A stretch of 63,340 bases of DNA, the filler included, from Olpidium bornovanus S191 (lineage: Eukaryota > Fungi > Olpidiomycota), in NCBI GenBank assembly GCA_017911155.1. It is 26 parts of 26 records of this genome, joined end to end, with 100 filler letters (N's around TTAATTAATTAA, not from the genome) between each part and the next. Parts side by side here need not be neighbours in the genome. Positions count along the whole stretch, not along the records: positions 57,654 to 63,340 come from JAEFCI010005919.1; 25 more parts are not named here. One strand, written 5' to 3'. Shown piece by piece: positions 1-63,340 of the stretch (positions are counted from its first letter, which is position 1; each line of letters opens with the position of its first letter). The notes under the pieces were generated by a model. The model worked only from the letters and a program-made list of their open reading frames with translations, was not told the DNA's origin and did no database searches. The translations under genes and the position numbers were made by a program.

Positions 1-106
1 ATCGCTGTGCCCGATTAGGACGCATCGTTTCCGGTAGTGTCAAGGAAAAATAAACGGAGTTCGGGCACGGCACACGTAAAGAATGATGCGGCAGGTCGTT
101 GTGGGG

Positions 107-703
107 TCAAACCGTTGCATGCAAAACATCCTTCCAAAAATCGACCAGGAAAATTCGCATCAGCGATGACCAAAACTGGACGCGGTCATCCATTGTGCGG
201 TGGCGACGTTTGACGATGGGAGTTCTGCGCTGGCTCAGCCGGCATGGTGGCGGTGAAAGTAATCTCTCGGCGACGTAGATGTGCGGCAAGTTTTCAAATG
301 AGATGTACTCCGCCACGTTTTGAGTTTTGTGGCCGGTTTCATGGAAGTACGGTACATTGGCCAAAAGATGCTGACGGAACACTTCCGTGGACGGAAGAAG
401 TTTGTGGCGTGGCATGAAGTGGGGAGTTCAGGTAATTGCCGACAAGTCCGGTCGCCGTTGCTTCAGCCATTGCGCACGATTTGCCACGATTGCGACCACG
501 TCTACTACGACCATCCTCGCACTATCGGCGGGGTACTGCCCGGATCTCGACTTACCCTTGTCGCTGGCGCTACCGCGGGCGTTGCGAGTGGGCATTACTC
601 TCCATCCCATCCTTGGCGTGGCCGGTAACGCCCGACGTCGACGACGTGCAATGGCCAAGGGCGCATCTGCTGGGCGGCAGCTAACGACGCACGGTGCGTT
701 GGT
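107..703 (-). CDS. Possible exon of an unassigned protein (one in-frame TGA at 428-430)
   Basis: One minus-strand frame is open from 703 to 431 and again from 427 to 107. It is followed by a plausible intron (GTTTGA donor near 112, CTAAT branch point, CACAG acceptor near 5). No family recognised. Confidence 0.25.
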
Positions 704-1354
704 TCAAATTAGAGTTCCTGCAAAGCCTCTCAATAAGATTCAGCAAACACCTGCTGAATCTCAGCAAGCACGACGCCGCGGCGGCCTCGACGCAGGTTTT
801 TCGACCTTGGCGGATAAATCCGCTCGGGTTTTCCCGGGCCCCGCCGCAACCTGTGTATTCGGGAACGGGAATCACGGGGTCTTTTGATACGCGCACATGT
901 CAGATTCAAAACGCGAGGCCTGACGTCCGCCGCGCGCCGCCGGGCCTGATCGCAGCGCGCAAAGGTCAGGACGGCAAATAAGGGCGAGCGGCGGCGGGTG
1001 GTGGGCGGTTCGGGGCGGCCTTTTCCGCCCGCGCTCGCGGTTGACGCGCGTCCCGCGTTCGGCCAATTTGGCCGCGGCACCGGCCGCGCCATCCGCCCAC
1101 ACAACCCGGTGCGATAACGGGGAAGGAAACGCGGGACGCGCGCAATTATTATCTTTTTTTTTTTTTTTTTTTTTGGTTTGTTAACCACACGTCGCCGGGG
1201 GAACAAGCAGAGGGCGCGGGCATTCCGTCAGACGCCGCGCCGCTGCACGGCGAGCCGACGGGACGCCGCAGGGCGTGGAGCATAAGTAGGGAAGACCGGG
1301 CTCCCCGCTCCCTTCCCGCTCCCCGCCCCTTCCCCTGGCTGGGGTTCGCGAAAC

Positions 1355-3109
1355 ATGACCGTGTCCCTCCCGGCCGCCGGCCTCGGCCTGCCGCGCGACT
1401 GCCGCGATGCGGCGCCGGCGCCGAAGAGGGCGGCCGCGGCGAGGAGAAGCGCGTTGCGTTTCGTGTTCCTTGCGGCCGTCCTGTTGTGCCTCGTGGGTCC
1501 ACTCCGCCACGCGCTCCTGCTCACGGGCGACCCCGCGGCGTCGCGGCCGCTGTTCGGTGCCGGCGAGTCGGCCGCGTCGCGCTCGTCAGCGTCCCGCAAC
1601 TTCGTTGCGACCGGAACGCCTGCCGCGGAAGATCGCAGCCGGGCCTACAGTCGACAGCGTCGCCCCGCGGAGGAAGGCCGTTTGCCATCAGGCATCTTCG
1701 TCGGCACCCAGGGCGAGGCAGCGCCGCTCGGCCAAGACGCGGCGGGGGCACCGTCCGCCGCTCAACTCGGCCTAGAGCGAACGGCGGTGGAGGACGGAAG
1801 TCGGCCGGTTGAAGAAAGGGAACGCGCGTCGGACACAACCGGGCTTTTGCCTCAGCCGGCGGGGGGGCTTGCAACTGCTGACGCCGAACTGGAAGACGCC
1901 GGTTTCGGGAAACCCGACTTCTCCGGGTTTCTCGGCGGATCTTGGAACGGCGACCGGCCCGACTGGGATCAGTTTTCGAGGCAAGGGCGCACCAGGTTCT
2001 TCACGGAGCCGATGGCGGAGGTCGCCCCCGAGAGCGCCTCCCGTCAGGCCGCGGACGCGGACACCGCTGCCGGCGATTCTGCTTCCGGCCCCAGGAGGTT
2101 CCCGGGGTCCGGAGGCTCCCTCTCGATGTCGCTGAGGGAGGTCACGTTCATCCTGCCGGAAGTGGAGAGGGACAGCGTGATCGTGCTCACGATGTCGACC
2201 GCCCCGTTCTACGCCTTTTTGAAAAACTGGGAATGCTACGCCCGGCGGATCCTCGGCCGACAGTTCCTCGTACTGACGAACGACGCCGGGTTCGGGGAGG
2301 TGCTGGCGGCAGCAGACGGCTTTCACGTCCTTGTGCAGGAAGGCGCCGGGGGCGGAAACCCACTCCTGGAGTCTGTGAACTTCGGCACGCTGGCCTACCA
2401 GCGGCTGATGCTCTCGCGGACGGAGCTGGTGGCGCAGCTGCTGGGCCTCAACCGGTCGGTGCTCATCGCGGACAACGACGCCGTGTGGATCTCCGACCCG
2501 TTTCCCGCGCTCGCCGCCCACGGCGAGGGCCACATCGTGGCGTCGGACGACGGGGACCGGCAAGCCGGCCGGAGCGTGCTCTGTGGCGGCTTCCTGTTCC
2601 TCCGGCCCTCGCCCCCCGCGCTGCGCGTCTGGTCGGAGGTCCTGATCCGCCACCGCGACTTGGTGCTCAGGGCCGAGAAGCTGCAGCGGCTGGAGCACCG
2701 CACGGAATCCGAGCAGTCCATCCTCAACGACCTCGTCGACGAAGAATTCCGCCGGGCGAGGCTGCTCGACGAAGCCGACGCGGCGGAGGCCGGCACCGAG
2801 CAACGGCAAACGCCGCGGCCACAACCCCTCAGCGTCGTTTACCTCGACCAACGATATTTTCCGTCCGGGCGCCAGTACTTCGGCCGGAAGCAGCAGCGGC
2901 TGCCGCCCGCCGATGACGGCAAGGTGCGACCCATCGTTGTTCACAACAACTGGGTCGTCGGCGGCGAGAAAAAAATCGAGAGGTTCAAGCGCCGCAACCT
3001 CTGGGCCCTTGGAAACTCGTTTCCCCTTGCCCTGCAATTAGGATCCGCGGGCAACGAGGCGCGCAAGGCGACTTGCAGCCTGCCGTCGTACATCCCCGTC
3101 AAACCGTAG
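1355..3109 (+). CDS. Nucleotide-diphospho-sugar transferase (PF03407 / GT77-like), type II membrane protein, single exon
   Basis: 584-aa ORF with N-terminal TM segment (FVFLAAVLLCLVGPL) and a low-complexity stem. Family motifs: FLKNW, VLIADNDAVWISDPF (DxD region), LCGGFLFLRPS, EQSILN, LDQRYFPSG, VHNNWVVGGEKKIERFK. Confidence 0.85.
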   Translation: MTVSLPAAGLGLPRDCRDAAPAPKRAAAARRSALRFVFLAAVLLCLVGPLRHALLLTGDPAASRPLFGAGESAASRSSASRNFVATGTPAAEDRSRAYSRQRRPAEEGRLPSGIFVGTQGEAAPLGQDAAGAPSAAQLGLERTAVEDGSRPVEERERASDTTGLLPQPAGGLATADAELEDAGFGKPDFSGFLGGSWNGDRPDWDQFSRQGRTRFFTEPMAEVAPESASRQAADADTAAGDSASGPRRFPGSGGSLSMSLREVTFILPEVERDSVIVLTMSTAPFYAFLKNWECYARRILGRQFLVLTNDAGFGEVLAAADGFHVLVQEGAGGGNPLLESVNFGTLAYQRLMLSRTELVAQLLGLNRSVLIADNDAVWISDPFPALAAHGEGHIVASDDGDRQAGRSVLCGGFLFLRPSPPALRVWSEVLIRHRDLVLRAEKLQRLEHRTESEQSILNDLVDEEFRRARLLDEADAAEAGTEQRQTPRPQPLSVVYLDQRYFPSGRQYFGRKQQRLPPADDGKVRPIVVHNNWVVGGEKKIERFKRRNLWALGNSFPLALQLGSAGNEARKATCSLPSYIPVKP

Positions 3110-4355
3110 CGCCGCTCGAAACTCTCAAAGCAAGCGACTTTCAGCATTTTGCCCCCCCTCTTCTGCCCGCGCGATTAAATGATAGAATTTCGAAACCACT
3201 GCCGTTCCCCAACGGGGAGCCCGCCATATTTATTTATCGTTTTTTTTTCGTCCATTACGCACACATGTGGTCTGTTCTCCGTTCTTACAGGATAGGCGAT
3301 CCGTTCCCCTCCCTCTCGTTCATTCCGGTTCAAAATTTTCATCCTGTCTTCCGCCGAACCTCGCGTTCGACTCGCGCACAAAACTAATACAAAAGACGCA
3401 GAGGCCGCCGAAAAAGGAAATATCGAGGCCCCGCCACAGCACGCGTAACGTCCGCGCCCCGTCACGAACGACGGGCGCGAGTTCCCGGCCCGAAGCTGTG
3501 TCTCCGGGTGACTCCGCGAAACCCCGCGGCGGGGTGCCGGAGAGTCGGAAGCCTGGGATACCTATCCTTGCCAGGTGCCTCCCAGAACGCTCGCCCCCCG
3601 CGGGCGGTGTTTTCTGTCTCCGCTTTGCATCCAGCACCCTTCGTATCAACGTTGGTCTTCCCACTTTTGATCGTGACCGCCCGACGGCGCTCCCTCGACC
3701 GGAATGCTATTTATTATCATTACATTAAATTAATTACTTTTCAAATTTTCGATCGGACGGCGGCGGCGCAGGACGCAGACGGCGCCGTTGCTGCTCCAAG
3801 TCGGAGCCCTTGCTTAGAAACGTCAAAACATATAATGATCTATATAACCCGACCGGGTTCTGCAGGACAGAGCCCCGTTGCCCAGGGAGCACGACGTGGG
3901 GGTGTTTGACAAGATTCCCCCGCCCCCCTGCCGATTCTTTAGAACCCTAGGAAGGGAAAACAAAAAAAGGCTTTGTCTCCTGGCGTGAAGCGACCAGCGT
4001 TTTGTGGTTGCTAGCCGCGTCCGCACGCATCCTCTGTCGTTTTTCCGTTTTGGTGGCTCCGCCTTTTCTGGGGAATAGGGGAAACTCGAACGCATGGCGT
4101 CCGCTGGATTCTTCACAACAGTTTCAAGTTCCGCTGGGAAGGTCTGGCGGATACCCAGCAAATGACGTGCGAATAATTCGCCGGCCAACCACGCGCCGGC
4201 TCGCGCGCCCTTCAGGCGGGCCCTTTACTTAAGACATGATTACCGTTACGGTTTCGCTCTCTTTTGCTTCCTTTATTTCTTCTTTCTTTGTTTGCTGTTC
4301 TGCTCTTGGGAGGGTGGAGCTGGCTGCGCGGGCTTCTCCCCCACAGGAGCAGCAC

Positions 4356-4455
4356 NNNNNNNNNNNNNNNNNNNNNNNNNNNNNNNNNNNNNNNNNNNNT
4401 TAATTAATTAANNNNNNNNNNNNNNNNNNNNNNNNNNNNNNNNNNNNNNNNNNNN
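4356..4455. other. Artificial contig-joining spacer (N44-TTAATTAATTAA-N44), first of 25
   Basis: Identical 100-nt spacers start at 4356, 5750, 8338, 10509, 12688, 14146, 15733, 17980, 19941, 21816, 28258, 29888, 33843, 36205, 37397, 39971, 41590, 42995, 46198, 48223, 49563, 52392, 54731, 55954 and 57554. TTAATTAATTAA places stops in all six frames. Confidence 0.99.
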
Positions 4456-4821
4456 CATGAGCCTGCTGCGTCCTTTCGCTTCCGGCGGCCTTTTGATTTT
4501 CTGCGCGACGACGCCCCAGGCGGCCCAGTTGGCGTCGGGATCGGCGCCGGGCGCGAACGCGACGCAGTCCTTGGCGTTGACCCGCACCCGCACGTGCAGC
4601 CCGAGGCCGTGGCATCTCGTCACGACAGAAAGCGTGCTGGTCACGCTGTTCATGACAGACGCCAGAGAAAACTTCTGCTTCTTCAGCTTCACATCGGTGG
4701 ACTGGTACATGAGCACGTCCTTGACGATCGTCCCCTGGAAACGCGGGCGTCCGGAAAAAAAGTCGGCGCGCGTTCAGCGTCGCGCGGGGGGCGAAAACAA
4801 CGGGAAAAATAAGTCCCCCCC

Positions 4822-4856
<35 letters not shown>

Positions 4857-5652
4857 TTTTCCGCCCTTTCAAGCGAAAAAAAAGCGTCGCTCCGCGGAAA
4901 GGCGGCGGGTACCGACGACGACGTGAACTTGAGACGCCAGGACCCGGTGCCAATCCCGTATGTTGGGCGCGAACGTCATCTGGTCCAGCACGTCCAGGAT
5001 GCCGCTGATCGCGTGGAGAGGGTTCTGGAGCTCGTGGGAGACGAAGTTCAGCAGGCCGGCCTTCGTCGCGTATTCCCTCTCCGCGTTCAGCTTCGCCGTC
5101 TCCAGCTCCTCGGCGACCGCCCGTTTCGACGTGGTGTCTCGGAACAGGACGATGCACGGGCGCATGCGGGCGGCGCGTTCCGTCAGGCCGCCCAGCGATT
5201 TCCCGTCCGCCGACGTCACGCACTCCGTTCGGATCCCCGAAGCCACCGGCGTTGTGGTGGAGCACCCCCGAGCCGCCGTTCCCTCGCGATCCTCGCGCGC
5301 GGGTCGCGTGCCGCCGCCGTCTCCGCCCTCCAACGCGAGTTCCGTTTCCTCCGAGCTCGCGTACAGCTCGGGGTAGAAACGGGTGCTAAGAAGGCTAATG
5401 TTGGCCTCGGCGGTGATCCGCGCGCCGTCCCTTTGGGTGATCGTGACGTCCGCCATCTCTTCGGAACGGGAGCTCCCCGCCGAGCTGCTCCTCCTGCTGA
5501 ACGAGCAGCCGTCCGGCTCCCAGAACCCCTGCGGGGTGCCCGACGAGACGCGCGTTTTGCCCAGGTCGCACGGCAGATCCTCAAAGAAGTGCCGGAAATG
5601 GCGCTCGTAAAGAGGCACCTCGCGGCACAGGTCAAAATACCCGAAAAGCGAG
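4456..5652 (-). CDS. PAS-domain sensor histidine kinase (internal fragment, 2 exons)
   Basis: PAS/PAC-like segments (SLFGY...; VTITQRDGARITAEANISLL; IVLFRDTTSKRAVAEELETAK) precede the HisKA H-box GLLNFVSHELQNPLHAISG. An intron ending at the TTCCAG acceptor (4735-4736) leads to GTIVKDVLMY...KFSLASVM. Confidence 0.85.
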
Positions 5653-5853
5653 CTGAAAAGGTCCCCGCGGAAATCGGGAAGCGGAGGGCGGGTGGGCGTG
5701 GGGGGGGGGGGGGGGAGGGGGGGGGGGGGGGGGGGGGTGGGGGGCTTGCNNNNNNNNNNNNNNNNNNNNNNNNNNNNNNNNNNNNNNNNNNNNTTAATTA
5801 ATTAANNNNNNNNNNNNNNNNNNNNNNNNNNNNNNNNNNNNNNNNNNNNCATG

Positions 5854-5958
5854 CCTAGACCCTGACCGTTATTCGTGATTTGATTGGCTCCGTCTTATAT
5901 TACGTTACGATATTACGTGCCTGGACCCTGACCGTTATTCGTGATTTGATTGGCTCCG
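5854..5958. repeat. Direct repeat, 2 x 39 bp (38/39 identical), period 66
   Basis: CCTRGACCCTGACCGTTATTCGTGATTTGATTGGCTCCG at 5854-5892 and 5920-5958. Each copy contains ATTGG (reverse CCAAT). Confidence 0.95.
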
Positions 5959-6028
5959 GTTGTCACCAACCATTGTGAGTTCGGTGGTCAGCTGCCACGC
6001 CTCCACTGTCTTCCATATTTTTTTTTTG

Positions 6029-6310
6029 TAGGGCAGAACCGGCCAGACACGGCACAACGCCACCTTCCGGCGGTACCTCCTTCCGACAATCACAAAGTAA
6101 AAAAAGGGAATCTGCCGACCGCTTACAAAAACGAACAAAAAACTACGCCGGCGGCGGAAAAATAAAAAATTCCGCCTGCGCGCGATGCAAGGGTCGAAGG
6201 AAGGAAAGAAGGAAGGAAGGATGGGCGGCAGCGCTCGGTCAGCCGCCACACACCCTCCATACCTTTTCATAGGGCAGAACCTTGCAGACCCGGCACAACG
6301 CCACCTTCCG
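6029..6310. repeat. Diverged direct repeat (about 40-bp core, 2 copies)
   Basis: TAGGGCAGAACC...CAGAC.CGGCACAACGCCACCTTCCG at about 6029-6069 and 6270-6310. Confidence 0.85.
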
Positions 6311-6520
6311 CCGCCACCCCTTCCTTCCGTCTGGCGCCGCAAAAAAAAAAAAACCGCCACGCGACGCCGCCTTCAAGCGCATTAAAATATATCTCGCAGC
6401 AAAAGACATCCTTCAGACTTTGCTTGTGACACGAAGCAAACTTGAAACAAGACAGTTTCCCCACAGGAATTTAAAAACGGCCTTCTTGCACCTAAACGAG
6501 GGCAAAATTATAGCGTTTGT

Positions 6521-6592
6521 GGGTCCCACCGGGGTTCGAACCCGGGCCTCTTGCACCCAAAGCAAGAATCTTGACCACTCGACCATGGGACA
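6521..6592 (-). tRNA. tRNA-Pro, anticodon UGG, intronless, with a U1-C72 mismatch
   Basis: Cloverleaf: TGTCCCA TG GTCG AGTGGTCA AGAT T CTTGC TT-TGG-GT GCAAG AGGC CCGGG TTCGAAC CCCGG TGGGACC C. A and B boxes are intact. A TTTT Pol III terminator lies at 6507-6504 and an AT-rich TATTTATTTAAA element about 20-30 nt upstream. Confidence 0.95.
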
Positions 6593-6680
6593 GAAAATCA
6601 CTGTTGCGTTTAAATAAATAACGAACATGATACGGCAGCACCAAGAAAAGAAAAAAAAATGCGGGCGCGCTATTCGGGCA

Positions 6681-6711
<31 letters not shown>

Positions 6712-7738
6712 AAGAGAGAGATAAGAAAAGAACCGCAAAATCAGGTTATGAGCCCAACTCGCCGACTCCTCTGACCACGACGCAACCTTCATCCAGCGCG
6801 CCGCCGACATCTACGGCCGCGCCCTTCGCCGCAGGACCTTCCTCCACCGCGCCGCACCTTCCCCCGCGTCGCCGCACTTTCCTTCGCGCCGCGCAACCTT
6901 CCTTCGGCCGCCGCGCCGTCGGTCCGCCGTCGCCGAACGCCGAGCCGCCGCGCTGTCACCGTGCCGCGCCGCGGACCCCGTTGCGCCCGTTTTTGTCGAG
7001 TTCCGACCTGTTCGCCATCCGCAGTTATGTGGTGTCAACGCGGCCCATACCAATGACCATGTCCATTCTCTCGCTATTCCCTCCAAACGAAGGAGAGACA
7101 TCTTACGGCTATTTCTGGCGCATAGAGGACATTGCTCATTGCTCGGCTGTCCCACTAGTGTTTCACAAGTCTCTAGAAACTGTCTACAAGTTCTGCTCGA
7201 ATAACCAAAATCAAAAACGACTGGAAAGGAAAACCCTCGCAACGACTGGAAACTTTTCCAGTCGTTTTTGGCATGTTGCGAGGGTTTTTCTCGCGAAACA
7301 TACCTCCGACGGGTCCAAGTGGCCTGGGTTCGCAAAACAGCAAAATTTTCGTCGTCGAATCCACTCTTTTTTCCCTGGTTTTGTTATACATTTCAGGCTG
7401 CATCTCACAGGGGACCGCTAGCTTTTTGGGGGATTTGCAGAGATTGGTTAAACTTGATAGGAAGGTAAATCCACTTTTCAAACCCCTCACAGTACCTGTA
7501 CCACAAGGCCATTTGAGTACTCGAAACTCTAAGCCGGCGGCGAGGCTCCCGGGTCACGCCGGGCCGGTGGCGGTGGCGCGGCAGTTGGTTTTGACTCCGC
7601 CGCTTTCGGCGAGGAGCGGGTTTCCGCAGTCTGCGGAAGGTCAGAAGTTCGGAGCTCTGTAGCGGCCAGCGCAGAGCTTAATTTTGGGTTTGCCGTGGTT
7701 GGCAGCGAAGGCATGGTGTTGCCCCCAAATTGTCAGTT

Positions 7739-8337
7739 TTAAAGCGTGAGTGAAAGGTCGTGCCAATTGATGAGCAGGTTTCGCTCATGCAACCAGGGGG
7801 CCTTGCAAATCAAGTAGTATTGGATTTTGGGTGTCACGATGAAATCATCGACAAAGACCCACGATTGCCCGCATTGGTCAACGAGGGCGACAGCGATCTG
7901 CGTGGCGCCGGTTGAGCTGCTGACGCTGCCATCCGCAAAGTTGAGGCTGGTTTGCGAGTCTTTTTGGGCGAGGCCTTCGGCAATCCGGGAATTTTTCAGG
8001 TTCCCGGTACAGCCACTGTCGATGAGAACTCGCATTTGCATCTCGTTGAGCCGTTCTTGGAGGAGGAGCAGGTCTTCGGCATTACTCGAGGGCTTTGGAG
8101 TCACCGCAGCGTGGGTTACGGTGGCCGTCGGTCCAGGCGCGCCTGCCTCGGGTGGCACACTGGTCGAGTTTGGCGGGGTCATACAGTCGGAGTCCAAAGG
8201 TTTTGGCGACAGGGTCAACGCCGCAGGCGGTGTCGAGAATCTCATCGTCATCTCTAGTTTTTTTTGACTCCTTCCGCATCCTCTTTTTAAAGCAGGCCAA
8301 CGCCTGGTGGTCGGCGTTCCAGGCACGGCAGTACATG
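7739..8337 (-). mobile_element. Decayed Ty3/gypsy retrotransposon: gag C-terminus and aspartic protease
   Basis: Protease: RVLIDSGCTGN...FADGS...FIVTP...YYLICKAPWLHERNLLINW. An upstream frame gives gag-like YCRAWNADHQALACFKKRMRKES and a degenerate zinc knuckle. No RT follows on this contig. Confidence 0.85.
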
Positions 8338-8723
8338 NNNNNNNNNNNNNNNNNNNNNNNNNNNNNNNNNNNNNNNNNNNNTTAATTAATTAANNNNNNN
8401 NNNNNNNNNNNNNNNNNNNNNNNNNNNNNNNNNNNNNGGATGGACCTAACCGCCGACCCTAACCGCCCGCGGCTTCTAACCTTAACCTCCAGCAGCTCTG
8501 GTTGATATTATTATTGTGGGTTCCCGGCGGTTCGGTATGCCAATACTCAGAGTACATGGCAGTAACGGGTTGGTATTTGTGAGAGAAGGAAAAGAGCCAG
8601 CGAAGCCAGCAACGGGGGTACTGGCCGAGCCGCCAGGGTTGTTGCCGGGCCGGCGCTTGCCCAATGTCTGGCCCCTAGTTGTGAGCATAGGCTCGTGCCC
8701 GCCCCGAGCACTGCTGCAACAGC

Positions 8724-10080
8724 GGACCCGGCCTGACCCAGACCTGTTTAATCCGGTGGCGCGGGCCCGGCCCGGATTGGCCCGGCTTAAATCTTATGCC
8801 AGAATCAAAAGCGCGCTTATACCATTCATCGGCCTTGTTTGTAAAGCGGCCTTGTTTATAATGTCTGTAAAAAAAATCCAAGTCGTTCCCACTCTAAGCT
8901 TAAAAATCGATTTTATCTCGTTCGCACAATTTTTGCACGTCATTGCGGATTTATTCAGGCGGCTGGAATAAGAAACCCCCCAGGCGGCGCAAAAAAAAAA
9001 AAAAAAAAAAACTAAACGCATCCTGAAAAATTCGAAAATGGATTTATCTCTTTGACGTCCGGAATGATATTTTATCCTATCAAGTGTAGCTTGCGAATTT
9101 ATCTTGCGGGGCCACCCGAATTTTATATTGCCAGCTTTCGCCAGCGCGTTACTGCTTCGAAGAATCCATCCGGCCGCTCGCAATTCTTTTCCGCAGCGGG
9201 GGCGACTGATGGTGGCGTGACCGATGGCAGTCGTGCCCTCGGCGGGGCAAGGGATAGCCCCGGGAGAAAAGGCGTGCCCTCTGTTTGGGGAGCTATACGC
9301 GTTGCCACCGGGGTGGGGGGGGGAAGGTGTCTGTCTGTCCGTCTGTCTGTCTGCGCGTTTGGAGAATTGCGCGTCCGGAACGTGAGTTGCGTTGCGCCCG
9401 GTTTGCTCGGCTCTACCCCTGTGAATGGGTTCTGCCGGGGGGAACCGGCCTGGGAAAAGGCTCTCCCCTCGGCACCAGCGGCCGCCCCCGCGGAGCGGTC
9501 CCTCCACCAATGGCCGTCGAGGGTGGGGGGGGGGCAACTTTCCACATCGGAAAAAATATCAAGCAAATTCTAAACCACAACCCGCCCTTCTGACAGACTA
9601 CTGCCTTTCTGCGGGTGTCCTGCAACTGCCGGCCGCCTCGCGAGACGGGAGGTCGACGACTCCGCGAGGTCTGTGAAGCCGCAGACGCGGGAAAGAAGAG
9701 GCTCGGGCCGATTTTCCTTCAAATCGTCCTTGTCAAAAGGACGAGCTTTGAAATCATTCTTGAACATCCTAACACCTTCAAAAACCTTGTCATTCTCTCC
9801 TTTGTTTCAAAACACAGATTTAATTCCGCTTTTTTTCTGGCTTTTCAGCATTAGACACCTCAAGTTTGCGTTTGGGAGATGCAGACCCAGAAGCGATAGT
9901 TAAGGTGCCCAGGCCCCCGCACAACGTAACAAATGGGACTTCAAAGGAAGCCCAGGCCCGGCCCAAAAGAAAGCAGATTTGCCGTTAAATGAGGGCCAGG
10001 CCCGGCCCGTGGGCCTAAAACCCAGGCCCCGGACCCGGCCCATGCCGGGACGGGTCCTGGCCGGCTTGTGGGCCGCCCAG
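8724..10080. repeat. Two clusters of GGCCCGGCCC-type motifs (possible DNA-transposon subterminal repeats)
   Basis: Dense GGCCCG/GGCCCA motifs at about 8724-8790 and 9905-10080. I found no terminal inverted repeat, TSD or transposase. Confidence 0.35.
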
Positions 10081-10608
10081 GTCGTCGACAGGCATATGGG
10101 CGACATTTCCCTTTTAGTGGTTTGTGTTGGGGCTTTTTGTGACTGCGATGGGGACGCGGCCCCGAACGCCGCGCGCCCGCCGAAATCCGAGGCAGATCAA
10201 TCACGTGACTGCCGAGCGCATCCTTACAGCAAGCGTGGACTGTACGAAGAAGTAAGCCGACTTTGCGGCGGACCCCAATTGCCGAGTTTCATGTCGACGA
10301 AATGCTGTGCGAAGCACGCAGCCGGCCTGCGGGACTCGCAGGGACGAGCCTGTCGCTGGTCCCCAGGGTTCCACTCACCCAACACCCCCCCCCTTCCCCC
10401 GCCCCCCTCCGCCAACCCGGCAACGCGCGTTGGGAAGGAGCGTCACCATTCTTTGCACGGGGGTTAGACGTGTTTTGTATGGGGTTCTTGCTATCGGGCT
10501 TTCGCCCANNNNNNNNNNNNNNNNNNNNNNNNNNNNNNNNNNNNNNNNNNNNTTAATTAATTAANNNNNNNNNNNNNNNNNNNNNNNNNNNNNNNNNNNN
10601 NNNNNNNN

Positions 10609-11984
10609 ATCTGGATTTTCCGAGCAATATAGGTTGCAAAATGTCGACGCTGGCGCGCAAAGAGTACCTTGTACTCCCGTCCACTGTCGTCCTCGAACGT
10701 GAACTCGGCAGCGTACTGCTCGTCCCATGGTGCCGGCCGCGTTTGTGATGCCCACGGCCTGCTCTCCTTTTCGCCAGACGACGGTGCGCCGGCAGACCAG
10801 TCGCTCAACGCGTCGAGTATTGGGCGAGCCGGAGCATCCGTCGAGTCGACCGTTTGACGCCTTTTCCTAGCGCTCTTCGGCCGGGACGAAAGCGGCGCCG
10901 CGATGAGGCCGGCGGATGGAGAAGTCGGGGAAGCCGCGCCGGAGGAAACGGCAGCCGCTGCCGCCGCCTCGTCCGTGTGTGGAATCGGCGCAGGCGTCGG
11001 AGCAGGGACGGGTTGATGATCTGGGCCGCTCTCCTCGGTTCCCGGTTTGTCGGCGTTTGCAACGGGCGCGGAAAGGTCTTTCTGCGTGGTGGCCTCAATC
11101 GCGGCTTCCGGGGCTTTAGGACCTGCAGCCGCCAACGTGCCCACGTTCGTCTCCTGTGCAAATTTCGGGGTCGCCGCCCGCGATAGCGCGGCGATTGATT
11201 CCTCGTAAACGGGAGGCAAACACAGTTGCAGCTCCACCGTGTGCACCAGGAACTCGGACCGCGACACGAACGTGTACTCGACGACGTTGGCGTCCGGCAA
11301 CACGTTGACTGCTTCGAACGGCGTTCAGAGACAAAGGGAGAGGGGAGAGGAAGAGCTCAGGACCTCCGAAAAATTTCACTTTTATTATGCGTCGCCGTGA
11401 TCAGTGAGCGGAAGCGGGGCAGGCTTTGGACGCAAAACAAAGAATAAAGAGCGGTGCTTAGATGCACCTTGCACCAACGTATCGGGCCGGCCGTTTGGTC
11501 CGGAGACCGCGCCACACGTGGTGTACTGATCCGTCACTTCCGGGGCGCTGCTGGAGTACAAGGTCGAAGGATCCAACCCGTCAAAACGTGAAGCGTTCGG
11601 CGGCGCCGGGCGCGGCGTCCATTCGTCGGGGAAAACTGTCGACGGCTGGAAATCTTCTGCGGCGCCCTTGAAAAGACGCGTTACAGGTGTGCAGAGAAAC
11701 GGCGGGCGGGAGAGGGGAGGAGGCGCGGCGGCGCTGTCATTACGCGCGGGTTGGCGGGTCGACGAAACATCCCGGCAACACCGGCGGAACACACTGACCG
11801 CGGGGTCCTCGCGGGCAGGAAGCGGCGGCGGGGAAGCGACAGAGCCGCGGTGGGCCTCCGTCGTCCGCGCCGTCGCGGGGGGTGTCAGCGGCCGCGGCGT
11901 CGCAGCCGGGCCGCCGGGAGCCGTCCTCTTCGGCCTCCTGACGAGGGCAAACAGCAGCGGCGACTGTGCGACCGCCGCCGGCAT
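10609..11984 (-). CDS. Hypothetical protein (2 exons, 3' truncated)
   Basis: ATG at 11984 (MPAAVAQSPLL). Joining the GTGCAT donor to the CGAAG acceptor gives in-frame RPDTLVQ-A-VNVLPDANVVEYTFVSRSEFLVHTVELQL, open to the contig end. Family not recognised. Confidence 0.6.
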
Positions 11985-14594
11985 GGCCGGTCTCTCCCGG
12001 CAGGGCCCGCACGCCTGCGGAAAAAAAAAAAAAAAAAAAAAGGGGAGCAGGGAGCAGTTTTGCGGCCGAGTCTGATCCTGTGCGCGGCGGGGACGTGGGG
12101 AGGGCGAAGGGAGCGGGCGGTCGGGGCGCGCGCAGGCCGGGGGGCTGTGTGACGTTTTTGCGTGGCGGGGAAAAGTGCGGGGGGAAGGGCAGAGAGAGCG
12201 CAGAGAGAGCGCAGAGAGAGGAGGGCAGAGAGGGCGGCCCGCGCGGGCGAGGAGCGCACGGCGGCGTCGCACGCGCGCCCCCCGGCGGCCCCCGCGGATC
12301 TGTCTGCCAGGAAACGCTGTGCCGCGCCGAAACTCTCGGCGGTTTCAGGTGGTGTTCCCGAACGACCCGCGAGCACCCGCAGCGACGACTCTGTGCTGCT
12401 TTGGCGACGCCGGCCCGTGCGGGGACGCCGTGACTGGCACCGCCACGCCCATTTTTATCGGAGGATGGGGTTTCAATTTCTGTAAACCACGCGCGAGCGC
12501 GCGCGCGGGTTGCAGATGCCGTCTGGTACGCCTGCCGGGGAACGAACTGCAACCGACTTCCTCGCGGGGACACGAACCAGATTCCGCGCTCCCGTAATAT
12601 TGTCGAGCGGCCAGTTCTGTGCTCTGCGCCTCGACAGGGGGTTCTCCTAGGCATACGATCATGGTGGCGGGCAGGCGGTGCAAAGGGNNNNNNNNNNNNN
12701 NNNNNNNNNNNNNNNNNNNNNNNNNNNNNNNTTAATTAATTAANNNNNNNNNNNNNNNNNNNNNNNNNNNNNNNNNNNNNNNNNNNNCATGCCTCCTCCA
12801 ACTCGGCGTATCCCAAGGGCGACCTGGAGATTGTTGGAGAATGTCGCCGGATAATTAGAACACAAAAAACGATTTAAAAGTTTGGTTATGCGCATACCAA
12901 CCCACTTTTATCTCCGCATTCTTCAACCGGCCGTGTTGGCGCATTCCTGGCGCGGCCGTGCCGGACCGCCGAAAAAACTTCGTAACGCTCCGCGATGTGG
13001 GAGTATCCTCAGAGGGCCGCGGAGCTGTTTGCAAAATATATCGTTGCAAATTAAAAATGCAAAACGAAAATTCGGCAGTCATTTGCGTACCAACCCACCT
13101 CCTGGCAGTTGGAAAACACGTCCGATGCTCAACGGAGGTGAGGTTGGCGACGGGAACTGTGCCGGGGCTCCGAGGGCAATTTCGCAACACGCGAGGCGGC
13201 CTTGGGACTTCCGCCGCGTCGCTTGCTTCTGTTGGCGCGTCCGCGCCACAGATAGTTTGCGGAACGGTCAGTTCGTTGGAACCAAAAAATTTTCAGCCGG
13301 GGGTTTGGGTGACCTCGCGTTCGCGGTTTTTTTTTTTCTCGCAAAAGAGCGACAACGTTGCGGCGCGGAAGGAAAGAGGGGAGGAAAAGGTGTCGACGAC
13401 TTTGCGCTTACCGCGTCGTGGGGGGGGGGGGCTTCCGGGAGGTTGTCGCAGCGCGCGCACTCGTCGGCAGCGGTCCCCGTCTGCGTCCCCGGCGCCCGCC
13501 CCGTCGCCGGCAGACGAACCTGAACCGGCAGACGAGGGCGGATCGCGCGGGCGCTTGCGGGGGTTTTCGCGGAGGGACGCCACCTGCGCAGGGGCCTTCG
13601 GCGGCCGGCTGCCTCGCCGCAAGCCTCTCGGACCTGCGAGGAGCCATTTGGTAGGAGTGAAACGCGGGGGGGTGTGGATGCTGGCGGTGGGGAGGTTGCC
13701 AGTGGTTGCGGGGGCGGTGTGGGAAGAGGGCAATTGTTTGCCGGCCGGTGGGTCTGGCGCATTTGGGGGATCTCTCGCTCTCACTCTCTCGTTGATTTGG
13801 GGGAATGAAGAAGGCGGAGGCTCGGCGGCAAAAGGCAAGACGCCTTGTACACCCCGGCCCCGGGGGTGCGTGGGGGAAAACGGGCGGGGAAAGGGGCCGC
13901 CCGGCTCTGCCCTAGGAACTAGTATGGGGAACAGTGGGGGCGTGTGGCGGCTGACCGGGCCCTGCCGCCCTTCCTTCCTCCCTTCCTTCCTTCCTTCTTT
14001 CGGGCGCGGGCGTGAGGATTACACGAGGGGCGGAGCAGGAGGAAAAGCGTCAGAAAGAACCAATAAGAAAGACCGCGCCTTCCGTCTTCCTCCCGTGCGC
14101 GCTCGCCCGGCGCACCTTGTACGCCCTCCGCCGCCGCCCTGTTCCNNNNNNNNNNNNNNNNNNNNNNNNNNNNNNNNNNNNNNNNNNNNTTAATTAATTA
14201 ANNNNNNNNNNNNNNNNNNNNNNNNNNNNNNNNNNNNNNNNNNNNCACCCCCGGAGAGGGGAGCACGAAGGGGGAGAAGAAGAGCCTGCATCACAACCTT
14301 TTTGCGGGGGGGGGGGGGGGGGGGGGAGGGGGTGGGGGAGGACGCGTATTCTCCTTTCCAGCGCTGGAAATGAGGGGAAAGCGGGGAGAGGGAGGGAGGA
14401 AGGAGGACGTGGATTGCCCGGCGAAGATTGTGGACGGCGTCGCGGCTTGTCCGTTTTTTTTTTTTTTACTTTCATCGTTTTCTTACGGAAACCCCGAGTG
14501 GACGGCATCGCGGCTTGCCCGTTTTTTTTGTTTTTTTGCTTTCATCGTTTTCTCATGGAAACCTTCGGGGTTCACCTCCTCTGCGTTTGCTCAG

Positions 14595-15732
14595 GACACC
14601 AGCTATATGGTCGGGGCCATCCCGAAGCGCTACAAGGTCGTCGGCCTTGACCCTGGCCTGGAGACGTACTTTGCCATGGGCCGCGGCGTGCAGAAGCCCG
14701 GTGTAGACATTCCCTCTCTCTCCATGATAAAATACCTTGACTCGAACTACCACATTTTCCCGGCCTTGGTGGGTGTTTGTTGCGGCGGCGCCAGCACGCG
14801 AAGTTTCCTTTTTCTGTGCTAACGTCATCTCGGGTCCTGCGCTGTTTGTCCCTCTTCTTCCAAAAAGCTGGAGGCGGACCAGAGCTTCTGCCTCAACAGC
14901 ACCTTCATCATCGACCATTACCTTGAGGCCAAGGAGGCGGGCATCGAGACTCGTCCGGTAGTGTTCGGTCCGGTCTCATTCCTACATTTCGCGCGCTGCA
15001 CAGGGCCCGTTGGATCCATGACGCACCTGTCGAAGCTTATTCCTGTGTACGTCGAGCTCCTCAAGAAGCTGAAGGACGCGGGAGCGCAGTGGGTCCAGAT
15101 CGACGAGCCTTGCCTAGCGTTCGACATTCCCGAAGAGACCCGACGCGCTTTGAAGACGGCGTACACCGCTCTTGCGGCCGTCGGCATCAAGATCTTCCTC
15201 GCCACTTTCGGAGGCCACCTCCGCGAAAATCTTGGCGCCGTCATTTCTGATAAGCTCCCGATCGCGGCCCTTCACATCGATCTCGTGCGAGCCCCGGAGC
15301 AGCTGAACGACGAGCTGCTCACGATTTTCCCGCAGGACATGATCCTTTCCCTTGGTTTGGTTGACGGGCGAAACATGTGCGTAATAGCGTCGCGGTTTTG
15401 TTTGCCTGCCTTCCGGCATGTGGAGCATGTTCCATTCTGACGGGGTGCTCCTAGCTGGAAGTGCGACTTGAACAAGGCTCTTGATCTGGCCGAGAGGGCC
15501 GTCTCCGTCCTTGGCAAGAGCCGCGTCATGGTCGGGCCCAGCAGTTCCCTCATGTTCGCGCCGCACTCCCTGGATGGCGAGACCAAGATGGATCCTGAGA
15601 TCAAGGACTGGCTATCCTTTGCCACCGAGAAAGTTCGCGAGCTGTGCATAATTACCGCCGCGCTGAACCGGGGCCGGGATGCGGTCAAGGAGGAGCTTGC
15701 TGCGAACAAGAAGAGCATCGACGCGCGCAAGG
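14595..15732 (+). CDS. MET6: Cobalamin-independent methionine synthase, N-terminal barrel fragment
   Basis: Exons 14595-14768, 14868-15376 and 15455-15732 splice in frame. Motifs: YFAMGRG, DSNYH, TRPVVFGPVSFL, GAQWVQIDEP, LHIDLVRAPEQL, GLVDGRNIWK, EIKDWLSFATEK. Confidence 0.95.
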
Positions 15733-15887
15733 NNNNNNNNNNNNNNNNNNNNNNNNNNNNNNNNNNNNNNNNNNNNTTAATTAATTAANNNNNNNNNNNN
15801 NNNNNNNNNNNNNNNNNNNNNNNNNNNNNNNNGAAAAAAAAAAAAGAAAAAAAGAAAAAAAGAAAAAAAAAAAACGAAAATAAAAAA

Positions 15888-16101
15888 ATGGCGGACCGCT
15901 TCCTGTTCGAAAGCGAAAAGGACTACCTCGGCTTCGCCGAATACGCCGACCGGCACGGCCTGCAGGACATCTTCCAGCACCTGCTGCGGCTGCTGCTCGT
16001 CGACCGCCCGGAGGACCCGGTCAAGTTCATGATCGACCACGTCACGAACCCGATCAGTTCAGTTTCTGGAGGGGGGGGGTGGGCAAGAACGAACAAAAAA
16101 C

Positions 16102-16132
<31 letters not shown>

Positions 16133-17556
16133 CCCCCCCCTTTTTTTCCGGCCGGCCCCCGGTTAACTTTTTTTCTTTTTTTTTTTTTTTTTCCCTTCCC
16201 CGCGTTCCCTCCGCCCGCAAAACGACAGCACCCGCCGTGGTGGTCTCGGCACCGCCCTCATCCGGACGGGACGAAATGGTAAAACCCCTTTTCCCCGACC
16301 CCGCCCGACGCACCCCGTTGCCCGCTCCCTCCCCCCTTTTTTCTCCTCACCGCTCTTCTTTCCGACTCTCTTTCTCGGGGCAAAAAATCCTATTTTATTA
16401 TTATCATTATCAATTCCCCCCCCCGGCGGAATTCCCATTTGTCTCTCTCAGCGGTCCGGTGGGGGAAGGGTCGTCAAAAGCAGGGCGCTGCCGGCGAACA
16501 AAAAAAAAAGAAAAAGAGAATCACGCGAGATTTTTCTTTCTGTCAAAAAAAACAACTGCCCAGTGCCGCCTGCTGGCGGCGAAGCTGGGGGCGGTGTACG
16601 TCTCGACCGGGAACCTCCTCCGCGCGGCGGTCGAGAAGCAGACGTCCTTGGGGAACCAGGTCAAGCCGTACATGGAGAAGAACCAGCTGGTCCCCGATGC
16701 GATCATCAGCGGCGTGCTGTTCGAGCGCCTGAAGGAGGACGACGTGAGGCAGAGGGGGTGGGTCCTGGACGGCTTCCCGCGCACCCGCGAGCAGGCGCTG
16801 GCGATGCAGCGGAGGGGCGCCCTGCCGACTCATTTCGGTAAGTTTTTTCTCTCGCCTCCTCCCACCCGCCTCAAACCCCGGCCTCTGTCGTGACGGCCCT
16901 TTTTTTTTTTGCGAAAACCCGCGCCGTGTCTCTGTCTCTCTGTTTCTTTTATTTTCATTATTATTATATTTTTTTTTCGTTATTTCTATTTTTTTGATTC
17001 CCCCTTTTTTATTCTCATTTATATTTTTTTTGTTTTGTTTTTTTCTGTTTTATTCTTTTCTTTTTTCATTCTTTTTTTTATTCGTTTCCTTTTTTTGCCA
17101 CACCCCCCCACCACCACCACTTTTTTTTTCTTCCTTTTTTTTTCTTTTTTTCTAGTCCGCCTCGACATCCCCGACGCGGCGATCTTGGAGCACACGTCGC
17201 AGCTGCGGGTCGACCCGGTCACGGGCAAATCGTACCACCTCCGGATTTCGCCGCCGCCGCAGGGCGGGGGGATCGCCGGCCGCCTGCAGCAGCGGTCGTA
17301 CCACTCGCGCGCCGCGGTCGCCGCGCGGCTCGAGCTCTTTCGCCGCAACTCCCCGGGCGTGCTGGGCTGCTTCTCGCACCTGACGCGGGGCGTGTCGTTC
17401 GACGCCGGCCTGTTCGGCGCGGAGGCCGCCGCCGCCGACCGCGTCGCCGGGATCCTGGCGCGGGCGGAGCCGTACGGGCGCGTCGCCGCGGGACCTAAAT
17501 GCTACAAAGTCTGCGTGTGCGGCGGGCCCGGGGCGGGAAAGACGATGATCGCGGAG
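15888..17556 (+). CDS. AK8: Adenylate kinase 8-like (Dpy-30/RIIa docking domain plus tandem AK domains), flagellar; 3' truncated
   Basis: Exons 15888-16056, 16229-16278, 16564-16837 and 17156-about 17556. Docking domain: LQDIFQHLLRLLLVDRPEDPVKFMIDH. AK domain 1: GWVLDGFPRTREQA, LID DPVTGKSYH. Second P-loop: GGPGAGKT. Confidence 0.85.
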
Positions 17557-18079
17557 GTGCTTCGCCGGGGTTTTTTTTTTGTTTGGTGGAGGGAGGGGGG
17601 AGGGGAGTGGGGGACGATGTTGTTGCGAAGAGAGGCGGGGAGCGGGGGAGGTAGCGTCCCAGGGAAAGAAAAAAAAAAAAAAAAAAAAAAAGGGGGAAAA
17701 AGCTCGGACTAGATCGTCTTCTAATGGGGGACGTCGGGGGGGAACGCCGCGGGGTCGGGGTTTTCTCTCCCGAATTCAGGCGCTTTCCCGCAAATTCGGC
17801 ATGGTCGTCGGTACGTGAACGGAGGGGAGGGAGAAGGGCCTCGCGCCTTGCGCCTGACCATGCGGTCCCGCTCACCAAAACCGCGGGTGGGGTCCGGTGG
17901 TCCCGCGTCCAGTGTCGCTGCCGCGTCTCATTGCGGCCGAAGTGGCAGACAAACGGAAACATCACGCGGAATTAGAGCCNNNNNNNNNNNNNNNNNNNNN
18001 NNNNNNNNNNNNNNNNNNNNNNNTTAATTAATTAANNNNNNNNNNNNNNNNNNNNNNNNNNNNNNNNNNNNNNNNNNNN

Positions 18080-19505
18080 TACGCTCTCCTCTTCGGCATG
18101 CCTTTCCTCTTGTACCCGTGGAACGGCGAGCTTGCCGCCGCCGGGGGAAGGCAGAGGGGTGCCGTTGAGGTATTCCGTGAGAGCCCACATGCCGTTCATG
18201 CCGTACCCGGCGGACCCGCACTTGAACTCGGGGTTTTCGACAAGGGTCCTCCGGAGAGTCGGCCGCCAGTACTTTGACGTGGCGGCACGACGACCGCGCT
18301 CGTTCCACCGCTTTTCGGCCTCTGCGCTGATCTCCTCGGCGGGTATCCACAACCTCTGCACGAACTCGCCGTCGCGGCCGGGGACTCTGCCCGCAGATAG
18401 GTCCCGGAGGACGCAGATGAGGAGAGCCTTCCAGGTGAGCCTGGCGGTGTTCCTCCGCCGTTTCTTCCTCGGTTCGCCCTGCTGTCCGCGCGAGTCGTCG
18501 CCCTGCTCGGCTTGGTCGGAGCGGAGATGCTTGTACTCCCCCTGGCGGAAGAAGAATTCGTCCTCGTCCTCGCCGGACCCGAACGTTTCGGCAGACGACG
18601 TCGGGGTCAGCAGCCCACCACCCAAAGGCGAATGAAACGCGGCCGGCGTTCCCGGCGACGACGGCGGCAAAGTTTTCATTTCGGTCAGCGACCACCACCC
18701 CTGGTGGCCCGCACCGACGCCCGTTGTGAACAGGCTCGGGGTCCCCGCGAGGACGGCAGCGACGGAACTGCGGAAATTTCCCGGCTTGGGCGTGCCGGCC
18801 CTAAGACGATCCCAATAAATCTCGGTCAGATCCGCGATGTCTTTCAACCGGAACGCCTGCCTGTTATGATTTTCCTCGTACATCCTCTTGAGGGCCATGT
18901 AAACAAGGTCACGCCTAACCATGACAAACCGAAATAGGGGGGGGGAGGGGTGGAGGTGTACGGCACAGCCCGCGTCAATTAGTTTTTCCAAAACCTCCAG
19001 AAAGCCCCCGACTTCCTCGCCAGCCTTGCCCGTACCACTTGGGCAATTTCGCATCAGAGGGTGAACACGTCAAACTCGGCGTTTGAAGAGTCATCGTCCC
19101 GCAGATTGCGGCGAAAGGGCTCTCCGGCGGCACAGCCCGCTCGCTTCGTTTCCTCCTTTTGGGCCCGGGAGACCAGTTGCCACGGTCGCTTTTGTCACTT
19201 CCGCCATCCGAAAGGTAGCTCCTCTTGCCTTGACAACCTTGCGACTCAAGAAAGGCCGCGGCTGCGACCACGTCGGCCAGGGTAGCTGCGCGCCGAGGCG
19301 TGGGAGGGTTGAGGGCGCCGCCGCCCGGAGACGAGGTCGTAACGGGAGAGCAGGGAGACTCGGGCGAAACAGCCCCGGGCAGGAGAAACTTCTCGGACGC
19401 AGACGGCGGGGAAACCGGCAGCCCGGGTACCGCAAGCTTCGACGGCGGTGACGAAGGATGTCGTACCTCGTCGAATGAAACGGGAACGGCCGAAACGACG
19501 GGCAT
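18080..19505 (-). CDS. Putative chromatin protein with two ASH2L/PCL-type winged-helix domains (3' truncated)
   Basis: RDLVYMALKRM...AFRLKDIADLTEIYWDRL...NFRSSVAAVLAGTPSLFTTG...GWWSL, then a second similar block LTWKALLICVL...AEKRW...YWRPTLRRTLVENPEFKCG...GMWAL. The N-terminal exon is Ser/Pro-rich. Exon boundaries are uncertain. Confidence 0.55.
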
Positions 19506-19779
19506 ATCCTGAGCCTGCGCGGGCGTCGGGCGATGCGGCGACGCAAATGGAAGACCTGCCAACGAAGCGGAAGCGCACACCACCCCCAGAAACTCCAGAT
19601 GGTCAGAAGCGGAGGAGGATGGAGGGAGGAGGCCAATTCAACGAAAATCACGCGAGAGGGGATATTTTTCGAAGCCAACCTGTTCGCGACAGCGCTTTCT
19701 GCATGCCTAGTACCAAAAAGACCATGCTTCTTAACGAGTCGCCACTGACCCCAAAAGGCCCTGCGCAGGCAAGAAGGAC

Positions 19780-19940
19780 AAAAAAACGAAAAAAACGAAA
19801 AAAACGAAAAAAACGAAAAAAAACGAAAAAAAAGAAAAAAACGAAAAAAACGAAAAAAACGAAAAAAACGAAAAAAACGAAAAAAACGAAAAAAACGAAA
19901 AAAACGAAAAAAACGAAAAAAACGAAAAAAACGAAAAAAA
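19780..19940. repeat. 9-bp tandem repeat (AAAAAAACG)n, about 17 copies, running into the contig end
   Basis: Visible directly. It produces the spurious KKTKKT ORF. Confidence 0.95.
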
Positions 19941-20040
19941 NNNNNNNNNNNNNNNNNNNNNNNNNNNNNNNNNNNNNNNNNNNNTTAATTAATTAANNNN
20001 NNNNNNNNNNNNNNNNNNNNNNNNNNNNNNNNNNNNNNNN

Positions 20041-21373
20041 CATGGCAGGACGCTGCCAGTGGCCGCTCCGCGACTCGTCGACGATGTGGAGAACGCCGTT
20101 CCCAAGCCAGTCGACGGTGTTGTAGAGCTGGGTATGGGTGTTGGGGTCCTGCAGGCGCGCCTTGTGCAGGACCGTATCGACGCCCCGGTTCATAGAGAGG
20201 ACGGTCTTAGCGGTGAGGCTGGCCACGAACGAGGCCGCCTGCGGGCGAACAACGATCAAGCGGAGAGCGGTGTGAGTCATCGTTCGTCCACAACAGACCG
20301 GCAGGTTTTAAACAGGCAAAGTTTGGAAAGGGCACATGCTCCCCCCCCCCCTTCTCCCTAGGCGAAAAAGCAGAAACAGCATAAGCTGATCGTGCGGACC
20401 TTGTACGCCAGCACGCGATGAACAGTGTTGTCGGCAGTGTAAACGGCCGTGTTTCGGACCTGAGTGGCAATCTCGGACGGCTGCTTGCTGATAATCGGGT
20501 ACTAGATAATTTCCAGCCAAAAAGGAAAGCGAATCAGGTCCGTGTTAACATTGCGATCGGAGTACTGGGAACGAACATCTAGGCAGGTCTACTATCAACA
20601 CGGGACGCGAACTCTCCCACCTTACGCAAACCTTTCTCCAGGAGGTCGGCCGCGCGCCCGTCAAACTTGTGGATGACGTTTCCCAGGGCAGGCTTCACCG
20701 GAGCGGCGAGCTTGTCAGCGAGGGTAACGCCAATGGTAGCGGCCTGCTTTGTCGTATCGACTGCGATCTTTGCCACACGGTTGCGTCGGGTGATGCTGCC
20801 GACCGAGTTCGTGAGCAGGTGCACGGTCTCCGCCACTGCGGGGATCGAGGCGACGCGGTTCACGAAAGCCGAAGGAGCCGCGGACAAGGGACCCCGCGCC
20901 GCGTTGCCATTGTCCGCGTTGCAATCAGTCGCAAGCTGTTTCTGAGGTTTCCTGGTCTTTTCGGCGACCTCGGTGACGGACGGGAAATCGTTGGGGTCGA
21001 GCTGCTGCGGGTTGTCCCCGAAGGCAGCTGTGGCGGCGCTAGATATGCTGGGCCCCGGCCTTTTGTTCGGCACGCCCGCGACGTCACCGTGCGCGACGGG
21101 ATGGCAAGACGAATTTTCGATGACCTCCGTGCGCAACGGTTGCTCGACCATCCAGGGCACGTGGTCCGCCTGAGTCGCCGACTGGTTGACCACGCCCGCG
21201 TAAGAGTGGCACGGCGACGCGTCTCCTCCGTCCGATCGGTCCGCCTGCTTTCCCCTGAGACTTTTCTGGGACGGCCGCCGTGAATTCTTGCCTTCCTTCC
21301 GCAAGTTGCTGGCTGTCGTGCCGTTCGCCTCGCTCGACAGCACCGGGTTCGCGCTTTCAAAAAAAACAACCAT
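20041..21373 (-). CDS. Perilipin/CAP20-family lipid-droplet protein (multi-exon, 3' truncated)
   Basis: PAT-domain-like FVNRVASIPAVAETVHLL...AKIAVDTTKQAA...LAAPV...KFDGRAADLLEK. A later exon (ATCTAG acceptor) reads YPIISKQPSEIATQV. Confidence 0.7.
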
Positions 21374-21751
21374 GTGCGACCCCCCACCGCGACGAAACGG
21401 GTCGAAGGTTAAAACCACAGAACGGGAAATACAGGAAGGGAGAAAAAGCAGGATGTGGTGGGCGGAGTTTGCGCACGGCTCGGGGCGTGTCCAAGTTGGC
21501 GTTTTGTCGGCGAGAGGGGGGTGGGGGGGGATCCGCGGGCGCGCGCGACGCAGGGGGCGCGACATCAACCCAGCAGCTGGACAGAAGTGCGACAGGTTTC
21601 TTACGGACAACCCTGACGCTCGCCAGCCGGATTCACGCGGCGCGTGGCCAACGGCATGCGGCCCCGCGCACAGGAAGCGCCACCTCCGGAGCTGTCAATC
21701 TAACCCTAGCTCCGCTTTCGCCCCTCCAATTCCCCCCTCTTCCCCTCGCCG

Positions 21752-21815
<64 letters not shown>

Positions 21816-22941
21816 NNNNNNNNNNNNNNNNNNNNNNNNNNNNNNNNNNNNNNNNNNNNTTAATTAATTAANNNNNNNNNNNNNNNNNNNNNNNNNNNNN
21901 NNNNNNNNNNNNNNNCCATGTCTAACTTCACTGGAACATTAGAAAATGTACCGGACAGGCTTTCGAGCGATGCTGGACCTGCTGCCGTTGCTAACGGAGG
22001 TGACGACGGTCTGTTATGTTGGCTCAAATAGCCGTTTAACTCGGAAGGTCCCTCTTTACATTGACGCCTCGGTTCACTTCTAACCCGGGTTGTCGTCCGG
22101 TTTCCAGACAGTGCCAAAGTGCGTCAACGTCCCGAAGCCAAGTGCTGCGTTTCAGCCGCTGCCAGCCAGAGGCGCTGCGTACGCAGCCCGAGAACACTGG
22201 GGACGACGAGAGGAGTGCAGCTTTGCATTTGCGAGGTTATTTAGTCCCGTTAGAGCCCGCGCCCAGGAGCTGCGTCCGGGCGCTACGGGACAAGCGGGAA
22301 ATTTAGGGAGCGCGAGGTGTCCCTACCCGTTAGCCCGCAAACTAGCGACAAGACTCGGCCGTGGTGTACACTTGCTTTCAGATAGCTGTGCCTTTGTATG
22401 AAAATATCACGTTTGACGACTGGATACGCGCGTTCCCCTTGGGACGCGGAATCTGCCCACGGAGCTTTGCCCTAAATCGGTCGGCTGCTGCCCCCGGGTC
22501 GCGCTCGTTCCGGCGGGGACAACTGAGGGGGACCAGTTTCGCGGATATCTCCTTCCTTTCGCCTCTTCCCGGGCAACCCGCGGCGAGCGACGTCAAGAAT
22601 TTTCGTCGGATCCTACCTGCAAGCGCCGCACCGTGTGCGACCCGCGAATTTCCGCAGTGACGGCGTTAAAAATGTTGCAGCAGCGAAGACACCGGATACA
22701 TACGTGACAGGATGATAAAAAAAAGGGAGAATTTTTTTTTGGAGCGGGCAATAACCGGTTTAACCAATTGCGAAAAGACGGGGAGCGCTTGGCCCCCCGG
22801 TTGGATTGGAACTAGAAAACTACTCGGAAACGTCGGAAACGTCAGCCTTGGAGCCGTGTGCGCACGGGACGACTCGCATCTCCCCGATCTCGCGGGGGGG
22901 AGAGGGGGGGGGGGGGCCGGAAGCCGCCCTCTCCGAAGATT

Positions 22942-24555
22942 TTAGTGTTCAGCCAGCGCAATGTCCTTTTCCTGCGTCTTTACGATGATCTATCACCGAG
23001 GTTTTAGCGAGAAACACGTTTTGGGAACGGAGTTGTGGTACGCGAACGCACTCGGGGCAAGGCGAGTGGGCCCGGGAATGTAAGGGCAAAAGCGGTGGCC
23101 GCGGGTGACGCACCACAGGCATGGGAAGGTGATGCGCACAGTAGTCCGAGACCGAGCCGAGCAGCGTCCGCTTGATGGGTCCCATGCCGCGCGAGCCCAT
23201 GATCACCGCTGACCTCAAACGGAGAAGAGGAACAGAATGCGTGGCCTTTAACGGGAAGCGACCCCCCAGCGGCCGAAAAACAGAACGCCGCTTTCGAATT
23301 CAAACCAGGAAGCGGTCCGCAGAGGCTCCCCTGCCACTTTGAGGTCCACCGCTTTGCGCACGATGTCGTACCTAGGATCGCCCCTGCGATTCACCCAATT
23401 CCACATATACAAAGGAGCCGCGGAGTTTCTGATTTTAGATTTCTTCGAGGCGAAAAAAAAACCCCCCGCCAGGGCTGTTTCCCCAGTTTCAGGGGCGCCT
23501 TACCGGATGGCGATGGCCTTGCAGTCGACTAGAATATGCGGGGACCAGGAAGAGATACCAAAGGCGCGTTATATAAAGATATACAAATACGTATGTATGT
23601 ACGTGTGTATGTTTTGGCGTCAAAACTGTTCGTCACGTACGCACCGGAAATTTTGGCCGTCGGGGCCAAAATACGAAAAAAGGAAAAAAAATAATAATAC
23701 TCACATCCCCTGCTTTTCAGGATCTCGCCGTACTTCTGCAGCAGGCTGTGCGAAGACTTGCGGCCGTGCTCCTCCAACCGCGCACTGCCCGATCGTTCAG
23801 ACATTTTTTCATAGAGGAAGGGGGAAGAGGAGGTGCTCGCGGCATCCTCGCATCAACGCCCGAACATAGATCCCCCGACCGCCGACTCACAGGACATCGG
23901 TGAAGTCAAGATACGCCGCGCCTGGGTCCAAGAACCCCGAGACTCAGCGTTCACGTTTGTCAGTTAACCCGGCGACCCGAAAACAGAAAAAAAAAAAACA
24001 AGGCTTACCGAACGGTCCGGGGGTGTTGGAGGGCAGCCGGACATTCACGAGCACGACAACGTCGGTCTCTTGACAGAGGAAATTCTTCAACGCCCTAGAA
24101 AAGCACCTCTGCCGTTTGTAACGTCGTCCGCCGGAGCCAGGAAAACCACGCAGGTCGACAGAGGGGGCCAGTAGCTCCGTGGTGAGCTCGCGAAAAAAAA
24201 AACGCACCAGTTGAACGCGTTCACGGAGTTGTCGCTGGAGTCTACCGCGATGATCACGACGCGGCGCTGGCTCTGAGCGGGGGAGGAGGAAGGAAGCGGC
24301 GGGCGTGGGGCGGCGGCGTAAGAAAGAATTTCGTCAAGCCGAACGGCACACCGACATGATTTTTTTTTTTTTCCTTCTGTTGTCGGAAATCAGCGCGCTA
24401 ACCTCCGGCAAGGCAGTTTCGTGGTCTGCGTCGTGGTGGAAGACGCTGCTGTCGGGCTCGTGGTGTGGGTCTTTCTGCTTTGGCCCGCTCGTCACGGCCG
24501 CCGCGGTCGCGGTCGCCTCGGCACCGACAGCGAGGGGGTTTCCGGCAGTCGCCAT
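22942..24555 (-). CDS. Universal stress protein (UspA family), complete multi-exon gene
   Basis: Splicing gives RRVVIAVDSSDNSVNAFNW / ALKNFLCQETDVVVLVNVR...PGPFGAAYLDFTDVL / ...SHSLLQKYG / CKAIAIR / GDPRYDIVRKA / VIMGSRGMGPIKRTLLGSVSDYCAHHLPMPV / IIVK...stop at 22942-22944. Confidence 0.93.
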
Positions 24556-24921
24556 CGTTCTGCGCGGTTTTCTTTCTTTCTTCTTCTGTTTCTTTTGCCG
24601 GCAGACGCGGTTTTTCTCGCCTCCTCCTCCCGCCTGCGAGAGCGATTTTCGCCGGCGGCTCAGAGCGGCTTTTGCCTCGGGCCAGCGCGCTCGGTGGCGC
24701 TCTCACGCCCTGTTCTCCCCTCTCCTTCATTCCCCCCGCGCCCACTCTTTCACCCCCACACGCGACACCCGCCGCTGCGCCCACCGCGCGCCATTCTTGC
24801 CGCACGTGTTCCACCAAGTCTTTCCCGCGCGCCCTCGGTCCCCTCCACCTTCGCCTTCTTTTTTTATCTCAATGAGCTCGTTGTCCTAGTACGTGAAGGA
24901 TTGACAAAACAAAAAAGAAAA

Positions 24922-26497
24922 TTACAGGAGGATTTTGGTGGCTGCGGGAGGGACCAAAAACCGCACTCCTAAGCCATTAAGCTCGTCTAATTCTTCGGCG
25001 ACTATTTTCCGCATTGCGAAGCTGGAGCTTGAGTTGGTAGATTTGACGTGAAATACCACCACGTTTAGGCCATCGAGGGGCGCCGTAGAGAGAGTTTCGC
25101 CCGCGAATGCGCCAGGTGGCCGCGCTATTGTGACATTATTCGGCGTGGCGATTTCGCCGCTCGCGCTCGGCTTCTCTTCTTTGACGAGGGAAGCCAGGAC
25201 GCGCAGCTCCTCGATGATGTACTTGGGCGTGAGGTGACCAAACAGTATGTCGTCTGGCCTGCTGCTGAGGTAAGAACACTCCATCAAGATGCCGCGCAGC
25301 TGGCCCTGCCGGACGAGCGGGGCCACCCGCCGCCACACGTCAGACAGCTTGGGTCTGCTCCGGTCCACCTTCAGCTCGACGCTGTCTGGCCCGACGTCGC
25401 CGAGGAACAGTACGTACGGCGCCCGGAAAGCCTCCGACGGCGCAGAACCAGCGTTATCCGCATCGCTTTTCACCAGGAAAGCCGTCGAAGTCACCCCGGC
25501 GTGGGAGAGCGGATGGGCCTCGATGGTGAGCTTGATGCCCGTCCCGTCCGAAGGGACGTCAGATCCCGCTCCCGCCACGTAGGGTCGAAGGCTCTGTGGC
25601 GACCGTTCCGGCAGGCGCACATACCGGTAGACGTTCGCGTGATCAGGACCGTCGTCCGCGAGGTTCGGCCACGCCCGGTTATTGAAGATGGAATCCTGTA
25701 AGTCGGAGATGGTCTCGCTAAGCCTGCTCACATCACCAAAGAGTCGGACCACGCAAAAAGTGGGGATTAGTAGACACGCGGCGCGGCAGGTCTTCTTTAC
25801 TAGTCTGCGACTAAGACGAACCCAAAAATGAACTTTTTGACATCGATCTGACTTCCAACGACCAAACCAGATGTATGATCTGCGCGCGCGCCGGGCAGAC
25901 AAATTGTAAGTTGCGGAAGGAGAACTCGATTTACAGAACGAAGAGTACCGGGGGCTGACCGAGGTGCGCATGCGTGATACAGTAACCCTTGATGTGGTCC
26001 CGAAAGAAAGCGACCTTCCCCAAGTCCGGTTCGTCGGCGAGTGCGGGCGGGAGAATACCGCCGAGGACACCGGGCCTCCGGAGTGCTCGTGTCAGGCCCC
26101 CGATCACCGTCCCGGCGTCGAGCCCAAGGTATCCGCTTTCGGCAGTAGGGCCGCGGACGGGTCGCAAGAGGAACGAGGAGACGTCGTGTTCGTCGGGTCC
26201 GCCGCCCGTTCCCAGCGCGATGACCTCGAACTCGGGTGAATCGGACAGGGTAAATACGGCCGTTTCCGCCTCCGACGCGGCGACGTCAAGGGGGACGAGA
26301 CAGCCCGCCCCCCCAGAGACGTTCGCCGACGAAGAAAGCGGCAACGGAAAAACTGAACTGCCGTCGCTTTTTCCCGCTGCGAGGGCGATTGCCAAGGCGA
26401 CGTTGATGGCGAGGCTGACCGCCAGCGCAATCTGCGCGGCGGTCGGCACGGACGCGCGGGCGCACAGGGCGGACATCATCGTCGCCGGCCGGTCCAT
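24922..26497 (-). CDS. PDE1: Class II cAMP phosphodiesterase (PF02112, metallo-beta-lactamase fold) with N-terminal hydrophobic anchor
   Basis: VIALGTGGGPDE, LDAGT, spliced THAHL-DH, IFNNRAWPNL, FLGDVGPDSVE, LRGILMECSY, LFGHLTPKYIIEEL, VFHVK. TM segment ALAVSLAINVALAIALAAG follows the ATG at 26497. The frame is open upstream to 27040, so the start is uncertain. Confidence 0.9.
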
Positions 26498-28019
26498 CAA
26501 AGGCTCCGGTTCCTGTCTGGGCAAACGCTTTCTGCTGACGGCCCGGTGGCGTGCTGCGACGGCGGAAGTCGCCGCGGCAGAAGTGGCAGCGGAATGAGCG
26601 GTGTCGGGGAAGGAGGCGCCGGCGCCGGGGAAGGAGGCGGCGGCGCCCGGCGCCCTCTCCGCTGGCCCAGCGGCCAGGGCTGGTCGCGCCGGCGAACGGC
26701 CTGCGGGCGTCGATCGGCCCAAGCGGAGCCCGTCCGCGGCGCACTCTGCGGGGAGGAAGGGGCCCGGCAGGAGCGGGGCCGCATCCCGGGCGGCATCTGC
26801 GCCTGGGGCCTCGGCGGTGCACCCCCCACGGCCGGCTTCCTTGCGAAACGCCCCGAGATTTTCGTCCGTCGGGGCGATCCTGCTGCTGCTGCTGTTGCCG
26901 CCGCTGCTGCTGCGGCGGCGGCGGCGGGGCGGCAGCGGAGGAACGGACGCGCTCGGACGCACTCCGCCCGCCCGCAGGAACCCGAAGCTCCCCCGTTTTG
27001 CGGAAATTCGCGCGGCCCCGTCGACCCCAAACGCACGCACGCCAAATGTCCTCCTCCTGCAAGGAGTATCCGCCCCGCGCGCCCTCCCTCTTCGCCGTGT
27101 GCCAACAGCGCCCCAAATATCAACGCCCCGTTCGTTCGCCGTACGTGTTCATCATCGTCGGCCCGTCGCGGCGGCGCCCTCTTGTCCTGCCGGAGGAAAC
27201 CTCCCGCTGAATCCCCCCTTTTCAAGCATGAAAAAAACATGTTGGATCCACCTGCCTGCAATATGAGCTTCCTGTTCTGTTTTCGCCGCGTCCCTGCCGA
27301 CGCCTGGCATGCCGCCCCCCACTGAACCACGCCCTGTCAACCTCCTGTTACGACCTCTCCAAGTCAACGGCTCAAACTGCCTCTAGTGGGCGGAGTACGC
27401 TGAAGTGAACCTCCATGGTAAAGGTTTCGGCGAAGTTATCGACTTCCAGACCAAGGCGCCTGCAACCGGACCTTCGTTCCCACTGTCTGGTTTGCCTCCG
27501 CTGTCCTCTTTGTCCGAGTCTCTTGAATCCCGCCGACACCTCCGTGTCGCCCGCCAAGACTGCCAACGCTGCCACCCTCGCCTGCAACAGGAAGCACCGT
27601 GAGCTTCATTCAGTTCAAGGTTCTGAATTTCCTTGCGCCACGTCGAGCCTGCGCTCACCAAGCGCTACGTCAGAGTCCGCAACCCGATTGATTTCTGAGG
27701 TGCACTCAAGGCAAGTCTCGGCCACCAGACCACCACTTAGCTGCCGGCTGCGGAAGAAGCTTGGAACAACACTAGTAGAATTCCCAACTGTTGCCGCATA
27801 CAACACGTCGTTTTGTGACATTGTCTCAAAAAAACTATGTCTGCGGTGTCCAACTTGAGAGAACAGCAGTTGACTGACAGAATCCTCAAAGGTTTCTGTC
27901 TTTCCGCCGCTATCTTTCAGTTCACGCATTCGGGCTTCAAGACAGACCCCGCGTTGAACGAGCTTCTCTTCTCCAACGAACCTCGCGATCAAAGGCCATA
28001 AAAGCACTTAAATTGGTGC

Positions 28020-28250
28020 CAAACCGCCAACAAAGCTGGCATCAGCCCGGCATTGAAATTTGTGCTATAACTGTCGTCAAAACTAGAAACCACTTCTAGA
28101 ACTGGCGTCAAAACCGGCATCAACACCGGAAACGGGCGACAAACTTGTGCCAAAGCCTGAGTTAAAGCCAGCAATCAACCGGCATCAAATTGGCACCGAA
28201 ACCAGTTCGAAACCCGGCGTCAAAAACTGGCTTCAAACCCGGCATTACGA
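28020..28250. repeat. Degenerate tandem repeat of about 12 bp (AAACYGGCRTCA), about 9 units
   Basis: Units include AAACCGGCATCAA (28111), AACTGGCGTCAAA, ACCCGGCGTCAAA and AACTGGCTTCAAA. Confidence 0.75.
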
Positions 28251-28512
28251 CGGCGGGNNNNNNNNNNNNNNNNNNNNNNNNNNNNNNNNNNNNNNNNNNN
28301 NTTAATTAATTAANNNNNNNNNNNNNNNNNNNNNNNNNNNNNNNNNNNNNNNNNNNNGGGACTCTTGATGCCGCGGGCGGCGCCGACCCCGTCGCCTGAA
28401 CCTCTGGCGAAAGCCACTACCAACTTCTGGACCATCGCCGTGAGCTCAACCGCTCTCGGCACCAAGTCCTCAACATGGTAGCAACGCTCTAGAAAAAAAC
28501 TGTCGTCGCCAC

Positions 28513-29330
28513 CCGCTGACCGCGGGAAGAAGGACCTTCCGCTGACCGCAGAAGCCGGCGATGGCCATCTCCGCTCACCGCGGAAGCCGACGCAAGAGGA
28601 CCTCCTCACCGCCGCTCACCGCCGCCATCCCCGCTGACCGCGGGACGAAGAGGAACTCCTCGCCGCCGCTGCCGCCGGCCGCCGTCATCACCTTCCGCTG
28701 ACCGCGAAAGACCCGCCATCCGCCGCCGCCATCCGCTGACCGCGGAGCTGACCTCGGCGACGGACAACCCTCAGCTGACCGCAGAAGCTGGCGACGGCCA
28801 TCCCCACCACCCGCCTCTCCGCTGACCGCTGAAGACCCACCTTCCGCTGACCGGGGAAGAAAAGGCCGCTCACCGGCCGCTAACCGCCGCCGCCGCCGCC
28901 ATCGCCACCGGCCGCTTACCGCCGCCGCCGCCGCCGCCGCAGCCGCTTTCTGGTAGCTGCTGCACCATCGCAGCCGCTTTCTGGCCGCCGCTGCGCTTTT
29001 GACACCGCCGCTTTCCAGTAGCCGCTGCACCATCGCAGCCGCTTTCTGGCCACCGCCGCCGCCGCACACCGCCGCCCCCGCTCACCGCTGCCCCCGCTCA
29101 CCGGCGCCGCCACTCACCGCCGCCGCCATCCGCTGACCGTGGAAGAACAAGCCGTCATCAACCGCCGCCGCTGCCGCCATCCGCTGACCGCGGAAGGGAC
29201 CTTCTGCTGACCGCGGAAGTAGACCAGGGACCAAAAGAACCATCTTCGCTCGCCGCGGAAGCTCGCTCGCTCGCCGCGGAACCGACCATCCCCGCTCGCC
29301 GCCGCGGAACCGACCATCCCTGCTCGCTGC
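28513..29330. repeat. GC-rich array of interspersed GCTGACCG motifs with nested duplications
   Basis: 11 exact GCTGACCG copies (28515, 28541, 28633, 28697, 28735, 28774, 28821, 28846, 29132, 29183, 29206) and at least 7 GCTNACCG variants. Also duplicated GCTGCACCATCGCAGCCGCTTTCTGGCC and CTCGCCGCGGAA blocks. Confidence 0.9.
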
Positions 29331-29366
29331 GGAACCATCGCCTCAGAACACAGCTGACGGTAGACA

Positions 29367-29887
29367 ATGCCCCTCCCCTGAGATGACGGCCACCTGACCG
29401 GTACACGTGTTCCCCAAACGTTAGCAGATTACCAAGCATATGTTCAACAGCTTCAAGGACAGCTGGCCAACCTCTAGAAAGGACGGGAACTGCTTCTAGC
29501 CAGAGACTCGGCGCACACTGCACAACAAGCATTACGTGATGATCGCCCTTCGGATTCGGATCGTATCGTAGCCAAGCTGATCCGAGATAAGCTCAAGCCG
29601 TTTACTAGCAGGGACCGCCGTCCGCACCATGTCCACAACTTTCTTACACAGTTTAGGCAATACTCGTCGTACATGAGGCTCGACACAGCTGCCCAAGTGG
29701 TAGCCATGAGCGCCTTACTCGAGGACGATGCTGCGGCGTGGTTTCAAAGTCTTCCTCCGATTGCCACATGTGCTGAATTCGAACAGATCCTCATACAGAG
29801 ATGGGGAGATCCACTCGAGGAAGAGAATGCCCGGAGAGCTCTCGCCAAGCTCAAGCCGAAAAAATCGGTGAAGTGCTACACAGAAAA
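29367..29887 (+). mobile_element. Ty3/gypsy gag pseudogene (Retrotrans_gag domain) with two premature stops
   Basis: Single frame from ATG 29367: MPLP*...DYQAYVQQLQGQLANL*...KLKPFTSRD...HNFLTQFRQY...LEDDAAAWFQSL...FEQILIQRWGDP...ARRALAKLKPKKSVKCY. Stops at 29379 and 29475. Confidence 0.85.
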
Positions 29888-29987
29888 NNNNNNNNNNNNN
29901 NNNNNNNNNNNNNNNNNNNNNNNNNNNNNNNTTAATTAATTAANNNNNNNNNNNNNNNNNNNNNNNNNNNNNNNNNNNNNNNNNNNN

Positions 29988-31354
29988 CATGGCCGCGAAG
30001 TCGGCCGACTCGAAAGATAGGGCGTCGGTGAGGTCGATGTAATCGATCGCGCCGTCCCCGTCGCGATCCGCTTCGGCGAAGAACCGATCGATGGCCGCCG
30101 CTCGCGCGCTGGTGACCTCCCTGCGCTGGCCCAGAGCCGCGGCCAGTTTCCTAAACTCGGCCCTGGATATCTTCCCGTCCCTGTCTCCGTCCGCTTCCAC
30201 GAACAACCGGCGCACATCGTCGAGTAGGTTTGATATATTCAACAGCAGGTCCGGGGAGGCCAACGCGGTGACTTTTACCGCGACAAAGGTCTTTTCGTTG
30301 GCAGTGGCGGCAACGATCGCCTCCTTGAAGGCGTCACGTAATTGGTCCGCTCGGTCGTTGTACATCTTTCGCGCGGAGGGGTCGTCCCTTCCGGCTAACG
30401 GGTTGACGTCGGCCTCGACCGACAAGTCAAGAATGACCCCAATGTTCGCGGCTCCCAGTTTTTTCATCAAATCGTTGACTTCGTCAACAGTCTCGCCGCC
30501 GCCTGGATCGCAGCGAAGATGGAAACGTTGGATGTGTAGGTCGAACGTACTATAATAAGCAAAAAAAAATGGCAGGCAATATTTGGACTCACAAAAATGC
30601 TTGAAGAAAGTGTACCTCGTAATCCAATGTATGAGGCCGGTGCAGTGCACCTTTTCAGCGAAAGCGATAAGGCGCGGCGTGATTTCCACAAGCCAGGTAA
30701 AACTGCAGAGCTTGTATACCATCCACGATCGCAGGAGATCCTTGGTAGGCTTGTCTTTGATGGCAATGCTGGGGTCGCCGTCCATGAGGTCAAGCTCGGG
30801 CCCAGACGTCGGCGGAAGGATCTACACCGCCAGGCGGGGTGCGGGCCAACACCAAACTTTTTTTCTTCAGCTCGCCGACGTCACGGCCGAAGAAAAACCC
30901 CGGGGGCGCTAAAACGGAAAAAAAAAAAAAAAAAAAGAAAGAACGAAACCCGCGAACGACCCACTGCTTCTGCGGACGAGAGGACTCGTCCGGCAAACGA
31001 GTAGCGCGGCGCGAGCACCAAGACCGTTGCTCCCGCGGCGGCGCCCGCCGCCGCGAACGCCAGGCGCCGCCGCGCCGCGGCGGCAAAGGAGAAGCCCGGG
31101 CGCCCGTTCGGCCTCGACGGCTGCGCATGCCGCGGCGGCGCGGAGGCGGCGGAAAACCTCTGGCACGGGGCGGCGAACGCGCAGCGGAACGCCGGCGGGT
31201 GGGCCGCGAGTCCGCCGCAGGGGACTGTCGGTCGCCCCGGCGCCGCTTCTCCCGTCGCCCGCACGCAGCCCGGCGGCCGCGCGGCTCGGCTCAGCAGTCC
31301 CGCCGCGGCGAACGCTGTCGCCGCCGACGACGGCGCGAGTCGGAGGGGAGGCAT
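29988..31354 (-). CDS. PUT1: Mitochondrial proline dehydrogenase with a paired EF-hand insert (3' truncated)
   Basis: Arg/Ala-rich presequence, then LLRSWMVYKLCS, spliced TFFKHFC-GGET, GVILDLSVEAD and FVAVKVTAL. EF loops: DGDRDGKISRAE and DRDGDGAIDYID. Confidence 0.9.
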
Positions 31355-31863
31355 CTGCCAAACGGCGGCGCGTGGGCGGGGGGCGGGGGGGTGTGGGCGG
31401 CGGCGGCGGGAAGCTGCGGGCGTGTGGGGGTTCCTTTGTGAGGGGGGGGGGAAAGGCTCCGAGGAGGGGGGGGGGGAACGACGTTCTGCTGCGGCGGCGT
31501 GGCTGTTTCCCGCCGCCCAACAACTGTTTCTGCCAACGTCTTTTTACGCTGCTCAGATCGCTGCTGCGCTCAGTGTCCTCTTTCACGACCAACCCGCACG
31601 CCGCCCGCAGGCCGCGGCGTTCGCAGGTCTCACGGCTTTTCTGCACAACGGCTCTCCGTTTTTTTTTTTTTTTTTTTTTTTTTTGTTTTTCTGCTCGAAA
31701 CTCCTTCATCTTCGCCGTCTGAAACAAAAGCGTCTCCGTCCCTCGTCGTCACCCAACGGCCACGCCCCGTCCCCCTCTCTACCAAACATCGGGGGAAGAA
31801 TAAGAGCCAGGGATTTCGGTGCGAAGTCGTTCGTATGGTTTTGGCCTGTTTGGTTGGTTGGGG

Positions 31864-31888
31864 GAGGGAGAGAGAGGGAGAGGGAGAG

Positions 31889-31919
<31 letters not shown>

Positions 31920-32002
31920 AGAAGAGAGAGAGAGAGAGAGAGCAGAGAGAAGCAGAGAGAGTGAGAGAGAGAGAGAGAGGCAGAGAGAGAAGCAGAGATA
32001 AC

Positions 32003-32033
<31 letters not shown>

Positions 32034-32073
32034 CTGAGAGAGATAAAAAAGAGTCGGAGAGAAAGAGAGCGAG
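31864..32073. repeat. (GA)n-rich microsatellite
   Basis: About 200 bp of imperfect GAGAGA between the divergent PUT1 and ILV1 genes. Confidence 0.95.
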
Positions 32074-32234
32074 TGACGGGCAGACGGGGCCCCTTCTCCG
32101 TCCTTCCGCCTCTTCCTTTCCCTTCTCTCCGTCCTCCTCCTCCTCCTCCTCCTCCCCTTCCTTTCCTTTCCTTTCCTTTCCTTCCTTTCCTTCCTCCCCT
32201 CTTCCTTCCGCCGCCCGCGACCCCGATACCTCCT

Positions 32235-32282
32235 CCCCCCCCCCCCCCCCCCCCTCCCCCCCCCCCCCCCCCCCCCCCCCTT

Positions 32283-32320
<38 letters not shown>

Positions 32321-32341
32321 ATCCCCCCCCCCCCCCCCCCC
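32235..32341. repeat. Poly-C tract (G-quadruplex-capable on the minus strand)
   Basis: About 105 nt of nearly pure C. Similar tracts occur at 4821-4856, 5700-5745, 21751-21815, 40480-40512 and 42621-42660. Confidence 0.9.
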
Positions 32342-32452
32342 TCCTGCTCCTGCCGCCCTTCCCCATCCTCGCGCAGTTCGCTGCCCACACCCCCTCGCGC
32401 GCCCGCCCCGAGCCGCGTCCGTTGCAGCCCGCCCCCCGCGCGCGCGCGTCCC

Positions 32453-33842
32453 ATGCCCGATAGCCTGCTCAGGAGAGCCGCCCAGCCGGAGAAGGCGCCG
32501 CCGCCGCCCCCGCTGCTGCCGCCGGCGGAAGCCGCTGCCGCCGCAGCGCTCGATTTCGACGCCGCCGCCTCCCTCTCGTCGCCGTCACCGACGGTATACG
32601 AGACCTTGCTGGCGGAACAGGCCGGCGGCGCGTGCGCGGATCTGGGCGGCAAGTTCTCTCTGATCCAGCAGTCCCGCCGCCTCTCCCTGTCGTCGCGGTT
32701 CCAGAGCGCGTCCAAGTCCGGCCTCTCCGCCTCCGTCCCGACGGCAATGGCCGCCGACGGCCCTTCGCCCGGCAGCGCCGTCGGCGTCGCGTCGCCGTCT
32801 CCGCTGTTCCTGCCGAACGGATGGTTCGCGGGAGCCACGGGCCCAGGCAAGACCTGCGCGGTGACCTCGCACGCGGCCACGCCCGAGCCCGCCGTCGACA
32901 AGTCCAACACCCTGGCGGAAGAGGGAGAGCGCCCGGACTATCTGCAGATGATCCTGTCCGCCAAGGTCTACGACGTCGCCGACGTCACCCCCTTGCAGGT
33001 GGCCCCCGGCCTCTCCGCGAAGCTCGGGCGTGACAACCACGTGCTCCTGAAACGGGAGGACCTGCAGCCGGTGTTCTCGTTCAAGTGCCGCGGCGCGTAC
33101 AACCGCATGGCGCACCTCTCCGACGAGGAGAAGCGGAAGGGCGTCATCGCGTGCTCGGCCGGCAACCACGCCCAGGGCGTCGCTCTCGCCGCGCAGCGGA
33201 TGGGCGTCAGGGCGGTCATCGTCATGCCGATGGGTCCCCCCGCCATAAAATTCCGCAACGTGGCGCGCCTGGGCGGGGAAGTCGTGCTGTTCGGCGACGA
33301 CTTCGACGCGGCGAAGAAGGAGTGCGCGAGGATGGCGAAGCAGTACGGTTACGTCAAGTGGGTGTTGGTGCGCATTCGATTTTTCTTTTTTTTTTTTTTT
33401 AATTCTCTGGCCGTGTGCCGTGGACCCCGGAGCCCATCGCCCCGCGCGTCCCGCGCTCACGTGACGTTTGTTGCGCCCTCTTTGCAAAACGCCCGCCCGG
33501 CGCGTTTACGCGGCCAGCATACCCCCGTTCGACGACCCGTACGTCATCGCCGGGTGCGGCACAGTCGGACTGGAGATTCTCCGGCAGACCGACCTCGAGA
33601 AGATCACCGCCATCTTCTGTGCCGTGGGCGGCGGCGGACTCATCTCCGGCATCGCGGCGTACGTCAAGCGCGTCCGGCCCGCCATCCGCGTCTTCGGCGT
33701 CGAGACGAATGATTCGGCGTGCATGACCGAGGCGCTGCAAGCCGGCGAAAGAGTCGAGCTGGCTCAAGTCGGCCTGTTCGCTGACGGAGCCGCCGTCAAA
33801 CTCGCCGGCGAGGAGCCGTTCAGGATTTGTAAAGAAAACGTC
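32453..33842 (+). CDS. ILV1: Biosynthetic threonine dehydratase (3' truncated)
   Basis: Exons 32453-33357 and 33518-33842. [34 protein letters not shown] (PLP lysine), [11 protein letters not shown], spliced [35 protein letters not shown]. Confidence 0.96.
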
Positions 33843-33977
33843 NNNNNNNNNNNNNNNNNNNNNNNNNNNNNNNNNNNNNNNNNNNNTTAATTAATTAANN
33901 NNNNNNNNNNNNNNNNNNNNNNNNNNNNNNNNNNNNNNNNNNAAAAAAAAGGAATAGACCGAGTCCGCTTCTCGTAC

Positions 33978-35787
33978 CTCTCCCCAGCCCCGTCGACCCG
34001 GCATCCACGCTTCGATGTCGTATTTCCGATATGCGCTCGCTCCCAGCTCTTCGGTCGGCATGTCCAGTACGCTGTGCCGCGGGGAATTAAAGATAACAAA
34101 ACCAGTTAATCATGATCAGCACGCCCCTTACTAAAATCGAGCGACTCTTTTCCGACAGAGACACGCTGAAACGCCAAAAAAAACGCCCTCCTCACCGGTA
34201 CCGCAGCCCAAGTCCCCGCATGATGTCCTCTTGGAGCTCCCTGATCTCCTCGAGGAGGGCTTCACTCTGGTGGGGAAGGCAGGCGGCGTACAACTCGACC
34301 TTCGAGAACTGGTGCACGCGGTACAGGCTCTGGGTTTCCTGGGCCTCGGCACGGTAGGCGCGGCCGAACGCGACGAAGCGCATCGGTGCGTCGTTCTCGC
34401 GCCAGATCCGGTCGCAAACCAAGCCCGAGAGGGGGATTTCTGCCGTCGCCGATAGGTATCGCGTGACGGGGCCGTGGGGCCTGCCGCCGACGGCAGGGCA
34501 AGCGGAGGGAGGAGCAGGAGATGAACGAGCGGTCCCGGTCTGCGAGTCCGTGTCGAGCCTGTTGCGCTCGTGGTTGACGACCTCGTAGTTCTGGCTCGCG
34601 ATGTCGCCCTCGCGCGGCGCGAATCCGCAGCCGCGCACCATGTCTGCGCGCACAATGTCCGGTGTGATGACGGGCGTCCAGCCCCTGGCCACCGCGCAGG
34701 ATATGCCGTACTGGATCAGCGCCGTTTCCAGCAGCGCTCCCGCGTTTTTGAGGTAGTACATGTGAGAGCCAGATGCCGTGACGGCCGAGTCAAAGTCGAG
34801 GCAGTCCAGGTTCTGAAGGATGGCGACATGATCGAGCGCCGGACGGACGGACGGTGCGGCCTGGACAGAGAAGGATGGTGCCGACGGCGGAGGGTATGTG
34901 CTATGCAGGCCGTCGTCGGCCGTGATGACGCGCGCCATGCACTCGTTGCCGATGGGCGCGTCCGGGTGGACGAGATTTGGGAAGTCGGAAACAGCTTCCG
35001 TCATCGCGTCCTCCAGCTCTTCAAGCTCGGCCTCCACTTGCTGAAGCTCCGTCTTAAGAGCCTTACCCCTTTCGAACAGCCGCTCTAGTTGCTCTTTCAA
35101 TTTCAAGACTTCAGCGCTCTCCTCTTCCTCTTGTCCGGGCTGATCTCCGACTCCAGAGCCGGTACCCGCCTTCTTCATCGCCTTCGCCAGCTCGGCGCCC
35201 TCCTTCCGGACGACACCTCGCTGTTGCCCGATCTGGTTTGTCCGGGTACGCAAAGCCCGCACCCTGTCGTGCAACTCCAACACCCTGTCGACAGCGGCGT
35301 TTGGCACCTGCACATTCCGGAGCTGTATGCTCCGCCGAATCTTTTCGGCGTTCTCGCGGATCAGGTCGAAGTCATACAAGGGGCGGTAAACGAACGACGG
35401 CGTCTTTACATCAGGTAGGCTGGAGGGGCGGTCCACGGACGACTGCGTCTCCACACCAGGCAGGCTGGAGGTATCAAACGGGGCAGCAGCCGCCGTCGAG
35501 CAGCAGCAGCAGGGGCTGCTGCTGCTGCAGCGGTGCGGACGCTGACGGCCTCGCGCCGCCGTCGAGAGCTCTTGGGGAAAGGGGCGAGAAGCCGCGGCGG
35601 GGTGCACGGCCTGCCAAGCAACCGAACGGGCGGAAGGCACGGCCGAGAGGCGCTCGGCGCCGAGCGCACTCGCGTATGCCGCGGCCCTTCTCGGCAACGG
35701 CGGACGTGGCGGTCGCAGAAGGTTGCCGACGGGGCGAAGAAAACCGGCCGCGGTGCGCGAACACGAAGTCGAAGCGCATGCTGCCAT
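33978..35787 (-). CDS. DIA4: Mitochondrial-type seryl-tRNA synthetase (3' truncated)
   Basis: Coiled-coil arm, [62 protein letters not shown]...[12 protein letters not shown]. Next exon (34071-33978): [26 protein letters not shown]. Confidence 0.93.
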
Positions 35788-36304
35788 GAGCGTGCTCCGC
35801 CGCGCGCAACAGGGAATGTCTCACAAGGGCTCCCTGCCGAGGAAAGCGCGTCCGTGCGCGGTCCACCGCCGCCGTGCGCGGGGATGCAAACGCGCTCCAA
35901 GCCCCGTGCTCCGGACGGTCTTTTGCTCGGTCCCAAGGCGTGGGAATGGCGGCGACGGCTCTGCCTGGAAACGAGGAAACGCCCGTCGGCGGAAGTGAAT
36001 TGCAGAAGACCCAATTTGTCCGACCGAATCACGTGACCACAAAAGCCGCCTGGGAGGGGGGCCACGTGATGGAGCTCGCCGTGCATGGGGATGGCGCACA
36101 CGGAACGCACCGGCACATTTCTTTGCTCCAGGCGCCAGAAACGGACACCTCAATGTCCTCCCCCGCTCCGAAGCGTCCGGCGCCGGGTTTCCTGGAGAAC
36201 GACCNNNNNNNNNNNNNNNNNNNNNNNNNNNNNNNNNNNNNNNNNNNNTTAATTAATTAANNNNNNNNNNNNNNNNNNNNNNNNNNNNNNNNNNNNNNNN
36301 NNNN

Positions 36305-37205
36305 CATGAAGTAGAGCCCGAAGAACTCCTTGTTCACGTACAACCGCACGTGCGTCCCCCGCTGGGCCGGGATGCCGAGAGAGCTCACGATATCGGTGTA
36401 TATGCGCTCCCGGAGGAACGAGGGATCGACGCAGGCCGCCCGGAACTTCAGGTGGCTGTGGCCCTCGAGCTTGTCTGCCGCGCGAAATTTCAACGACAGC
36501 TGCTGCTTACGGAACAGCCTGCTGCTCTTCCCGGACACCGAGAAGACTCCCTTTTTGACGAAAATCCGGTCCTGGCTGCCAAGACGCACGGGGGGAGGGC
36601 GGGGGGAGGGCGGGGGGAGGGCGGTGGGAGGGCGGGGGGTGTTTGGAGAGCGTACGTGAATGGCATGTGACAGAAGCCGTTTTTTTTGTTTCTCCGTTGG
36701 GATTGGGCGGCCGTTCGGAAACGGCACGGGGCGGCAGCACAAGGGTGTTCTTACGCGACAAACGTAACATCTGCGGGAATTTTCCGTTGGCCGCGCACGT
36801 AGACGTCTTGCACAGCGACTCCCGGGAGGGTAACGTGGACAGTCGGCACGTATGAGACGCTTAACAGGGGGTCGGCGGAACCGTGCGGCCACGGGTCGTA
36901 AGCCTGCGGCAGCGGCGGGATGGAGGCAACCGTCTTCGAGCGGCCAAAGACTTCGTTGGGCGTTTCGGACTTCCAGGACGGGCGAAGGGTGCGCTGGAAC
37001 TCCTCCTCGAAGACGACGTCGCCCGACCCGTCGATGATCACGTAGTTGTACGTGTCCCCCGGCTCGGCGTCGGCGTCACCGGACCACACGGTGTCGTCGC
37101 TTCCGGCCGAAAGCGGAGTGACCTTGCCGCGGTCGCCGCCGACCCTGACCGCGGCTCTTTCGCCATCGGCGGGGAAGCTGACAACCCTGAACCTCGTTGC
37201 GGATG
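36305..37205 (-). CDS. CotH-family protein (spore-coat kinase / invasin-like), internal fragment
   Basis: Exon 37205-36755: RFRVVSFP...VWSG...YNYVIID...EEEFQRTL...TPNEVFGRS. Exon 36575-36305: FSVSGKSSRLFRKQQLSLKF...LKFRAACVDPSFLRERIYTDI...HVRLYVNKEFFGLY. Confidence 0.88.
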
Positions 37206-37295
37206 CTGAACATTACGCAAGTGCGAAGCGGGGAGGCGGCCCGGTCGGGGATGACGCGTTTCAAGAAGGGTGCGGGGGTCACTTCCGGGACAAAC

Positions 37296-37328
<33 letters not shown>

Positions 37329-37496
37329 CCGTCGCGCGCGCGCGGTAAAACTTTTGGGGCGGCGGGACAGGGTCGGGGGGGGGGGGGGGGGGGGCGNNNN
37401 NNNNNNNNNNNNNNNNNNNNNNNNNNNNNNNNNNNNNNNNTTAATTAATTAANNNNNNNNNNNNNNNNNNNNNNNNNNNNNNNNNNNNNNNNNNNN

Positions 37497-38261
37497 CATG
37501 GCCCCCGGCGGGTTGCTGGATGTCCGCACCGACGGGCCGCCGAGTGCGGCGCATCACAATGGGCCACATCATTCTTTGACGCCAGTTTGCTGGGGATCAG
37601 GACTGCTCGACGGAAAGGGGTTCGCTCGACTTGGTTTGATCCCGGGACCCCTTCGACTGCTCGACTGCCGCGGGAAACGTCTAGCGAAAGCCTCTCGAGT
37701 CGCCGTCTGTAACCGTTCTGACCACGTGTTATGTCTGTTTTTCACTCGACCATCCAGAGTTTGCACTCTGTCCGATTACCTCTTGGTTGTCCCCGTCACC
37801 GTTGTAGTGCGGGCCACCACTCGTTTCGATTGATCTCCCCAGGCCGGCTGGAAGCTCAAAGCAAGCCCGTCCCTGAAATTTGTCCGTCGTTCTGACTCAA
37901 CTGGCCCAGCACGTCCGTCGGTCAGGATCGTTATTCCGGAGGGTCCCCGGATGCGCGTGATTGATTCGATGCCTGTGGTCGTCCCAGCCGGAGTCGGTCG
38001 ATGCCTTCGTTCGTATCTCGTTGCACGTCGATGGTTACTGAAACCATGTGCTCTGTCGTCTCCATTGACCCCTTCCGTCATGTCACTGCCTGCGGATGTC
38101 GCCCTTGTGCCCCCGTCGTCGCTTCTCACACTTGCAGTTGTTGTCGATCGAGCCTTTCGCTTTTCGTTCCGGTGCACGTCGATAGTCTTCCACCCCCAAC
38201 TACCTGTGCCGATCAATTAGTTTCGCCGTTGTCCCGGCCATCACGCCGACCGCTTGCACCA
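37497..38261 (-). mobile_element. Degenerate retroelement gag-like region preceded by a PBS-like 16-mer
   Basis: The minus strand reads TGGTGCAAGCGGTCGG at 38261-38246, the complement of a tRNA-like 3' end (CCGAC-CGCTTGC-A-CCA). Broken frames downstream contain TWSERLQTATREAFARRFP and a knuckle-like HCDAPHSAARRC. Confidence 0.4.
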
Positions 38262-38553
38262 GTCGCCTATGCCCGTGCCGTCGCGCGTCGTCGTTTGCCG
38301 CTTCACAACCTGCCCTGTCTTGCGGTTGCCCAGGCCCTCGCATCGATTGCCCGGTTTGTCGCATCGATTGCCCACCTCTGTCGCACTTTGTATGGTTCGC
38401 CCGGTTCAATGATTGCTCTTTCAAGGATTGATTCCCTCTCTGCTAGTACGCTTTTCCCCCCCGGGCAAGAATCAGGAAGACGGGCTGGGTTTTTGGTGCG
38501 GCTAGCTTTCCTTTTTGACCATTCGATTTCACACGGGATGTGCTTCTCCGTAT

Positions 38554-38638
38554 AGGGGGGGGGATTGTAGTGGATCGATTGTACCACAATACATATATAT
38601 ATATCCCTGGATCGAGGGTAACCCCAAAATATACAACC
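38554..38638 (+). mobile_element. Polypurine tract and start of a 3' LTR (interrupted by the solo LTR)
   Basis: A-G9-A at 38554-38564, one T, then TGTAG at 38566. This is the canonical PPT/LTR junction. Confidence 0.55.
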
Positions 38639-39198
38639 TGTCACAGCGCGCGCTCTTTGCCTTTGTACACATTCATCCGTACTGCGCACATTTGTCCGCA
38701 CCGGACGATATGCGGCGTGCAGTGCCTCCCTGCTCCGGCCGAACGCCCGGGTGAGGCGCCACACACACGCACACACATCGCGCTGCAGGGTGCGTGCCCA
38801 CACCGTCTTCCCATCTGGTGTGGCTAGTCCCCCCCCCCCTTTTGGCACATGGCAGCCCCACGCACGGGGGCCCACACACTCGGTGTGCCCATGCAGGGCA
38901 GCCCACATGCTCGGTACACCCGCATGGAACTGCCTCATCGGATTCCCGCGCCGCAAAACACATCTGTGCGCACGGCGCGCCCCACACGACACGCCCCCAT
39001 ACGATGCGGGCGCGGTTGCGTTCGCACCCGCGCTATGTGTTTATAAGGCGTGCCTCCGCGTCCTAGAAGCTAGATCTATAATCCAACATAATTCCCAGAT
39101 CCAGACCTTAACTTGACCTCGAGCTAGACTTAGTTCTTTCCAGATCATCGTCATCCAGATAACGCCGTAGGCGTATGACAATAAAGAACTTTGTTACA
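38639..39198 (+). mobile_element. Solo LTR (560 bp) with 5-bp target-site duplication CAACC
   Basis: Starts TGTCAC and ends GTTACA. CAACC lies at 38634-38638 and 39199-39203. TTTATAAG near 39041 and AATAAA at 39180-39185. Confidence 0.8.
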
Positions 39199-39779
39199 CA
39201 ACCGAACCTTCGACCTACCACACTCTGCTTGTCCCAAAGGCAGTCTTTCTCGGCGACCGCTGGGGTGCTAAGGTCAGGTGTCTGTTTTCTTCTTTTTTTC
39301 TTACTGTGCCTCGGCGGCAAGTTTGTTCAAACACACCAAATTATTCTCTGAACGCACTCGCCTCAGCGGCGAAGAAGATGGGCGTTCGAAACGTCGTGTT
39401 TTTCAGTTTTTTAAGACAAGGTCTCGCCTCGGCGGCGACGGGGTTTTCCTCGGCAGAGAGTGGGTTCGGGTGCGGGCGTACGTGTGTGTCGGATACGGCG
39501 GGTACAGCTTCGGCGTCAGAAAGCCACACGCGAACAGGGGTTGGGGGTGCTAAGCGTAATTTATTTTAATTACACAACCCTTGGCCGCGACACGTCGCCT
39601 TGCCTCCTTCCCCCTATTTTCCTTCTGAAGCACGCACTGCCTTCAACGGACACTCTCGGCACTCGCCGATAATTGGTGCCAGTCGGAGAAGTGACTCGCA
39701 GTCTCAGAGAATGCTTCTGAGTGGAGTGACGGCACCGCCCGAGCTTTAACTCGACGCCGCTCCCCTTCCAGTGCCCCCT

Positions 39780-39970
39780 TGCCACAAATAGGGCTCAGCC
39801 GGCTTTTTCTTCCACAGCGTCCGATGCCCAATCGGAGTCGACAAATTTTGCAAAGCTGTCGTCGTCCGTGTAGGTGCTCCGCGCAGTCTGGCTGGTGGCG
39901 TGCCGATAGATGATGCCAAGGGTTTTGGTCCCTTTCAAGTAACCGTAGCTCTTGCTTCGTGCAGGCCATG
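39780..39970 (-). mobile_element. Ty1/copia RT-RNase H junction remnant
   Basis: Minus frame: GYLKGTKTLGIIYR...AKFVDSDWASDA, matching the copia YLKGT...DSDWAGD motifs. It degenerates immediately afterwards. Confidence 0.8.
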
Positions 39971-40070
39971 NNNNNNNNNNNNNNNNNNNNNNNNNNNNNN
40001 NNNNNNNNNNNNNNTTAATTAATTAANNNNNNNNNNNNNNNNNNNNNNNNNNNNNNNNNNNNNNNNNNNN

Positions 40071-40106
<36 letters not shown>

Positions 40107-40160
40107 AAAGAAAAAAGAAAAAAAAGCCCCGCCGCGGAACGCCCGAGCGCCGGCGCACAC

Positions 40161-40404
40161 CTTGATGGTCGTGAACGGGAAGGCGCCGGTCTTGGCGTTG
40201 GCGTCGGTGACGGCGTTGAGAAAGGACGACTTGCCCGCCGACGGCTTTCCGACGCAGGCGATCCTGCGCGCGGGCGGGGCGGGCGGGAGGACACGGTGAG
40301 CCGACGTGTTGGGCCGGCGGCGGCGGCGGGCAGGTGGAGCCGGCGAGGGGCGCGTCTCCCCGCCCCGGCGGCGTTTCCGGCGCCACGCACAGGAACTCTT
40401 TCAT
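40161..40404 (-). CDS. Obg-family GTPase (YGR210C-like), first two exons
   Basis: A 14-nt exon 40404-40391 plus exon 40263-40161 give [39 protein letters not shown] (G1 and G2 motifs). Confidence 0.9.
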
Positions 40405-40469
40405 GGCGGGAACGCCCTCCGGCAACGGCGGCTGGGGGGGGGGCAGCGGGGGGGGGTTTTTTTTTTTTT

Positions 40470-40515
<46 letters not shown>

Positions 40516-40624
40516 GGCCCACTGCTTCTTCGCGCACGGGACCCCCCGCGCGCGCCCAAGCGCGTCCTCTTCTTTCTCTCTCTCACACTCATCTCACTCT
40601 CTCTGCCTCTGCCCCGCAACAGGC

Positions 40625-41589
40625 ATGGGCAGCGGGCCTTCGGTCGTCGTCTCTTCGCCGTCCCGCCTTCCGCGAGGGTTCGCCTTGTTGGCGGCGGCGG
40701 CCGGCGCCCTCTTCGACGTCGCACCCTGGCAAACCGTCGCCCGGGCTCAACAGTATGCCATCGCAACCGCGATCGCGTGCCCGGTTCCGGGCCTCGTCGC
40801 TTCGACGCGCTCCGCCGCAACCGCGTACTGGGACGCGAACACGCTGACGTGCCGCAGCTGCGAACCTGGAATGGTCCTTGCGACGGCTCTGCAGCTTGCG
40901 GAGAGTACGTGCGGCTCGGGGCGAGTGCGGAGACTGAGGAGGCGGTGCCCCGCTGACTTTTCGCCAGCGGCGCAACAGCGGGGACGCCTTGCGTCTGCCA
41001 AGAAGGAACGTACCTTCCGGCAGGAGCAACCGGCTGCCAACCGTGTCCGCCCGGGCAGGTACCCCTGCGGTCGTCCCCGTGTCGATCTTCTGTCGCACGG
41101 CGGTCGCCAGTCCTCATCTGCTCCCCGTCTGCTTGTGGTTAGGCTCCGTCTCTGGATCGTACGACGTGCCTGGGCTGTCCCGGCAACGGCGTCACTGTAC
41201 TTGACGCTTCAATCCAGGCTTGCGGGTGCGCCTCGCGCGCCCGGCTAAGTAGGTTCCTCGGCGATCTCTGAAAAAGTGGCGGGTTTCAGGCTGCCTAACG
41301 TTCCTACTGATATAGTCGACAGGAACGAGACCACCTTAAGCCATTTGTCAACCTACGCCTGCGTGACCTGTGCTCGAGGGGAATACCCTTCGTCGGATTA
41401 CCGCGAGTGCATTTCTTGTCCTGATCCCCTGAAGATGATTGCGACCGTTGACTCCTCCGGAGCATACACATGTCAATGTGACACGACGCAGGGGTACAGC
41501 GCCAATCAGGTACTTTGCGCACCTCGGTAGTGCAGACTGGCCTGACCGGCAATCCCTGACGTTTGGATCAATACGGTTGTCTAGTTAGG
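40625..41589 (+). CDS. TMEM67: Meckelin (ciliary transition-zone receptor), N-terminal cysteine-rich domain; 3' truncated
   Basis: Signal peptide, then YWDANTLTCRSCEPG, CVCQEG...CQPCPPG, SLDRTTCLGCP, IVDRNETTLSHLSTYACVTC...DYRECISCPDP...CQC. The cysteine spacing matches MKS3/TMEM67. Confidence 0.75.
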
Positions 41590-41969
41590 NNNNNNNNNNN
41601 NNNNNNNNNNNNNNNNNNNNNNNNNNNNNNNNNTTAATTAATTAANNNNNNNNNNNNNNNNNNNNNNNNNNNNNNNNNNNNNNNNNNNNGAGGACGCGAG
41701 GACGCGGCTGAGGGAGGGAGGGGAGGGGGGAAACGACGGGGCCGAGCGCGGGTTTTTTATTCCGCGGGGGCTCCGGAGGGGCGCGGGGGCGGCGGGTGAG
41801 CGAAGAACGCGGCTACGGAGGCGATCGCGTCGTCGGGTTCCGGCGGAAAGGGGCAGGGGTGAGGGGGGGAAAAGGGAGAAAGGGGGCAATGGGAAGGAAA
41901 ATCCCCCCCCCCCCCCCCCCCCCCCCCTTTTCTTTTTTTTTTTTTTTTTTTTTTTTTTTTGGTTCTGAC

Positions 41970-42347
41970 CTTATTGATGCCGTAGCCTCGCCGCCGCCGC
42001 GAGTCCTTGTCATCGGCCTCCGCGCCGGAGAGGCCGTGGCCAGGGTCGACACGGAGACTGCTGCACACGCCTTTCACGCCTCCCCAGCGGACAAGCTGCT
42101 CCTTGACTTTCGCCGGAGGCGTGACCGTGAAGTCCATCAGTCCGACAAGCCCGTCCGAAGAAAGCGGGAAGCGCTCGGCATCGTCGTCTGCGCCGCCGCC
42201 GGCGGGGCCGCCGTCGCGCGGGTGGACGACGACGTCGTTCAGGCGGCCGGTCGACAGGGCCTCCTCCTTGTGGGAAGTTTCCAGCGTCGCGGCCGAGTCG
42301 TCGACGTCCCACTTGTCCGCCCCCTCGCCCTTGCGGGGGGGGGTCAT
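41970..42347 (-). CDS. P-type cation (probably PMCA/PMC1-like Ca2+) ATPase, N-terminal exon
   Basis: FPLSSDGLVGLMD...LVRWGGVKGVCSSLRVDPGHGLS...SRRRRGYGINK, then a GTCAGA donor. Matches the Cation_ATPase_N pattern GGVxGL..L.tD...GL......RR..FG.N. Confidence 0.75.
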
Positions 42348-42684
42348 TCTCTGTCTTTTTTTTTTTTTTTTTTTTTTGTTTCTTAGAGCACGGGGGAAGG
42401 GGCAGGGGGCGTGACCGAGAGAGGACCAACCCGCGCTCCCGGACCGGCTGCGCGCGTGTCCCGCGGGGCGTTTAGGGGGCCTCACTCTCTCGTTCTCTTT
42501 TACCTCGGTTTCGCGGTTGGGGGGAGGGGGGAGGCGGGGGGGGGAAAGAGGGGGAGGGAGGGAGGAGGAGGAAGGGAAGCCCGGGAGAGGAACGAAGAAA
42601 AAAAAAAGGAAAGAAAGAAAGGGGGGGGGGGGGGGGGGGGGGGGGGGAAGGGGGGGGGCCCCCCCCCTTATGGGAAAAAAAAAC

Positions 42685-42724
<40 letters not shown>

Positions 42725-43094
42725 TTTCTCGGCCGGCCGAGGATTCCCCTCCCGTCAATTTTTTTTTTTTTTGTTTTCTTTTTTCTTTTCCGTTCCTTTT
42801 TTTTTTTTTTCCGGACGATATCAACGCATCACAGCAACGTGAGAAAGAGAGACAGGGAGACAGGCGAGAGAGAGAGAGAAAAAAGCAAAAAAAAAAAAAT
42901 CTTCTCTAGCTCTCTTTCTTTCCGCCTCCTCTTTTCCGTTTTCCGTTTCGCGTCTGATCCATCGCCCGCCTCTCTTTTCCCCCGTACTCTCCCCNNNNNN
43001 NNNNNNNNNNNNNNNNNNNNNNNNNNNNNNNNNNNNNNTTAATTAATTAANNNNNNNNNNNNNNNNNNNNNNNNNNNNNNNNNNNNNNNNNNNN

Positions 43095-44465
43095 CATGCA
43101 TCAAGGAAGTCCTCGACGCGCCGGGTGTCATCCAGGCGACAAACCGACCGACCGGGAACGCAGAAAAACAGACACCAACGTTCCTCCGCCAGCAAAGGAT
43201 ATCTTATTTCTCTCAATGACGATGTCGTGCCGGTCGCTCACTTCCGCAGGCACTTCCAGCTGATGCAAAGCGCGTACTACCAGCTCGGCGTTGGCTCTCC
43301 GGACGAATGCATCCCGCGGCACGTGTATGCTGTAGTTCGTGTTGCCGCCGTCCTGAAAACGCGAAATCGCAGTAGAAACGGCGGGTCGGATACATTGTGG
43401 AGGAGCCCGAACGGGAGTCCAGCGGCGCCACGCCAAACTGTAAGCGAAGGGCAACCTCAGCCGCGGCGGTCCGGACGGGCGTCGAAAATTCATCGAATCG
43501 GGTCTCCCTACGTGGTACACGGTCCCTCCTCCGCTTCGTCTTCGCACTAGAGGTACGTTGTCGGCGCGCATCTTGCTTAGGTCGCATTCTTTCCAGGGGT
43601 TCTGAAAACGCCGAGAATGGTCAAGTCACGAAGTTGGCCTAGGCCGCTCGGCGCCGTGTAAAAAAATAAAACACCTCGATCACTTTCGAAGGCGCTTCGC
43701 CAACCTGGTTTCGCCCGATTACTACACAGGAACGATTTCGATAAAGAAACAGTACGTAGGACGAAGGTTCAGCCTTCCGGAATAGCCTGCGTACGACGGC
43801 GGATTGATGAATAGCAAAAATCAGCACGCGCAGCAAGACGTCGTTGCCGTCGCGTAGGCCGGCGTATCGGATGACGATGATAGAGAACAACCACGGACTT
43901 CGATCAACGTTTACCATTCTTCCACCGCGAGATTTGTCCAAGGATCGGTACATGTAGAGACGTAGACAGCCGTACACCCTGGAACCGTCGGCAGCTGAGG
44001 GACCGCAGCTGGCGCGCCCGCACTGCTCGAAGTAAACGGGCGCACTTGCAGTGCGGCTCTCAACTGCGAAAACGCGGCGGGTGCTTTGGGGGATGAGAAG
44101 AGTTGCGAACGAGAGCGAGAAGAAAGGCTCGCCATCGCCAAATTGGACGGCGCACCTCGGGGCGCCCCCTGCGGCATGCGCGCGGGCCGAAGGGAAAGGC
44201 ACGCGGCTCCGGTGGTCCGAACGCAAGCGGCAGTTACGGTTCCGGCTGAGGATGACAGCGGGGGTCGGCGCGCGCCCCGGCCGGATAAATGTTCTGCGGC
44301 CGACGGCGCCACGGCGGAAGGCTGCCGGGGGGAGCGCGGCCGAAACCGGCGGTTGCCTTCACGGGGCCGGCGCAGAGAAGCGCTTGACCTCCACTGCGCG
44401 GCCGCACGGCTCCGGGAACACCACGCGCGCGCCGCAGGCGTGGCGGAGGCTGCCGCCAACCTCAT
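43095..44465 (-). CDS. AIM22: Mitochondrial lipoate-protein ligase / lipoyltransferase (LplA family), multi-exon, 3' truncated
   Basis: Presequence, then [15 protein letters not shown] / [16 protein letters not shown] / NPWKECDL...[13 protein letters not shown] / GNTNYS...NAELVVRAL...VSDRHDIVI. Confidence 0.92.
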
Positions 44466-45559
44466 GGCGGCCGGGGCGGCGCGCGGGGACCGGTTGTTGC
44501 GATTTCCCGAACGGGATTTCTCCACCCTGGGCCTGCTCGGATGCGCCTGGTTTTCCTAGAAAGAAAGGCCGCGCGTCCGACGCCGGCAGACGAGCTTATA
44601 CACTCTCCCCCACTTGTTCTCCAGTCGCAACTTCCGATCGAAGAAGACGGCGTCGGTCGGTCCTTTTCACAAGCAGAAGCACCCAACGTGACTGGGACTG
44701 CTGCAGATTTGCAGCTCCGGCCAGACCGGGAGTTGGCCAACTCTCTTGTACCCCTTCCCGTTTTGCTTGGCAGTTGTCGCTGCATCAGAGTTCATAAACG
44801 GCCACGTCGTCGTCCCAATTCCTGCTGCATTCTTGTCTGCTTGCGTCTCGCGCGGATCTTTCCAACGGTCTGCCCATCGCGAAGTAGAAGGGCGCACAAA
44901 GCCTCTTCCCGCATGCTGCTTCACGAAAGCCACTCAGGCGTCGCATGTTCGTACGCCAAAAAAAAATCCCTTAAGTTTCATGGGAGGTTCGCGGGGCGCC
45001 CGCGTGACCGGTTGCAGGGCCCGCGATCGACCGACCGTCGCGGGCCGAACGATGCGCACAAACAGGCAAGAACGAACGGGCCCGAACGGAGGGGAATTCG
45101 CAGCGCAAGCGAGTGCGCGGCCAAACCGCGTCAACACTGTAGAGCGGTCAAACAGCGTTTGGAACTTGGTTCGACGGCATAGAAGAAACGGAGAACGATT
45201 CGTACGAAACGAGATGCCGCGGAGCAGAAAGCCGGAACGATACGCGAGAGAAAACACGGCTCGTGTACGCCGTCGGTCGCTCCAGTGCGAACCCGACTGG
45301 TCGATGCCACGTGCGGGTTAACTACGTATCTCACAGGGACCACCCCGGCGTATCGAACTTGCTTTGCTACACTTTTGTGAGTTTCGCTCCCTCGAGATAG
45401 CGCCAGGTTACAGTAGTACTCACCGTAAAAAGGTCAATCGCGCCCGAGTGTCAACTCGGATGGAATTCCGGGCGACCTCGACGTGGGCAAAAGGTATCCA
45501 GGTGCCGGATGTGCAACTAGACAAGTTGACAGGGCTGACAGAAGAACACCGCAGCTGTG

Positions 45560-46197
45560 TTTTTTTTTCAGCCGGGGCACGAATCCTGGCCGGATCCACC
45601 CTGACATCGCCCAGTACCGGATAGATGCCGGCGATGCGAGGCCGATAAATTTCACGCCTCGATTGTAAGCGCTGAAAAAACCACAGCAAGCGGGTGATTA
45701 AACTCAACAAATGCCTGAGTGTGGTGTCATCGAGGCGGGTCACTCACCAAGGGCAGCACTTGTGGTACTTTGTGCCGAAGGAGGGCGGAAGTGTCCATTC
45801 CTGCATTGATAATAGTAAGCCAAACAAAGTCAGGAAAAAGGACTTGTTTATTGACAACACCCCAGGCTACCGACAGGTGGCTGTAGTACGGATGGCAGAA
45901 AAAAAACTACCTTGTCTCTCGTTAAGGACCCTATCAGTGGGTCTGTATGCCTTTCAGATCGGCCAGAACACCAGCTAATTTCCAAAATATGATAAACACA
46001 GTCTCAGTGCGACAGAGATGGCAATGTCACCTTGTCTGTCTGAACGACATTATTGTTCTCCCAAACGTTTGATGAGCATGCCAGGGACATTGGAGGGGTT
46101 TTTGACCGCCTCAGCGAGGCCGGTTTGTAGATGACGCTCGGAAAACGTTGGAGTTGAAGAAAACGCGCCTGGAAGACGACGGATCACTTGCGATGTA
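45560..46197 (+). mobile_element. Heavily decayed Ty3/gypsy reverse transcriptase
   Basis: Across frameshifts: PGRIHPDIAQYRIDAGDARPI, GVIEAGHSPRAALVVL, GLYAF, PANFQNMINTV, LVCLNDIIV (decayed YLDD, 46031-46057), FDEHARDIGGVFDRLSEAGL. Confidence 0.85.
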
Positions 46198-46297
46198 NNN
46201 NNNNNNNNNNNNNNNNNNNNNNNNNNNNNNNNNNNNNNNNNTTAATTAATTAANNNNNNNNNNNNNNNNNNNNNNNNNNNNNNNNNNNNNNNNNNNN

Positions 46298-47474
46298 CAT
46301 GGTGACCCAAGTCTGCACACGGTCAGCAAAGTTCTCGTAAAGAACGCGCGCATAATTCTTGAAATCATCGACGATGTTTGGACTGAGAAAGCATCCATAT
46401 TCGTCTTGGAGCTTTTGGGGACAATCCCAACTGTCCTCGGAACAAAGCACAACAAACCAAAAATGCGGGAGTGTAGAGAAACGTAATATAACGGGAGAAA
46501 TGCTCGTTGCTTAATTGATGCGCACATTTAAAAATTCTCCCACCCACCGCCATCACCGCGTTGGACTCGCGAGAAGATTCGGGAAGAGGACGGCATGCTC
46601 AAATTTGTCAAGTCCGCACTTACTGGCTTTTGACGGTGAAAAAGTTCAAAGGCCGCAAGGCACAGAAAACGCCAGTCAGTAGGATTCACAAAAAAAATTT
46701 GGGAAGAAGAGGTTCACGCCGACCCCACAAACGAGAGGCGGCATACGCACTACAGTGTAAGGATGGGCTCAATGCCGTTTGACAGGAGTTCGTCTACAAG
46801 GTCGCTGTAGAATTGGAGGCCCTTCTTATTAACCTCGCCCCGGCCTTCGGGGACCACACGTGCCCAGGCAACGGTGAACGCGTAGCGGTCCACGCCAAGG
46901 TCACGGAAAAGCTTGACGTCTTGCCTGAGAAGATAAAAATGGGCAGTGTGAGGCGCGAAAGCAAGGTACAAGGCGCATAATGCGCATAATTGAGTATGCA
47001 GTGAAATCCGCCGTTATTTTGCGGAAAATGAATGACAGGCAAAGTCCACGAACTTGTAACGGTAATAGTGTTCGGCAGCAACATCGCCAGTTGTGTTGTC
47101 GGCGATTGTCTTGCGTTCGTGGATGAAGGTGTCCCAAATGCTTGGCGCTTTGCCGTCAACGTTCCACGCGCCTTCGATCTAGGTAAGCGAACATATAAGC
47201 GCCTTAATGCGTTAAGAAACACCGCGACACGCGGATTCGCCGGTCGCTTAGAAAACGTGCGCGCCTTTGACGCCTAAACGGCTACTTTCTCCCGCTCTAC
47301 CTGGTACGCAGAAGTCCCGCAGCCGTAGAAGAAGTCTTTCGGAAGGGGCTGCTGGGGTCCAGCGGCGACAGGAGCAGTTTGGAGCGAAGGGGCAGGTAGA
47401 GCCACGGCGGCGACCGCAGCAGCGGCGCCGACGGCGCAGGCACACAGGTGCAGCGCGAAGTTCGCGGCTCGCAT
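46298..47474 (-). CDS. Glycoside hydrolase family 1 beta-glucosidase with signal peptide (3' truncated)
   Basis: [27 protein letters not shown], then [15 protein letters not shown] / [18 protein letters not shown]...[12 protein letters not shown] / [27 protein letters not shown] / [12 protein letters not shown]...[22 protein letters not shown]. Confidence 0.93.
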
Positions 47475-48594
47475 CGTCGGGGGCGTGGACGCGTTCGGGG
47501 GGAAAGCAAGCAAATGGCGGGAAAGGAACCGTGCGGGTGGCCGTTGGCGGTTGGAGGGGAGGAAGCGGGAAAACGGGGCCTATTTATATCGGGAAGAGCC
47601 GGCCGCGGAACCTCGAGCGATTTGCTGCGGGAACTAAAGCAAACGGGACCTGGGCGCAGTTGCATTTCTCGCTTCTGCCCTTGCCACAACAACTGCGTGT
47701 GCCTTTGCTGTCCGCACCAAAAAATCAAATTTTGCACGAGGAGCGGGCCATTTCCGCGGGAGGGATGCACTTGCCCTAGAATGCAAGGACGCCGGCGACA
47801 TTCCGCCAGGCAGGAAATCGAAGTGCGCGCACAGCTTGCTTCCGGGAACTGCGACGCGCCGACGAAAACTGAAATGCGTTACGCTCCGTACTGCTCCGGA
47901 AGTTGACCGACCTTTTGGACTTTTCGCAACGAACTTCCCGGCCCACAAGAGTTTTGACATTGAGCAAACGGCGAGAAGTCCTCGCATACTTCTTGCAAGA
48001 GGTTTTCGCGGGGACCGAGCGCCGAGCCCTGACGAGATCCAGCTGGTAATCGAGCGGCGACTGAAGGAGTTGCGCTGAGGAAGCGGTCAGCTATATCGGA
48101 CCGGCGGCTTTATCGCGATTGTTGTGTGACGTGGCTGTGCATTCTCTCCACGTTACAACCCACCTCCGTGCTATCATCACTGGACCACGCACAAGCCCGA
48201 TTCAAACGACAGAAATCCATGGNNNNNNNNNNNNNNNNNNNNNNNNNNNNNNNNNNNNNNNNNNNNTTAATTAATTAANNNNNNNNNNNNNNNNNNNNNN
48301 NNNNNNNNNNNNNNNNNNNNNNGACGCGGTCGACCTTGACGGAGACGCGGGGTGAGCCCGTGAAGGCGGAAAGAGGCGAGGAAAACCGCATTTCGTGGCG
48401 TCGCTCCTTCTCCACGGCTCGGCGAGGCGCCTGTTTTTACATGGCGGATAAGAATTCTTCTACGGGGGGGGGGGGATGCAACAGATGGGAGGCGGCCTTA
48501 GGGTGCACGCGGTGTGCAGTATATGTACAAGCGTACTGCGAAATATATATCGAACACGTCGCAGGAGCATCATGGCATCCCACATCCGGACGCA

Positions 48595-48600
48595 TATAAA
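48595..48600 (+). promoter_or_regulatory. TATA box upstream of the orphan secreted-protein gene
   Basis: TATAAA(AGG) in otherwise GC-rich sequence, 88 and 166 nt upstream of the ATGs at 48683 and 48761. Confidence 0.55.
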
Positions 48601-48760
48601 AGGCGGGAGAGTCTTCAATCCTTTTCACGCCCGCCGGCCGTTCCTCGCTCACTCCCGCGCTTCGGACGGACACGGTCGATCGATGTCCTCTGTGTCGTCT
48701 CCTGTCCGCCGGACGTCACCACCGCCACGCTCACGCACGCCGCGCCGCGCCGCGCTTCCA

Positions 48761-49562
48761 ATGACGTCCCCCCGCGCCGCCCGCCTCGCCGCCGCGCTCG
48801 CCGCTGCTGCCGCCGCCGCCGCCGTCGTCGTCGTCCTCCCCGACCGCCCCGCCGCCCTTGCCGCGCCAAGCGGCAACTAGCGGACGACGTCGATTACACG
48901 CCCTTCAATGACGAGAGCATGCACTACTCGCTGCAGCCCGACGGTCCCTTACCGGAAGACGATCTCGGTTTCATGAAGAAGCGCCTCAAGGCACACTTGG
49001 ATTTGGCAGAAGCGGCAATGGTGGAAGCGGCGCAATCGATTCACGCTGACGAACCGGATGCAGAGTCAAAGTACAAGAGGTTCTTCAAGGCCAGGCTATC
49101 AACGCTCATTGAACTTACCATAAAAAAGTTCCCAGAGTCAGCGTATCAGGCTGCGATAAAGCGTTACAAGGGGGCCTTCAGGGTCAAGCTAGAAGAGCTC
49201 GTAGAATCGCTCGTATATGCGAAGAACCCAATGCCTTACAGTCTCCCCAGCAATTACAAAAGGTGGACGGTCGCCAAGTGGATTATGAGCTTTGCGCACA
49301 GCGAGTGCCGTAAAAGCGGACGTGAAATCCGAAATATTGACAATTTCTACGAGAGTACCAAGGGCAACGACCTTTATCGGCAGGATCCTGATCATAGCCA
49401 GTTTTGGGACGATAGTCGCCAGATACTTGCCGACCTAAACAAACTGGTTTATACGATCAAAAATATGGCGAACGAGTTTGTGGAGATGCTCCAGGCGGAC
49501 GGGAAGTCGACGGAGCAGAAGCAGTCCGTCGTGTACGAACTTTACACAAAGGACTTCATGAA
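48761..49562 (+). pseudogene. Orphan secreted protein (effector candidate) with a 1-nt frameshift after the signal peptide; 3' truncated
   Basis: MTSPRAARLAAALAAAAAAAAVVVVLPDRPAALAAP ends in SGN* (TAG at 48878). One extra base at CCAAG (48866-48870) would join it to KRQLADDV and an uninterrupted, helical-looking ORF of about 230 aa. Confidence 0.55.
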
Positions 49563-50003
49563 NNNNNNNNNNNNNNNNNNNNNNNNNNNNNNNNNNNNNN
49601 NNNNNNTTAATTAATTAANNNNNNNNNNNNNNNNNNNNNNNNNNNNNNNNNNNNNNNNNNNNAAAGGTACGTTGGATGTGATTTTCTGGAATTTTTATGT
49701 ACATGTAGACGAAAGACAGGAAGAACAAAAAAATGGAGAAAAAAACAAAAAAAAAAAAAAAAAGCGCTGCGCCTGCGCGTTGATTGGACGGCGGCCGCGC
49801 AATACGGGCCCGTTCGGCCGGAAAAAAAAAAGGGCCGCCGGCGCAGGGGCGGCGGAGACTCGGCCTGCTGGAGGCCGTCCGTCAGGGCCGCTCGGTTCGT
49901 GGAGCAGGCCGGAACCGCCTCAGCCTCCGAGTTCGCCTGCTCCACCCCGTCAGGCACCCCCCCCCCCCTTCCCCGGGCTTCGCCGGCCGGCGACGCTGCC
50001 GAA

Positions 50004-52181
50004 ATGCACCTGACCAGGGACGGCAGCGGCTCGCCGGCGGGCGAGGGCCGCGCGGGAATCAGCGGCGCGAGCCCCGCCGCGCTCGCGCCGTCTGCTCTCG
50101 CCCCGCTGCGGTCCGGCCTCGCGTGGTGGAGGCCGGGCGGCAGGGCGGTGCTGGCCGCGCTCGTCTCCGCCGCCTTGTTCTTCTGCGTCTGCAGCGCGCA
50201 GTTGCGCCGGCTGCCCTCGCTCTCCGCCGCGCCGCCGTTCCCGCCGCCGCCGCCGCCGCCGCCCGGCGGAACCGCCGTCGGAAACCGGGCCGCAGCTCAG
50301 GGACGGGGCCCCGGCCCGTCGGACGCGCCGCGGCGACCGCGCCCCCTGTCGGTCTTCGTCGGACTGCCCGGCCCTCCGCCGCAGGCCCTCGGGCCGTCCG
50401 GCGACGCCGGCGGCCGCGGGGGCGGAAAAGCCGCGGCGCGGGGCGCTTTGCGGCCCCACAACCCGCAGCCCTCGCGGCCCCGGCCGTCAGCCCGGCTCGT
50501 GCCCGCGGCGGCCTACCCGGCCGATGCGCAGTTCCGAAGCGTCAGGAGGGAGCACGCGTGCTGGAGGAAGAAGTGCAAGTTCCTGTTTCCGGGCGTCGTG
50601 GGCGAGCAGCTGACGAAAGGCGGCATGCACTTCCACCAGCTCGCGCTCCTCGCCCGCCGCCTCAACCGCACCCTCGTGCTGCCGAACGTGGCCGACAGCA
50701 GGATCGAGTCGTGCCTCCCGTACCCGTTCAGCACCTACTTTGACGTCGACGCCCTTGGAGGCGTGGTCGAGTGGATCGACATCTCAGAGTTCGTGGAGAT
50801 TCTCCGCGACAGGTTTCGGAACCGACCGCACGGGCCCGGAGACCTGCGGGGACGCCTGAACGCGGCGGCCGCGGACCATCCGCCGCCGCAGCAGCACGAC
50901 CTGCAGCAATCCCTGACGACGCCGCCGTGGGTGACGGCGCAGTACCTCGTGTTCTCGGTGCGGCCGCTCCCGCCCAAGGCCGACAGGCGCAACCCGCAGG
51001 GCATCAAGTCGCTTCTGCAGTGCTACCGCGAGAGCGCGACCAACCCGACCGGCGCCCCCGCCAACCCGCTGCCGTTCACGCGGCCGACCCTCAATTTTTT
51101 TCCGCCCGAGTACCGGCGCGCCGGCGAGGCGGACGACGCCCGCCGCTTCTTCGTGCGCGCGCCGCGGCGCGCCGGCGAGGCGGAGGTCTGGGCCGCCTAC
51201 GCGCGCTCGGTGATCGCCACGCTCCAGTCGCTGGCCGACGTGGACGTGCTCGGGGTGCATTACAGGTGGCGGAAGCCGTACCTGTTCCCCGCCGACGCGG
51301 AGACGCCGCTGGAATACAACCCGGCCTTTTGGGCCCGCGCGCGGCGCGTGGCCTCGACGTACATGGCGCGTCCGTTCGTGGCCGTGCACTGGCGCATGGA
51401 GACGGTCGACCCGCGCGGGATGCCGGCCTGCGCGGACATGCTGGCCCGGCACCTCCGGAAGGTGAAGCGGGAGCTCCTGCAGGGGCGCGAGCCCGGGTCC
51501 GACGGCGTCAGCGTGTTTCTCGCGAACGACCTCCCCGCGCCGGACGAGGGCGGGCCCGTCCGGCCCGGGGCGACGACGTTCGTGAACGCCAGCTCGCTCT
51601 ACTACGCCGCGCGGAGGAGGCTGCTCGACGCCGTGCAGGGGTTCGCGACGTGGCGGACCCTGGCGGCCGAAGACCGGCGGCGCGCCGCCGAGCAGAACCG
51701 CGAGCCGCCGGACGACGAAGCCCCCGGCGAAGCGCGCGGGGACGCGGGCGCGCTGGGCATCCTCGACAAACTCGTCTGCTCGCTCGCGGACCACTTCGTG
51801 GCCGGACCCCCCGGCTGCTCCAAGGGCTCGTCGTTCACCAGGCAGATCTCCACGCTGCGCGCCGGGCCCCCGCGGTGGTCGCCGTCGGACGTCCGGGCCG
51901 CGGACGGCCGCGGGGGCCCCGGCGGACGGGCGGGCGGCGGGCCGCCCACGCGCGCCGCCGGCGCGGGCCTCCCCGGCGCGCAGGGACCGGCGCTCTCGGG
52001 GCGGCCGGCGGGCGGCGAGACAAGGGCTCCGCCCGCGCCCCGGCCCCCCGCGAACATCGTGGACACGTGGCCACCCCCCAGCGTCGGCTACGTCCGGCAG
52101 ATCGCAGCCCGGTACGACGTCGCCTTCGGCGACAACGCTGCCAACCTCGACGATGCAGCCGAGTGGCGCGGCGGGCCGTGA
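50004..52181 (+). CDS. GDP-fucose protein O-fucosyltransferase-like (PF10250), type II membrane protein, single exon
   Basis: TM segment AVLAALVSAALFFCVCSA, then GEQLTKGGMHF..LALLARRLNRTLVLP, PFSTYFD, FVAVHWRME, VFLANDLP, GILDKLVCSLADHFVAG...SSFTRQI. Frame is open from 49899. Confidence 0.8.
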   Translation: MHLTRDGSGSPAGEGRAGISGASPAALAPSALAPLRSGLAWWRPGGRAVLAALVSAALFFCVCSAQLRRLPSLSAAPPFPPPPPPPPGGTAVGNRAAAQGRGPGPSDAPRRPRPLSVFVGLPGPPPQALGPSGDAGGRGGGKAAARGALRPHNPQPSRPRPSARLVPAAAYPADAQFRSVRREHACWRKKCKFLFPGVVGEQLTKGGMHFHQLALLARRLNRTLVLPNVADSRIESCLPYPFSTYFDVDALGGVVEWIDISEFVEILRDRFRNRPHGPGDLRGRLNAAAADHPPPQQHDLQQSLTTPPWVTAQYLVFSVRPLPPKADRRNPQGIKSLLQCYRESATNPTGAPANPLPFTRPTLNFFPPEYRRAGEADDARRFFVRAPRRAGEAEVWAAYARSVIATLQSLADVDVLGVHYRWRKPYLFPADAETPLEYNPAFWARARRVASTYMARPFVAVHWRMETVDPRGMPACADMLARHLRKVKRELLQGREPGSDGVSVFLANDLPAPDEGGPVRPGATTFVNASSLYYAARRRLLDAVQGFATWRTLAAEDRRRAAEQNREPPDDEAPGEARGDAGALGILDKLVCSLADHFVAGPPGCSKGSSFTRQISTLRAGPPRWSPSDVRAADGRGGPGGRAGGGPPTRAAGAGLPGAQGPALSGRPAGGETRAPPAPRPPANIVDTWPPPSVGYVRQIAARYDVAFGDNAANLDDAAEWRGGP

Positions 52182-53690
52182 GAACAGCGCGGAGCGCCGG
52201 TGCTAACCTTGCGACGGTCGTCGCCTATCTTTCTCTCATTCACTCTCTTTCTCCCTCTTTCTCTCCCTCTACATGCAACCTTTTTTTCATTCCAACCCGC
52301 CCGAAGAGACCGGGGATTTGCGTTTAGCCGCCTGGAGCCTTTCCCTTTCCCCCGCCCGTCCCTTCGTGCCGTGCACGAAACGGACGCTTCGNNNNNNNNN
52401 NNNNNNNNNNNNNNNNNNNNNNNNNNNNNNNNNNNTTAATTAATTAANNNNNNNNNNNNNNNNNNNNNNNNNNNNNNNNNNNNNNNNNNNNCCATGGTGA
52501 CGATGGCAACGGGGATTGCCAAAGGCAAAGCAGAGCGAGCAGCAAAAGGCAAAAAATGACAAAAGGTCGCTGCTTTCTCGCTATATGAATCTACTCACGG
52601 CGCCGCTGCCTCTGAGTAAAATGGCGCGTGTGTACGTCCAGCGCACGCGTCGAGGGCTGCATCACAGCGGCGACGTAGATTTCGCCTGTTGGGATGGCTA
52701 AGAGTTTTCAGCCGCCGCTGCTCAACCGCCCTCCTCACACACTCCTCCGCTCGCCGCTTGAGGCCGTTTGCAAAGCCCTCACGGCACCCTGCGTTATTTT
52801 TTGGGAGGAGAGCCGGCGCGGTTGGGGTGGTACCTACAGGCGATTCTTTCAGCAGTTTTGAGGCCATCAAGTCTACGTGAACCGTGCGAAATCTTTCTTC
52901 GAACGTCCGTCTGTTGAGTTTCTCGGGCAAAATATATCATGCAATCGGTGTCCGAAGAAGAGGTCTACTTCCAGGCCGTCGCGGATTTGCCTCCTCCTGC
53001 GGCAGTTTTCCTTCTCTCTTTTTTTTTTTTTTTTTGTTTTCCGCGGCAGTTAGTACAATTCCCGCGGGTGAGAGCTGCCGCAACAGCCGCAGCAACAGCC
53101 GCAGCAGAGAATAAATGGGTAAGAGCCGCCGCCCAAGCCGCGTGGAAAGAGGCGCCGCTGCGGGGAACGATGACGACACCTGTCACCTGCGCGCGCGCTC
53201 CAGTGACAGGTTGACACCCCAGACGAGGCCCTCCCCGCCCCGCGAACGCCACGCGCCTCTCCCGCCCGAACCGAGTGGTGCGCTTTACGGGGAAGAGGGA
53301 GGGGGGGCGGGGTGGTTTCGCCGCGAGAGATCTACCGCGCGCTTTTCTTCCCATTTTTGCCCCCGAGTTTCGACTGCGGCACCGTGTGTTTCGGGTCCCG
53401 CTGTGGCGTTACGGCTGCTGCCTTTTGCCCGTGCCGACGAAAAGCCGACGGCAATCGTGACTGACTGGACTCTGCTGGTCTGGCGCCACCGCCGACCGGC
53501 AGCCCGTCTTTTTGCGCGCGCGCTCCCGTTATCACTCCAAACCGCGGCGCTCCCGCGCCCCGTCCCCCAGCGACCCCTTTTCGCCACGCACGGACGCACT
53601 GCAACCGCCGTCGTCGCGCGCGCGCGCCCACGTAGCGAACATACCGTTGCGCCTGCCGCTGCGTCGCGGCCGCGATACGTGCACGTCGCG

Positions 53691-54730
53691 ATGCCGACAG
53701 GGCCCAAGTACACGAACGCATTGGCGAAAGTGACGAACTCGCCGTACCTCCTGCAGCACGCGCACAACCCTGTGAGTTTTGCCGCATACTCGGCGCGTGG
53801 GTGGACTCAACCCGGGGCGTCGACGAGCCAAACGCCGTGCTTTTGCAGGTGGACTGGTATCCTTGGGGCGAACAAGCTTTCGAAAAAGCCAAGCGGGAAA
53901 ACAAGCCAATATTTCTCTCCATCGGGTATCAGATGAAGGACGCTGTCCCCGCTTTTCTTTTTTGGAACGACCAATTTACGGTCGTGAACGTTGATCAAGC
54001 CGGCGACGATTTTCAAATCCCCTCGTCTCTCTCCGTCGCAGCTATTCGACATGCCAGTACGTTCGCGAAACATTACCTCGAGCTCGCGTACTTCGACGCA
54101 AAAGTACTGACTTTTACTCAATAATGCCACTATAATGTTATCAGTTGGTGTCACGTCATGGGTATGTCCCTGTGTGCCATTATACTGGTCAACTTGAACA
54201 TCGACGGATAACGTCGACGGACATTTTGGTTTTTTTTTTTTTTTCCTTTTTGCAGTAAGGTGTATGCTTCCTTCGCTGCGCAATCCAGAGTGAGCAGTCC
54301 TTGACGACGACGACAAATAGGAAGAGGAAAGTTTCGAGAACGAAGACATTGCTAAGATGTTGAACGAAAATTTCGTGTCCATCAAAGTCGACAGGTATGA
54401 CTTTGCTACCACACATTCGCCACGTTGCGGTAATCGCAGAAAGAGCGTCACACTTAGCGGTCTTGATTCATTTTCGTAACTTTTCCAGAGAAACCCAACC
54501 AGACGTTGACGCTACGTACATGATGTTCGTTCAGGCGACTACTCACCACGGAGGGTGGCCCCTCTCGGTATTTTTGACGGTACTGTGGGGTTCTCCGTTA
54601 CTCCGTTCCCTCCGCAATTGCTTTCCGCCTTTGCTTGCGGAGCTGACTCGTGCAATGACAGCCCGAATTACATCCAATATTTGGAGGAACATATTTTCCG
54701 CCGGTAGATCAACTTGGCAGGTAACTGCCA
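53691..54730 (+). CDS. SPATA20: SPATA20/YyaL-like thioredoxin-domain protein (5' part, microexons)
   Basis: [19 protein letters not shown] / [26 protein letters not shown] / YSTCH / WCHVM / [23 protein letters not shown] / PDVDATYM...[10 protein letters not shown] / [14 protein letters not shown]. Confidence 0.95.
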
Positions 54731-55909
54731 NNNNNNNNNNNNNNNNNNNNNNNNNNNNNNNNNNNNNNNNNNNNTTAATTAATTAANNNNNNNNNNNNNN
54801 NNNNNNNNNNNNNNNNNNNNNNNNNNNNNNTTACGTCAAGCAGCGGGAGGCACGATTTACGGGGTTCTTGCCGAATTGAGGAACAAAAACGTGGAGAACC
54901 GCCTAAGTAGCTTGGCAGCCCGAAGAGGAAGTTCGCAGAGGCGGCCCCATGTTGATGTATGTGGGTGCCTAAGGCCCCCCCCCGCGGCGCCGTTTAACCT
55001 AAAACCCCCTTGCCAGCCTAAACATTTTCTGCGTCAACGGTGCCTGTTGTTGGTCGCAAACCTGCCCAACGACTACACTCCAGGTGTCAAGGGGCTCATC
55101 GTTGTCACCACCGCAACCCGAGGCAGGAGCCGGGGCACCCCGGCGGCGGCTCCCGGACTTCCGCCCTGGCAGAAACCCGCTGAGGATTATTGGTGTCCGG
55201 AACCGAGTCAACAACAATATCGTTACAATATCGTTACCGTCGTCGTCGAGCTCGAGGTTACCGACGGAAGTTGTAACGTTCGCAACCAGAACGGCAGGCG
55301 GTGGTGATGCAGCCCCCGCGTTTTCCACCCTTGCTAATTGCCCAAACCGACCCCAACAACGAACACGCTCCACGAGACGAAGGGGGCTTATCGTGGTCCG
55401 CCGCAGGCCGCCTGCCGCGGGAGGCGACCGAGGGCGCATTCGCTTTCCCCGGGAGACGTCCCCCCGGGCCGCCGGCTGGACGACGAGACGCCGCGGACTT
55501 GGGGCAGGCGGCGGCGGAGGCGGCCGCGATGGAACTCACGGGCGAGCGGCGGCTCGCTCGGTTGCCGCCCGCCGTCGCAGCAGCAGCCGCCGGGCCGGCG
55601 GCGCGTCTGGGGCCGAGCGGTTTCTCGGCCGGCGCACGACGCCGAGCCCGTCGTCGGGGCCGCGGCGAGGCGGCGTGCGCGGCGCTCAAAGCTTCCGGCC
55701 GACCGTCGGTGCCGCCGACTCGCGCACGGGGTGGAGGCGGCTGTGGGGCGCGTAGTTTTACAGGGGCGAGGAGCTCCGCGAGCGCGCGTGGGGAAGATGC
55801 TCCAGCACGAGCGCGCGCGGAATGTCCGGCTGAACCGCTGCGAGGGTGGAGAGTACGCGCGGCTCGCAGGAGCCGCAGGAATCCCTGTGGATTTTCCGCT
55901 CCATGCTCA

Positions 55910-55953
<44 letters not shown>

Positions 55954-56053
55954 NNNNNNNNNNNNNNNNNNNNNNNNNNNNNNNNNNNNNNNNNNNNTTA
56001 ATTAATTAANNNNNNNNNNNNNNNNNNNNNNNNNNNNNNNNNNNNNNNNNNNN

Positions 56054-56713
56054 ATGCACTGGCAAAAGGACTGCCCTAACCGTCCTGCCGCCGGCAATGG
56101 CCAATGTCAACGTGCTGCACGCGCAGTGGCTGCCACGGGTCTGGTTCTTAACCAAGAGGACGGCCACGCCATGCCTGCCGTCTCTCGACGTGTGCGGAAT
56201 GCTGGCCATGCACGCCGTGCCGTCGCGCGCCTTGCGCAGCTCATTTCATTTGATTCTGGCCCGGCCTCTACTGGGGCTCTAGAGACCCCAATGCTCCACC
56301 GGTCGCCGCACGGGCGCACGCAGGGCGTACCTGCAAGTACGGCAATCAGGAAACGACGGCCCCGGCGCGCATGAACCTCAACACGGGAGTTCTCACCAGC
56401 TCGTGAGCAACCCCGCTGTTCTCACTGATGTGCATGACCCCGACGAGGGCGCCACCAAACTCGGTCTCGCCGACGATACGGAGCTCGATGTCGTCGCTCA
56501 AGGCACAGTTTCCATCCGAGATGTCGACGGTAAACTTTTTCATCTTCAGGGCGTTCGTTGCGTCCCCGGCATCCGGGAATCTCTCTTTTTTATTGCCAGC
56601 GCAACAAACAGCAGCGTCGGTTTGTGGTTCGGCCCCACCGGCGAAATCTTGATCGTCAAGAACCTGATGCCGCCGGCCAGAAGGATCCTTGCATCCCCCA
56701 GCACACACTGAAA
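56054..56713 (+). mobile_element. Decayed Ty1/copia gag zinc-knuckle end and protease region
   Basis: HWQKDCP (knuckle end), ISFDSG, then LVSNPAVLTDV...LGLADDTELDVVAQGTVSI...LQGVRCVPGIRESLF (copia protease / beta-barrel pattern). Frames are broken. Confidence 0.75.
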
Positions 56714-59256
56714 CTGACGCCCGCACGCACACACATCCTCCCTTCGCCTGCCGGACCCACTCCCACTTCCACTCTCCCAGCCCGCCGATGGTGAGCTCAA
56801 CGAACCCGCTGCGCTCCGCGTGCGGAATCGTCGCCTTCAATCCGGGGACAGAAGGCCGCGGAGGGGAAGGGGGAGGAACGAGAACGACACCGGGGAAGAC
56901 AGGCTGCCGCTGAGTTCAACTGAGGGAATGAGTTGAGAGGCGTGAGATGTGTTGTTGACAAATGCTGTTGTGTTGTTGTATGCGCTTTGCCGCGAGAGAG
57001 CGAGTGAGGAGAGGAACAGACGCGCCGCACTCGCTCACCAACACTCAACAACCACTCCCCCCACCGCTGGGCGGAAAAAGGGGGAACGCTAAAACAAGGA
57101 GCAAGTTTGCAGCCGGTACGGCCAGAGCGCTGAAATAAGATATCCTTCCCTGCCCAGCGCCCTAAGCCACCCGGCATGCCGGCAACGAAGCCTTCCCTCT
57201 CCACACCCACAAGTCATCGACGTCCCGTCATATGGTCAAAAAAGCACGGACGTCCGACGGAGAAAAAAGAGGAAAAGTAAAATCAATTTAAAAATAATAA
57301 ACAAATGAGAACCGAACTCACCAAGCCCTCCCGAAATATCCAAACGTAAAATACTGAATTCCCAAATTCCCGCTTGCGCGCATTAGTTGGCGCGACGCTT
57401 TTCGTCCTGCAGACATCGGCTCCCCTTGGGAGCATGGCAGCCGGTTTCAGTTAGCAGGAAGTTATCTGCTTTTTAAGTGAAACTCGTAATTCTTCAAGAT
57501 AAATAACGCAGATGAATAGTGGGGGGTGGGGCACGACAAAGCACCACTGTAGGNNNNNNNNNNNNNNNNNNNNNNNNNNNNNNNNNNNNNNNNNNNNTTA
57601 ATTAATTAANNNNNNNNNNNNNNNNNNNNNNNNNNNNNNNNNNNNNNNNNNNNAAGCATAGGAAAACAGTTGGCGCAAAACAAAAGGAAAAAAGGCGTGT
57701 CGGCGCGTCAGGGCTTTATCACCGCCCAGGTTGGGCTCGGAACCTTGTTGAATGACAATGGGTTGACCGGCGGGTCAAACTTGACCACACCTACCCGGAC
57801 GTACTCTTGTTGTTTATCGAGCGATGGTTTGTTCACGGGTAATTTTTATTTGTGCTTGAGAGCTCGGATACAAACAAGAAGCCAACAAGTACATGCACTA
57901 ATACCCCAAAAATCCAAAAGTCTAGTGAAATTAGTCAAAAGGACAAAAAAGGACTTCGGAATTTTGGCTAAGCGACGGGCCACAGGCCTCGTTCCCGACT
58001 ACCTCCATGGGTGACTGCGTCCTATCTCAATGGTTTCCTTGCCATAGTCTTGCCGGTGCAGAGGTGCCAGGTGTGCAAGCGACGCAAAACCACCCGAGAC
58101 TGCGCACAGCGCGCGAAGCAGACGCCTGCGGTTTGCTTTCTTCGTGCTCGCCCTGTCTGCGCCGGGCGGGAAGGGCCCCGGTTGCACGTGGAACACGTGA
58201 CTTGGCGTGCTCACGTGCGAAATTCCGGGGAGTTTCTCGTGCTGCGAACGCAGAGAATCCGCCCCCCGCGCCGCCCCCGCCTCCATCGGCGGCCGCGGCG
58301 GCTCCGCTGGTTTTGCGAGCGCCGGTGATGGCGAGCGGGCCGTTCCGCAGCGTCGATCCGGGGGGCTGCCTCAGCGAGTCGGCCAGCAGCGGCGAGGTGC
58401 TCAGCTGCTTGTCTATGGTGCAGCAGTACACGTTCAGGCCGCCCTCGTCGCCGACCGGCATCGCTCCGGCGCCGGCTGCAGCGCTTCCGCTGTCGGTTGG
58501 TGGTGGTCTGCGGCGGTCGGTCGGGCGTGGCTTTGGCGGGTGGGGAAGGCGGCTGAGAGGTACAGTGGGTAGCGCGTCCTTCGGGGGCGATCTCTCATCT
58601 CCTCCCGTCTCCTCCCCCCTCCGCCGAAAATGTTCGTCACGAATTGATGATGCATTGCAGGCGCAGTAATGCAATTATTGCAATTGGAGAGCTTGCATTG
58701 CATTTGACCCTCTTCCGCCCGCCCGTCCTGACCCCACTTGGCCCCGTGCCTCAGCGGGCGAATGACGGCCCGCAACCCGGCCATGCGCGCTCTCTCTCTC
58801 TCGCGCCCCGCTTCAATAGGCGCGCCCCCGTACCACTCCACCCTCTCCTCTTCCCTTGACCCCTTTCCCAGCACGGGGATAAGTAGAAGGTACGGTCGTT
58901 CAAGGCGCAGTCAGATAAAAAAGAAAAAGCCCGCACGCGCTTTGCGAAGGCCGCGAGTGCGACCGGCGAGTCCGCTGCTCTGATCATCGTTCCCGTTCGG
59001 TCGCGAAAGCATCCGCGCCGGGCTTCCTCGTCGGAACGGGGCATCAGGCGTAACAGCACGAGCGCGAAGATCCGTTCATAAGCCCCGAAGGCCCGTGGGC
59101 CCGTAACCGGACGCGCTGTGCACCTTCGCTCTCGGGTGCGGTGTTGACTACGCCGTCGTTGTATTTTGGGCAGTTTGGGAATTCGAGTTCGGGGGACGAA
59201 GCCCTGCATGATATGTGACCAATAAATCCGGCGGGCGGCCGGTGGCCTTCTCGCGA

Positions 59257-60656
59257 TCACTCGGGAAGGCACTTGTACTCCCGTTCCTCGTGGAAAAACG
59301 TCCCCGCCGCATACAGCTCCTCCAGCTGTTCGGCAAGGCGCGGGCAGGCGGCAGCGCACGCTAAAAGGAAAAAGGCCGGTTGATCAGCAATCCGCGTTTC
59401 CAGACTCTCCCAACCATTTGCAGGCTATCGCAACCGGAAAACACCCACGCCATCCGTTCGGGTCACCCCCCCGGGGGCAACGGCCGTTGCAATCTGCTTC
59501 CAAAAAAAAAAAGTAGGCGGACCACTCACAATCTGTGACCTGTTTGGCCCACCGGAAGTACTCCTGCACCCGCTCTGCTGTCCAGCGCTCCGGCACCGAC
59601 CGCTGCAGGTCTCGCAGGTTGTAAAGCTGCGGTTTTCGAAAAATGACCACAAAGTTACGGCCTCTGTCCCGCCACGCGGGCCGCTTTGCCTCCTTTAGCG
59701 GAAATCAGGGCCGACCGTACCTTATCCGCCAGCTTCACTCGCTTCGCCTGCAGACGTGGAAAATGCGCGCGTCCGCCGCGGAGTCAGAACCAGCCTTACG
59801 GCCGCTTCACTCGGAAGGGCCGTCGACGAACCAACACGAAGATAAAGCGGCTGCCCGTTCCGACCTTGGCGCTCTTGTGAGGCGCCGTCTCGACTTGCCT
59901 GCGCTTCCTCTCGCTCTTCTCCAGCGTTTTGTCGTCCGTGCATTCCCGGACGATTTCGGCGACCTCCGGGCCGAACTCATTCTCAAGCTGACGCAGCACG
60001 ATCGGCGTGGCCCCGCGGTCAGTTCCAGCTGCCTCAGCTACACGGGGGAAAGCGAGGGGGGGGGGGGGGGAGATACCGGGCGGTTACTACCTCTTCAAAA
60101 GTCGTCGCAGTGTCTTCGACCGTGTCGTGCAACACTGCAGCCTGCAGCGTTGCGACGTCGGTGATCCCGGCGTCCGTCAACATCTTAGCGACGCCTGAGT
60201 TTGGCGGCAGGACACAAAAACGACGTACCCCAGCGCGGAAAGCGCGGAAATGGCTGCATTAGCTCTCTCTCCGTCGGGCCTCTTGCCTTTTTTCCCATGC
60301 ACCGCCCCCCCCCTTTCCCCACTCCCCAAAACGCACGTCGCCTCCGGAGGACACAGGTCGCATACCAATCGGGTGATTAATGTATGCTACGGGGTAAGCC
60401 AAGAAGGTAAGTCGCGGGAGGCGCGATACGCGGCGAAAGTCATCAAGGGGGAGAAAAGGGAGGCACGAGACGTGAACGGTCACCGACGTGTCCGCCGCAC
60501 GTCCTTGCGCTTCTGGTCGCGGTGCTTGAACGCGGCGAAGTCGACGGCGCGCAGCAGCGCAGCAGCCGCGTCGGGGACACCGGCTCGGGAAGGCGCCGCG
60601 GGCGGACACGGGAAGCCGCTCGGGCTCGAGCGGTAGTCGTCCTTGCCGCGGCCCAT
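59257..60656 (-). CDS. HDDC3: HD-domain protein MESH1/HDDC3 ((p)ppGpp hydrolase / NADPH phosphatase family), complete multi-exon gene
   Basis: Spliced: [31 protein letters not shown] / VAKML...LQAAVLHDTVEDT / EFGPEVAEIVRECTDDKTL..ERKRRQVETAP / AKRVKLADK / LYNLRDL...WTAERVQEYFRWAKQV / ...KCLPE*. Confidence 0.93.
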
Positions 60657-61650
60657 TAAATAAAAAAAAATATTTTGGCTTCCTCCTAAATCTCTCTCTC
60701 TCTCTCTCTCTCTCGCCCGCGCGAGGGGAGAAAGAGAGAGAGCACAGAGAGAGGGTGAGCAGAGAGAACAGAGAGGCCAGACCGAGAGCGAACAGAGACA
60801 GAGAGACAGAGAGACAGAGAGCACGCCGCGGTGCACGAAGGTCGGCCAAGGCGGCTCCCAAGGGAAAATAAGAAGGAAAAAAGGCCGGGCTCAAACCACC
60901 GCCGCACGTAATATATCCATATTTATTACATCCGGCGCCGAGGGTTCGTCAACCCTGCCGCACAGCCGCAAACGGGCTCTCTCTCCAGCACGCAACCCCC
61001 TCCTTTGTTTTTGGCTCTATTTTTTATTTTTTATTTAATTATTATTTTTTTGGTTTTTTTTTGTTTTTTTTTTTGTTTTTTGGGAGGTTCGGTGTTTCTC
61101 TTAGGGCAGACCCGCGTAACCGTCTGAACCAAAACGTGTCGAAAAAACTTCGTGCATTGTGAAGAGGATGTGGTGCTGCGGAGCAAGAACGTGTGCCCAC
61201 AAGACCCTGCGCGATGCGAGAACCACCATGCAAATTATTATTAGGGGGCAAGACGCTATGGCCGTTTTTGCGAGAAAAAGGAAAAACGGGTGTGATAGCG
61301 AGGGGTCATTATACGTGGAGGGGAGGGTAGAGGAACCCGTAGACGGTGTGTGATTATTGGCCCCGCCTGGACGGGCCCTTTAACTTCCGGCATCTTCCAT
61401 TTCCTCGTCCTCGTCATGCTTCACATAAGTGTTGAACGAAAGTTCCCGATGCACATGAAGAGCGGAGGGGGACGGGTGGGCGGTGGGGTGACGTCAGGAA
61501 AAATTGAGAGTCAAATTCGGCTTGGGACGGTTCCGGAGGAAAGACGAGGGATAAAAAAAGAAAAATAAGTCAGCGCGTGCAGTTCCCAGCCGGCCGGCCG
61601 GCCGGTTAGGGAAAGTCCCTTCCAAAAAAAAAAAATAGAAAAAATAAAGT

Positions 61651-62026
61651 AAAATAAGAAGACGGAAACCTCGCGATTTTTGCTTTGGTTTGTTCTCTCT
61701 CTCGCGTTTCCGGACCTTTTTTCCGGCCTTTTACCTAATCATCAATATCACCGTCGTAATTCGGGGATCCGATGAGCGGAGATTCCGGCTCGTCATTGAC
61801 GTCCTAGGAAGTGGGGGGAAAGGGGGAGAAAAAATAGGATATAATGAAATAAAATAAGAAGACGGAAACCCCGCGATTTTTGCCTTGGTTCGTTCTCTCT
61901 CCCGCGTTCCCCGATTCTTTTTTCCGGCCCCTTACCCCATCATCGTCATCACCGCCGTAATCCAGCCATTCGCTGAACGAAGATTCCTAGTCAGTGACGT
62001 CCTCGGAAGTGGGGGGAAAGGTGGGG
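61651..62026. repeat. Diverged tandem duplication, 200-bp period (probably inside the 5' LTR of the copia element)
   Basis: AAAATAAGAAGACGGAAACC at 61651 and 61851. GTCCT.GGAAGTGGGGGGAAAGG at about 61801 and 62000. Confidence 0.85.
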
Positions 62027-62063
62027 CGAGGGGGAGGGGAGTCAGAAGAAGCCTTCCGTAGCA

Positions 62064-62076
62064 CATTATCAGCACC
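62064..62076 (+). promoter_or_regulatory. Putative half-tRNA-Ile primer-binding site
   Basis: CATTATCAGCACC directly follows a CA dinucleotide (62062-62063). It is complementary to the anticodon arm GGUGCU-IAU-AACG of eukaryotic tRNA-Ile, with one mismatch. Confidence 0.55.
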
Positions 62077-62325
62077 ATCTAGATGCCTCTGCTCCCCCTG
62101 TGTGCCCTTGCACCTTGCTACCATCGTCCCTGCCATCTCGACGTGCCCGTCGACCTGCCCGCCACTCCGTGAACGCCGAGCCCGCTTGCCAGCAGCCGGA
62201 CCGGTCTACTCGCCGCCGCCGCCACCGCCACCGCCACGACCATCCGAGAGACGGTGTCTGCCTCCGCTCTGCCGCTCTGCCCGCTCGCCCTTGCTCTCGT
62301 TTTTTTGTTCTGGAAAACAGAAAAC

Positions 62326-63340
62326 ATGTCCGTTGCCGCCGCCACTGCTAAGCCGAGGCTGGCTGCCCTGGAGTTCGAGGCCCTGTCTGCGGACGGGAGT
62401 AACTACCTCCAGTGGGCCATGGACGCTAAAAGCCACCTGGTTGCCAAGGAGGTCGAGGCTGCTGTGGCTTTTGACGGCATGTTCCAGGCGTTTCAGAAAG
62501 CCGCCGCGTGCATGCGTGCCCTGAAGGCCCGTGCCTTAAACCTCCTCTGACGCCACCTGGACCGGAGGCTTCTGAAACAGTATGTCTTGGAGAAGGAGCC
62601 CGCGCGCCTGTAGACAGCGCTCCGCACCCGGTTCGATAACCAGCGCATCGTTCTGCTGCCGCGTGCACAGAACGGTTGAATGACCCTCAGGGTGTTGGAC
62701 TTCAAGTACATCGCGGAGTACGACGCCCGCCTCCATGAAATCGTCGCCACTCTCTGTCTCTGTGGAGAGGAAGTTTCTGACAGCCGAATGATTCAGAAAA
62801 CGCGACCACCCTCCCGGTGGGAATGACCATGGTAGCAGAGCAGCTACGGAACATGGAGTTCCAGAGTTACGATGCGCTCATGACTCATCTCACATTGGCG
62901 GAGAGCAACATAGAGCTTCTCCTCAGGACCGCCGAGGAGCGCCGTGCGGGGGCTGCCACGTCGAAACCCACGCGATCCAGTCACACGGTGAAGACCGAGG
63001 CCGGAACCTAGGCAGCGGAAAGGGGAAAAGTAAAGGTAAGAAGGGCAAAGGCAAGTCGGACGTTCCCCGAGCGGAGGCGAACCAAGCAGGGACGTGGTGG
63101 GGGCCGCTCCGCGAGACACCAAGTTCCTATGGTGAGCCATAGCTAGAGATAGACCAACGCCCTTACAGGCTATTGTATTAGCCCGTGAGCTAGCGCTTTT
63201 GGGAAAATAGACGGGCAGTTGAGGACAGGCGGCGCCGGGCCTTGTGGAAAGTCGTTGTTCTGGTCCTTGCACTCGAAACTCCAAATCTCGGCCTCTGATT
63301 TCCAGTTCTCTCGAGCGTTCTCTCTGTCTCTCCTTCTCTC
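62326..63340 (+). mobile_element. Ty1/copia gag pseudogene (plant Bianca-like gag pattern)
   Basis: LEFEALSADGSNYLQWAMDAKSHL...KARALNLL*RHLDRRLLKQYVLEKEPARL*TALRTRFDNQRIVLLPRAQNG*MTLRVLDFKYIAEYDARL...LCLCGEEVSDSRMIQKT, a 1-nt deletion near 62803, then QLRNMEFQSYDALMTHLTLAESNIELLL. Stops at 62548, 62611 and 62677. Confidence 0.88.

Follow-up and report, generated by a model that had tools for sequence, protein, structure and literature searches.

Does a fungus that inhabits plant roots harbor a retrotransposon of a plant kind, and if so, how did the element come to be there? These questions are raised by a locus of Olpidium bornovanus, a natural candidate for such exchange because Olpidium is a vector of plant viruses that grows within the cells of roots. 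Exchange of transposable elements between plant and fungal genomes is considered infrequent and ancient, and a recent ecosystem survey found none (PMC10586619).

The window, i.e., the whole stretch of DNA that was analysed, comprises 63,340 nt joined from 26 parts of the O. bornovanus S191 assembly, and its piece 57654-63340 was read end to end; all positions given here count along the window. On the evidence of its sequence, the region is probably (roughly 0.8) the decayed 5' part, consisting of LTR, primer site, leader, and gag, of a Ty1/copia element of the Bianca kind in the genome of an early-diverging fungus. The lineage was assigned from the gag and the primer site only, since reverse transcriptase, RNase H, and integrase are linked to no Olpidium copy.

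LTR, tandem duplication, and leader

A putative 5' LTR was placed on the plus strand at 61429-62063. Its end is firm: the sequence up to 62063, GAAGCCTTCCGTAGCA, is an LTR-like end reading ...CGTAGCA (...CGTAACA in the counterpart from another Olpidium copy, L001), and the primer site abuts it. An earlier reading of the locus made from the sequence alone (hereafter the sequence-only reading) had pointed to a CA end at 62063, and this end was recovered there with the 13-mer of the primer site directly after it. The start is a candidate only (TGTTGAACG). LTR starts read in relatives (Ipomoea L003, L005, and L076) are TGTTG or TGTTA, the candidate start of L001 is alike, and 61429 (TGTTG), the nearest site of this type, is a guess. 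A search for an inverted terminal repeat that would place the start returned only the LTR end itself. Within the piece 57654-63340 no 3' LTR was found; LTR pairs are present in the relatives L005, L003, L078, and L129.

The tandem duplication of about 200 bp named in the sequence-only reading is present within the putative LTR, with an upstream copy at 61629-61828 and a downstream copy at 61829-62028, both on the plus strand. The copies are identical at 163 of 194 aligned positions (84%) and lie 198-201 nt apart from start to start; the commonest difference, accounting for 11 of the 31, is T in the upstream copy versus C in the downstream copy. TRF at default settings did not report this duplication. 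The LTR end lies 35 nt past the downstream copy.

The terminal 20 nt of the LTR (62044-62063, plus strand), corresponding to the U5 end and presumed to be the integrase recognition end, are conserved as part of a 35-nt island (62044-62078 in the window, 760-794 in L001) that is 91% identical between the two copies (blastn E=2e-8), although their gag proteins are only 57-60% identical. The island is the sole non-coding stretch common to the window and L001, both flanks being unalignable. Since it alone has been kept in the non-coding DNA of the two copies, the conjunction of LTR end and 13-mer is more than chance. Downstream of the island lies a C-rich 5' untranslated leader with (CCGCCA)n repeats (62079-62325, plus strand); the leader of L001 is longer and of similar character. 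The sole Rfam match was a (CT)n/(GA)n hairpin.

Gag pseudogene and its relatives

The leader is followed on the plus strand by a gag pseudogene, in accordance with the gag proposed from the sequence alone; its reading is broken at three stop codons and at one frameshift. The first frame (62326-62804) begins with an ATG at 62326 and is interrupted by TGA at 62548-62550, TAG at 62611-62613, and TGA at 62677-62679. After a frameshift within 62795-62804, the second frame (62805-63008) continues and aligns with ...TLTSLPVGSAVLAEQYR...LAERNRELLL of L001. The second and third stops align with tryptophan (codon TGG) in L001, and the first with valine, at a place where plant relatives read ...LRRH/LRHH. 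The three stops fit a decay from G:C to A:T, because two of them are TGG codons in L001 and the remaining one would be a CGA-to-TGA change if the ancestral residue was arginine, as in the plant relatives. Past about 63010 neither a zinc knuckle nor a protease was recognisable in the window. In Pfam the window gag matched Retrotran_gag_2 (E=1e-4) and DUF4219, both under the curated cut-off, and the relatives found with HMMER carry PF14223 together with CCHC knuckles.

A word-indexed protein search with the window gag gave a single match, the O. bornovanus protein P0001 (57% identical). At E<=1e-3 an exhaustive search with HMMER recovered 769 relatives, among which 18 scored below 1e-30. The two best matches, the only close ones, both came from the O. 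bornovanus assembly GCA_017911155.1, and this pair was followed by hundreds of angiosperm and moss-type gag-only proteins, which agrees with the copia-type gag of plant affinity supposed earlier. Ipomoea nil and Andrographis were named among the short gag-only matches. A second search, using a profile built from the relatives, recovered 1653 proteins at E<=1e-10, and its named top matches were all from angiosperms. The moss Ceratodon purpureus is represented by a protein in a second subgroup of the gag, and Tanacetum in a third. In the HMMER and profile searches taken together, the named relatives other than Olpidium were all angiosperms or the moss Ceratodon; the gag thus belongs to a large land-plant family, with Olpidium as its sole named non-plant host. 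Many of the relatives stem from metagenome or run assemblies. Viral and metagenome contigs gave no match when scanned with the gag.

One relative, L134, joins this type of gag to gag_pre-integrs and RVT_2 domains, with gag and pol in two ORFs. The Olpidium copies L001 and L002 extend only to the DSGT motif of the protease. In L001 a stop and about 70 nt separate gag from protease, lying inside a 112-nt insertion that is absent from L002, where gag and protease share one reading frame. A reverse-oriented RNase H fragment in L001 was considered as a classifier and set aside, being only 30% identical to the pol of Bianca-like elements.

Primer binding site

The putative primer binding site, CATTATCAGCACCAT, occupies 62064-62078 on the plus strand. 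It is of the half-tRNA type, being complementary to positions 26-40 of tRNA-Ile(IAU), an internal part of the tRNA (the anticodon arm) and not the CCA end. The site reads TTATCAGCAC (Ile, IAU) and differs from sites for initiator tRNA-Met, which read TTATGAGCC or TTATGGGCC. In L001 the corresponding site, CGTTATCAGCACCAT, follows the LTR end GAAGAAGCCTTTCGTAACA upstream of the gag. Against positions 26-40 of a published tRNA-Ile(AAT) gene sequence, 13 of its 15 positions form Watson-Crick pairs; the two others are a C opposite anticodon position 34 and a T opposite G26. The site of the window has one further mismatch relative to L001, an A for G at its second position. L001 has CG where the window has CA, so that the attribution of this mismatch to CpG decay in the sequence-only reading fits, as does its pairing of tRNA-Ile with C opposite inosine 34 when set against the published gene. 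No tRNA genes were found on the twelve loci scanned (L001-L012).

The 12-mer CGTTATCAGCAC stands directly after an LTR ending in ...ACA in L001, at two Ipomoea nil loci, and in L005, L010 (a run-assembly contig), and L135 (an NCBI contig). Absence of the motif beside the LTR had been named as a counter-argument; the plant relatives fetched carry it right after the LTR. In Ipomoea nil the LTR pair lies about 6.4 kb apart. L005, a metagenome locus with a moss-type gag, is complete: its two LTRs (TGTTGAG...CTCAACA) are accompanied by a polypurine tract and by a 5-bp target duplication that is nearly perfect. There was zero spacer between the terminal CA of the LTR and the motif in six lineages (the window, L001, Ipomoea nil, L005, L010, and L135).

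Two further ideas about the motif were dropped. The base after GCAC, which is C (CAT) in the Olpidium copies and G in the first plant loci, was considered as a sign that the element had adapted to the tRNA of its host. When metagenome contigs were scanned for ACACRTTATCAGCACCAT, more than 120 loci were obtained, and genuine LTR elements with CGTTATCAGCACCAT occur in AT-rich, plant-like contigs (L078, L076, L129, and L032). As these elements, in AT-rich contigs with plant-like proteins, share the Olpidium form, the base is not a kingdom marker. Moreover, a repeat that carries ACACATTATCAGCACCAT and is present in about 57 copies in a few JGI metagenome sets was first taken for an animal-side counterpart and is probably unrelated; its left edge is fixed, lying about 430 nt upstream, no second LTR copy was found within up to 13 kb, and it has no gag.

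Proposed priming by a half tRNA-Ile

Elements of the hemivirus type, namely Drosophila copia, yeast Ty5, Candida Tca2 and Tca5, and Volvox Osser, are a close mechanistic parallel. They likewise belong to Ty1/copia, use as primer one half of a tRNA cleaved within its anticodon arm, and have their site directly past the LTR, covering tRNA positions of about 28-40. Half-tRNA priming has been experimentally shown for two of them, copia and Ty5, in both cases with initiator tRNA-Met. The hemivirus-type elements differ from the Olpidium element in that their site (GGTTATG...) serves initiator tRNA-Met, whereas the Olpidium element would use an elongator tRNA-Ile with the modified base I34. From these two cases taken as analogues, and from what Neumann et al. 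(2019; PMC6317226) assigned computationally for plant elements, we infer that the Olpidium element would be primed by a half tRNA-Ile.

In the mechanism proposed for active copies, the RNA of the element would pair, directly 3' of the LTR, with the 5' half of the host tRNA-Ile(AAU). This tRNA would be cut on the 3' side of the anticodon stem, leaving a new 3' end near position 40. The C in TTATCAGC would stand opposite anticodon position 34; the gene encodes an A at this position, which would be converted in the mature tRNA to inosine, a base able to pair with C. Reverse transcriptase would then extend the tRNA-Ile half into the LTR, producing minus-strand strong-stop DNA.

It is also conceivable that the 13-mer is a conserved LTR-adjacent motif with some other role, such as packaging or dimerisation, and that something else primes the element. 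To our knowledge, half-tRNA-Ile priming has been demonstrated experimentally for no Bianca element, and a high-copy metagenome repeat carries the same 18-mer and is devoid of an LTR pair; both facts would suit such a role, as would the computational nature of the published assignment (PMC6317226). Against it, the motif lies exactly at the place of a primer site, with the zero spacer noted above in all six lineages, and over 13-15 nt it is the complement of the anticodon arm of a single tRNA, save only at the inosine position. In addition, the tRNA positions concerned (about 28-40) coincide with those of initiator tRNA-Met that serve Ty5 and copia. A role other than priming is accordingly regarded as very improbable.

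Host of the element

The intron-rich gene adjoining the element, MESH1/HDDC3 (59257-60656, minus strand; about 7 exons; Pfam HD_4 E=9e-19), lies outside it and had been proposed as a check on the host. Its best matches, at 60-64% identity, came from Glomeromycota, Basidiobolus, Zoopagomycota, Blastocladiomycota, and chytrids; animals came next after fungi, and no plant was among the 120 matches listed. The MESH1 protein of the window had no exact counterpart in the protein collection searched. Because this gene matches early-diverging fungi best, the host is taken to be a fungus. Olpidium is sister to the non-flagellated fungi (PMC7865070), and the pattern of matches is as expected from this position.

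Contamination was considered because the O. bornovanus assembly is a metagenome binned by tetranucleotide composition, obtained from non-axenic zoospores washed off cucumber roots. Plant or algal DNA could have entered the fungal bin, or the element could have been misjoined to MESH1 at the low-complexity stretch 60690-61080; microsatellites and poly-T do lie between that gene and the element, and L001 and L002 come without a fungal gene. However, the composition of the element is that of its fungal neighbor and unlike that of plant elements. The GC3 of the gag is 0.73 in the window and 0.76 in L001, compared with 0.71-0.86 in the neighboring fungal exons and 0.48-0.56 in plant gags, and the element has about 60% GC versus 33-46% in the plant element loci fetched. 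Further, the gag family is carried by three contigs of like composition, and the gag shares at most 45% identity with those of angiosperms, so that the element is not cucumber DNA. An assembly artefact therefore has little probability, and the reading of a resident element in a fungal genome is retained.

Origin of the element

The Olpidium gag is 38-45% identical to each of the plant groups, a level similar to that between moss-type and angiosperm gags (42-44%); angiosperm gags are about 55% identical among themselves. The Olpidium copies differ from each other by 40% in protein, forming two deeply diverged subfamilies in the fungus. This difference, together with the host-like GC3 of the gag, suggests a long residence in the host.

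Gag trees were computed by neighbour joining with bootstrap (own numpy script; 177 columns) on Kimura distances that are saturated at about 1.2-1.3 substitutions per site. The Olpidium pair was held together with a bootstrap support of 96-97%. It joined P0037/L010, which has the plant-type primer site, in 58-68% of replicates, and the moss-type group in 39-69%. When the trees were rooted with a distant copia gag, the Olpidium pair was not basal and grouped with the outgroup in 3% of replicates. These values give weak to moderate indication that the Olpidium pair is nested among gags of the non-seed-plant type.

Because the trees place the pair among such sequences, an old transfer between plant and fungus is favored over a relic lineage. 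Among the origins considered, slightly better than even weight is given to an old horizontal transfer between Bianca elements of the non-seed-plant type and the lineage of this obligate endoparasite of roots, after which the element would have diversified and decayed in its fungal host. A gain in recent times from a host among the angiosperms appears less favored than an old transfer, and the sequence comparisons lean also against a lineage that predates plants.

The latter would be a relic: a half-tRNA-Ile copia lineage older than the split of plants and opisthokonts, or old in fungi, that Olpidium kept and the other sampled fungi lost. The near equality of the Olpidium-to-plant and moss-to-angiosperm identities is what such a history would produce, and the two deeply diverged subfamilies would also suit it. 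Elements of eukaryotes such as L065 have the same primer site and a gag without a BLAST link to Bianca, and hence this type of primer may extend beyond the plant lineage. However, all named relatives besides Olpidium, which are a subset of the relatives, are land plants, the rooted trees do not put the Olpidium pair at the base, and many independent losses would be needed. A relic is thus judged unlikely, though less so than either an artefact or a role of the motif other than priming. The preferred origin, old transfer, can be put more fully: a Bianca-type copia would have passed, in one direction or the other, between the Olpidium lineage and early land plants without seeds, and would have multiplied and diversified in the fungus using the inosine-bearing half of the fungal tRNA-Ile. 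To this fuller account we give an even chance.

Relation to known elements and implications

Primer sites complementary to an edited half tRNA-Ile, in which A34 is converted to inosine, were found in 92% of 260 Bianca elements and, among plant elements, are confined to Bianca (Neumann et al., 2019; PMC6317226), as the sequence-only reading had correctly stated. The assignment made in that study was computational. Half-tRNA-Ile priming is therefore already known from plants as a Bianca hallmark, on computational grounds, and it is the fungal host that is new.

The Olpidium element resembles Bianca (Wicker and Keller, 2007; REXdb; Neumann et al., 2019, PMC6317226) in belonging to the same gag family and in having, directly past the LTR end, which in the relatives reads ...ACA, the motif complementary to the inosine-edited half tRNA-Ile. 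Gag and pol are commonly found in two ORFs with a spacer in Bianca (55% of intact elements; PMC6317226), an arrangement seen here in the relative L134. The Olpidium element differs in its host, a fungus and not a green plant, in its GC-rich composition, and in a gag that is no closer to any plant member than the identities given above, the comparison being by gag and primer site. Moreover, the Olpidium copy L002 reads through from gag to protease in one frame.

That a single lineage of LTR retrotransposons can inhabit fungi as well as non-seed plants has a precedent in the Tcn1-like chromoviruses (Ty3/gypsy), which, as summarised in PMC6317226, are common to fungi and to mosses and club-mosses (Novikova et al., 2010), a distribution for which that summary names constraint or horizontal transfer as explanations. 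These elements belong to another superfamily, are self-primed, and form a mainly fungal and vertebrate lineage with few plant hosts, whereas the Olpidium case concerns a mainly plant lineage with one fungal host.

The fungal host makes a transfer of retrotransposons between plants and fungi plausible and testable. If the reading is true, no Ty1/copia lineage would have been shown before this one to be common to a fungus and plants, and inosine-dependent half-tRNA-Ile priming would gain a wider known range of hosts, with a primer that depends on a modified base working across kingdoms. Classifiers trained on plants would call such fungal copies plant, which is relevant when the genomes of root-associated organisms are screened for contamination. 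Further, a plant-type retrotransposon family with fungal base composition and subfamilies of its own would be a concrete and datable case of transfer.

Host DNA adjoining the copia fragment

The host gene next to the decayed Bianca-like copia fragment was an intron-rich gene of about seven exons for a MESH1/HDDC3 (p)ppGpp-hydrolase-like protein (window 59257-60656, minus strand), with its best matches in early-diverging fungi (60-64% identity). No identical protein was present in the protein collection searched, and the gene therefore seems to lack annotation in the public record. Directly upstream of its start, a (CT)n tract followed by an imperfect (GA)n tract formed a long hairpin-like inverted repeat (60691-60821), which gave spurious sub-threshold matches to miRNA families in Rfam; a T-rich stretch lay beyond this repeat (61004-61081). 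In addition, window 58100-58560 was very GC-rich (71-74% GC), with overlapping long ORFs of 215-220 aa on both strands. The one ORF tested from this stretch (58027-58674, minus strand) had no Pfam match, and the stretch may represent a further host gene or an effect of composition only.

Related gag copies and elements

Comparison of L001 with L002, two O. bornovanus contigs that carry further copies of the same gag family, revealed a 112-nt insertion between gag and protease in L001 (2340-2453), within which …cacgctgacacgcaccggcacgct… occurred twice as an internal duplication and the gag stop was located. L002 did not contain the insertion, and its gag and protease were encoded in one frame. 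The truncated Bianca-like copy in L001 was abutted by part of another copia element, its C-terminal RNase H end (2960-3430, minus strand), which lay in the opposite orientation and shared only about 30% identity with Bianca-like pol.

On locus L012 (99-1298), whose contig has a GC content of 69%, the encoded protein P0062 combined a Bianca-like gag N-terminus with an unrelated Ala/Pro-rich tail matching PNRC weakly; it may be the product of a chimeric or domesticated gene of a GC-rich organism.

L005, a eukaryotic metagenome contig of 46% GC, contained an almost complete element (9546-14770) whose LTRs were 96-98% identical, adjoining a Sin3-like gene; such an element was present in L006-L008 as well. 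The gag of the L005 element grouped with a protein of the moss Ceratodon, and the element carried the half-tRNA-Ile primer site; Neumann et al. (2019; PMC6317226) place the moss copia elements of their study in the Bryco group, with half tRNA-Met as primer.

Primer-site sequence outside the Bianca gag family

The sequence ACACATTATCAGCACCAT also occurred in a high-copy repeat at about 57 loci among L013-L132 (e.g., L130 5322 and L052 3573), originating from a few JGI metagenome sets (contig prefixes Ga01233xx and Ga02096xx). Its left edge was fixed about 430 nt upstream, while the downstream sequence took two alternative forms. Neither an LTR pair within 13 kb nor a gag was found for this repeat; a mariner-like fragment was located nearby, suggesting that the repeat resides in animal host DNA.

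Further, metagenome locus L065 harbored an open copia gag-pol reading frame of 1564 aa (171-4923), reaching the contig end and starting directly at ...TTTCATAACA|CGTTATCAGCACCAT. Its gag was assigned to Retrotran_gag_2 (Pfam, E=2e-14). Since BLAST gave no link between this gag and Bianca gag, the half-tRNA-Ile primer site may be in use beyond the Bianca gag family.
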